Origin: Convolutriloba macropyga | Lineage: Eukaryota | Assembly: GCF_964194025.1 (NCBI RefSeq) | Contig: NC_134476.1 | Location: 52,204,001 to 52,268,000, forward strand | Reading direction: 5' to 3' | Length of the DNA stretch: 64,000 nt | Shown: one piece after another, positions 1 to 64,000 of the stretch | How positions within the stretch are numbered: the first letter of the stretch is position 1 | Layout: each line of letters begins with the position of its first letter | The notes under the pieces: generated by a model | What the model was told of the DNA's origin: nothing | Databases searched by the model: none | The model's input: only the letters and a program-made list of their open reading frames with translations | Made by a program: the position numbers and the translations under genes

Positions 1-61
1 GCATTTGATATCGGATTGAGTTTGATCTGTTCTGCACGCAAAGGTCTTCTGGCTTTGTTGT

Positions 62-3000
62 TTAGCCTTCTGAATGAATTTCTCGACATAACAAAAAATT
101 CGAACCAGTTTTGCAAACGAGGATATTCGATGAATTAGCTGAACTATAGAGTTGTTCTCCTGAGTAACAACCATTGTCGTTTGCTTCAGTGTTTCTCGTT
201 GCACTTCGTTGTTCACTCCGGATTGATGTTCCTCTATTGATTCCGCCTTCGGCCAATAATCTTTGCTTTTTTTTCTAGCCAGTGGGCTCCATTCAACCAA
301 AGGCTGTGTTTGACTAGGTTTGCGACCGAAATCCCTCGTGATGCGCCATCATCAGGATTCTCCTCCGTCGGCACAAAATTCCAATTTTCTGGATGGAATA
401 ATGTTTTGGATTTTTGCAACACGGTTGGCAACGAATGTCTTCCACTTTCTTGTAAATTCTTGCAGCCAAGCAAGTGTTACCATTGAATCTGTCCAAGCGT
501 ACACCTTTGGTGTCGGAAGACGTTGATCGCTCAAAGATGATGATACCGTTATCACCAAATTTGCTCTAAGAAGTGCTGCACAAAGTTCCAGCCGGGGAAC
601 GCACAAGCTCCTTATTGGTGCAACTCTGGTCTTTGCTGACAACATTCTTGTGTGAACCGATCGGTCGAAATATTGTCGTATATACACAACTGCTGCGTCG
701 GCTGTAGTTGATGCATCACAGAAGACGTGAAGTTCAGTGTCCGATGATGCTGGTGAGATCGAAATTACCTTCCTTGTCAGTGTAATATTTTCCAATTCCC
801 TCAGTTGAACTGTGAGTCGGCTGTACTGTTGCGGAAGACCTTTCGACAAAGCTTTGTCCCATCAAAGTCGGTTCATCCAAAGCAGTTGTACAAAAGTCTT
901 GAACTGTATTATTGTAGGTGAAAGCCATCCCAAAGGATCAAAGAGCCGGGTGACTTCCGACAGTATTTCGCGTTTTGTAGATGGTGTTTTTTTTGTCCAG
1001 TTTTGCTGTGAAACTGAAGTGGTCTGGATTTGGGTTCCACTTGACGCCTAAAGTTTTTATACTGTAGTCGTCGCTTTTAATTGTCATCTCGTCGGTAGCT
1101 TCTCGAAAGTTTGCAGGTAATCTTTCAACAAGTTCTACGTTACTTGAAGTCCATTTGGGAATCTCAAACCCTGCTTCTGAAAGAACTGCTATGGTTGGGT
1201 CCTGCAGTTTCATTGAACTTTCCAGATCGGGTGCTCCTGTCAACAAGTCGTCGACGTACATGTCTGTCCTGATTCCTAGCTCTACATTTTTGTCCGTAAC
1301 ACCTTCCGTTAAAACCTGTAATGGACGAACAGAATGGAACGCTGATGATGCTATTGCGTACGTGACACGTGTCATTCTTAATGTCTTTATATCTGTTGAG
1401 TTCGGTTCCTGTCAAAGTAGTTGATGATAGTCGTTATTTTCGGCATCCAGTTGCACTTGTTTGCACATTTTTGCAATGTCTGCTGAAAGGACAACAGGAT
1501 ACATACGGAAACGGTTCAAGATGCTGCAGAGATCTTTCTGGATCTTGGGTCTCACCATCAGTCTATCGTTCAAAGAAATTCCACTGGTAGTCTTCGCTGA
1601 ACCATCAAAGACTACACGCAGCTTCGTTGTTGTACTTGAGTCTTTGAACACACAGGGATGGCTGAGATAATAGCTTTCCTTCTTTGACAGTAGCATCTTA
1701 TTTGCGGGTACTTCCTCCATGTGTCCTAGTTTAATGAACTCCTGTATGAACTCGTTATATCGTCTGTACAGATCAGGCTGTTTTTGAAGCCTATGAAGGA
1801 GACTTCTAATTCTTCGTCGTGCTTGCTACAGAGAATCCCCATGTTCTCCAAATTCTTTCATAAAGAGCAGTTTTACGATGAAACTTCCTTCAGGCCTTCT
1901 TCTTGTGGTTGAATTTAAGTGTTCTTCACATCTTCTTTCTTCGTCGGTCAGATGTTTAGTTGCAGGCACTTCCTCAATTTCCCAAAAACGCTGTAAGTTG
2001 TCCTCAAATGATGATACAAAGCAGGTTTGCAAACTGGAAGAATTGGAAGTTTGCACGTTTTCGCGTCCGATTACTAACCAACCGTATACTGAGAGTCGAT
2101 AAGTAACGGGAATGTTTGGTTCTTTCAGTCGGTTAATTCCAACCATCAAGTCTTCTTAGTGTCCAGCTCAAATGCTGAGATCAACTTGGGTTGGTTTGTT
2201 AAAGTCGGGATCAACCAACCGTAGTTCCTTTACTGTCTCTCAATTGTCTCTGTTGATGTACCGAGAAGGTAAATCGTTTTTCATTTTTGTCAAAACTGAC
2301 GCGTCAATGATAATTTGTGCTTTGTTTTTTGGCTGAAGGCAAAGGTCAACAAATCTGCGATTAGCTGAGACTTCATTTCCTCCGAGTCCAAAAACACGAG
2401 TATTGTTCCTCTTTCTCTTTAGCTGAAGTCTTTGTACTGCAGCTTCAGTTACAAGATTATTCTGAGATGCAGAGTCCAGAATTGCTCGCAGATATACGAT
2501 TTCCCCTTTTACATTAACAGGAACAATTGCTGTCTTGAGAAAAATTTCATGTGTCTTGTCTTCATGCGTGAGAGCTGCTGTTATCTTTTGATCGATAGTT
2601 GTTTGTTCAGAATTAATGCTTGAAGCTCCAGATGTAACCTTTTCCTTTTTCCCTGCGTTGGCTTTGCGGCTTTTTCCAAACAATTTTTTCACGTGATTGA
2701 TGACTTGATGGGCATTTTTCGATGCAACAAGGTGTGATGCTTTCTTCCACATTGGCGGCATGAAGAACCTCCGCAGTTCTCTGCTCGGTGTCCTGGTCGT
2801 ACACAATTGAAACAAAGTCCTTTGATTTTGATCAGCTGGGCTCGCTCCATGACACCTAAAACTTTGAACTGCCCAAATTTGAAAGTCCGGTGTTCCTCTT
2901 CACAACATTCGCATTGCTGATTCGTTGTCGTGACATGAGTGTGAAGTTCTTTCTGTCCTTGATTTTGTTGCGAATGTGATCGCTCTTCGATATTTGATGA

Positions 3001-3956
3001 ACTGTTGCTGCTGACTCCAAGGCTTGAACACGTTCCTCCAGGAAAGTGCTTAGTTCCTGATAGCTCTATAGTCCTTTCCCTTTGAAGAAAGCTCCCAAAA
3101 CCTTCGTGTTTTGGAGGGCAGTTTTTCTGCAATCAAGTAGACAAAGAAGGGGTCCTGATGCTCAACTGGTTGTCCCATGTTCCGAAGAGAAAGTCTGTGC
3201 TCTTCCATTGTGTCGACAAGTTTTTGTAATTCCTGCGTGTTTTCAGTTGAGACTGGTCGATAGGAAACAATCCCATGGATGTGGGCTCGCAGTATCAATC
3301 TTTTGTTGTCGTATCGGTTCTGCAAAATTTTCATTGCAATATTGAAGTTGTCGTCGGTGACTGTGATTGAAGTTCGAAGCTTCTACTCAGCTTCGAAGCT
3401 TCTACTTCCACTGCTGACTTCAGGTACTGTAATCTCAAACTGTTTGTCAACTGATCGTTATCTATTACTGCTCTCTTGAAGCGATCGAAAAACGAGATCC
3501 AGTCCAAGTAGTTTCCGGAAAAACGGGGCAAATCGAGCTTCGGCAGATTAATGTTCTGCAAATTTCTCGAAATCGTGGTGTTTCCGGCTGCAAATGAGCT
3601 CTCTTGTGACAAGTTTCTAGTCTTTCGACGAACAAACCGATAAACATAGTCAATGTTTTGGCATTTCTTGTCATCGTACTCCTCTGTATCAACAATTTCA
3701 TCGTTCAAGTTGTCGGGATCATCAAAAGAGACTGAACCTTCTGGTTCTGCTCAGATAGGAAGGCCTGCTTCTTCTTCAAAAATTCAACTATCTGCTGCAG
3801 TTGGATAGGGTCGTCTTCATTGAGAAGTGTGAACGGTTTGTTCATTATGCCGTCTGCTTCATTGTAGAGGTTTGTTGCAACTCCTCCATGAGCTCCACCC
3901 GACTTTCGACGAAGTTCTAGATTTTCTGGCATATTTCTGATGTGTTGCTGTCTCAC
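62..3956 (-). pseudogene. Disrupted gag-pol polyprotein of the BEL/Pao element
   Basis: Domains are spread over many ORF fragments in different frames, separated by stops and frameshifts. Confidence 0.9.
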
Positions 3957-4490
3957 TGTTCTTTGCTTTGCTTTTGATGCTGTTCTTTAGTTGTATTCTC
4001 TGGCTGGCTATATTCTTTGTCTTTATCAATTGCTGTAAATCTTTGTGGCTAAAAACTCAGAAAACAAGTTAGAATAGCGTGAAAATCGTAAATATAGGGT
4101 TGTATCTATCCCCCCAGAAAAAGTGCGGCCAGGTTTAACGCTCGAACTTAGTCTTAGTACTTCAGGGGGCAAAGTAAGCTAACAAAAACCGAGTTTTCGA
4201 TGAGAACTAGAGAGAGAGATTGACTTCCCCTGAAGTTTTTCAAAAAATATGCAGAATCTTGAGTATACAGTTACCCCACTAGATATCCTCTACCGGGACC
4301 CTTGGTTGGGTTAATAAACCTAGTTATACAAGGTAATCATCTTGAATAACATGTGGGGGGATGATGGTATCTAGTGGGGGGTCCGCATTCAATTTCCCTT
4401 TAAGTTTCCCCTTTTTAGGATATCAGCAAATATTTGAGAGAGTGAATGCTTTGGATGCTTAATGCTTTGACTATTTTATCGTTAACCTAT

Positions 4491-4504
4491 TTTTCGGCGG
4501 ACCA
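4491..4504 (-). promoter_or_regulatory. Putative primer-binding site of the BEL element
   Basis: Minus strand reads LTR end CGCAACA, then TTTAA, then TGGTCCGCCGAAAA; TGGTCC just after the 5' LTR is the usual BEL PBS start. Confidence 0.7.
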
Positions 4505-4509
4505 TTAAA

Positions 4510-4707
4510 TGTTGCGTCGCAACAGTTATTTTTGTTAATTAGACTTGCTTTAAACGCTTTAAAGACTTAAATGCTTTATGCTTAAGAAAAACTCAAGCTC
4601 GAAAGGAAACAAGTGTTTGTGATAAAATCAGATGAAATTATGATTTCTTAGTTCAAATCACGTGGTACTTTATTGTTGCATTTGTTGCAGATTTCATATT
4701 GAATTGA
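4510..4707 (-). repeat. 5' LTR of the BEL element, outer ~50 bp missing
   Basis: About 9 differences in ~198 bp versus the solo LTR (5459-5586 + 11178-11296); similarity ends after GAATTGA at ~4707; adjoins the PBS. Confidence 0.85.
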
Positions 4708-5929
4708 GTCCGGTCAAAAATGTCAAAAAAGAATCCGGAAAGATCATACAACAAGTACGAAGGAAAAGGTATACCAAGAGACGGCCACAGAAGTTGTCAA
4801 AATGTTCGAGGAACGCAACAGGCTAAAGTTAACTGACCTTCTTCCAGAGATTGCCAGACTGAACATAGAGATAATAACAGATAGACTTAAACCATCACAG
4901 GAAAAAAGGAGGGACTTTGTCAGTGAGCTAGGTGGGTGAAAAAAGACTTCCAAACTTTTCAATGATCTGAATGCTATGAAAGGCATGAAAATTGAACTCC
5001 AACATTAACCAGGCTACTAATTGCACTGGCAAATCAATTAGTGACAACAACAAGAATGCTTAACTGTCCAATAATCAGTTCTCACAGGTCGCCAGGCAAA
5101 CTTCATCTCGGGAGTCAAGAGAAGTACATCCTAGACTCCGTAACTTGCCCGAAGCGAAATCGATTTTTTCAACGGGAAGGAAACAGAGGAAGCCATTAAT
5201 AGCTGCAAAAATCAAAACAGGATAGGTCCGGATGTCATATCCACTTCTCAAACATCTGGTTGAACTGGATATTAGCAATCTCAAAGAAGTGTTCAATGCA
5301 TGCAAGATCGCAGCTATATGGAAAACACCGACGAGATTTCTCTTACTGAAACCCGTTAAGCCTCCTAATGTTTCAAGTTTCTATAGACCGGTATCATTTA
5401 GACGGGTACTACCACTTTTAGACATCAACGAAAACTGCCCAAAATCCTCCTTTCATAATGTTGCGTCGCAACACTTATTTTTGCTAATTAGACTTGCTTT
5501 AAACGCTTTAAAGACTTAAATGCTTTATGCTTAAGAAGAACTCAAGCTCATAAGGAAACAAGTGTTTTTGATAAAATCAGATGAAATTAGCAGGCCCGCA
5601 AAAGCATCACAGAAAATCATTTTAAAAAATAGAAGGTTAAAAATTCAGACCTTTGCATCACCTGGGCTGGAATTTATGCCCCTCGTTCAAAAGCAATAGG
5701 CACAGCGTTTCGCTACCGATGTGTTTGGTTTGTGTATATAACCCCTAAGTGCCAACAATTTTTTGTCCAACGACGGTTTTGGCTTTGCCATCTTGAATAT
5801 TTAAGAAGCATTAAGACTTCTACAGACAACAAGATTATACATGGTGGCATAGCGTAACTCATGCTATACGTTAGGCTGCATGTTTAAGGAGCGTTTATAA
5901 CATGCAATGATACGGAGCTTAAACATTCG

Positions 5930-8900
5930 AAATTAAAAAAAGAAAAAGAAACGAAAGAGAAAAAAACAGAGGAAAGAGAGAAAACAAAGGCAGAAAAAAA
6001 GAACAGGAAAGAGATAAAATGAGAAAATGAGAGAATATAGAAAAAAACGGAACAGAAGAGATTACAGAGAAATGAAAGACAAAAAAGACAAATGAAAGGG
6101 GAGAAGCGAAAAAGATACGAAAAAAGAGAAAAAAAAACAGACAAAAAAGAGAGAGAAAAGAAAGAGTAAAAAAGAGAAAGAAATCGAGAAACAAATGACA
6201 GAAAAGAGTGAAAAGAAGAAGAGAAAAGCAAGAGAAAATGAAAAGCCGCAAAAAGCCGGGGAAAATGAAAGCAAAAAGCGACAAAAAGAGAAACAAAACA
6301 GAGACAGAGGAGAGAAAAGAAAGAGAAAAGGAAGATAGAGAAAGAGAAAAAACAAGAGATGAAAGAAGAAGAGAAAAAGTAAGAAACGGAAGGGAAAAGC
6401 GAGACATAAAAAAAAGACAAAGGAAAAGAGAAAAAAAGCGAAAAGAAAGATAAACGAAAGACATGACAAAAAAACAGAAAGAAGAGCAAAACATCAAGAT
6501 AGAAAGAGATGAGACAGAAAAGGCAGAAAAACGAAAGAGAAAAAAAATTGAAGAGAAAAGCAAATCAGAAAAGAAGAAGAAAAAGAGAAAGAGAGAAAGG
6601 CAAGAGAAAAATAGAGAAAAGCACAGGAGAAAAACAGAAAACAGAAATGAAAGATCGAGGAAAAATAGAGAAACGAAAGAAAAAAAGAAGGGCAAAGAAA
6701 AAGAAGAGAGAAGAAAAAGACACGAAAGAAAAAAAGCAGAAAAGAAGAACAGAAAAGAAAAAAAGAAAAGAAAGAGACAAGAAAGAACAAAATGACAGAG
6801 AGAAAAGAAAAGAACAAAGCAAGACAAAAAAGGCAGGGAGAAAAAAAGAGCGGATAGCAAAAAAAAAACAAAAAGCGAGAGACAGAAAAACAGAAAGGAA
6901 AGAGAAAAGAACAAAAAATTGAAGAAAAAAACGAAAGAGAGGAATAGAAGAGAAAAAAAGAGAGAGAAGAATGAAAAACAAATGCAAAAAAGAACAGAAA
7001 AGAAAAAGAGAAAAGAAAAGAAAAAAGGAGAAAAGGAAGAAAGAAAAGAGGAAGGCAGAAAAATGAACAGAAAAAAAAAGAAACGAACGAGAAAAGTAAG
7101 GAAAAGAAAAAAGCAAAAAAAGGGGAAAAAGACAGAAACAAAAGACAGAAAAGAGAGAAAACCCGAAAAAAAAGAAAGAAAAGCAAGAGAGAAAAGAAAG
7201 ACAGCAAAGATAGAGAAAAGCAAGAGATAGAAAAGGAGACATTTGAAAGAACGAAAAGAAAGGCAGAGAAAGAAGAAACAATATAAAAAAGAAAGGCTCA
7301 AAAGAACAGAAAGAAAGGAAAAAGAAAGACAAAAACCAAGGACAAAAAAATAAAGAGAAAAACAAGAGAGAAAAAAGGCAAAAGAACGGGAAAAGTAGAG
7401 ATAAAGAAAAAACGGAAAGGAGAGAGAAAAGAACGAATAAAAAACAAACAAACTTAAAGGAGGAACAAAAGAGAATAGGAAAGAAAGGTAGAAAATGAAC
7501 GGAAAAGAAAAACAGAGATCAGAAAGTGAAAAAGGAGAAAAAACAAAAGGGAAGAAAGGCAACAAAAGAAGAAAGGTAGAAAGGCAAAAAGGAGAAGAAC
7601 ACAAAATAAAGAGGGAAAAGAAAAGAGCAAAAAAAAAAAGAAACCAAAGACCGGAAAGAGAAAGGCCAGAGACAGAAAAACGAGAAAGAAAAGAGAGCAA
7701 AGAAAGATTAAAAAAGACAGACAAAAACGAAAGAGAAAAGAAAATGAAAATAAAGAGAAACGCAAAAGAGAAAAAAAGCAGAAAGAAGGAACAGAAAGGG
7801 ACGAGAAAAACAGCAAGCGAGAAAAGAAGAGAAAAAAAAGAAAAAAGAAAAAATGCCGAGAAACGAAAGAAAAAAAAGATAAGGACAGAAAAGAGAGAGA
7901 AAAAGAAACGATGCAGAGAAAAGAGACAGAAGCCGAATATAGAGTAGGAAGGAAGAGAAAAGGCTTAAGAAAAGTAGAAAAGAAAGAGAAAAGCGAGAAA
8001 GAAAAAACGGAAAGGAAAGCGAAAAGAACAAAATCCTAAAAGCGAAATTGAGGAACGAAAGAGAGAAGGATTAGAAAGAATAGAAGGTTAAAAAGAAAAA
8101 CTAGAAGGTTAAAAAGGAAAAAAGCAAAGAAACGAAAAAAGACAGAAAGAACAGCAAAATGAGAGAAGAAACAAAAGAGAAAAGGGAACAAAAAAGAAAG
8201 AGATAGACAGAAAGGGAATAGAAAAGAAAGCGAAAAGAAATAAAGAAGCGAAAGAGAAGAGATAGAGAAGAGAGACAGAAAGGAACGAGAAAAAGGCTAG
8301 AGATAAATTGAAAAACAGAAAACACGACAGAAAAGACAGAAACGAAAAAATACAAAGAAGATAAGGAGAGAAAAGAAAGCGAGAAACGAAAATCAGAAGA
8401 AAAAGAGGAAGAAAAAGAAAGAGAAAAACAAGAGAAAAATGGAGAGTAAAAAGACAGAAAAGAAAGAGAAAAGGAAACAATACAGAGTAAAGAGAAAAAT
8501 AAAAGATAAAGAAGAAAGAAAAGAAATAGCAGAAAAAGGCAAAAATGAGAAAAAGAGGAAAACAGAGAGGAATGCCAAAAGAACAAAATACTAAAGAAAA
8601 AATGAAAAATAATAAAAAAAAGAAAGGAAAAGAAGAAAAAACGAATAGAAAACGAAAAAAGCAAAAAACAAAGAAACAAGAGGAGAAACGCAGAAAGGAG
8701 AAGAAAAAAGGAGGAAAAAAGAAAAAAGAAAGGAAAAGAACAGAAATGAAAGCAAGAAAAGGAACAGACAAGAAAGACAACCAAAAAACAAGAAAAAGAG
8801 AAAAGGATATAAAAAGATAAACAGAAAGGAAAGAGAAACGACAGCGGAACGAAAGAGAAAAAGCGAAAGAGAGAAAATAAAGAAAAGAAATACAATGAAA

Positions 8901-9915
8901 GGAGAAAAGAAAGACAGAGAAAAAAAGACAGGGAAACCAAAGAAAGAAGACAGACAAATGAAGAGACAGCAAAAAAAAACAGGAGAGAAAGAGAGAGAGA
9001 AGGAAAATTGAGCGAAAAAACACGAAAAGACAAAAGAGAAACAAATCAGAGAATAAAAGAAAGACACGAAATTGAGAGTGAGAAAAAAAGAAAGAGATAG
9101 ACGAAAAGAAGAAAAAGAGACCAGAAAAAAAGATAGAGAAACAAGAGAGAAAAAAAAGAAACGACAGAAAAGAAAGGCAGAACAAAAGAACAGAAAAGGC
9201 AGAACAGAAAAGATAAAAAATAACAAAGAAAGACAAAAAAAGACAGAATAGAAAGAGACAACCGAGAGAGAAGAAAAAGAGAAAAAACAGAAACTGAAGA
9301 GAGGAAAGAGAGAAGAACAAAAGAGGGCATAACGAAAGACAGAAATGCAGAAAAAAACAGGAAAAAAGCGACAGAAAAAACAGAAGAGAAAAAGACAAAA
9401 GAAAGACGAAAGAAAGACAGAGAGCTAAAACATAAAAGAGAAAAGCAAGAGATAAACGAAAGAGGGAAAAGAAAGAACAGAAAAAACAGACAAAAGAACT
9501 GAAAAAAAGAATAGAAAGAGAAAAGAAAGAAACAGAAGGGAGAACAGACAGAAAAGCGAGAGATAGGAGAGACAGAAAACAGCAACAGAGAAAAGAACGA
9601 CAGAAAAGAAAGAGAAAAGCAAGAGAAAAACAGAAAGGAAAAAAAGAGAAACTAAAGAGAAGCGGAAGTAAAGAGAAGCGGAAGTAAAGAGAAGCGGAAG
9701 AGGAACGACAAAAAAATTAAGACAAATAAAAAGAACAGAAAAGAAAGAGAGAGAAAAAAGACAAAAAACAGAAAAGACCGAGAAAGCATACAGAAAAGGA
9801 AGAAAGAAAAGAAAAGCGAAAGAGGGAGAAAAAAGAGCGAAAGAGAAGCAATACAAGAAAAATTAAAACGAAAGAGAAAAGATATACAGAAAAAGGCAAT
9901 AGAAAAAAACACACA
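5930..9915. repeat. ~4-kb aperiodic purine-rich (A/G) low-complexity tract inside the Helitron
   Basis: Plus strand is almost all A and G with sparse C and very rare T; only short local repeats (AGAAGCGGAAGTAAAG about x3 near 9658-9700; TAGAAGGTTAAAAAG x2 near 8080-8116). Confidence 0.95.
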
Positions 9916-10039
9916 AAAGCTTGACCATGTTGCATCTCTTTCTAGGTGTTTTACATTTCCTTATCATTTTTGCTATCATTTAAATGGACCATTCTTCATC
10001 TTCGATTTCATTTCGATAATTGACCTTTACTTAATCTTT

Positions 10040-10990
10040 GTTGTCAATATCAGTGATGCATTCGCAAATGTCATTCAAGGACTATTTTTGTGTGACATAT
10101 CTTTCAGTGATGGAATCATTTTTTATAATCGGGTTTTTAGTCATTGACCTATTTTTGCATCCGCATCGGTCGTTGACTTCTTTGGCACAGGCAGCTTTTC
10201 TTTCAATGAACTATTTTTGCATCCACGATTAATCAGTCATTGACTTTTACGGCATAGGTAGCTTTTCGGTCACAGACCGAAGTTTGGCAATGGCTAGTTT
10301 TCGGTCATTGACATTTTTCAAAAAGCATGCAAAACGATTTGGTGCATATTTAAGGCGCCTTAAAACATATGAAGATTATGACCTTGAAAATGTTGGTGTA
10401 GGTATTGGAGTTACGTTTAAAATATAGATGGAAGGTAGATAGAGAAGATAGATAGTGACAGGAGAGACATGGAGCACAAAAAAATATGAAAAGAGGAGAG
10501 ATTTTGAGAAAGGAGGAACGGTTGCAACGTTGTGGACAAAACTTTTGGTTGATTGAAATTTACTTAAAGAATCTTTATTTTCAATATCTGTGATGCATCG
10601 GCACAAGTTATTCAAGGACTATTTTTGTGTGATAAATTTTTCGGTGATGAAAATTTTTTTACAAGCAAATTTTCAGTCAATTTTCAGCAAATTTCAGTCA
10701 TCCGCAGTTTTTCTGTCGTTGACCTTTTTGGCACAGGCAGCATTTCGGTCAATGAAATATTTTTGCATCCACGGCTAATCAGTCATTGGTTTTATGACGT
10801 ACATAAGTTTACGGCCAGACACTGTTGTGGCAATGGCAAGTTTTCGGTCACTGATAGATAGATAGAAGATAAAAAGATAGATAGAGAAGATAGATAGTGT
10901 CAGGACAGACATGGAGCACGAAAAATGTGAAAAGAGGTGAGAATTGGAGGAAGGAGAAACGGTTGCAGCGTTAGTGTACAAAAATCCCGA
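10040..10990. repeat. Diverged two-copy tandem duplication (~0.5-kb unit) inside the Helitron
   Basis: CAATATC.GTGATGCAT...TTCAAGGACTATTTTTGTGTGA at ~10045 and ~10582; GATAGAGAAGATAGATAGTG.CAGGA.AGACATGGAGCAC at ~10438 and ~10880. Confidence 0.85.
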
Positions 10991-11004
10991 CAAAATACGC
11001 GACT

Positions 11005-11085
11005 CGCCTGCTCCTTAGCTCAACGCATTGCACTCCCGCTCCTCAACCCTTAGACCCCCGGTTCAAACCCGACTGTTGCCAGTCG
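11005..11085 (+). other. tRNA-derived (Pol III A/B-box-like) fragment inside the Helitron
   Basis: TAGCTCAACGC (11016-11026) and GGTTCAAACCC (11060-11070) at tRNA-like spacing; no complete cloverleaf. Confidence 0.5.
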
Positions 11086-11662
11086 TTTTCTCAGGAAACC
11101 ATGTTTAAGGGCCGTTATGTGAAGACTCGGAGCTTAAACATGGTGCCTTTTACGTCGACACTGAATTAATATATAGATTATGATTTCTTAGTTCAAATCA
11201 CGTGGTAATTTATTGTTGCATTTGTTGCAGATGTCATTTTGAATTGAAGTTTGAAGCGCTCGAAATATGAAGGTCAAAAGGATGTTTACCGCAACACATA
11301 ACATTTTCAAAAACGCTATTCAACGATTACAGCTCTAAACATCCTAAAGACTGATATCTCTAAGATATCTCTAAGGGGTTCACCAGAAAGAAACCAGCCC
11401 ACAGGACAAATATACTGCAAGTCGATATACTCCAACGATTCGATATGTTACTTCATAACGTGTTACTCCAAGACGTGATTGACGGCCCTTTAGACCCATG
11501 AATTGTCAATTGGTTTGTGTGTTATCACCATGGAAGAAAGTCCATGGTAGCGTTCTGAGACAGAGAACCAAAATGCGTCGACATTAGGTTCGGCGTGCCT
11601 CGGGGTGGAGTCCTATCACCCAATCTTTTCTGCGTTTACCTGGCAAAAATGTGATGTCCAGA

Positions 11663-12248
11663 CACCCGGGTCGAGATGTCAGCGCCGAATGCGCAGAAAT
11701 GCACTGAATGCGCAGAAAATATGTAAGACATGCGCTGAATGCGCTGAAATGCGCTGAAATTTCGAAATGGCGCTGAAACTTTAGAATTTCAGCGCACCTT
11801 CAATGCATTTCTCACACAATTTCAGTGCATTTTCATCTCATTTTTTACACAACTTTCAGCACCTTTTCAGTATATCGGCAGCGCATTTTTTACATGATTT
11901 CAGCGCATTTTCAGCACACTTCCTACATAAGTTTCAGCACATAATTTCATATCAAACGTTTTATTATCAAAAATTCAAATTAAATGGGAAGCATTTCAGA
12001 TCTCAATAGCGCAGTGGATTAATTGATAGATGAGACACAGTGGTCGGGGTTCGAGCCTCGGAGCGCAAGAAAAGAGCTGAACTTTATGAAATTTCAGCGG
12101 ATTTCAGCGCGTTTCTTACAAAATTTCAGCACTTTTCAGCGCATATCAGTGCACTATTATGTAGTGTTTTTGCGGTTAACTTTTTGAAAATTAAGCGCAT
12201 TTCAGCGCATTTCTAACAAAATTTTTGGATTTTTTCTCGACGCGAGCA
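11663..12248. mobile_element. Foldback/MITE-like insertion with internal GCGCTGAA subrepeats and a tRNA-like core
   Basis: Imperfect terminal IR CCCGGGTCGAGA / TCTCGACGCGAG; GCGCTGAAAT units in the left part and TTTCAGCGC units to the right; A box TAGCGCAGTGG (12007-12017) and B box GGTTCGAGCC (12048-12057); interrupts the host RT between the GVP.GG motif and the YADD-like motif. Confidence 0.65.
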
Positions 12249-12509
12249 GGCATAAATAGCTGAAACTGGATATGTACGCAGTCAACTTCTCAATATAAGG
12301 AAAGATCTCAAGCAATGAAACAACAGTGGAAATGATCAACAAACTCAATCCAGTGGTGATAGACTTCCCGGAACCAAGATACCTAAAAGTGTCACCAGTA
12401 AACGTCTACAGGTACACATTCACGCCACACACCAATGCAGCAGCAGAGAAAAAAAGGTCAAAAAGTTTTGAAATAGGTGAATTTCAGATAAACAGATTTC
12501 GAGGGTAGC

Positions 12510-15500
12510 CGTGGTGACCCTACCCTTTATCACTGATCATCATTTAGATCTTGAAGCAGTAATTGAGATTCCACGCCCTGAGGAAAGCCGACAGCAGCCT
12601 TCGTCTCATCTCAGACTCTTAAGTGTAGTAAAAGCCACAATTCTTCAAACGCAGCGAACTTCAATTAGTACAATTGAAGAGTGTTGTACTGAACGTTCTC
12701 TCTCTTCTCTATCCCTCTCCCAGGAGGTAGAACAAGGAATTACTCCGACTTCCTACCTCCAGCGAAGAAGTTCACAGTCATCATTTTATTCATCGGTTCA
12801 AACGACCGCTTCAACAAAGGCGGTACAACAAATTATCGAAATTCCAAAGGCATTTCCAAAAATCTGAAGGACCTAGCAAACGTGACAACCACTCTAGCTG
12901 AAGAAGTTTTCGGACTTGTCTTCCTACAATGACACCAGAACCCGGAAAAAACTAAGGTGGTCAACATAATCCTACTAGATCTCAGCAAATCATCTAACTG
13001 GAAGTTCACGGGAGTTTGTCACTATCCCGGCAAAGAGATGTGTCAAGTAAACAACGCTGTCTATCTCACGCTGGACGGTCTGAAAAACCTTAAGCGCCTG
13101 TTCAAAACTGGCACCCTGAACAAAAAAATACTGTGGAGAAAAACAGTAAGGAGTCCCAGCTCATATACTGTGGGTATGTTAACCCCACGTGCACCTCCGT
13201 CAGCTAGAGCCCTTGCTAATGAGTGAATTAACTGTCAGCTGATGTTTTTCCAAAAGTTTGCCATTAGGTTTCCCCAGGATTGATAACCACTTTCATAGAC
13301 TTGGACTACGGTCCATTAGCTTAAGTTGAGATTAAGTATCTATCGAAGGGCCGACGTGATTTCCAAAAATCTGCTGGACCTTATTCCCTGAGTCATTCCC
13401 ACCAACCCTTTGATTCAACCCAAACATTCCAGATTGGCCAACAAAACCAATATACGCGAGTCATGCTTCAACTGCAGCAAGACAATGAAAAGAGCCAGAA
13501 TTTTGTGCTTCGCATGCAACAAAATCCTACACCTCGCTCCAGAATGCACTCTGTTCGCCGACGATGAAATAAAAGTTCTCGTCACACCTGATGAAAACCT
13601 ATACCACATCTGCAATGACTGCAAACCGGAAAAAAACAAACTAATTAATAGAATTGTTTAAGAACCGAGTACCAAACTAGATATTCAACTGAAGAACCTT
13701 CAGGAACAGATGAAAGCCCTAACCGATAAAGAGCAAAAATCCAGTGAAATCATCACTCATCTTTGGAATGATGTGAAAGCAACTAAAGGTAAACCATCCA
13801 GTTGCCGATCAGCAGTTGAAAATGTGCAACCATGAAAAATTGTCACCTCCTTCATTGTCCACAGGACAACCCTAAGACTCCGAGTTTGTGGAATACCTGA
13901 GAGCAAGGCTGAAACTGAGCTTGCAAGAACCCGGGAAGACCTTGCCGCTATCGACATAATCAATGACCACCCGGAAATCGATGACAGTAAACTGTTGAAT
14001 GCTGTTAGAGATGGAAACTTCAACGCTCAGAAGGGACCTCAAACCTCAAACGCTGCTCCTCAATACGGAAAAGGCCTTTTGTAATAATCTAATTCTCAAA
14101 TCAGCATGGAACTGACTGAAAGAATACAAAGAATTCAAATCATACATCAGTCTTGAAATGTTGAAAGAAGGTCTTGAAAAATAAAACAATTGTCTCAATG
14201 AAAGAGGAAATCTCATTGATAAGGGCTTTGATGCGAGCGCCTTTGGTGTGAGAAACCGCCTGATGCCTGATGTGTTACAAAGAAAACAATGGCTCTCCCT
14301 GAAAGATAGTGAAGTAGCAAAACAATTTGAATGGCTCAGTCGAGCACAAACCAGCAAACTAACCTTCGAGTACAGGAAGTGAAAATGCTGACATACAACA
14401 CGAGAAGAATTCTAGACCTCAATAGAAGACTAAAACTGTCCAACTGTATCTTTAACTCGAATTACGATATCATCTGTTTTTGTGGCACCTAGTTGACAGA
14501 GAATGTCACGACCGCCTCGGTCTTCCTGGAGAATTACAATGTATAAAAGGACGACGGGACCGCCACAGACGCTGGATAATGAAAGCACGGATGAGTACTA
14601 AAGTGCGCATGAGTTTCAGCAAGTAAAATGCTGAAAGCCATACTACCTGGTAATGAAAACTCAATTAGGCGAAAAAACTCTTATCCTATGCTGCAGTTAC
14701 GACGCACCTACCCCGAGTGCTTACCAATGGTCTTATGATGAGTTCTAAGTCTCCTGAAAGATTTTCAAGACCTAAAATTTGCTCTTCCCTCTGAACATTG
14801 TGACATTATGGTCATCGGTTATATCAGTTTCTCACAAACAAACTGGGAAATGTTCTCCTCGCTCAAGGATTATGAGACTCGATTTCTTGAAAAGTTAAAG
14901 GACTTTACTCGCTCAACACACCAAGACTCAGCTTGACGTCGTGCTATTTGATAGGCCAGCAATAGTATTCACCCGTCGAGTTGATCCCTCTTTCATCAAC
15001 AAATTAACCGGCCGAATCTCAGACCATTGTCCCAACATCATCACCATAAGCACTAACGGCAACTGCAGAGCGGAGAATTTGAGAAAATGTCATTATGCTT
15101 TCCGCAGAGCTGATAGGAGTGGTATGAATGATTCGATGAGAAGACAACCATTCATGCCCTACTGTTTTAGCAATGTAAACAAACTTTTTGAGCAATGGTA
15201 CGACTGGATATGGGAAAAAATAGACAAGTTATCACAAAATCAACCTCAGATCAACCGAAGCGCTAACCTTGGATCACTGGGCCCATGTCACACACCATTG
15301 AGGAATTGGAAACAATGAAGCGCAAAACAAATCAAGGCCTGGCGAGGGTGGTGAAAATAAAAAGGCTGGAGAAAGAAATCCTGATGGCGTCCGAAGTAGA
15401 CCTCGTTCAATTTGAGTCTAAACTCTTTGTGGGAAAAACCTTCAGTTGGATTCAAACTTTTCCTAAATTTGTTCGCAAAGACCCCGCCATCCCACAGAGG

Positions 15501-16600
15501 GTGAGAAGCGGCTCTAGTACTTCAAAAAATAACGATGAAAAATGCAAACTTTTCAAGGACTAATTCATCGGTGTTTTTTCGGAAAAACCAAATGGACTAC
15601 GTAATATCTCTTCCGCCGGGAAACTTGAGTCAAAAAAACCATAGATCAAAGTCAAGTTGACAACTTTTTGAAACAATTAGACTTAAAAAACCCATTGGAC
15701 ACGACAATGTTGGAAATCTTATTCTTAAATCATTCCTTGAATACCTCGGTAAATTGCTCACCTTAATCCTCAAAACATGTTTGAACAAATGTACCTTCCT
15801 TGACACCTGGAAGACTTGTCAATCAGCGCTGATTTTCAAAGAGGGCAACAGAGCCGAGTTCAGATTTCAAAAACGAAGGTCAGCAAGTATCCATCTTAGT
15901 TTAAGTTTTGATCAGATCTTCGATCACTATGACAAGCTAGACACATACCAACTGTCAATTTTATATCTCTATTTTGCCAAAACTTTTGACACTGTTCTCC
16001 ACAAGATTTTTTACAGAAAATTAGAAATTTTGACGCTGGAGGAAAACTTCTCTCAACAATCCAATCATAAAAAAAACCAGACAGCAATATATTCGCAAAT
16101 AAGACAACAGATTGTCCCTTAAACCATTAACAAGTGGTGTCCCAAAGGGGTCCAACCTCAGCCCCCTGTTATAATGCTTTTTATTAGCAATCTGCTTGAG
16201 TCATTAGATGAGGTAAGCAGTTACGATTACGCAGATGATTTCAAAGATACTTGACTGAATCAGGATCAGCTGGACAACTTAGCTTACCCGACCGAAAATT
16301 GTCTAATTTCAAACAAAATGATGTCAAAGATCAAGAAATTGACACCCCTCAATCTGAGAGGCAACCTGCAAGCTAACCTAATGAAGAAAGTTCGCACCAC
16401 TGTCATGAGTCAACGCAACTTAGGAGTGATATTGAACAGTAACCTCTCTTGGTACGAAAACTTCACCCGCAGGGCAAGCAAAGCGATGGATGCCCTGTTT
16501 TAGATCAAGCGAAATCTCTAGCAGAATCACTCAATCTACACAAAAATATGCACCTACACTGGCTACGTTAAGCACGTCAAAACCTATGCCTAAGGAAAGT
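12510..16600 (+). mobile_element. CR1/L2-like LINE, family 1, decayed and 3'-truncated: SGNH ORF0, PHD ORF1, endonuclease-RT ORF2
   Basis: ORF0 remnant LPGG...IILFIGSND...NWKF (12717-13226); PHD finger CFNC-CFAC-H-C-HICNDC (13410-13661); LRVCGIPE; endonuclease remnants YDIICFCGT and SDHCP; RT remnants LYLYFAKTFDTV.H, GVPKGSNLSP, YADDFK. Boundaries approximate. Confidence 0.8.
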
Positions 16601-16629
16601 GACATGAAGAGTAAGTTATCCATTTGATC

Positions 16630-17790
16630 ATATCATGGATATTTTGAAATGATGTATCTATTGTATCTTTTGTAACTTCCATAAAATTTTTGACAAAGTA
16701 TCTCACAAAAAACTCCTAAAAACGTGTGGTCATACAGAATCAGAAGAAGAGTCCTTAAGTGGATCGAAGCTTTCCTATGTGACCAGAAACAGCATGTCAC
16801 GCTGAACTGCGCGTAATCGTTGAAACAAGATGTCAAAAGTTGCGTGCCGCAAGGTAGCGTCCTGGGACCAATCCTCTTTTGTCTTAATAGCAGCTTCATA
16901 AAGGATCTCCAGATTGTGTTCGGAGCCCAGTCTACATGTTTTAAGACGACTTAGAGATTTTCAGTGAAGTCAGCTGCTTTTCGAACGGTGAGTGGCTCCA
17001 GCAAGACTTGTTTGTCCTGGAAGATGGGAGCAAGAAGTGGGTTCTTCCATTCCTCCTTGAGAAAGCCAAAGTTTTTCATCTAGGGAAGAGCAGACTCGTT
17101 GGTAGGAAATATTGTGCAGAGAGCGCCAACAAAGTGAAAATCGCAAACAAAATCTTTGGGGTCTTTCCTATTATAGCCCCCCAGCTTAGTGGTCAGATAA
17201 CCCATAGCCCCTCCAAACATGGTAATTATACTATAATGGGGGGCTATAATTTCATTGGGGGCTATAATGGGAAAGACCCGATCTTCGGCCTCATCAGGAG
17301 AACTTTCAACAGAATAACTGAACAATTTCAGATACCTTGGCAAGACCTCACCTCGAATACGCAATTCTGGTGTGGAATGATGGAAGCAGAAAAAGATCAA
17401 AACTATCAAAAATGTTTAAAGGAGAGCTATGGAAAAAGTGTCTGAACTGAAAGATCATGAGATCATGCCAACTCTTTTCTCTCGACAAATGAGAGGCGAG
17501 ATGATTGAGACCTTCTAGTTGACATCAGGATGATACGACCACAAAATCTCAGGAGCACTTCTTCAGAGATACACGAGCAGTCGAACTAGAGGACAATCGA
17601 AAAAGTTTTTAACTGGAAAGAGCAACGAAAAATTGAGGAACAACTTTTTCACGAAAAGAATAGTCAAAACGTGGAATGAACTTCCTGAAGAAGTGATTAA
17701 ATGTGGAAACGTACATTCTTTTGAAGCAAGACTAGACAAATTCTGGGAAACCAAACATTTAAATTCGACCTAGAAAAAGATTTAACGTCC
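16630..17790 (+). mobile_element. CR1-type LINE 3' fragment (RT C-terminal half)
   Basis: FHKIFDKVSH, VPQGSVLGPILF and terminal LRNNFFTKRIVKTWNELPEEVIKCGNVHSFEARLDKFW typical of CR1 ORF2 ends. Confidence 0.8.
17159..17279. mobile_element. MITE, 121 bp (second copy at 47744-47873)
   Basis: TIR GGGTCTTTCC.ATTATAGCCCCC / GGGGGCTATAATGGGAAAGACCC; flanks AATCTTTG / GATCTTCG, a decayed 8-bp TSD. Confidence 0.85.
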
Positions 17791-18103
17791 AGTAGATACA
17801 TGTAGGAAAAGAAGTTGCTAGGAAACAGCTGTCAAAAGAGGACTACGTTCTCACAGAAAAGAGCTGATGATGGTGGTGGATATACCCATCCTCACGAAAG
17901 GAGCCACAGAGTTTAGCAGCAAACAAATAACGATTAAAGCACTCCAGAACTCTACAAAATAACAAGATTAAAAAGTCAATCACAATAAGATGCTTCAGAA
18001 ACAGGTACGTAACATCAGACTTCAGAAGAGCATCTGCCAAGGAAAACGAGATTAGTTTTTTCCCATTTAAGATCTGGTTACAATACTCTCCTATACAGCT
18101 ATA

Positions 18104-21100
18104 GGAGAGTCCTGTAATAAACTTATTAAATAGTGTCTTTTCAATAATTGAATGAATGGCCTTGTACTATAGACTTCCAATGGTAAGGTTTTAGAGACCG
18201 TCTTTGTATGTAACGAATGAGGTATCATATATTCAAATCTGCACCCACAAGCCGCCTACTTATTGCCGGTTCGCAAGCTCGGGAATTAGAATTTGGGAAC
18301 TTCAATATCCTCTCTCTCTCTCCCTGGTGGACAAATCCAACAGTTCTACAATTTTTTTCCAGCCAGAGATAAATATACACTTATCGTTCTCTTTCGGGGT
18401 GTAAACAGTTTGTATAACGGAACTGACGATTTGGAAGCTGACATAGAAGAACTTGCAAAAGATCTTGTTGAGTTAGCAAACAAATTTACAAATGTTGCGA
18501 AAAAAGTTTTTGTCATCGGAATACCCCCGCGCGAAAATTTCGCCAGAGCTCAATCCTTAAAAGAATTACTCAAACAAAAGACGGACGTTAATTGGAAATT
18601 TCGTAGCTCCAACCACTATGTCAAAAAAAGTGTCAAAAAATCAGAGACGAAGCGCATTTAAACGAAAACGGCATCAACAATCTAAAAAATTTGCTCAAAG
18701 ATAACTTCCTTTACAAATAGTAGGACCCAGAAATACGACGAAAAGGTAACGGCCGAACGATTGAGTGCCACAGTTCCGGATTTCGCAATTGTGGTTCCTT
18801 CAGTGGATAGTCAAAACGTTTGTTTTCCCTTTTATTTCTCTGCTCGAGGTAACCTTCAGTTTACATAGAGACAGAAAAGAAACTTTTGGTGTTTTTTTGC
18901 TGGCAGTTATCTTCTCGCGGTGATACTTTGCTCGCTGTGACCTTCAGGTTACACATGAGACAGAGACTAAATTTTCGAGGCATTATTTGAAAGCAAAATT
19001 TTTTCAATAATGACAAAACCCAATGAATATACGCCAGTCCCTAAAAGTAGTAACAGCGAAACAAACGGACAAAAAACACGAAACAGTTGTGCAACTTGCT
19101 CTAGCAAAATCAACAAACACAAATTCTGTTGCGTTCACTGCCAAAAAACTGTGTGCCTAAAACCAGAGTGTACTGGTTTCGATAAAATTTGTATCGACGT
19201 CCTAATCAAATATGAGAAAAACTTACTCCACATTTGTAATGAATGCGCCGGGAAAAAAGACAACACGATTTTAAAAATGGAATCAACTGATAATACAGCT
19301 CTGAGTGACCAATTTAAAGAACTCCACGAAAAAATCTCAAACTTTGCGTACAGTATAGAGCAAGCTAACATATCTCTGGATAACATGCAAAAGCAGATCA
19401 AAAGTCTCAAATACCCAAATTAATCTTACGCAAGTGTTGTTGGAGCAAACAACGCAGGAAAAGTAGTGTACAAACCGCAGACTTTCAATCAAAAAAACTC
19501 TCGGAATTGGAATTAGAGGAATTAGTAAGTCAAAATCCAATGAGGCTGCTGACAGAATGCAAGAGGACCTCTGCCATGTATAATAAATATTAGAGCACCT
19601 AAACATCGAGGACAGAAAAATCAGCAAACTTGTGAGACTTGGAATATACAATCCTGAAAACAAAAGAGAAAGATTAATCCTTGTTCATACAGCAAGCGAA
19701 CTTAGTAGAGGTCTCATCCTGAAATCAGTCAGCCGCTTGAAAGACTATAAGTACAACGATAGATCATTTTATATCAGTACTGAATTGTCAACCGAGGACG
19801 CAAAAGAAGAAAACAAAGCTTTAATGAAAAGGCGAGAACTGATCACTAGCGGAATACATTCAAAATGGCTACGTATTCGGCATCTTGAACTCGACAAGAA
19901 AGAAGGCGATAATTGGGTTATCATTCCAAACGTCAATGAAAAAGGCCAAACGAGTAAAGAATGACTACATAGAAGCGCTAAAGTAATGCTCAAAGCCCGC
20001 TAGATCATAACAGGCAAACAAGTTTCGCTAATAGTCTTTCAACATGCAACTATGACATTGTCTGCATAACAGAAACAAGATTAACTGCTGAGGTCACCAA
20101 CGAAACAATATTTCTACCCTCTTATTTTATATATCGAAAAAATAGGAAAATCACTGACTTCAAAAGTAAACATGGGGGAGTTTTAATTGCTGTAAAATCA
20201 TCCCTTAAACACGAAAATGTGGTTATTCCTTTAATCCAAGATGACGTTATTGTTGTTAAGATCAAACTTCCAATGTCTTCACTTATAATTTGTTGCAAAT
20301 ACAATGCTTCCGAGCAAAGCAACTAATGTTGGGCAGTAAACGATTTCCTAAACCTTCTTTAAAAATTAAAAAACTCTTTTGTGGACACCAATTCCTTAGT
20401 TGTGCTTACAGGTGACATCAATTTTACAGAAACTTCTTGGGCAAATATATCTTCAAAAAAATCTACGAAGATTTATTTTTAGATCATTTTATAGAAAACA
20501 ATCTCTCAAATGTAGCTCCAAGTCAACTAGATTTGTTTTTATGCAACAATCCAGAAATAGTTCTCAATTGTACCTCCAACCGTTCGCTGTTCAAGAATTT
20601 TAGGATAAATAACAAACCTTGCTACGACCATTTTCCAATTCGCACTCAAATAAACTTCTTCCTTGATGCACAATTAATAAAAGCGAGTGACAAGTTTGCC
20701 TATAAAGATACTGACTGTAAGGAGCTTAATTACAAATTTACAATTGATCACTTCACTCTTTTTTGCAACAGTAATGTTGATTTTCTTCTGGAACAATTCT
20801 ACACATACCAACGCAACAGAAAATTTGAAAAAATACAGCTTGTCAATAAAAATCTGACAAATTTACAACCATGGATCTCAAATGGAACATCCCATATGAT
20901 AAATAAGTTAAACACTAAAAAGCGAGTGGAATATCTAATCTCAGCTTCAAACTGAAGATTAAAAAAATAGAAGTAGATTTTCGTAAAGCGGTTGATAATG
21001 ATCTCTCAGTTTATGAAGCCCAAATTTTTGAAAGCCGACAATTCAACAAAATACGAAGATATCTTTCATCAATTTGCAAACATCCACAAGTACCTCCTAT

Positions 21101-22809
21101 AATGTTTTGGAAGGGTATGGAGCTAACCACAGATAAATAAAAATCTGATAGCTTCAACCTCTTCTTTGCGAGCGTCTTTAATCTAAAAACAGAAATACCA
21201 ACAACATGCACAAAACAAAATCCTAATTTAATCAAAGTTGATTCCGCAAAAATCGAAAACCTGCTCAAAGATCTTAATATCCACAAGTCTACTGGACAAG
21301 ACGGAACTGGAAATTTACTGCTGAGAAATTGTTTTAGTTCAATCACAAAGTCAGTCACATTCTTGTACCAAACAATAACGAATAAGGGAACTTATCCTAC
21401 ATAATGGAAAGTAAGCAAAATAAATCCCATTTTCAAAGACGGTAATAAATCAGATGTAACTTGCTACCGACCCATAAGTTTTTTAAACTGCATGTCCAAG
21501 GTACTCAAGAAAATTGTTTTTGATGAAATATACGAACTAGTAAGACACAAAGTCTGTGAAAATCAATTTGGCTTCAGGAGAAATCGATCGACAACTGCAT
21601 TCACTAATATTTCTCTATACAGTGTACAAAAATTTTGATAATGAAGCGATCAAAGACCTAAGCATCTTATATCTTGACTTTGCAAAAGCTTTTGACACTG
21701 TACCACATAACATGCTGATGCAAAAGCTTTATAACATTGGCGTTGGAGGGAAGTTAATTCAATTGATATCGTCGTATCTAACGAACTGCAAACAATATAT
21801 TAATATCAACAATGAGGTATCTGTCCCACAGTGTCCTATATTAGGACCTCTTGTCTTCATTCTTTTCATAAACGACTTTCCTGAAAACCTAACTGAAATA
21901 ATTTGCTATGGCTGTGCTGATGATAAGAAATTGATAAGTGAGAAGCAATGCAATACTGAAACAGCAGTTTCTAGTTTGCCAACATGGTGCAAAGAAAATC
22001 AAATGAGACTAAATTATAACAAAACTCACCTCTGAACATCAAGGGAAATATTACGGGGTCTATTGAAAACCATAAGCTAGATCAAGTAAAAAACCAGCGA
22101 GACCTTGGGCTCCAAATTTCAGAAAATCTAAATTGGAATGAAAACTGCTCCTTTAGAAAACGAAAAGGTTTATGTGTTTTTTTCAAGCTTAAAAGATATT
22201 TCTCAAAAGTGTGAACAAAAATCTAAACTGAACGCTTATTTAAGTTACGTTGTACCAGAGTTACCTATTGCTCACAGGCATGGTTTCCGAATAAGTAGCA
22301 AATGAAAGAAATTAAAAAGTTTCAAAAAATTGCCACAAAATGGATTTTGAGCGAAAAGCAGAGCTATAAACAGCGACTTTTTACCTTGAATTTTTTGCCT
22401 CTCAGCCTTTATATTGAGATGCACGACGTATTATACCCTATGGCTTTAAAACAAGGTAAATACGACGTTGAACTATCGAACTTAGACAGTATTCAGGAAA
22501 GTACCACTCGTCAACATAGCCGAGGACAACTACAAATAAACAAAATTCGATTAGTAAGAAGCGACGAAAATATTTTCGACCGGACAAAAATTCTCTACAA
22601 TTTAGTGCTCAAAGTTTATTCAAATTATGGTAGAAGCTTAAATAAAAATTTTTTGGCATTATATCTGCAATCAGTACACAGAGGAAAACATGCACTTGGC
22701 GCATTGTATGCAAGTGTGGAAACTGCAACATTAATCAGAACCTTATGAATCTGGACAATTGAATGGGCAATACCCTGAAGAACGAACTTCGAAGCCTAAT
22801 CTACTACTA
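18104..22809 (+). mobile_element. Near full-length CR1/L2-like LINE, family 2, decayed: SGNH ORF0, PHD ORF1, endonuclease-RT ORF2, (CTA)n tail
   Basis: ORF0 ~18156-18810; ORF1 19010-19964 with CATC-CVHC-C-C-HICNEC; endonuclease YDIVCITET, HGGVLIAVK, DHFP; RT YRPISF, LYLDFAKAFDTVPH, ILGPLVFILFINDF, CADDKKL; tail AATCTACTACTAC; CTATA shared at both junctions (18099-18103, 22810-22814). Confidence 0.9.
18156..18810 (+). pseudogene. SGNH/GDSL esterase-like ORF0 of the LINE, frameshifted
   Basis: Block I LIAGSQAR (Ser codon 18271-18273), block II LPGG, block III IVLFRGVNSL, VFVIGIPPR, block V DEAHLNENG (His codon 18655-18657). Confidence 0.75.
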
Positions 22810-23471
22810 CTATATGGCAAGAATCGAGGAGTAATTTGAAGACAAATGTCCTAAGTGTGATGCCTCCCCCCCCCCCACACACACACACACACACACGATA
22901 CACCATGTCTTCAACTGCACAAAAAATCCTACAGAGCTGAAGACCGAAGATCTGAGGTTCAATCAAGCAATACGAACTGGGGAAACTACAACGAGAATTG
23001 CAACATTGTTACAAAATTAATTGTCAAGCTGAAACTGAACTGACTAATGGGTGGAAAACATTGAACAGTGCTTGAAATTTTATACAAAAAAAAAGAACAT
23101 TGTTAATTTCCTCTGGTACACATAAGTATAAAAAGCAAATGGTAAAAGAGGCAATGTAAAGTTAAGAATATAACATTATGTAAAATTATAAAATCATTAA
23201 ATTACTTAACTAAAAATTAAATTACTTAACTAAAAATTTGACCTTACATTATTAAAAAATGGCCTAAAATGCGAACATAAAATGTTCTCACAATTTTATA
23301 TGTACATCGTGAAGATTAAAAATTAAAATTAAAATCTAATGCTCTCAATATCATCTTTAATATCAGTTACTTTTGGGTCCTTCAAAAATTCTTTCCAAAA
23401 ATATTCTTTCAGTTGTTTTTTTAAGGAAGCTTTCGATGTTGTTTTCAGTCTAATATTAGAAGGCAGACTAT

Positions 23472-23583
23472 TATAAATTGGAATACTACTAAACCTAAGG
23501 TTTAGTAGTATTCCAATTTATACTAAACTATACTAAACTATACTACTAAACTATACTACTAAACTATACTACTAAACCTAAGG
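23472..23583. repeat. Perfect palindrome (25-bp arms, 1-nt loop) followed by TACTAAACTA iterations
   Basis: TATAAATTGGAATACTACTAAACCT-A-AGGTTTAGTAGTATTCCAATTTATA at 23472-23522, then ~5 copies of (TAC)TACTAAACTA, within a minus-strand LINE 3' remnant (IYNSLPSNIR). Confidence 0.9.
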
Positions 23584-24087
23584 AAACGGCAGCCCTCCTG
23601 GAGCTCCCGACAGAATAACACAGCGGCTACAACAACAACAGGTAAGTATTTAATAATTTTGCATCGTTGATAGCAGCACATTGATATCACTCCTGGAGAT
23701 TCAACTCTAGCCAAGAAAGCTCTAACGCCAAACATGCCTAGCTTCGTGACTAGCCGCTTTTGGTTGGTAGTATCAAATTTTTTCCTCAATTCCAGAATGG
23801 AGTGAACCATAAATTGTGGTTCAAATCCTCAGCAAGTGCTTCAATTATTGGTTTTCTGGATTGCGAGGTTATGGTTTCGAGTACGAGGTTGCGATATAAA
23901 GGGAACATAAAATGCTTTATGTAGACTTAGAACTGGGAGGACACCGGTCCAGCCAATATTCACCCAGTTATGGGGGTGTGTATTTAAATTTCTTTTGAAA
24001 TAAAAATGTATTCTTTAACAAAGTTTTGCAGCCTAGGCGGTTGGGATCGTGTAAAAATTTGCCTGAGAAACGTCATTTTCAGTTGCG

Positions 24088-24264
24088 ATGCATGCTGCTC
24101 TAGTGAGTAAGAAAAAGAAGGACTTCTTGGCTCTGCCAGCTCCTCTTGGGTATGTGGCAGGCGTTGGTCGAGGAGCTACAGGCTTTACAACGCGATCTGA
24201 TATTGGACCTGCTCGAGAACAGAGTGATGTAACAGACGAAAGGCATGCTCCTCCTCCCAAGAAA
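24088..24264 (+). CDS. PRPF6: Pre-mRNA processing factor 6 (Prp6), coding exon 1, 59 aa
   Basis: [43 protein letters not shown] is the conserved Prp6 N-terminus; donor GTAAGT at 24265, phase 0. Confidence 0.95.
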
Positions 24265-24947
24265 GTAAGTTGAATAGCCAGAATTCGGCGTAATTAGAAG
24301 TTTCAGAGGCCAGATTGTTAATAACAGAATTTAAATGAACGGGCGTCTGGTTAAACAGTGCTGTGTTAAGAAACGAAACGCGAAAAATTGTAGATGAGAT
24401 TTCACTCCAAATTGAAAGAATAAAGGTCCTTCACACCTTCGTCCGGTCTGTTACGCCTGTAGTCGGTGGTATGCACGTTGCTCCTGAGCTGTGAGAAGAC
24501 TAGATTTAATGTTCATCAGGGGATAATTTCTTTTTTAATTATTGATTCTTCAAATAAATGCTGATGGAAGGCTTTCTTTGCGCTCTTTTACCGTTACCAA
24601 AAGTTTCTTCCTAGCGTATAAACCGATTATTTTACATATTTCTGACAAAATCTAGCGCCTTTTTGTAAAAGCCTTGATGGAATGGGGTTGGGCGATACAA
24701 TTCTGAACAGTTAAAAAATTTGGCTTGCCAGCGAGGCTTGTTTGTCATATTTTCACACTATCAAATTAGTTTCCGTTGTATTGGTACTAAAGCTGGCAAT
24801 TGTACAAAAACTAGTCACCACAATAAAAAACTACCATAAGAGGAGCGAATCAGATTCGTATACCTACCAACCATAGAATATATAAGAAACAGAGGACATA
24901 TAATCCGAATCTAAAATATTGTAACTGACAGATCGGATTTTTGAGTT

Positions 24948-27900
24948 GTTATACTTTTTTTAAATCTGTAAAGTGTAAGATCAAAATTTTATAACCATAA
25001 CAAAAGTTTGGTTAAACATTTACATCTAACAACCACCTTAAAAGCATATGAAAAGTTTGGTCCTCAAAATACTAGTAAAAATAATTTCTAAAACCTTGTA
25101 CTTGTCTATCTATTGGAACTGGTTCTTGTAATTTGATCATTTCTCTCGCTATTTTCTCCTTAAACTTATTTATTTTTTCCGGATTTCTATTAGCAAGTTG
25201 TTCCACATTATCTTTCTCGTAAAATTTCTGACTATTGATCGGTCACTCGATGTAGATTGACCCATATTTTTCGGAAAAAAAACTGGACAGTTGGGGAATT
25301 TTCTCTCATCTCATATTTTCCCAAAATTTTGAAAGACATTTTTTTGGATGTTTGAGTGCTTTCCTTGTAACGCTTAATTAAATCAAAAGCTTAAAGAAAA
25401 GTTTTTTATTGAAAAGCTCTGAAGGTAAAAATTAATCTCCTATTAGACGATCGGTTGCGCTGTCACATTTTACGCATATGGAAAACCTTTGTTCCCCAAT
25501 TTATTTGTATGATAATTCTCAGAAGTGATGAGGCTGACAGAGATTGGAGAAAAGTTGCACTGAAATTGAAATGTGACTGACAAGTAATTTAAAAAGTACA
25601 ATTCGTGCTTTTAATGGTATTAGATGTCTCACCAAGTAGATTGATCTAATAGCAGTCGCCATTTTTATAAAGATTTTGTTTAGTTGTGAGTCAAATTTCA
25701 ATTTATTGCCAATCAACAAGCCCAGATAACGACAAATGACCTCCGGTTTTATGATTCTTCCATTATAATAAAATTCCTCGGAATGCGGCTGATCTTTTTA
25801 GAAAAACAAGTATTTTGGTTTCATCTCTTCAATGTTAACATATTCTGTTTTATATACTTATCAGTTTTTTGAAAACTACTACAGGTTTTTGTATGAAGGC
25901 CTTGATTTCTTTGGAGAGCGATATTATACATGTATCTTCTGCGAATTGTTCAAGTACGAGCAGCCAATTGCTAGAGCGATGATGAAGAATGAAAAGACAA
26001 AATCAGCAGCAGTTGATAGTGAAAGAATCACACTTGTTTTAAGAATTTTTTCACTGAAAGTGTCTAAGATGTGGAACAAAAGTCCGAAGCAAGTTGCCGG
26101 TATTAAAAATGTAGAGATTTTTAACACAACTATGGTCGTTAAATAAGTTAATGTTGAAAATTCAAGAGACCCAAAAACGTGTGAGCAGGAAATCTAGTTA
26201 CAGGATAAAATGGCTTCTTTTCCACATAATTTCGGAAAGTCAATAAAAAATATTGCCGACATCCAATCTGAAGAACAAAATGTATCTGCACAAAAGCAAG
26301 CGAGCTACGCTGCAGCCGTTAAAAATACGGCCAAGTCAAACGCAACCATGGGTATAAGGATCCGCGGTATTCGAGAGCTGTCAGAGCACAGTGGTAATCA
26401 TGAAACTTAGGAAATATGGTAACTTGGTAATTATTCATCCAAAATAATACGAAGTACAATTCTGATCGACGTGGAAAATCCCCTTAAGAAGGAATTCTTT
26501 CTCAAATCGGCATTTAGATTTAATGACTATAAAGTTGAAATGACAAATTTAATGTCAAAATACACTGACCTTGAGTCAGCGAGATAGACTAGCAAATTGC
26601 TGTAGCTAAAATACGATGAGTCTTACTGTTGCTAAAACGAAAGTACATAGCATCAAGGGAAATAGGAACGCAAACTTAGAGGACACTGAGCTAAAAAGGG
26701 GGTGAGTTTCAAGGGGATCTTGCCTTAATGTTAAAAATTAATCTAACATCGAAGGAAAATTGGATACTAAAAATCAAAAGCAGTGAAGTTACTTAAAATT
26801 AAGAGAATTATATCTCAACACTGCGGCTGGAGAACATAGCTTAATGCATATAATGGTACCTCGTGCCCATTCAAGATTATTGCTCAGCTGCTTGGATGCC
26901 GAACAAAGGCATTATGCAAACTATTGAAGTTTTTTAAAAGACAGTGACACGATTGATGCTAACCGACACCTCAAGCTACTATGACCTTTATAATTTTGGT
27001 CGTTTGAAAATTTTGGCTAACTTATTTGTAAGTAGAAAGGCACAACATGTCCACATGTTTGTCACGTTTGAGGGGACATCATGGTTTTTGAAACCCGAGT
27101 TCACAGAAAATATAGAAAATGTACGAACACGTCAATTCTCGCTAGGATAGATAAAATCTAGCAAAAATTGCTTATCCCGCACTGATGACAGTTTCCTCAG
27201 AATCAAATTTCTCTGTAAGAAAGTCACAATATTTTTCAAAATATTGGGCCCGATTTGAACAAAAAATACATTAGCAACATCTACTGGACGTTTTTCTTCG
27301 GAAACTTCAATGAAAGAAAAAATGTACGCGGATACATTGTAGGTGTGTTCATGGCAATAATTTCTCAAGACAACTGTAAATTGGACCGCAAGTTGTGTGT
27401 TGCTAAACCCAAGGCTTAGACATAATTTTCTTTCTAATAATACTACACAAATTTGATCAATTTTGCTTCATAAAAAGTTTCAAACGCGAATCTATGAGAT
27501 GTGACAACATTAGAAGAGCTGATCATCGACAACTCTCGCAACTCACGACATCCTCACATGTTTGTCCCTTTTGGGGGTACTTGCCACTGTCTGGTTAATT
27601 GTAGCGAAATTGTCAATCCCTCCCTTACCTTTCTCAATCTTCCAGAAAGTTGCTGCATGGAATAGAGAACGTTTTTCACAACTCGACGCATCAACAGCAC
27701 AAAAGGAAAACGATCAGAAGCAGAAGTGACGACCTGATTAAAACTGAAAATTACGTACTTGTTAGCGTCTCATTTTGTCCATTACTCTGGTTAACGAACT
27801 GAAATAAACACTTCATTTTGTTCTACTTTTTTCATTAAATGCAGCATTATGTTCCTACATAAGTCGTCTGGTAATCGCGTCATCATCTCTTTTTTGCGAC

Positions 27901-30900
27901 AACGAAAGAATCCTCTGTTTACTACATTTGTAAGTATTCGGCTTGCAATAATTTCGGTTCTGAAAATTTATTTACAACCATGAGCTTCTTTTGGCATATG
28001 ACGCTTCCACTGCGATTTGTGGAACTTCCTGAATATGCCTATAACTAAGCCACTCACATCTTGGATGATTTTATTTTCGAGTCCAGATTAAAAATTTTTT
28101 CAAGTCAAGACAGTTTTAATTAAATTTACTGATTTTCCTTTGGGGCTTTGCTTTTTTTAGTTATACTTTAAATCTGTAAAATGTAAGCTCAAATTTTTGT
28201 AACCATAACAAAAGTTTGGTTAAACATTTACATTTAACAAACACTTTAAAAGCATATGAAATTTTTGGTCCTCAAAATACTAGTAGAAATAATTTCTAAA
28301 ACCTTGTACTTGTCTATCTATTGGAACTGGTTCTTGTAATTTGATCATTTCTCTCGTTATTTTCTTAAACCTATTTATTTCTTTCCTGATTTCTATTAGC
28401 AAGTTGTTCCACTTTATTAACTTTCTCGTTAAATTTCTGACTATTGATTGGTCACTCGATGTAGGTTGACACATGTTTTTCGGAAAAAAAACTGGACAGT
28501 TGGGGAATTTTCTCATCTCATATTTTCCCAAAATTTTGAAAGACATTTTTTTGGATATTTGAGTGCTTTCCTTATAACGCTTAATTAAATGAAAAACTAA
28601 AAGAAAAGTTTTTTTAATTGAAAAGCTCTGAAGGAAAAAATTAATTTCTTATTAGACGATTGCTTGCGCTGTCACATTTTACGCATATGGAAAACCTTTG
28701 TTCCCCAGTTTATTTGTGTGTTTATTCTCAGAAATGATGGGGCTGACAGAGATTGGAGAAAATCTGCACTGAAATTGAAATGTAACTGACAAATGATTTT
28801 AAAAGAACAATATGTGCTTTTAACGGTATTAGATGTCTCACTAAGAGATTGATCTAATAGCAGTCGCCATTTTCATCAAGATTTTGTTTAGTTGAGTCAA
28901 ATTTCAATTTATTGTCAATCAATCAGCCCATATAACGACAAATGGCCTCCGGTTTTATGATCCTTCCATTATAATAAAATTCCTCGGACTGCGGCTGATC
29001 TTTTCAGAAAAACAAGTATTTTGGTTTCATCTCTTCAATGTTAACATATTCTGTTTCATATACTTATCAGTTTTTTGAAAACTTCTACTGGTTTTTGTAT
29101 GAAGGCCTTGATTTCTTTGGAGTGCGATATTATACATGTATCTTCTGCGAATTGTTCAAGAACGAGCAGCAAATTGCTAGAGCGATGTTGAATATTGAAT
29201 AGACAAAATCAGCATCAGTTGATAGTCATAGAATCACACTTGTTTTAAGAATTTTTTCACTAAAAGTGTCTAAGATGTGGAACAAACGTCCGAAGCAAGT
29301 TGTCGGTAACAAAAATGTAGATTTTTAACACAACTATGGTCGTTAAATAAGTTAATGTTGAAAATTCAAGAGACCGAAAAACGTGTGAGCAGGAGATCTA
29401 GTTACAGGATAAAATGGCGTCTTTACATAATTTCGGAAAGTCAACAAAAAATATTGCCGACATCCAATCTGAAGAACAAAATGTATCTGCACAAAAGCAA
29501 GCAAGCTACGCTGGAGCCGTTAAAAATACGGCCAAGTCAAACGCAACCATGGGTATAAGGATCCGCGGTATTCGAGAGCTGTCAGAGCACAGTGGTAATC
29601 ATGAAACTTGGGAAATATGGTAACTTGTTAATTATTCATCCAAAATAATATCAAGTACAATTCTGATCGACGTGGAAAATCCCCTTAAGAAGGAATTCTT
29701 TCTCAAATCAGCATATAGATTTAATGACTATAAAGTTGAAATGACAAATTTAATGACAAACTACACTGACCTTGAGTCAGCGAGATAGACTAGCAAATTG
29801 CTCTAGCTAAAATACGATGAGTCTTACTGTTGGTAAAACGAAACTACATCACATCAAGGGAAATAGGAACACAAACTTAGAGGACACTGAGCTAAAAAGG
29901 GGGTGAGTTTCAAGGGGATCTTGCCTTAATGTTAAAAATTATATCTCAACACTGCGGCTGGAGAACATAGTTTAATGCATATAATGGTACCTCGTGCCCA
30001 TTCAAGCTTATTGCTCAGCTGCTTGGATGTCGAACAAAGGCATTATGCAAACTATTGAAGTTTTTTAAAAGACAGTGACACGATTGATGCTAACCGACAC
30101 CTCAAGCTACTATGACCATCTTATAATTTTGGTTGTTTGAAAATTTTTGCTAACTTATTTGTTAGTAGAAAGGCACAACATGTCCACATGTTTGTCACGT
30201 TTGAGGGGACATCATGGTTTTTGAAACCCGAGTTAACAGAAATCATAGAAAATGTACGAACACGTCAATTCTCGCTAGGATAGATAAAATCTAGCAAAAA
30301 TCGCTTATCCCGCACTGATGACAATCCCGCATAAATGACTGAGTCACAAAATTTTTTTCAAAATATTGGGCCCGATTTGAACAAAAAATACATTAGCAAC
30401 ATCTACTGGACGTTTTTCTTCGGAAACTTCAATGAAAGAACAAATGTACGCGGATACATTGTAGGTGTGTTCATGGCAATAATTTCTCAAGACAACTGTA
30501 AATTGGACTGCAAGTTGTGTGTTGCTAAACCCGCTTAGACATAAATTTCTTTCTAATAATACTACACAAATTTGATCAATTTTGCTTCATAAAAAGTTTC
30601 AAACGCGAATTTATGAGGTGTGACAACATTAGAAGAGCTGATCATCGACAACTCTCGCAACTCACGACATCCTCACATGTTTGTCCCTTTTGGGGGTACT
30701 TGCCACTGTCTGGGTAATTGTAGCGAAATTGTCAATCCCGCCGTTACCTTTCTCAATCTTCCAGAGAGTTGCTGCATCGAATAGAGAACGTTTTTCACAA
30801 CTCAACGAATCAACAGCACAAAAGGAAAGCGATCAGAAACAGAAGTGACGACCTGATTAAAACTGAAAAATACGTACTTGTTAGTGTTTCATTTTGTACA

Positions 30901-31288
30901 TTACTCTGGTTGACGAACTGAAATAAGCACTCAATTAACTGGATCATTTTGTTCACTACTTTTTTTTCATTAAATGCAGCATTGTTACTACACAAGTCGT
31001 CTGGTAATGGCGTCATCATCTCTCTTTTGCGACAACGAAAGAATCCTCTGTTTACTACATTTGTAAGTATGAGGCTTGCAATAATTTCGGTCTGAAAAAT
31101 TATTTACAGCCATGAGCTTCTTTTGGCATATGACGCTTCCTCTGTGATCTTTCGAACTTCTTGAATATGCCTACAACTAAACTACTCACATCTTAGATGA
31201 ATTTATTTTCGAGTCCAGATTACAAATTTTTCAAGTCAAGACAGATGTTTTAATTAAATTTACCGATTTTCCTTGGGGGCTTTGCCTC
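24948..31288. repeat. Tandem duplication of a ~3.2-kb composite unit (copy 1 ~24948-28155, copy 2 ~28160-31288)
   Basis: Collinear high-identity copies starting GTTATACTTT.AAATCTGTAAA and ending GATTTTCCTT.GGGGCTTTGC; the unit holds a minus-strand CR1 ORF2 end (LLIGNKLKFDSQL) and a plus-strand ORF1 piece (SYAAAVK...GIRIRGIRE). Confidence 0.95.
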
Positions 31289-31847
31289 TTACTGTCTGGG
31301 TAATTGTAGTGAAATGTTCAATCGCGCCGTTATCTTTCTCAATCTTTGCGTAAAATTGTTGAAACAACAATAGCGAAAATTTTATCAAAGAGATTTTTCT
31401 TTAGTGTTTTGATCGTATTGTGCTTTTTGATCTTTTTCATCGTATTGATCGTATTGTGCTTTTTGATCTTTTCATCAAAATCAAACTACTACCAATCGTA
31501 TCAAATTTGTGTACCGACCATTTCTATTGGCTGAAAATTTAAATTTAGACATTTTGGTTCTTTTCCCCAGACTACCTATCTGAAATGCATCTGACTCATT
31601 TTTCGATAAGCTCGAAAAATTCAAAAGCAAACTCACCTATATGAATGAAAACAGGTGAATACCTCTGATTTCTTAATACTTCTCTGAATACGTTCAAGTA
31701 GCAGAACTAGTCAAACTTGTTGTAAAGCGGTCCAACTTGAAACAATTGAAAGCCAAGGAGTATCTCAGATCCTCATAGCTAACTAGACCACGGAAGAGAG
31801 ACAGGAATAGATATTCTCGTGGCCTTTGTAGCGTTAACCGCTGGCGC

Positions 31848-32845
31848 GCGCGTGTGTGTGTGGTTTAGGCGCCCAGAGTTCGTCTGGCGAGCGCCACTGC
31901 GCCGTCGGGTGCCTCAGTCAGCAATTCCAGTCTGGTTTGGCATGTGCCAAAAATTTCAAGTCGGTCTTTGGCCGTGGCTGGGCAATCCAGCCAGTGTTCG
32001 AGGGTCTGAGGCTCTGATGTGCACAAGGGACACGTTGGGTCGACCGTGGGGTCCAACAGATTGGCATATGCCTTCAGTAGTTTGCAGTGTCCGCTGCGGA
32101 GCTGTGCTAGTAGGACAGCGTCCTCTTTGCTCGTGATCTTTTTGGCTTCTGCCTTGAAGTTGTAGTCTTTGTAGGTGAGTTTGGCACGATGGTGGCAGGG
32201 CTCGGGGTCCTTGAAAGTTCTTCTGATGCAGCTCAATGCGGCTCGAAGGGACGTCGGTTCGGCTTCTGAGATAGTCGTAACAGCTGCCTTTTTGGACGCG
32301 GAGTCTGCTAGTTCATTCCCTGCGACATCTGAATGCCCTGGTATCCATTGGATGATGACTTTGAAGTGGTGGCTGTCCAGGCAGGAACGAATTCCAGCTG
32401 TGCTATTGTTTCTTTTCCAGAGAGCAGTGCAGAGTGATTGACTGCAGAGTGATTGACTGCAGTGCAGAGTGATTGACTACTCTCAGCTCTCCCCGACGAA
32501 CTGGAGAAACAAAACTGCCAACAACCTGACAAAGAAAAACCGCAATTGGAAGGATGCAATGCCTCAAACTGGACAGTCGCGGACACCATAGCTGGGGCCC
32601 GAACCAAATGTCCGAAAGAAACGACGCTAGATGTCCTTAGGAACCTTAAGGGAGACATCTATTTATACACTGATGGTTCTGCATCACATGGTAACGAAAA
32701 TGGAGGGTACGCAGTTGTTGTAGCCAAAGGCGACCAGGCCAGCCCCGATGTCATTGCCAAACTACGAAAGAGAGGCCGAGTCATCACGTCATCATTTGAC
32801 GAAGAGAAGGCGGCAATGCTGACAGCAGTCTCCTGGCTAACGTGC
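31848..32845 (-). mobile_element. 5'-truncated RNase H-containing non-LTR retrotransposon (I group) with inverted 5' segment
   Basis: Minus part: SQSLCTA, QWIPGHSDVAGNELAD, LAQLRSGH...CPLC...TLEHWLDC and (CA)n tail; plus part 32490-32845: YTDGS...EEKAAML; exact 12-bp TSD AACCGCTGGCGC at 31836-31847 and 32846-32857. Confidence 0.92.
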
Positions 32846-34058
32846 AACCGCTGGCGCTGGAATTGCCTGCCCTGTGGGAAGTAATTTTGGAAGCTGCAGA
32901 GAAGCTAGTCAAAACATCGAAGATCCATAAAATTTCTTTTTAGTGGTTGCACTTCCAAAAGATGTACGATCAAATGGAAAACAGATAATTAAAATTTAAG
33001 AAAACAAAGAAGGAAACTAAAATTTATTGAATTCTAAATGATGCTTCTAGTTATGGACTCCATTTGTTACAGCTTAATGGCTGGTTCTCAATGTTTCTGA
33101 ACCAGGGATTAAAAACTCAAACTTCAGGTTAATTTGGCATGTTTTTGGCTAGCTATTTGTGGCTTGCCATGAAATAACGGGCAACCGAATTAAAACCTAA
33201 GATTTTTTGCTTTCATGACATTTTTGGAAAGTATACTGAAGAACAGCATTGGTCATCAATTGCAATCAAATGACTGGCTGAAACTTGCTACCCCTCTAGC
33301 ACAAATGGTACTGTATCATGAAATTAATTTGAGCTGTATCTCTACGCAAAAATGAGATATCTTGATTGACTAAACCTACTGCAGCTGGATCAACAGCCTT
33401 TTAAACTTGTTTCGGGCAATTACTATCCCGATGCGCACGAACGGCAGAGATGGCTACACGTTGCATTTTGAAACAGATTTCGATTTTATATAGCTGTCGA
33501 AGAAACACCAAGGATTGCACTTTTTCACCACAAAATTGATCTATGCATTTGGAAGCACTCTTTGGTGGCAGTCTTTTTGCGCCTCTGCACGTGTTGTCAA
33601 ATCAACAACGTCACTTTGCCGGTAAAAGAGCATGTGGGTTAACATCTCAGCTCATTTTGAAGACTTGACGATTGCAAAGAGTACGTTAATAAATAGCACG
33701 TGGAATCAAAATAAGAGCTGTTCAATGGAATTTTTGCGTGTGTGGTGTGTCTGTAGAAACTGTGATACTGGATCAATGAAAGGATATGACGACCCCAACA
33801 GTGGAGAACTTGAAATGTATAAGCACTAGCTTAAGCATTAGATTTACGCATATCAACATGAAAAATAATCAATTTCTTGGTCTGAATCACATTCGTGGTA
33901 CCGAGTTGTCAAAATTTTTATTTCCTCAACCAACATAGAAATACAAATTAACAAAATTGATAATGGACCTTAAACAAATCAAAGTTAAACTAAAATTTTG
34001 AGTGCTGTCTACCGTTTCCATCATACTGAACTGAACAGTGAATTCAGGGAAAAGTGGT

Positions 34059-34061
<3 letters not shown>

Positions 34062-34102
<41 letters not shown>
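34062..34102. repeat. (GA)n microsatellite
   Basis: About 20 AG units. Confidence 0.95.
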
Positions 34103-34105
<3 letters not shown>

Positions 34106-34796
34106 TTGGGCCAGTAGTTCCAAATTAATGAAGCGCTTCAATTAGCTCACAAATGGTTTAACGTTATGAAAAAATCACAGCACGCCTTCTTATGCGGTTG
34201 TATTTATTAACACTTAAATAAATGTTCGCCTTATAATGAGATAATTAATTTTTAGGGCCGCTGTGCCATGATGTTTTTGGAGACTATTCGAATGTGCCTT
34301 TTCACAAGACTTTCGTCATAGGATGTTGGTTTATTGCAAAATTCAAATCTTGTAATTTTGTAAAATAGATCGTTTGATGACTAAACTGATCGGCCAAAAT
34401 TGTAAAATGGAATAATTTGGTTCTGATAAAAAAGGTACCTGGATAAATTAATTGATTTAAAGAGAAAAAGTTGCCTAGATTGGTGGATTATTAATTATGT
34501 TGTTAATTGCTCTCAAACGAAGTTTGTAGCAATTATATTAGTCCTGTCGGTTTTTTTAAATGCGATTTTTCGTCTGACGCTTTTGACTTTTCGTCCTCAA
34601 AAACGGGATAAATAGGTAGCGCGTAGCGGGCATTAAGTGCTCTTAGAGCCTTTCAGCTCTGTTTCAGCTCAAAGTGTTCGGAGACTTATACTTATGGTGT
34701 GAAGGGCGGTTCTTAGAGGTTGAAGACACCCCCACTGTTGCCCACCGCCTCCCGTGGCTACTGACGAACAACCGATCGCAATTTCATACTAATTTT

Positions 34797-35326
34797 TAAT
34801 AGCCGCCCTCATCTTCTCAGCCGGCTATTATAGCGCTCCTTTTTTTTACTTCGTCGAATAAAAAAATGTTTCGCTTTACCTCATTTTGCCGCCTTTTCAA
34901 CATTTTGCGTGATATCTTTTTGACTTCTCTAGGCTAGTTTCTCTCTTCTCTCATTCTGCTAAAAGTGATTTTGAACATCAGTTGCTCAGCAAAGCAATTC
35001 AAAATGAACAGAGTTAGTACAAAAATGGATGTCAGAAATAGAAACGGGATAAACCCATAAAGCCCAATTTTAGATGCCCGCTATTTGAACGTCGTTTCTA
35101 TAAGTCTTATATACCATCTCTAATGCTTATTGTTATTGATAGTAGCCCCTGTAGCCTCTCTCTAAGAAATAGAAGTATGTTAAACTACGAAATGCCATCA
35201 AAATAAATCGGACTTAGAAAAATGTCTTTGTACAAAAAACTTTTTTCAATATCTGTTATTTCAATCCCAATCATGCTTATTGGAATCAACGGCGGCTATT
35301 TTCCGGCAATCTGCCGGGTATGTTTT
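34797..35326 (+). mobile_element. Helentron-associated non-autonomous element (HINE/DINE-1-like), family A copy 1
   Basis: 5' subTIR AATAGCCGC with nearby IR GGCTATTA; 3' subTIR GCGGCTATT, then hairpin CCGGCA-ATC-TGCCGG and a T-run; T-rich flanks without TSD. Confidence 0.75.
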
Positions 35327-35334
35327 CATTTTTT

Positions 35335-35960
35335 CAAGTTTTTTAAAAAATTTTGTCATTTTATTTTAGTTTTTCAGCCCTAAGTATCAAGGAACCTCCT
35401 CTAGGGTTTTTAAAAGGTAATTGCATAGTTTCTAGTGGTTTCAACATTTAAACATCACGAATTTCAGCGTTTTTTTTACAAAACGTGCTATTTCAATTTT
35501 TTTGACATTTTTTTCATTATTCACGTCTTTCGCAGGGGCCAAAAAACGTCCTTAAGAGTTTGATAATAAGTTACTGAGAAAATTTGATTTGCCATCGAAT
35601 AGCCTTCAGTTTTTTTAATTTGACAAATATTTGCAATTTTTTTTGATAAAACTTTTTCAAGTTTTTTCAAGTTTTTGAAAATTGTTGTCGTTTTTAAGGT
35701 TTCTCCAGCCTCAAGAGCCGAGGAGCCTCCTCTAGGGTTTGATTATAGGTTACTGCATAGCTTCTAGATGTAATAGAATGTTTTTCAAGATTTAATCAGC
35801 AATTTTAAAAAAATTGTAATTTTTTCAATTTTTTAAAAATCTTTTCGATGTTTTATCGTTTTTGCGGCACCGGGGTCCTAGGGACCTCATCAGGTTTGAT
35901 AATAAACTGCTGCATAGTTTCTAGCGTAACCGAAATGGTTATCAATATTTTAAGGACTCC
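35335..35960. repeat. Degenerate tandem repeat, ~165-bp period, ~4 units
   Basis: Variants of CCTCCTCTAGGGTTT...TGCATAG.TTCTAG at ~35395, 35550, 35725 and 35885. Confidence 0.65.
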
Positions 35961-36869
35961 AGCTTGTGGATCTTTATGAGCCAGTGAAACTACTTAAAGC
36001 TTGAAATAGGTAAACTGGATAGTCTCTTGAGACTGAAATGGTTTTGAAGATTTTTTATATCTTGAATTTGTGCAATATTTTGTAAAAATTTGCAGTTTCA
36101 AAATTTTTGAATATTTTTGTCCTTTTCTGAGTTTAACGATAATTACTGGCCAACGAAGCTTTTCAAGTCCTGCAGATAGGTTACTTAACACAACTCCAAA
36201 AAGAAAAAATAGTTTTTAATATTTTCACTGCGAAATCTGGAAGCTTTTCTTTTAAATTTTGCAATATTTTAAAAAAAATTCTTGCAAATTTTTAAAATAT
36301 CAGGTTTTTTATTTGTTTACTAATAAAGCTAGAAAACTAAAACTGCAGAGTCGAATCAAGCTAAAGCTAGCCTCACTAAACCGTGGCTAGCTACAGACGA
36401 AGCCAACCTCTCGCGGGTGGGTCGTTTGAGAGCAATTCGTCCGACGTTAGTCGGTTATGTTTCATTTTGTAGAAGTGGTAGACCACACAACAACTAATAC
36501 ATTTTGAGTTACCTGAAACAGATAATTAGTGTTTTGAATAAATTGTTTTTTATATGATTAACGATCGTAGAATATCGGACTTTCCGTGTTTTCAGTACAA
36601 AAATGTCTCTAAGTATTTCAATTGAAAAATTTTAATGAATTCAAATGGTTTTTGATTGTTAATTTTGATAAACTCTGTGTACTGCCTTACTTTATTCTTG
36701 GTTAATGCTGACCTCTCGTTTGAAACCCAAGAGAATTCTAGTTTTAGCGAAAAAATTTTCCATTGGAATATAAGTTCTTGGACCCCATGGGACAAGGGCA
36801 ACAGTACACTCAAAGGATCTACACTTGCTAACCTGGCCACCATGCTACAGTATTAACCAAAAAAAAACA

Positions 36870-39350
36870 GTATAGTAGATGTAATGGCAGGTTTTATTGA
36901 TCAGAACTCAAAACTTAAGGAACTTTCAAAATGTAAGAGTAATTTTCCGATGTGTTAGATGTGCGAAAAACGGGCTGGTATTAATGAAATCCAAATTTCA
37001 CAAGCCTCGGTAGAAACCCGCTCTCAGCCCAGCAGGTATTGGCTTAATTTTAATGGAAAAAACCTCATCAAAAATATCTGGAGGGAGGTTCTTCGCTGAA
37101 GGGCAGTCCTTTAATATTGCCGAGCAAAAGAGAAGGTTTAAGTGATCCGACATCTTAAGCAAAATTTTGTCGGCCACCATCACAGGCTAACGGGGAAACG
37201 CCCTCATGCGCAATGGTGATACTCCGCCCATTACTTTCAAGAACAAAAACAGAGGATGACGCTGGCAAAACAAGTTTTTTAAAACAAGCTTAGATCAATC
37301 AAAATGGCACCTTGACTCCTTGTCTTGAAGCAAAGGCTATCCAGGAAAGGTGTGTGTTTTCCTTTGACAAGGTAGACAAAAATTGTCCATCAGGTATTAC
37401 ATGAGAAACATCCAAAACCAAAAACTAAGGTACATTTTGTGAAATGATTATCCGAACGTTTTGCCATAACATCAGTCAATATTTGACAAACTTAATGACT
37501 CGTCCGTTAGACAGTCGGAAATCCGGACGCCTTGAAGCCATGGCCCATTGCAGCCAGTTCTAAACAATCAAAGCACATGGGAACTGTCGATCTGACTTTC
37601 CTTCTTCCCTGTTACGCGTGGAAGATGATAATCGTTGATAAGTGTCTGGGTTGTTAGACAATTGACTTAGAATGGGTCTTAAAGCGCAATATAGGTGAAG
37701 GAACTCGAATCACGATGTGAGGATACTAGGCGAAGAGCAACAACTTTGTTTGGGACGAAAAGTGGAATAGATCTTGCAGTAACATAGAAAACTGTTGTCC
37801 TTCTTTCTCTATGCCGCTTCGTGCAGTTCATAACGTGAACTGTCAAATCCGTACATGAATCGGAAACGCTTTCATCTCAAGGAGTTGCCACACAAGGCGA
37901 TCCGCTTGCAATTCCAATGTATGAGATTTCTATAACTGAACTTCTTGCTGACAAAATAAAAAATAAATAATTGAAAATCGTATGAGGATTATGGTAACTA
38001 GCGCAGTCAGCTCTCTGAAATGTCCGCAAAAACTTCTTGAGTCGCTGAAGGAACGTTACGCTGCCGTTGATTGTCATATCATATTAAAATAACAACTTAT
38101 TGAAAATGCAAAGCGAATTTGCTCACATGATAAAAAGAAATAGTCGATAGATCTTTGGGTAGTGTTTTGAGGTCTGGAAGTAAATGTCCAGACAACAACT
38201 TCACAGATCACAAATCTCCCATCACTCCAAATTTTTGCCAGAAGACGTTCACTTCATCTGTTCACTTTAACCCAACTTTTTTTACTCTTTCAATCACCAT
38301 TGTTTGCCATCTTTTTCTAGATTGTCAGAAAGCGATCAATGATGAATTAATACTGAGTTTATTTCGGCATACAAAATACCGCATACAAAGTACCGGGAAG
38401 TTCTCGCTATCGTTACGGGAGTGTGGCTCAAGCATTTTGAAAATCTAATTAATACAAAAGGTCGATCGAGCTTTCAAGTGCTATCTCTATCGCCCCCTGA
38501 AAATGAGTAAATGGAACTGATAGCCATATCTGAAATTTATAAAATACTGTTTGTTCTCAAATAAAAAAGACAAATTTTAAGACCGAATTAAGAAAGCTCA
38601 CTTGATCCTGTCAGTTAAGAAGGAGCATCAAAGATGGGTGAAGGCTATGCCACTGAAGGAATATCTTTTCAATTAAACGGAAAACGAATTTCGTGATGGT
38701 ATTGCTCTACGCTGTGGTGGTATTTGGTCAAGATTCCATCTGTGTGTGCTTGCAATGAAAATTTCACTTTAGTTTATGCCCTCAATTGTCCAAAGGGAGG
38801 ATGCACACATCTATGAGAAAACGAACAGCGAGATTCATTTGTGACATTTTTCTCGATGTGCGCCTTGATTTCGAGATTCTGCTCTTCTGCCGTTACAAAG
38901 GGTAACTTTTTGTCATACGTCAACTACATTTCAGGATGATTCAAGATTAGACATCATTTCTAATTGTCTTGGTTAATCAAGATTTAGTTAGACCTAATTC
39001 TACGTCAAAAGTTTGCTTCAAATGTCAAAAAGTTGAAATTTTTACCGGAGCATACAAATGACACGAACTTGTAAAGAAAAATGAATACCAGCAACGAGTG
39101 ATCGATGAAGCAGCTTTCTGTCTACTTATTCTCGCTTGAACTGGTAGACCTGTCCTTCAGCTTCAAGGGCGCTGACACAATGAGCTTAGAATTTCTCTGC
39201 CGAGAAAGAAGACAGATTACCTGGGAAGAATAATCAGCTTTGCGCTCCTTAGGAGCTCCAAGAGAGCCACGCTCTTTGCTTTTGAGTCTTCGTTTGTGCT
39301 CATATTCATAAATTGGGAAATACAAAATGCCTTAGACAGATGCAGAGCTG
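36870..39350 (+). mobile_element. Heavily decayed CRE-like non-LTR element (restriction-like endonuclease clade)
   Basis: Remnant motifs LGSVLRS, EFRDGIALR, CACNENFTLVYALNCPKGG...ENEQRD (decayed CCHC/RHNE.RD), DDSRLDII, KKNEYQQRV. Boundaries approximate. Confidence 0.65.
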
Positions 39351-39389
39351 GGAGGAAATCGGACCGGCCAATATTGGCCAAGGGTTGTT

Positions 39390-40846
39390 TAATAGCCGCG
39401 CTCATCTTCTCAGCCGGCTATTATAGCGCTCCTATTTTTTTTACTTCGTCTAACTTTTTTTTTTATCTTTACCCATTTTGCCGCTTTTTCGACATTTTGC
39501 GTGAAATCTTTTTGACTTCTCTAGGCTAGTTTCACTCGTCTGTCATTCTGCTCAAAGTGCTTTTAAACAGCAGCTGCTCAGCAAAGCAATTCAAAATGAA
39601 AAGAGTCAGTATAAAATCAATGTCAGAAATAGAAACGGGATAAACCCATAAAGCCCATTTTTAGACGCCCGGTACTTGAACTTTGTTCTCATAAGTTTTA
39701 GTTACTATCTATAATGCTTTTTATAGCTGCGAAGCTGTAAGCTCAGGGAAGCTATATTGCGGTGCTCTTGGTTTTTTACAATTCAAAGAATTTGAATTGT
39801 ATTTAGGCGCTGTCTTTTTTTTAAGATCTGTTCACACATTTTCATGATTTTTGAAGTCAAATTGGAGTAGTGATTTTGGTCACGCCGAAACAGGAAGTGG
39901 AGCGAAAAAGGGAGTGGTTTTGCGGCGTGAATTTTTTCGCTCCAAATTTAAAGTAGAGTGAGAAAACGGTGTTTGAACAAAAATTCGCTTTCTCGCTAGT
40001 GGTTTTTTTTCACATGCGGGAATCTGACTTTGATTTTTTACTGTTTTTCCGTTTTTTTGGATCGAATTTTTTTTCTAAATGGTTTTACCAATCCATTCTT
40101 AGTCCGTTTTAGGTCTAGTTTTCTGTTTAGTCAATGAAAATTCTTTGAACTGACTACTTTGACTTGTCCTGCTATGTTTTTTGTTTCGTCGTCTGATGCT
40201 CTTTTTTCGTTTTACATTTGTTCACACAGCAAAGCTGAAAAAGTCCATTTTTTCTGTATGACTTCTTCCTCTCACTAACGGCATTTGCGCGCGTGACGTA
40301 ATTTCTCACTCGCTTTAGCAAAAGTTTTTACGTTATTTGCGTGATTAGATTTTGATAATACGTGACACCTCACTCAATAAAATGACTTTTGCACTTTAAA
40401 ACTTAAGTTTAATTTGAATTTGTTTAAGGTTAAAGGAACTCATATGTGCAGTAAAGGTCCCTAATAAGAGGCTTCTGTGGAATGAATTTTAACAAGCGTT
40501 ATTAATTTATCGCTGAATGTTTTTACCTAGTTTTTTGAGCGGCGTTGATTTTTTTTTTCAATTTAGATCTGTATCTGTTTCTATCTCTATTATATGGCAC
40601 GCAGGTCTATTCTTTCGCAGCTATTCCGGCAATCTGCCGGCTATGTTTGGTATTGATACTAGACCCTGTAGCCTCTCTCTGATAGACAGGAGTATGTTCA
40701 ATTACAAAATGACATCAAAATAAATCGCACTTAAAAATGTTTTTATACGAAAATCAATTTTTGTTGATATTTTCTGTTCTTTCAATCCCAATAGAGTTAT
40801 GGGAATAAACGGCGGCTATTTTCCGGCAATCTGCCGGGTATGTTTT
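39390..40846 (+). mobile_element. HINE family A copy 2, interrupted by a family B element
   Basis: 39390-39720 plus 40649-40846 are collinear with 34797-35326 and have the same subTIRs and 3' hairpin. Confidence 0.78.
39721..40648 (+). mobile_element. HINE family B copy 1, nested in family A copy 2
   Basis: ATAGCTGCGAAGC...AGCTATA start; GCAGCTATT + CCGGCAATCTGCCGG end; inserted in a T-run without TSD; body matches 44964-45934. Confidence 0.78.
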
Positions 40847-41820
40847 TTAATTTACCTTTATCCTTGTAATAATTTCTGTTTTTGGATTTTTTTTTCGAGT
40901 AATTTTACTCCGTTATTAACTTAGAAACTGCAGCTTTTCAAGTATTTGCTCCAATATTTCTTTAAATATTTAATCATTACATCAGTCAATTGAGTTTTCA
41001 ACTAAGTTACAGCCCAGCTGTGATGTACAAAGTGAATTCAATGCCTTTTAGAAAATGAAAATCAACTTAAGGAAGGCGCAACAGTCAATAATTCCCCCTA
41101 TAGAGCTGGCACTTAGTATTCTATCGTGCCAGGACACTGAATAGTTCCAGATATCGGACGTGTTACATCGGTTGTTTAAGGGTTCTTCGATTGATCAGTT
41201 GGTAGCGCATTTTTTGGCCATCACAGCAGTAGGTTTTCAGTTTGTCGCATGCATTTTTTCGTAGTATTTATTGTTATAACGACGGATTTTTAACAAAACT
41301 ATTTTTGCACAGGGAGTTTTTCTTCACTTCTTATTCTGACTCATTGTTGTCCTGTATTTGTAATTCCTCGAATTATGTTTACAGTCTTTTACTAGTTACT
41401 GACCTGTAATATTTTCCTTTTTGATAGTTTTGGGTGCTTTTAAATTTGCCCCTGTGAATAAAATTATGCACAAATATCAATAGTCGTCGAAGTAGACATA
41501 AATGATGTTTTTCTATAGGCACACTATCTGTAGTTCTTCCAAATGAGCAGTTTTCGTAATGTTAATTTTTTTTGAACGAACCGTTATACTCACATGTGTT
41601 GTTGGTTTTAGCTCTGCTCTGCTTTCATTACTTGAACAATGTCGAAAGAGAATGATGAATTATTGAGTCCGACAGTGGCATGCGCTCATTATTTTGTGCT
41701 ATCAGTATCAATGACGGCAAATTGAATATTCCTTGGGAGCAGTTCCTTTGATGTTAACTGATTGTTGTAGATTTTTCATTGACGGATTTTTTTCAATGAT
41801 AAATCATTTGGTTTGTTTAG

Positions 41821-44421
41821 AAACATGATGACGATGATGAGGAAGACGAGAACGAAGATTTAAATGACGCCAACTTTGACGAGTTCGCTGGCTATGGAGG
41901 GAGTCTGTTTGGGAATGCGCCTTACGAGAAAGACGACGAGGAGGCCGATATGATTTACGAGTCAATTGACAAGCGACTGGACGAGAGACGAAAAGACAGA
42001 AGAGAGTTGAAATTTCAGGAGGAGATCCGAAAGGTAAGAGAGGAGAGGCCTAAAATTCAGCAACAGTTTTCTGATTTGAAGCGAAAATTAGCTGATGTTA
42101 GCAGTGACGAATGGCTGAACATCCCAGAAGTGGGGGATAGTAGGAACAGGAAGCAACGCAGCTTGCGAATTGAACAGATGACACCACTGCCAGACTCGGT
42201 TCTGGCCAGAGCTGCTGGGCAGGATGCGACTACTAGCTCTATTGACCCGAATGCGGGTTTGACAACTCCTGGAACCCTGTCAACGTTGGGAACATCAAGT
42301 GTAGATCTCCGAAAAGTGGGAGAAGCAAGGAACACTTTAATTGACATCAAATTGAAACAAGTCTCAGACTCTGTCACTGGACAAACTACAGTTGATCCGA
42401 AAGGTTATCTAACTGACCTGCAGTCTATGCTTCCGGCGTATGGCGGTGATATTCAAGATGTAAAGAAAGCGAGATTGTTGCTCAAATCTGTCAGAGATAC
42501 AAACCCGGGTCACGCACCTGCCTGGATCGCATCTGCCAGACTGGAAGAGGTCGTGGGAAAACTACAGGTTGCTAGAAATCTGATTATGAAGGGAACTGAA
42601 GCGTGTCCAAAAAGCGAAGATTGTTGGTTGGAGGCAATAAGGTTGCAACCTGGTGATACTGGAAAAGTTGTCGTGGCTCAAGCGGTGAGACAGTTACCTT
42701 TATCAGTTAAATTGTGGTTGAAGGCTGCCGACCTTGAAACTGACAATAAAGCTAAGAAACGAGTGTACCGAAAAGCCCTGGAACATATTCCAAATTCTGT
42801 GAAATTGTGGAAAACAGCTGTGGATTTGGAGGACGAAGATGAAGCGCGTATTATGCTTGGTCGAGCAGTTGAATGCTGTCCTCAAAGTGTTGACATGTGG
42901 CTAGCTCTTGCAAAGTTGGAAGAGTATGAAAATGCAAAAGCAGTGTTGAACAAAGCGAGGCAGAATATTCCAAATGACCGGCAAATTTGGCTAACTGCTG
43001 CAAAGCTTGAAGACACGGCTGGAAATAGAGATAACGTTGATAAGATTATCAAAAGAGCTATTGAGTCTTTACGAAGTCACAGAGTTGATGTTTCACGTGA
43101 TGAATGGTTAACTGATGCTGAAAATTGCGAGAAAGCTGGAAATATTTTAACCTGCCAAGCAATAATATCGAATGTTGTTGGAATGAACGTTGATGAGCAA
43201 GATCGAGAAGACGTATGGCTTGATGATGCTGAAACTATGACCTCTAAGGGTTCCATAGAATGTGCCCGGGCTATTTACATGCATGCATTGCATATATTCC
43301 CAAGTCATCAGAGAATATGGGAAGAGGCGGCGCATTTCGAAAGGGCGAAGGGTTCCAGAGAAACATTGGAATCTTTGTTACAACAAGCTGTTATTCATTG
43401 TCCAAAAGCGGAAGATCTGTGGCTGATGGGCGCTAAGACAAAATGGTTAGCCAATGATGTGAACGCTGCAAGGCAAATTCTAGCGCTGGCTTTTAAAGCC
43501 AACCCGAATAGTGAGAAAATCTGGCTAGCTGCTGTTAAATTGGAGAGTGAAAACGGACATTTTTCAAGAGCGAGAACTTTGCTGAAAAACGCAAGAAGCA
43601 GTTCAATGACAGCACGTGTACTTATGAAATCGATCAAGCTTGAATGGGCGTTGGGCGAAATAGACGAAGCGAAGCGGTTAGCTAAAGAAGGAATCAAAAT
43701 GTATGAAAACTTTGACAAAATGTGGATGATGCTGGGTCAACTTGAACAACTTTCAAGCAATTCAGAAGAGACCAGAAAACTTTACAATGACGGTCTCAAA
43801 AAGTGCCCGCATTCTATAACATTATGGATTTTGCTGTCAAGATTTGAAGAGAATTTGAAAAATGTAATTCGTGCTCGAGCGTTACTAGAAAAGGCTCGTT
43901 TAAAAAACCCACAAAATCCAGATTTGTGGCTGGAAGCAATAAGACTTGAATTACGTAATTGCAATCACGTTATTGGACATAATTTAATGGCGAGAGCATT
44001 GCAAGAATGTCCAACAGCCGGAAAATTATGGTCAGATGCAATTTTCATGGAAGGCAGGCCACAACGCAAATCGAAGAGTTTGGACGCCTTGAAAAAATGC
44101 GAACATGACCCTCACGTTGTGCTCAGCATCGCTTTGCTGTTCTGGTGCGACCGCAAAATACAGAAAAGCCGGGAATGGTTTGCCAGAGCGCTGAAACTGG
44201 ACTCAGATTTAGGCGACAGTTGGGCATATCTGTACAAGTTCGAGTCACAATTTGGAAAAGAGGAGACTTTGAAGGACATCGAAGCGCGTTGTGAGAAAGC
44301 AGATCCGAAGCACGGGGAGCATTGGTGTAAAGTGTCGAAAGATATTCAGAATTGGAGGAAAGATGCTATTGATGTTCTCAAGCTAGTAGCTGAAGCGCTG
44401 CCTCCTATTGAGAAGCTTTAA
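41821..44421 (+). CDS. PRPF6: PRPF6 coding exon 2, 866 aa (rest of PRP1_N and all HAT/TPR repeats)
   Basis: Open frame from the acceptor (43 codons before the ORF-track Met at 41950); motifs [72 protein letters not shown]; stop TAA at 44419-44421. Confidence 0.97.
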
Positions 44422-44963
44422 ACTCGAGATTGTTTGAAGGCCGAAGTAGCCCCGAGTCTGGTATTAAAATCAAAACAATGGACGTTAACTGCAATGTGTA
44501 TGTTTAGAATATATTTAGCTGTGATAAACAGAATTACTTAAATTTACAGTGTCGTCTAGATGGAGTTTTTATCAGCGCAAATTTGATGGCTCTCCGCTAA
44601 TTTTGATTTCTGAGTGGCATTTGATGCGCTATTTTTTGACGGTTTCATGTGAAATTGACACTCTCTCATGTGAAACCAAAATGTCCTTTACTGAGCTAAA
44701 AGTTAACATTGGTTTTCACGTTAGTTTTTTAAATGTGCCTTAAGTAAAAGACTAGATGTAAATGCTCTAGTAATTGTTTCCTTGGCATGCACAAGATGTG
44801 CAATAAAAACGGTAATGGGGCACCAGTTTTGTGAATCTGAGTTAAGCTTAACTTTCCTTTGAGTCAAAATGCCAAACTTGAATTTTCTGGATACGAAAAA
44901 TATCGTTTTTAATTGTTCTCGAACGAAGTTCGTAGCAATTATTGTAAACGTGTTGGTCTTTTT

Positions 44964-45934
44964 TAATAGCCGCGAAGCGATAGCTGAGGCTATTATTGGC
45001 CTTCTCTTTTTTTACAATTCAAAGAATTTGAATTGTATTCGGACGCTGTCTTTTTTTAAGAACTGTTCACACATTTTCATGATATTTGAAGTCAAATTGG
45101 AGTAGTGATTTTGGTCACGCCGAAACAGGAAGTGGAGCGAAAATGCGAAAGGTTTTGCAGTGTGAAATTTTTTCACTCTAATTTTAAAGTAGAGTGAGAA
45201 AACGGTGTTTGAACAAAAATTCGCTTTCTCGCTAGTGGTTTTTTGGTCCCATGAGGCAATTTCACTTTGATTTTTACTGTTTTTTCAATCCATTCATAGT
45301 TAATTCTAGGCCTAGCTCTTTGTTTTAACCAAAATTTGCTTTCTCGCTAGTGGTTTTTTGTTCACATGCGGCATTTTGACATTGATTTTCGGATTTTTTA
45401 TCTGATTTTTTTAGAAATGGTTATCCCAATTGACTCATAGTCCGTTCTAGGTCTAGTTGTTTGTTTAGTCAGTTCTTTGAATTGTACGTCAGGATTTGTC
45501 CTATGTTTTATTTCGTCGTCAAGATTTTTACGACCATATGACGTCACAATCACTTCAAATCTGCTTTTTGTTCATTCGTTCATGCAATTTCAAATGATGT
45601 GCATGCGTGACCATTTTTCACTTATTGGAGCTAGTTTTCATTCGCGTGAAAAAGTTTGGTCACACGTGATTTGTCTCACTCAAAAATGACTTCCTCACTC
45701 TAAAATTGACTTTTCATCACTTTAATTCAAAGAGATAAGGTCAAGCGAGTGTGCGTCACTCTAATTGAAGGTTATTTGAGTGCAGTGAATAGAAGTAGCA
45801 TGGGGATAAACAGATTCTTAATAAGAAATATAACATCAGCATTTATTAAAAAAAGAAATTTTGGTCTGTTTCTTTTATCCTTTTGAGACTGCAGATCTAT
45901 CGCGGCTATTTTCTGGCAATCTGCCAGCTATGTT
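44964..45934 (+). mobile_element. HINE family B copy 2
   Basis: AATAGCCGCGAAGCGATAGCTGAGGCTATTA start; GCGGCTATT + CTGGCA-ATC-TGCCAG end; body homologous to 39721-40648. Confidence 0.78.
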
Positions 45935-46755
45935 ATGAAAATTTTTCGCGTGATCATTTTGGGTTTTTCTTTTAGAACATTCTTTGACTTCTCAAGTGAC
46001 TTTTTCACGCTTTCGTTCTTCATTTTGAGTGATCTCTATTACTCGCACTCCTAAGTAAAGCTTGTCAAAATAATATAGATTGCAGCATAGCAAGAAGAGG
46101 GTAGTGTTTTGGTGAGGGAGTGGGAGGTTCGTGACCCGAATGCCATCTTGGTCAACTGTTTTTGCACCCATAAGGAAAAATTTATTTAGACTACCGCCCC
46201 TGAATTAAATTGCCTTGCCTTTCGTTCGAGAGCAACTCTTCAGGAATTAGTTGATTTATGTTTCCATACTGCCCGCAAAACCCTGTCCAAATTTATCAAG
46301 AGTTTTAAAAATTCAACAAGAGATGTACAAAATTGTTGAGAAATAAGCTTAAATTTATCGCCGTGATTTGTTATTAAGGTGAAATACTGACGAATATGAA
46401 GCCGTACTCTTCAAAAACAGCTGTTCTTGTAATATTTAGGCGCTCCTGTTCTTGCTATCTGAAAAGTTGTGGTTGTATTGGTTTTGTTGTAAGGTGGTTT
46501 TTTTCGTAAGATGTTGTTTGGCTGCGAAATGTTTGATCTTCTTCTCTTTGTTTGTACTCTAAATTGTGAACAAAGCTGCCGCGTAGTTAGTTGTCTTCTA
46601 ATTAAATGTTTAACGTTAAAAATTGCTTAAATTGGACGCTACTGGACCTAGTTGCCAATTTGTTGCACCCTATCTAACACAGTTAAAAGTCAAATACATA
46701 TACATAGTTTTCATGGACTGCTTGATCTTTCTTCGATTCCAATTACAAGACTTGG

Positions 46756-47186
46756 GGATCTTTTCAACAATTCCCCCCTTGGTACCTAGTAGAGAATCGC
46801 CACCCCTTCCGTGCTATATTTTACCGCGATATTACTTGGCCTACAGTTTAGATAACCGAATAATAGTTTAAGCGCAATTGCGGACCGCTGTTCATGGCCA
46901 TGCCTCTCATGTGGGATGTAATCCGGAAATCGCCTGTGGGTTATCTCGGCAAAGCCGCGACGCGCGTGAATCGCGCCCATCGACCCGCCAGTCGGAAATT
47001 CTTTTCGCTAAGAGTTCCGGTTCGGCTAGTTGCTATACCGTGCCGTATTTTATTCTATTCTATTTAACATAGTATGTGCATGCGTGGAAAGTTAGTCGTC
47101 TCTGATTGGTTAATAAAATGGCTCGCTTAAAATCTATTCAAGAATAGCCCCCCTTTTGCAAAAGGGGGCAATTGTTGAAAGGATCC
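46756..47186. mobile_element. MITE, 431 bp, with 8-bp TSD
   Basis: TIR GGATCTTTTCAACAATTCCCCC versus reverse complement GGATCCTTTCAACAATTGCCCCC; exact TSD AGACTTGG at 46748-46755 and 47187-47194. Confidence 0.9.
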
Positions 47187-47743
47187 AGACTTGGTTTTGA
47201 TTTCGTGCATTGCTGTTGAAAGCATTTTTAAGTAAATATTGTAGTCACATTTTTGGGTGAACTTTTTTTCTAGATCAGAATTGAACAACTTCGTCGTTTC
47301 CCAACTCCATGTGAAATTTTCATTATTCAAAAGCAAGCAAAATCAGTACAAAAAGGAGGAAATGAAATACTAGCTGTTTGATTTTGAGACTTCTAAGGAT
47401 TAAGTTTGAAGTACTTTTCTTGTTCTGGACGCTTTACGACTGTTTATTAGCTCAAACAGAAAGATAAAAAAGAACGAGAATTTTTGAACTGATGTTCAAA
47501 TATTACAAAACGACGACAGGATTTGTATTTTTGGTAAATCCGTTAATTTCTGAAGATTTCCATTCAGCAATTTTGTAAGCTTTTCATTAGGAAAAAATTT
47601 TTGTCTGATGACCAAAAAACGTTGAAAATCATCACGTTGAGTACTTCTTGAGCATAAATGTTGAACTTAAAATGTTCAAAACAGGAAGGAAAACAGTTCA
47701 ATAGCAGAAATTTTTAAAAGTTCATGTTTTTGAGTTAAAATTG

Positions 47744-47873
47744 GGGTCTTTCCCATTATAGTCCCCCCCCCCACCTTAGTGGTCAGATAACCTATAGCCC
47801 CCAAACATGGTAATTATTCCATAATGGGGGGCTATAATTTCATGGGGGGGGGGGGCTATAATGGGAAAGACCC
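47744..47873. mobile_element. MITE, 130 bp, same family as 17159-17279
   Basis: Same TIRs; exact 8-bp TSD TAAAATTG at 47736-47743 and 47874-47881. Confidence 0.9.
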
Positions 47874-49419
47874 TAAAATTGTACGTAATCCACAATACGA
47901 ACGCCTAATTCGCATGGTCGGTTTTTACCCTGGATATTCAGGAGAATTAAAACCAAATTTAAGGGAACGGATTAAAATCACTCTGTGCACGACTTCAGAA
48001 GAACGAGTCAAACTTTAGAAGAACCTTTGACGAACAACAATGGACAAGTAACAAATGCCAATGCGGTAAACGTCTAATAGTTGATTAACCAAATTTGGTG
48101 AGTTTGTTGAAAAGCTGAAGTAACATACACTCAGAACTCAAAATAGTTTCTAAATAATAAAGTGAACCAAAAAATACCAAAAAGTTCGCATTTTTTTTCT
48201 TAATTATCGTTTTCTCTTCTAAGCTATTTAACTTTAGTCAGGGCAGATACTAGGTGGGCTTGATAGCCACGTTTATCTGTCCTCTCCGAGATACCTTTGA
48301 TATGTGAAAAATTTAATTGATATATATTATGAATTATTTAATGTATTATGTAATTTATTAAATTGTTGATAATTTTTATGATAAAGGAAAAATTTATCTT
48401 TCTTTCTTCGTTTTGCGGCAATCGAGTAAAATCTACAGCCGAGAGATTAGGGGATGAACAGACTTTAGGTGGTGTAAAATGAATAGAAAATATTGTGAAG
48501 AATAATAGCGAAACAGTTGAAAAGCGGTTTGTTGTTTTGGTAACAGTTGGACAATTATCTCATAGAAGGCACTTAGATTAAAAAATTTTGTTTTTCAAGT
48601 AATCTAATTCTCAAATCATAACCAGTCCAAAGTAGTGAACACTAGCGTAACATAGTGAACTAATGAAACAAAAGAAAACTAATGCCGCTTTCAATCTATG
48701 TAAACGGTTTTATATTTGGGCGCAAAAATTTTTGGACCTAATTATAATTTCTGAGCGCAAACCCAAACATTGCTTTTTCAGCCACGAGGTAAATGAATCT
48801 TGTTTTAGACAATAACTCTGTGCAATTTTGAAGGAAATAAATCAGGAAAAGGAATATTTTTCTTGTACCAAAGATTAAATAGACGAACACTTCTCAACAC
48901 AAAACAACAGTTTTTGAGACAAAATTGACAAACCGCAGTTTTTTGGTCAATTAAATCCTGGAAATATTTTCAGAGATTTCAATCATCGGCTCTGTACGAA
49001 TGAAACAGAAGTTGATCTCATGTTTAAACAAACATAGAATTTTCGATTCCTTTGTTTGAATGAAATTTCTATCCTGTCACAAATTAACAAAATTGGAAAG
49101 TATAAAACGTCCTAAAAATTGCGCAAGATCAGATAATTTGCCATTGGCATAGAAAGTTTTAAATGCTACTAAAAACTATGTGAATACAAATTTTTGGTTT
49201 TCACGAAGTCGTCCGCCTCTTCTGCTAATTATAAGAGGTGTGAAAAGCCCATAAACAAATTAAACTTATACAAAATTTTACATCCTATAGTGAAAAAAAT
49301 GAAAAAAAAATTAGAAAAATATGAGTTTCGAAAAATTGAGAGTTTACAGCGCAAGTAAGGAAAACACTGTAGTTTCACACGTTTTTTTGATCGAATTATG
49401 TTTGTAAGTTTCCTCGATG

Positions 49420-50330
49420 AAGTCTGCGTTTCGAGAGTTCATATATAACTGATTTATATAAATGATTTTAACAAATGATTTACCAGAGTTTTTCTTGAAT
49501 AAAAGATTTTATTCGCGGACGACACAAAAATTGTTGGTTCAGGAACCCATCAAGCATTTTTATAAAATGATATTGATAGTGCTATCACGTGGAGTAAAAA
49601 GAACTATTTGAATTTTAATTTCACGAAGTTCAAGTTTATGAAAATGTCTCTACAAAATCGCGCTGACCGAGAATTGTCTTTTCAAGCAAGAGAACATCAG
49701 ATTGAACGGTTCAAGTCGATAAGAGATATTAGGGTAAATTTCTCTCAAAACTCTTTTTGCGAAATTCACACTGACTTTATTGTAAAGCTAGAATTATTAT
49801 TATTGTGAAGCTAGTGCATTTTCGACGAGTTATGCCTGCTGAAGCAAAAGCGAGTGTTAATTGCGTTCTGTCTAAAAATTATTTACTTTCAGTTCTCTAC
49901 CCCCGATCAATTATTTGGTGCCTCAGTAAATTTAATCTACAGCGTGTGGAGAAAGTTCAAAGAAGATGTGTTTAATGGATTTGTAGAAAATTGAACATCT
50001 CGGAGTCAGGCTATGTGTTAAGTCTGATTAACCAAGGTCTTTTGCCCAATGGGTACAAGCTGGTCCTTACAGATCTCCTTCTTTTGAACAAAATACTTGT
50101 TAGACAGACTATTCTGAATCCACTTGATTTCTGGGAGATCTATTCACACTACTTCAATACAAGGTCCAGAGGCAAAGTCTTGATTTATGCTAGAGAAATG
50201 AGACAGATGCGGTGCAAAAAAATTTAAAATTTGTTTGTTCGTGAAGTTAAATTTAACAATGCGTTTTCATTCACCTGCAATCTTTCCTGGTATACGCCTC
50301 TGGTGAATCCCATAACGTTTTAGAGAATTG
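49420..50330 (+). mobile_element. Decayed CR1/L2-like RT 3' remnant
   Basis: LIYINDF, LFADDTKIVG, LQRVEKVQRRC, DLLLLNKI remnants. Boundaries approximate. Confidence 0.65.
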
Positions 50331-52409
50331 ACATAATTCTTTGAAGCGGAAGCAATATCTAATTTCAGATACTACTGCTAAACTTCTGGGTGGGATCCGT
50401 TAGAAAACCTCTATCGAAGTTGAACCTCCCCTAAGTGGGGCAAAACCAAGATGGTGGAAACCATGTTTGGTTTGATTTCATTTTTATTTATTTGTTTATA
50501 TGACGTTTTTTTCTATAAAGCTTACAAAAATTTCAGTTTTCCATTGATTGAGGTGTAATGCTACTTCAAGGAAATTGTTAAGATAAATTGGTTTTAAAAC
50601 AGTTCAATTTAATTTTACCTAATCAATTTGCTCCAAATTAAATCTCCGTTTTTTGGCAAAAATATATGGCCAACGTTGAAGTAATGTGGAGTTTGGGCCA
50701 TCTCCGGAGGAGCACATAAATGGCGTATAATTGAATTAATTTATCAAAAAACATTCAGTAGACGAATTAGCTGATATTACGTTGCAAAAACTACATTGGC
50801 GCCTGTAAAATTACAAGAAGACGTCACATTGCCCAAGACAACTTTTGTAGACATTTGAACAGCAATGAAATGTAGTTCAAATTTGTTTCAAATATTTAGG
50901 AACTTCTCAAGCCGACCGATTGGAAAAAAATGAATTGTTCATGATTAATTTCAGAAATGTCCCTCACAACGCTATTTAGGGATTGAAACGACAATAAGAA
51001 GTTTTGAAAGTGCTCTTATTATAGCTCAGACGAAGAATTAGGACTTTCAATTAGCTCTCAAGTTTTTACTAAAAGAATTCTAGCAATAATTTTTAGGCTG
51101 ATTGAAAGCTCAAAATTGTTATCAAAGTTACCTTATCTGTGAGTTTGGTTAACCAAATTCATGTTTTTGTGTCCTTGTTGACCATAGTTAACAAATCGGT
51201 TATTGATCGGGGACAGCAGTTAGGTAAATTGAAAATCTGTGAGGAGGTACTGTTACTGACGTCAACGAAATACAAAAACAGCCTCACAATTGCCAAATGT
51301 AGTTTTTTTAACGTAATAGCTTAGGAAAAAAGGTTTTCCATCTATTAATTTTGCTGCAAACTAATTTTTTCATCAACCAACTTGAGTTAAACTCAAGAGT
51401 TCTGTCAGTTTTTTAACTGAGTTCTCAGAGTTCTCAAGTTTATTAAGCTGTAGTTCTTTCGATTTACTTCGCCGTGATTTGCATGCGATATTAATAAACC
51501 AACCTTACTTCGTCATTGTTAATTAAATTCATAATTTTATTCGGTCTTTATTCTTCGGTTCTTTGTTTGCTAAACTAATAGTTTAATCATCTGATAACTT
51601 TGTTTTGCGGATAACTGATTTTTTAAAGACGTGATTTTTGATAATTATAAAGACAATGAACATTAAAGAAAACTGTGCACCAAACATGAGCTCTGCTGCT
51701 CGCGAAAAGAACAGGCGGAAATGTGTAGAAAATTATGAAAAAGTGGCAGCTGAGAAAAAGCTGCTGTGACTTAATGCTGTTCGTAAGACCCCCAAACGAA
51801 TCGCCATTCTGGCTGATATCAGAAGTTTAAAGCCTGCTGGTGCTATCTCTAGCTTTCAATAATTTATTTCAATCAGTCTCTTTTACAGCTATTCGCGATT
51901 TTGCAATCATATTGATTGCAAGAGATGCAAAATTATTGGCAATTATGGAACGCGAGCAAGCCTTTGAATCCTTATTTTTACCTGTTAAGAGTGGAGACTT
52001 CTTTGAAAAATATGCCACCTATTAGCTGATGAGTTTCTGATGTCTCGTCCAATGAGTGGGGAGCTCTTAATTTTCTGTTTGACCGTTTGTTTAGTAAACT
52101 AGTGGCTGGAAAAATTTGGGTGGGAGAATAGAAATTACTCCAAAGATTTTGCCAAGAATATAGCGAGCGTGATTCCAACTGATTTGAACGGAGCTGATAA
52201 TAATATCAATGATCGGTTATGACCGCTACTCTAGTTTATTGAATTGATTTCCTATTTGAATAATTGCATGCTATATTTTGCATGTATTTAACGAACGTAT
52301 ATCAAGTCACTGTTGTCGGTAATTTATTGGGCAAATTGAAAAAGAAGATCGCTCTGATCTCGTTATTTGTCCACGTTGCTTGTTCATTTACAACTATTCA
52401 ACAACGAAA

Positions 52410-52410
52410 T

Positions 52411-52446
<36 letters not shown>

Positions 52447-52447
52447 T
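52410..52447. repeat. (TTTC)n microsatellite
   Basis: About 9 units. Confidence 0.9.
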
Positions 52448-52937
52448 ATGAACCAAGATTTCATTAACTATGCTGTTCTGCAGCGATTACGTAGAAACCA
52501 AAGTCATCAATTATTTTTTCGGTAGCATAGTTACCACGACATACTTGATTAACACTATATCGCCGCAAAGTTAACGCTTACTAACCTCCTGAACTGGCGA
52601 TTATTAAATATTTTTTTCTATGAGATTAAAAATTCTTCACGATCAACTTTTTAGTATATTATTTTAAAAATGCGTTTCTTACATATAGATCCCTTAACAA
52701 TCACTAGATTGCAGGATCTTCGAAAGTTGAAATTTGGGAACATCTGTAGAGGTTTTCCTTTTCTGGTATTGACGATTCTCAGCGCAAAACAGCATTTCTT
52801 AAACACTTTTTTATGTTACTCAATAAGCTTTAGATTTTGTTTAGTCTAAGAAACCTAACAAAATGAAATCCATTCCAAATTAAATTCTATTAAAGGCAAT
52901 TCTATGCCGCAAGTTTCCAGTCAAAGTATTTTGATGC

Positions 52938-53459
52938 TCACCAAGAAGGCGGTAGTGGTGGAGGAACGCATAATCTGTTCACGTCTTTCGGTCGAGGGAA
53001 TTGGCGACAGTCAAGGGGAAATGGTAGAAAGACTTGATTCTTATGTGACGTCATAATTGCGCTGATCTCTTCAGTATACTCTCTGGCAGCTAGTCGACAT
53101 ACAGCCCTACATGGAGACACCAGCTGTACCATTGGTTCATTAAAGTTCACTGTCGCATTGAGACATACTGGTGTAAGCAACGTCCATAACAACCCAAAAT
53201 TCTTTGGCAACCCATAGCCAGTGATTTTAGCTATCTTTTTCGTTTCCTGCACGAGTATAGAAACACTTTCGATGTCGCTGAAAGCTAACTTTTCATGGAA
53301 TGTTTTGTTCCAGTTCCCAAAATCCTTTTGTCTCACATTGTTTTCGATGCATTCTCCCTGTATAGGATGGTTTGAAAATTCGAATACTGTCTGCCCATGC
53401 GATGTATTGAACAAAATCATATACAAGAGAATGACGAAACTGATCAGCTGTTTCAACAT
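52938..53459 (-). CDS. Signal peptide + divergent Frizzled-type CRD (6 cysteines); a complete 173-aa secreted protein or the first exon of a longer gene
   Basis: Hydrophobic N-terminus LISFVILLYMILF; CRD hallmarks GEC, WNKT sequon, TPVC, PCRAVC, LDCRQFP, RLC; the stop TGA overlaps a plausible donor TG|GTGAGC (exon end 52942). Confidence 0.8.
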   Translation of the reverse strand: MLKQLISFVILLYMILFNTSHGQTVFEFSNHPIQGECIENNVRQKDFGNWNKTFHEKLAFSDIESVSILVQETKKIAKITGYGLPKNFGLLWTLLTPVCLNATVNFNEPMVQLVSPCRAVCRLAAREYTEEISAIMTSHKNQVFLPFPLDCRQFPRPKDVNRLCVPPPLPPSW

Positions 53460-56400
53460 TACAGCAGACTTTGCAGAATAAATCTTCTTGTTTAATATTA
53501 TAATAATCTACTATCTTACAACTAAAACTGACAAAGGAGAATTTATTTATTAATGTACATAGTTGGGGGGGTTCGGGTTTGTCGAATCAAGAAACCAGAC
53601 AGCCCCAACAATGAAAGTTTGCTCTAGGACTGTATTAGTCTGTACGGTATTATCTCTTCTTCTTTTTTGTGAGCCATATTATTAGCTATAAATTAACGAA
53701 AACATGAGCCCTGACCCGGGTTCTGTTGTTCTGTTTTTTGCACGCAGTGCTTTTATTTGTATTATATTTTAATCAGAAGTGGGGGATCAGAATTGAGGGG
53801 AGGATCAGAAAAAAATCAAAAGTAATTCAGGTGAGTTAGAAAAGTGCATTTTCTAACTGGTATGGGCCTGAGAAAAAGTAGATTCAAGCACACCATTATG
53901 ACTGCCGTGCCTGTGTTTCATTGATAGGCTGAATTATCATGTGTTCTGTTATACTTCTGACATTTGCGTAGTCACCTGCTTAATACAAACAATCTGGAAT
54001 CGATGTTTTGGGAATTCTATTCAAGTAAGGGTGACAATTATTTACTTTCCAAGGACGCTTCAAAAATTTTTTGATAACATTTTAATGAAAGGATTCGCAA
54101 ATCACTTCATACAGACCAATTCATAACAACACTCAAGTTACTTGAAATTGAAAAATAGGGATTAAGTTTCGTGCAACGTAGAAATTTTGTGCAACGTGCA
54201 AAGTGCACGAGCAAGAACGGGTCTAACCAAAATAGGAATTTGTACCAAGTACGAAGTAAAAATTTAACCAAAAAAGCAAGTGTAATTTGATCCTGGGTTT
54301 CAAAGTAGGTCATAGCGAAAGATCAAGAGTTGAGCACAATTTCAAAAATATTGTTTCGTTTGAGCGCATCTGTAGGAAACTGTCAACAATAGCAGGTTGA
54401 AGCTTTGCATAATTATAGCCAATTTACCAGGCTACAAATTTTGGGGACGTGAGTTTCCAAATTGAATTCATAGTTTGAGTTATTAACAAAAACTGTATAA
54501 AAATAATTATTTCAAAGTTGAACGTTTAGTTATTGGAACTAAATTAGAATCAAGTGATGCAACGGTATTCTAAGGTTCACAGCCGTTGCCACTTTTCCGA
54601 ATTTTGATATTTTCAAGACTTCTATAAACTTTTCTAAATTTTTGGCACGTCTTTTTTTTCTCATATAATTAGCAATTTTTATGCATAATTCTTCAATTCC
54701 CTTTCACAATTTTTTTTCTGGACGTTCATCGTTTTTTCCGAATAATTTTTTCAACTTGAACAAAATGAGCAATCAAATCATTTTTCATTCTCTTGAAAAA
54801 TCTGCTTAAAAATATATAACGAAACGCACATGTTTTTGTGTGCAGCAGAATGCTCTCACAATCAAATTTGGTAACTTGACTTGCATCGTTTTAAGAACTT
54901 TTTAAAAAACAACTTTTTCAATTATGCAATTTTTGGAGACACTGTGAGCTTCTGAGCTTCTCTAAAAAAGAGTCCTTTGGTTTTTCAGGCAAGAAAAGTC
55001 AAGCCGGAAGGACAATGAACTTCAGGAACTTAAAAATTATCTCTGTTTCGAAACAGCAACCTTTTTTTCGATAATTGTTTAAGTTGTTAGGAACTTATGC
55101 ATGCGCAATTTTTTCTAGTTTTACATTTTTTTATTGTGTCGGTTAACGGTTAGAACCAAGATCGACAAATGTAATCTTATCACAAGAAATTGCCATCATC
55201 AGAGTTTTTTGTGCATTTTGTGAATTTTCTATTTTGGAAAGGCACTGAAAATTTCATGATTAAAATGTGTTATTGAGTTTTTGCGTTTGCTCACTTTAAC
55301 AACCATGTTTCCGGTTTTGCTCTCCTTACTGTTAAAGAAAACAAATGTTTTTTCTTTGCTTTCCTTTTGTTCAAAAGTCCATTTTGCCATCTCAAAGCAA
55401 TTTTTTGTATCGATGTTTTTTTGCCCAATTTCACACAAAAATTTGAAATAATTTTTATTGAGATTAAGTTAACTCATAGCGCTTTTTTTGTATTGCCCAA
55501 GCTATTGGATAAAACAGATTTAAAAGTGTATTGTTTCTCTGACTTCCAGTTGAGCGTTGAAAGCCTCATATTTTCCTTTCTTTTTGAGAAAGAAAACATA
55601 GATTCTATGAAGAAACCTGTTTTGAAAAATTTCATAATAATTTCCTAAGAATCTTAAGTTCGGCATTTTTAAGAATTAAGTATTAAAGATGTCGTTTTTT
55701 CCTCTTTGAAAAACTGACCTCAAAATTTTCCCGGACGAATTTAAGTCTTTTGTTAACCTTTTTGGGTTAAGATGCAAAAAATGAAATTTCAAATAATTGA
55801 AAATTCACAAATCTTTGCATAGCATTGGTTAACAATTCTTTGCTCAAATTTGAGGAGCTTACTCGAACGCAAAAATGTATACCTGTTTCTTTGTTATTCT
55901 AGCAACTTTTATTTTTTTTAGAAAGAATATAGACGAGAGTAATATGACGACAGTGCCCAAAAAGGCCACTGTCATTACGTTTGCTACTGAGATAGTAGAT
56001 ATTTGTTGTGTTTTTCGTCAGGTGTCAAAAATGTTCAAAAATTGCTGAAAATCTGTGCCGAAAATTTTTTTCTAATGGATTTGAACTCTAGATGGAGAGT
56101 TTCAAATATTCTCAATCGATCTCTTAACATGTTTCAATATCAAAATAGCCTAGATCTCAGTGTAATCAACAATTGAGTAAGACATTACAAGATATAGTTT
56201 CACAAAATTCTTGTGTAAACCTCTGGTTTTTAGTTGGTTGCAATTTGTAAAGCCAGACAAAGTTCTTATTTTTGCACGTTTGATTGCTTGTTGTCATTTA
56301 AAAACCCCAAGGGTGTCGGTTTTTTTCAACCATGTTTATCGACAAAGTTTTCCGAAATCGAAATAGTGCGTCAAAAAAGTGATATTTGAAAAATTTAATA

Positions 56401-57589
56401 GTCGTTCCAGAAGATTTGCGCTCCCCATCTCAGCTCATTGGGTAAAAAACTGCAGTTCAAAGAACAAAGTGGCTTATTTGATAAATAAAACCCACAATGA
56501 GAATAAAAAATAAAGTTTCTCGAGATTCTTATTTTGATTTTTGTTGCTCTCCTTATAACTGGGAGTTCAAAAAGATATTGTTTATATTAAAATAGAGACA
56601 GAAAGTTGGAAAAAGACTGTGATTCAGAATAAAAAGAACAATTGCCATTAACTCATTTTTCAAAATTCGGCTACTTCTTTATTGATATTAAAAAAATAAC
56701 ACAATGAACTAATAAACAACAAATAAACATGTGCTATACTAAAAAACTAATAAAACTCAAATAATGAGCAAATGCAATAATGAAATAAGTTGGAAGACAA
56801 CACCTTTTGACAAGCCAATTTAGATCTAGAGTGAGGTTAGGATGAGAACTGTTAAGTCAGACCCGTATAAGGTCGTCTGATTCGCCAAATCGTATAACCC
56901 TCCAAACTAAGCACATTAATAACTATAGATTCTCCTTTGAAGGTTGCAGCATTAATACACTAGCTTTTGATATTGAGCTAGCAGAGTTTAAGCTACAAAA
57001 TGGCTCTCAATGCTTAAACAACCAACTGATTACCATTCTGATAACAACGCTTTCAGTCTTTTCATGAAACGAACAGACATTACTGAAACTGTCACCAAAC
57101 CCTATATTTGGAAATTGTACTGACCATGATAAACTGAAGCTAAATTTTCCATCAAAACATCAATATTGAAAACAATGTTTTACTGACAGAAGAAGCTAAC
57201 AAATTTGCCAAAATCACCGGTTACGAGTTACTAAAAATTTGTCTGTTTTTCAGCAACTTGAGTTCGCCTGTATGTATCGATGCAAGTTACAATGGTTCCG
57301 AAACAATGGTTCAATTTGTGCTTCCGTGTGGGGCAGTATGTTGACTTGCTGCTTACATTTAACTACGTTATGTTCTTTGTTTTGTTTGGAGAGAGTTTTA
57401 GGGCGCAGTTTTTACCGTTTGTTTGGACTCATTTTTCCTATAGTTGTTTGTTTCTAACTCCGCCGTAACTAGTCCCCATCCCGAATGAGAAAAGAGGAGG
57501 AAAGCACCTCCAGTAAATACAGGAAAATTTTAATCATCTTTAGAACATTTTTCGATATTTTTTTATCATCATAATCCAAGAAAATGGCG

Positions 57590-57697
57590 ATAGAGAATAC
57601 CAAATCTCTTTCGCGTTAAAAACGTCGATATCGATATCTCTTGCGTTTAAAAACGATGACAACAAATCTTTCTTATGTTTGAAAAAAGACAATACCG

Positions 57698-57741
<44 letters not shown>

Positions 57742-58140
57742 GTTTAAAAACGACGAAACCGAATCTTTTTTATGTTTGAAAAACGACGATAACGAATATC
57801 TCTTCCGTTTAAGGACGACGGTACCAAATACCTCTTGCGTTTAAAAACGACGACATCGATCATACCAAATCTTTCTCATGCTTGAAAAATAGCGACACGG
57901 AATATCTTTTCCGCTTAAAAGCGATGATACCGAAAATTTTTTAGGTTTGAAAAACGACAATACCGAGTCTCCCTTATGATTAAAAATGACAATACCGAAT
58001 CTCGCTTACGTTTAGTAACGACGATGATACCATATCTTTCTTATGATACATACTGAAAAAACGATGATGCTGACAAAAAATTGGAGGAACTTTCGTCGTT
58101 TTTGGATAGAGAAAAAACAACGATACCGACAGTTTCTTAT
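57590..58140. repeat. Degenerate ~30-bp minisatellite with an embedded (CT)n expansion at 57700-57738
   Basis: Recurring AAAAACGACGATACCGAATCTCTCTTACGTTT-like units. Confidence 0.8.
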
Positions 58141-58978
58141 ATTTAAAAAATATATATCTCAACCAGGAGGCAACGAAAAAGACATGAAGAAACCCTGACG
58201 AGGGTAACCAAGAACAACGTTTTTGAACCATTTCCGTTGAACTGAGAGAAGTTTCCGATGCCAAAAACATCATGAGATTGTGTGTTCCTATACCCATGCT
58301 GCTCTGAGCAGATGCGTCATTAAAGATGTTTCTCTGAAATCTGATCCCCGACTATTTTTTATTCTATTAGGTCGATTGAACGAACCAACGATTGTAGTAT
58401 CCCAGGTTGAGGTCCTTGTTCAAAATTTTTTATAATCAGACCATCGAGAACGCACAAATTAACATGAAACAATCAAAGACCAAACGAACATCTGAACGAA
58501 ATAATGAGCGCACCAAACTAATAAGCGATAAACTGATCATCGGATCTTCGGATGGGTCTGATGATGCAATCTTTTGGTCTGAGGCAATTACATTTTTTCC
58601 AAATTTTCTTTGTAAAAGGACCAAAATTTTAATCAATAACATATGCAAAAAATCAGAAGTTATTATATGCAACCCTCAATTGAGGTATACAGTCGGTGTT
58701 TCCGCAAGCTCATTTAAATAAATTTTGTGTAGCTTTTTTTTAAGTTACAGAGTTTCTAATTGCACAGTTCTCAAACGGAAAAACGGAAATATTTTAAGAC
58801 ATGTGTTAGAAGGTTGAGAGAGGACAACCTAACGTAAATTGTGCTTGAACTAGGCTTGACATAGTTTAACAAGAAGCTCTGATTGTCGAAAGTGTACTTG
58901 GCTGGAGAAATGAAGCCTTGAGGATCAAGAAAGAACCTGAGAATGGGTTATAAGTGATGCCTGAGTTCGAGAGCTTAG

Positions 58979-59051
58979 GGCCAGTTGGTGCAAATGGGTA
59001 GCACAGTAGGCTTGCATGTAAGAGATGCTGGTTCGAATGCAGTATTGGTCC
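58979..59051 (+). pseudogene. tRNA-like sequence (pseudo-tRNA or tRNA-derived SINE head; possible TGC/Ala anticodon)
   Basis: Acceptor stem GGCCAGT/ATTGGTC pairs, D stem GTGC/GCAC, T loop GGTTCGAAT; anticodon stem does not pair and the T stem has a mismatch. Confidence 0.6.
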
Positions 59052-62000
59052 ATATTCACAGTAGTTACGCCTGCGGACCCCCCAACAAAAAGTACTCAGT
59101 GTTCTTTTAAGACGCTTGAAGGAGTTCTTCGTTGAGATATACTGTAACAATTTGTAGAAAAAATCTAGCTGCGACGAAGTCAATCTATTCTGTTTTTGAT
59201 AGTCTCAAAAAATTATTGAACCACATCAAAACATTATTGAACCGCAACAACTTTAAATTTGCTAAGTTATGTTTGATTAAATTTTGGTCTTGTTCACTAT
59301 ACTGATGTCAATTACAGAACCAAAACTGATTTACAATCACCTAAAATGGAAATGACCACAAGTTTATTACTTCAACGTTCCTCTTACTTGCTCCTATCTC
59401 CTTTTGCTTTCTTTGTAACTTATCTATCATTTAAGAAGCGCTCAGCAGTTGTTCTCTTAATCTTTGAAGCAAAAATTTAGAGAGAAAATTTTCGTTTTTA
59501 TCCGAACATTCAAATATTGTAATTTTTTTGTGGTTTTTGTCTTCTTAAAAATTTTTATTGCTATACTTAGAATCAATAATTGTCAATACTGCCATCATTT
59601 TTTCAAGGTATCCAATTAAAACAACAGAATGGTTCATGTTCTCGAGGTACACATTCTCGAGAGCGCAAACAAACAATTTCAGGAAGAAGATAAGTAATCC
59701 AAAAAATTTTTGAGCAGTTTTCGGGGCCAGTTCTTTGAACTTCATGCTAATCTTGCAAGATCTTGCAAAAGATCTTGAAAAATAACATCCAGAATTTGCA
59801 CTTCCTATACAGTTTTTGATTTTTTTCGCAAAACATATGTCGGTTAAATTTGATATCAATAAGTTCTTGATACAACTATAATCATATTTATACTTTTGGA
59901 CATTCTTTTGTAAGCAATAAATGGAAGAAGTCGTTAGCAAAAAAATTTTCATAAAATTATTTGAGGGGGAAAAGTCATGTAATATGGAATTTGCGAAAGG
60001 GTAGCTACAATCTATAAGCATTGTGTAGATCAGATTGTCAGTCCTTTCAATACGACGTTTTCTTTATTTTCACTGTTTATGGTGCCTTTAAATCATTCCT
60101 AGTCTCCCTTAGTATTTCACCTGAAATGATTTTTCTTCTATTTTGCTTCAGCCAGTTCCTTTTAAAAGTTTTTGTACAAAAACAAAGCTTTTATTTCAAC
60201 GTAAAAACATTTGTTAACTTTTGAGAGACCAACAAAACCAGCAAGTATTTTTCCATTTTTAATTTCAAGAGAAATTCATCAAACTTTTTTCCTGTTCTGA
60301 AAAGATTTACTAATTAGTTCTCAAAGCAGTCTTTATGTTGAAAAGACCAATATATTGGGTTGTATTTAAAAGTAGTTTTATAAAAAGCTGATGGTATTTT
60401 TGGTTGCCCAATAAATGTAGTTTTGCCTTGAAATTTTTAAATCGTGAAAATGTTAGTTACATCAACCGACGGTTTCTTTTTACTGATAACATAAATTCAT
60501 CCCAAACTTTCAAAGAAATTTTTTTTGTTTTTCTTGTCAAAATTCTTTATGTTAATGAACTTCCTACGCTTTCAATTAGCGGTTCTATATTTGGCTATTG
60601 AAGAGCTAAGTGAGAATACGTGACTCAGGTTTTTTTAGACAAAATTTAAAATAAAAAGTGGTTGTAAAACTTAAGGCTCGTGTAAATTCTTACGTTTTTT
60701 TAATATTTATTTTGCTCGCAGATTCATAAATTTATTAAATTGTCACTTTGTTGAAATGAGACACTAGATCGAAGAAGATCTTGAAAATCAAATTCAGACT
60801 CGAGAGAGAAATAATATGTTTTAATAGAGATATATTTTTTTTCATCTCCGTTCAGACAAATTGTTACTACTCAATAGAAAAAAAAACAACGAACAAAACC
60901 AAAAATTTTAGTTGGATAAATGCAAAGGATTTTGAACTTTTTGAATAACTGCACTTTTTCTAGTATTTCTGGATAATTGAATTTTATAGCAAAGTTAAAT
61001 ACCACTAGATATACTTCAATTGGCTTAATTTGGATATTCGTACAAAAAATCCTTCAATTTTTTGTAGTTTTTATAAAGGAGAGTACTAGATGTTTGTTTT
61101 TATTGTTCTGACACCCACTTTAGTAGGGAGGGAGGAACTATATACTCAATTGGGTTTTTTTATTCAGTCAATTTTGGCAGATCGATATAATCATCGTAGA
61201 GAGTTGTGAGTGGTATCATTAGAAAGCCAGTGCAGCGTAGAAAAAGGAATTAAAAAGATTTTTTCATTTTTCTCTGTTTATAGGGAGTTATCGAGGTTTA
61301 AAGTTTTGTTAATAATTGCTGTTTTTATTCACATTTTCAGTGTTTTTGACCAAATTTTTGTCAATTTTGCTTAAAAAAATGTTTCGACTGTACTGCTTTT
61401 TATTTCCTCTCTAATGATAAAAGAGGGTTGCTGAGTTGTTTGATCCGAATTTTTTGGCTAGAATTTATGCTAAGTTTTTCAAAAATCAAAATATTTTCGA
61501 GAAAAATAGGACCACATTTGCTTTTTTTAGACAACGTGCTTCAAATTTGCTTGAAGTAGACACCTTAAAACTGCGGTTGAAATCTTCTTAAGCTCATAAG
61601 GGAGCTAGTTGAAATCCCGCTGGCTTTATGGATTGTAGTTCTTCAAGTTTTTTGCAAATTTAAACTCTAAAACTACAAAAAAAGCATTATTTATTTTTTA
61701 ACAAACTGAAAATTCTGTTTAAAAATTGATCTATTTCGCAATCATTTGAACATTTGAATGTTTTGTTAGACGCGCAGCAAAATCTGGGTTGTTCTTGATC
61801 TCACCGTGGATCCTTACGATTAAAAATTTTTAGATTTAAATGGGGCAAGACAACTTTTTCAAAGCATTTCCGCTACGTAAATGTTTTTACATAACTTACT
61901 GACGAGAAAATCAAATCAGGGCTCAATTAATGACAGATAATATTTGCAAAAAAGATGTCCAACGAAATTGTAATATGGTTTAAGAGTTAAGCTCATGGTT

Positions 62001-64000
62001 TTGTTATACTTTTTGTAGCCCAACGTCTTAGTGTTCCCAATAAAAGATGCAGTTACATTTTTAGAAGGTATAGATGAACCTAGACAATTTTTTCAGTTGT
62101 TATCTGATGTCTCTTATGACTTTGAATATATTTGTTTTAAGAAAAGATCGGTGAAATTTTGAACTTTGCCTCTATGTTATCTTATTTCCCTGAACGTCCG
62201 GCGCAGCCTCAGTAAAAACAGGCAAAAACCAATTCCGTGAGAGTAATACTTTATTTTTTGAAACGGTCTTATATCAAATTATGTTTTCCTTGTTTTGATA
62301 CTACGCGTTTTCAAATAATTTTTTTTTTCATTTTCATTTTTGAGAGTAATTGCATTTCTTATGAGTCCATTTCGTTTCCTTCTCGAACTATCACATTGTT
62401 GTCAAATCTAATTGAAAGAAAGCAAAGTAGTAAATTTTAACAGCGTTGTAAAAATGCGTATCTGTATGTTTTAATTGTTTTTGTTGAATAGTTTATGCTT
62501 TTTGGGCTGAGACCAAGTTATCTCAAAAAATTGTGTTGATTTTTTGTTGTTTTTCCTATGTTTGTCTTTCCTTTTGTTGTTGTTCGTCATATACCTGATA
62601 ACGATTTGTTTCAATTGCTTTCCCAGGGTGTATGACTCCACCTAGGTAAAGATTTCAGTTTATAGCTGTTTGGTTTAATGAATTTCAAACTAAATTTTTT
62701 AAAACAGTTTCTATCAACTGTCTCCTTTGTTTTCAATTTGGTCACAATAAAACTCAATTTCTTGATGATTCCTCCACTTTTATTGCGCTTTGTTATACGT
62801 TGTGACTGATTAGTTCGACCATTTATTTTCAAACAAAAGTTTTCGAGGTTTATATACTGTTCAATTTTCGGGTTTCTTTTTGTTGTCGTGTCTACATTGT
62901 CGTTTTATAAGGAAGGCTTGTTGATGTTAGGATGAGGAGAAAAAAATGGTTTACAGTTCTTGCAGGTAACATCTTATAAGTATAGTGCCTTGAATAGTGT
63001 GATGTTGTAAAATTGATTGAAGTTTTGGCTTCCTTGTGTGGTTGCTATAAATTTGTTATTTTGTTGGGACGTGTCGTGGTCTTAATATTAATAGGCCCAT
63101 TTGGCTTCCTGAGGTGTTGCAACTTAAACCATTGCTTTTTGTTGAAATCTTAAACCTGTTATGACTTTTGGAAAAACTTGTTTCCAAAACAAATTTGGCT
63201 TTTTGAGCTTTGTCATTTTTTAAAATATATTTTCGGTCAAACTGTAGTTCAGTCTTTGTAAACACACTCAACAACCCGTTTGCAGTGAGCTATAAATTAA
63301 CCCTTGAAACAGTTTTAGCTTCAAACTTTTGTTTCTCGCCTTTTTTACTACTTTTACTACGAGACTTCATAAATATTTGAGACTTTTATATATTTGCACA
63401 TTTTAGAGGATTTTTGTTTTCTTTTTGGTTTATAACAATAATCGTAAGTCCCATTGTCTTTAAGTTTTTGTGCAATTGAAAATTGAATTCTGTTATGTCT
63501 CAATTGCTTCCTACGGCGATATAAAGGAAAATCTCAGTGATTTCAGGTGATATCTAATGACATTAATAAATGTGTAAAGTTAATTGTTTTCAATAATAGA
63601 AATTTTGAATGAAACGAATTTTTTAACTTTGCACCTCTTTGCTATTTTTTCACTTTTTTGTTGACCTGTTAACCAGTAGCAATGAGACCTGGTTCCGTAT
63701 TTTTTCTAATGAAGCATACGTTAAACTGTTTTGTTTAGATTTTATCTGACGCGAGTTTGATTTTGTTATGATTTTTTTTATTGTAGACATCGAGTTGTGG
63801 TCGTACACAATGTTTGATTTTTGATTTTTCTAATGGTCCTTTTTAGTAGTTCTATTATCAAAAACTGTCGTCGGCCCTCTAGCTTGGCATTATTATATTC
63901 CATTGGTTGTTTATTGAACGATATCTATGTTTTTGATCTCTTCATAATTTGGGTAGCCAATTAAGTTAAGAATGTGGATTAGCGGGGTCGGAACATTATG

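Follow-up and report, generated by a model that had tools for sequence, protein, structure and literature searches.

Known Frizzled-type CRDs and the acoel locus

The Frizzled-type (Fz) CRD is the Wnt- or lipid-binding module of Frizzled, sFRP, ROR, MuSK and Smoothened proteins, and its ten cysteines, which pair 1-5, 2-4, 3-8, 6-10 and 7-9 into five disulfide bonds, are deemed to define it. In sFRP1-5 and in Sizzled/Crescent a signal peptide precedes such a domain in a secreted protein, and the sFRPs continue beyond a CRD with all ten cysteines into a C-terminal NTR domain. Flatworms possess "sfrp-like" genes for secreted Fz-related proteins, lineage-specific and very divergent, beside canonical Wnt machinery. 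Acoels, which are not flatworms, serve in studies of whole-body regeneration and of early bilaterian evolution, for which extracellular Wnt modulators are relevant.

The DNA analysed here (the window) is a 64,000-nucleotide stretch of the genome of the acoel Convolutriloba macropyga (contig NC_134476.1, positions 52,204,001 to 52,268,000 of the forward strand). It carries on its reverse strand, at 52938..53459, a gene referred to below as gene A, which is a reduced-disulfide newcomer in a known superfamily and overturns nothing known about it. In our reading, to which we give a probability of roughly 0.7, gene A has no introns, is functional and encodes a secreted, single, divergent Fz-type CRD that has lost two disulfide pairs in steps.

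Measured against Frizzled CRDs of the FZD5/7/8 type, the domain has a common predicted fold and a common register (VIA Z 7-8, hhalign 99.1%), with C1, C5, C6, C7, C9 and C10, the basic residue after C6, the proline at C9+4 and an NxT sequon after the first helix-loop all shared. It differs from a Frizzled receptor in having no 7TM region, no linker and neither the C2-C4 nor the C3-C8 pair, and from a Frizzled CRD in a longer C5-C6 beta-hairpin and an 8-residue insertion before C4. With sFRP1-5 and Sizzled/Crescent it shares the predicted order of signal peptide and Fz-type CRD in a secreted product, and the CRDs of sFRP3 and Sizzled match the gene A model structurally (Z 7.1 and 5.8, respectively). 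A role as soluble extracellular binder is plausibly shared with the sFRPs, whereas their NTR domain and full set of cysteines have no counterpart in gene A, whose stop codon follows C10 by nine residues. The flatworm "sfrp-like" genes resemble the acoel family by description, but the latter is far more expanded (about 25-30 loci) and shows stepwise loss of disulfides. The architecture of gene A recurs in three C. macropyga proteins, XP_075258169 ("frizzled-5-like", 176 aa), XP_075258621 (215 aa) and XP_075259209 (175 aa), which stop shortly after C10-VPP and share PPCRSLC and FPRPKDVN..CVPP with the gene A family; they are only 20-29% identical to gene A, however, retain 8-10 cysteines in the mature domain, are encoded by 2-3 exons on chromosome 12, and none is of the six-cysteine type.

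Sequence features of gene A

The coding sequence, taken from the ORF list and the sequence itself, is a complete single exon of 173 codons plus TGA within a 189-codon stop-free run, for which the local base composition gives a chance probability of about 5e-7. A hydrophobic segment spanning residues 5-17 (mean Kyte-Doolittle 2.9) precedes SHG|Q, and on this basis a signal peptide is predicted at residues 1-22 (53394..53459, reverse strand) with cleavage after SHG; the segment is helical in the AF2 model. The rest of the protein reads as free of further hydrophobic stretches and hence of a membrane anchor. Six cysteines are present, at positions 37, 99, 117, 121, 151 and 164, together with two N-x-S/T sequons, N51 (NKT) and N101 (NAT), and the Fz-type CRD runs from C1 (Cys37) to C10 (Cys164) at 52968..53351 on the reverse strand according to hhalign, AF2 and Foldseek/VIA. 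An intact frame with a signal peptide and six cysteines, as described in the first-pass annotation, is thus borne out. The mature protein would comprise about 151 residues, probably N-glycosylated, with one Fz-type CRD and nothing else. A pattern scan places a TATAA motif 43 nt 5' of the ATG (53498..53502, reverse strand), a weak signal in AT-rich DNA.

The paralog family and its history

Genome searches with the gene A protein and the family profile returned 43-52 exon-level matches, and the family of secreted CRD-only proteins, which is lineage-specific, amounts to roughly 25-30 loci in the C. macropyga genome. The first-pass annotation had proposed searching the genome for a paralog with the same six-cysteine pattern, and there is one: gene B (C9:52269243-52269761, forward strand, 172 aa), an intact tandem neighbour located 1.2 kb past the end of the window, 50% identical to gene A, with the same six cysteines, Ser at C4 and Phe at C8. 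Eight cysteines are found in two older single-exon paralogs (C9:43.85 Mb and C9:52.00 Mb), which keep C1-x6-C2 and C4 and miss only C3 and C8, and in a paralog on genome sequence C10, where their even arrangement is a different one. The C8 position is occupied by Tyr or Phe in gene B, in the four other own-genome paralogs aligned and in several further members, and also in members from other assemblies and in RefSeq XP_075259209, which is encoded on C12 with 100% identity. Two copies are likely damaged: in the one at C9:50.92 Mb a stop separates the first part from the second, and its near-duplicate at C9:51.23 Mb has no start before the signal peptide and an odd number of cysteines, nine.

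Closer to gene A, an own-genome protein search identified an inverted, degenerate paralog fragment at 57138..57356 on the forward strand of the window, a pseudogene piece corresponding to residues ~51-126 (E 7.6e-10, 47% identity) with one TGA and one TAA inside. Further dead fragments with in-frame stops lie at C9:52277547-52277723 and C9:52280203-52280376, and the three around the intact genes A and B form a small birth-and-death cluster. Two-exon CRD-only members, the annotated LOC142351033 among them, form a large tandem cluster at C12:17130000-17290000, where last-exon matches recur at an exact spacing of 2,064 bp (17154785, 17156849, 17158913); more members are located on C12 at 19.6, 24.8, 33.2, 36.06 and 38.6 Mb, on C3 at 7.6 Mb and on C22.

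ML phylogeny sets the divergent CRD-only proteins apart from canonical Fz/sFRP-type CRDs (support 93/68) and joins genes A and B as a clade (100/99) whose long stem measures 1.29 substitutions per site. When 1.84 billion representatives were searched exhaustively with the family profile, 69 proteins matched, none of which has the six-cysteine pattern beyond A and B; in a word-based protein search the two genes were the sole matches. The short matches (113-215 aa) consist of a signal peptide, one CRD with PPCRSLC and FPRPKDVN..CVPP, and then a stop, and gene A follows the same plan of signal peptide, single CRD and a stop within about 10 residues past C10. All named short matches are from C. 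macropyga and the others from ENA assemblies, at least one of which represents a close relative (PRPF6 95% identical). The long matches are multi-domain proteins; examples are a shrimp protein of 1,834 aa and an octocoral protein of 1,442 aa, in the latter of which Pfam recognises ten canonical Fz domains. No ortholog of A or B was found in the related assemblies, including the 10 kb around PRPF6 in assembly ERZ25878734, and a literature search turned up no paper on CRD-only Fz proteins of acoels.

Cysteine pattern and proposed stepwise loss of disulfides

The ten-cysteine definition of the Fz domain does not hold for gene A, which has six. Alignments within the family and with canonical domains (MAFFT) agree with hhalign that these are C1, C5, C6, C7, C9 and C10, the assignment originally proposed from spacing, and equally that Trp92 (53184..53186, reverse strand) occupies the C4 position as W-x6-C5 and Tyr128 (53076..53078, reverse strand) the C8 position as C7-x6-Y, that is, C7+7. 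The N-x-T sequon, considered retained from the outset, is confirmed by hhalign, which aligns NKT with the canonical YNxT. Two of the original assignments have to be revised: C3, given as Tyr or Gly, corresponds to Lys75 by hhalign, upstream of the 8-residue insertion, and C2, given as Lys, falls in a segment of about 9 residues that is deleted from genes A and B relative to the paralogs that keep C2. Two further hallmarks of the Fz CRD, a basic residue after C6 and a proline four residues after C9 (PMC6386478), are present as Arg118 after Cys117 and Pro155 at Cys151+4.

Given the textbook pairing, the absence of C2-C4 and C3-C8 removes two whole bonds and leaves no odd cysteine, and we infer canonical bonding for the three pairs that remain, C1-C5, C6-C10 and C7-C9. 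The suggestion that loss went by whole pairs, leaving an even set, gains from the eight-cysteine paralogs without C3 and C8 only, which are the intermediates it would call for; since these paralogs retain the C2-C4 pair and Tyr occurs at C8 throughout the family, the bonds appear to have been lost pair by pair. The C3-C8 pair would have disappeared early in the family, with Tyr (or Phe) at C8 ever since, and the C2-C4 pair on the long stem of genes A and B, before their tandem duplication, through the deletion of about nine residues at C2 and the change of C4 to Trp in gene A or Ser in gene B. In the gene A fold, aromatic or aliphatic side chains may take the place of the lost disulfides.

Extent of the gene product

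An exon-wise search for Frizzled 7TM (PF01534) across the genome gave no match on C9, the chromosome of gene A; eight matches above the cut-off are spread over sequences C11, C4, C7, C12 and C16 and the unplaced contig C473, while C1, C473 and C12 carry three weaker ones. The NTR domain (PF01759) had no match at E<=1 in an exon-wise search of the whole genome. Gene A accordingly lacks the 7TM region downstream of the CRD that characterises class F GPCRs; of the sFRP features it has, by sequence reading, the signal peptide without membrane anchor but not the NTR domain. The statement in the first-pass annotation that no 7TM or netrin exon lies nearby therefore stands, and can be extended to C9 for the former and to the genome for the latter. 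At the level of the genome, the lack of any NTR match contrasts with the presence of Frizzled 7TM at six loci and of Wnt at three or more; a canonical sFRP is possibly absent, or so divided by introns that it escapes such a search.

The frame of gene A could nevertheless be a first exon, with GTGAGC (52936..52941, reverse strand), which overlaps the last sense codon and the stop, acting as a real phase-2 donor and one or more downstream exons adding a tail or a domain. The motif has the form of a good donor and recurs at the identical position of gene B, where GTAAGC again overlaps the stop, and one further paralog has GTAAAT; introns are present in other family members, on chromosome 12, and the nearest AATAAA is 612 nt past the stop. 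We nonetheless regard a longer gene as unlikely. GT[AG]AG always contains TAA or TGA, so the overlap with a stop is possibly due to chance, and a tblastx comparison of the 8.5 kb downstream of gene A with the 8 kb downstream of gene B revealed nothing conserved beyond the CRD exon. The more distant single-exon paralogs close 2-9 residues past C10 with ordinary stops and no GT, the RefSeq-annotated relatives from the same genome (171-215 aa) terminate at the same point of the domain, just after C10, and the neighbourhood contains no 7TM or NTR match. Judged from these sequence comparisons, a CRD-only product, as first suggested, is quite probable. The sequencing runs that match gene A are of DNA type only, an outcome identical to that for the housekeeping control PRPF6 and therefore no argument for or against expression. 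A joint between 52516 and 52620 near the gene was considered as splicing and rejected, being a DNA indel that the second assembly described below shares.

Selection versus decay

The syntenic 20 kb of a second public assembly (ENA ERZ25071359) served as the comparison locus; it is 93-97% identical to the window around genes and 80-88% identical between them. The published heterozygosity of C. macropyga is 3.65% (PMC13650328), and because the flanks of gene A diverge to an equal degree (3.3%), the second assembly most likely represents another haplotype or individual. It is thus probably conspecific, so that the selection test on gene A spans recent time only. Within that span, the coding sequence shows two differences in 522 positions (one synonymous and one G83E) and no indels, whereas the flanks differ at 100 of 3005 positions and contain 150 gap columns (Fisher p 2.5e-5); coding divergence is thus roughly 9-fold lower (0.38% versus 3.3%), and conservation in the 300 nt preceding the ATG exceeds that of the farther flanks. 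Contigs of three DNA samples contain G83E, at 53212, as the single coding variant of gene A, while nine SNPs and one indel occur in the 1,120 bases beside it in the same contig. The six cysteines are invariant across all copies seen.

Gene B is less constrained, with 13 coding differences in 519 positions versus 99 in 1727 in its flanks and an allelic dN/dS of 0.62. Between genes A and B, dN is 0.37 and dS 0.90 (Nei-Gojobori), giving an omega of about 0.4; in older paralog comparisons dS is saturated and dN/dS unusable. Together with the long stem, this omega shows fast long-term evolution.

The competing view, namely that gene A is a recently relaxed, decaying duplicate whose cysteine losses were neutral and whose frame has not yet been hit, was already attached to the first-pass annotation as a caveat, since a single base change turns a Cys codon into one for Trp or Tyr. 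The three dead fragments in the local cluster, the long branch of A and B and the weaker constraint on gene B also speak for it. It is countered, however, by the contrast between coding and flanking sequence given above, indels included, and by the nearby dead fragment at 57138-57356, which is about 88% identical between the assemblies and thus about 12% diverged. Genes A and B are both intact and retain all six cysteines at 50% identity, Tyr at C8 is old and family-wide rather than recent, cysteines were lost in pairs only, and the AF2 model is confident. We consider such decay very unlikely. Gene A appears instead to be under purifying selection, though fast-evolving in the long term, and the earlier proposal of a gene maintained by selection is strengthened by its low coding divergence and by the preservation of the six cysteines in gene B.

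Homology and predicted fold

Single-sequence searches detect the relationship faintly. The proposed check with the Pfam Fz model (PF01392) did yield a match, restricted to the C-terminal half, but at E 0.012 and 16.6 bits it remains below the gathering threshold of 32.1 bits; paralogs of gene A score 21.7-28.9 bits, and one family member with ten cysteines passes at 53.9 bits. A sequence search of the PDB gave a single weak match, to FZD10 (E 0.087). Profile-profile comparison by hhalign, in which a six-member family alignment was set against nine canonical Fz CRDs, including two Frizzled receptors from the same genome, returned a probability of 99.1% and E 1.5e-18 over 105 columns, with the cysteines, the NxT sequon, PPCR(S/A)LC and the C9-x3-P motif in shared register, and a search with the family profile also recovers canonical Fz proteins.

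The AF2 model built on a 36-sequence alignment is confident (pLDDT 87.2, pTM 0.81), whereas an earlier one from six sequences reached a pLDDT of 70.8 and gave weaker matches. By its structural matches the model belongs to the Fz CRD fold, which is mainly helical with an N-terminal beta-hairpin. For the 36-sequence model, the best 50 Foldseek matches in the PDB are exclusively Fz-type CRDs, among them FZD2/4/5/7/8/10, sFRP3, MuSK and ROR2 (best E 4.6e-4, target-normalised TM about 0.5). The VIA comparison is led by the FZD7 CRD (Z 8.0, rmsd 4.3 A, 104 of 118 residues), and the suggested overlay on Frizzled and Smoothened ranks Frizzled CRDs (Z 7-8) above Smoothened CRDs (Z 4-5); in the VIA table for the six-sequence model, the first rows outside Fz-type CRDs have Z <=3.5. 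The TM and rmsd values are modest, and the modelled domain is best described as a remodelled member of the Fz fold rather than a close copy. That gene A encodes an unrelated, cysteine-poor helical secreted domain with a superficial likeness to the Frizzled CRD is scarcely credible: the low Pfam score, the TM near 0.5 with an rmsd above 4 A despite a confident model, and a VIA Z of 8 that is "middling" on the tool's own scale are outweighed by the profile-profile probability with motifs in register, the purely Fz-type composition of the best 50 structural matches, the drop to Z <=3.5 for other rows with the first model, the ten-cysteine relative recognised by Pfam and the canonical proteins recovered by the profile search. 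The Frizzled-type identity put forward by the first-pass annotation is upheld by the profile-profile and structural comparisons alike.

Possible ligand and wider meaning

In soluble, extracellular form the gene A protein would bind a hydrophobic or lipidated ligand. By analogy with the CRDs of FZD and sFRP, Wnt is the first candidate and the most obvious one, with the protein serving as an sFRP-like decoy or carrier. The gene A stretches aligned by hhalign with the canonical QFWPLV and YGFxWP segments, which we take to line the Wnt lipid groove in the FZD8-Wnt8 structure, are not conserved, and fast evolution with lineage-specific expansion fits a changed ligand just as well; we would give a Wnt and a non-Wnt ligand about equal weight. 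A complex prediction for mature gene A with the single-exon Wnt encoded at C7:41.55 Mb of the same genome scored 0.02, a value obtained with no alignments and a poorly folded partner, and it speaks neither for nor against binding.

A more far-reaching scenario is that of a private acoel radiation of CRD-only proteins, in which pairwise shedding led to a minimal three-disulfide scaffold and genes A and B were re-targeted from Wnt to another ligand of hydrophobic or lipidated nature, perhaps with a part in algal symbiosis, regeneration or surface secretions. Taken as a whole, this scenario seems rather unlikely to us; if true, the A/B pair would offer a natural example of how far an Fz CRD can be stripped and re-targeted.

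Under the preferred reading of a functional, secreted single CRD, gene A represents a naturally selected version of the Fz CRD whose fold is predicted to be kept on three disulfides. Together with the eight-cysteine intermediates it provides, within one genome, a series for testing which disulfides the fold needs and how the lipid groove changes upon their loss. The analysis also flags an expanded, unstudied acoel family of secreted CRD-only proteins.

Neighbouring sequence

A short high-copy repeat (window 52288-52484), with a contig depth about 50-fold above that of its neighbours, lies about 450-650 bp downstream of the gene A stop, and beside it is a 103-bp indel polymorphism (52516-52620) that the second assembly shares with all four DNA runs. 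PRPF6 (41821-44418, forward strand) is one open frame of 866 codons, essentially intronless, and at most 65% identical to named non-acoel proteins; the related assembly ENA ERZ25878734 has three copies of it in tandem, spaced at about 6.6 kb. Retrotransposon remains with broken frames, in which gag-like zinc-knuckle, RT/RNase H-like and integrase-like segments can be recognised by eye, occupy window positions 1-4000 on the reverse strand. Some 4 kb of purine/pyrimidine-biased simple sequence (5887-9960) contain stop-free frames of up to 681 codons, rich in F/S/L or in K/E/R, and most likely represent low-complexity DNA rather than a gene. Outside the window, the Wnt gene at C7:41548927-41549844 (reverse strand) consists of a single 425-codon ORF with the acylation motif C-x-C-x-G-x-S-G-S-C.
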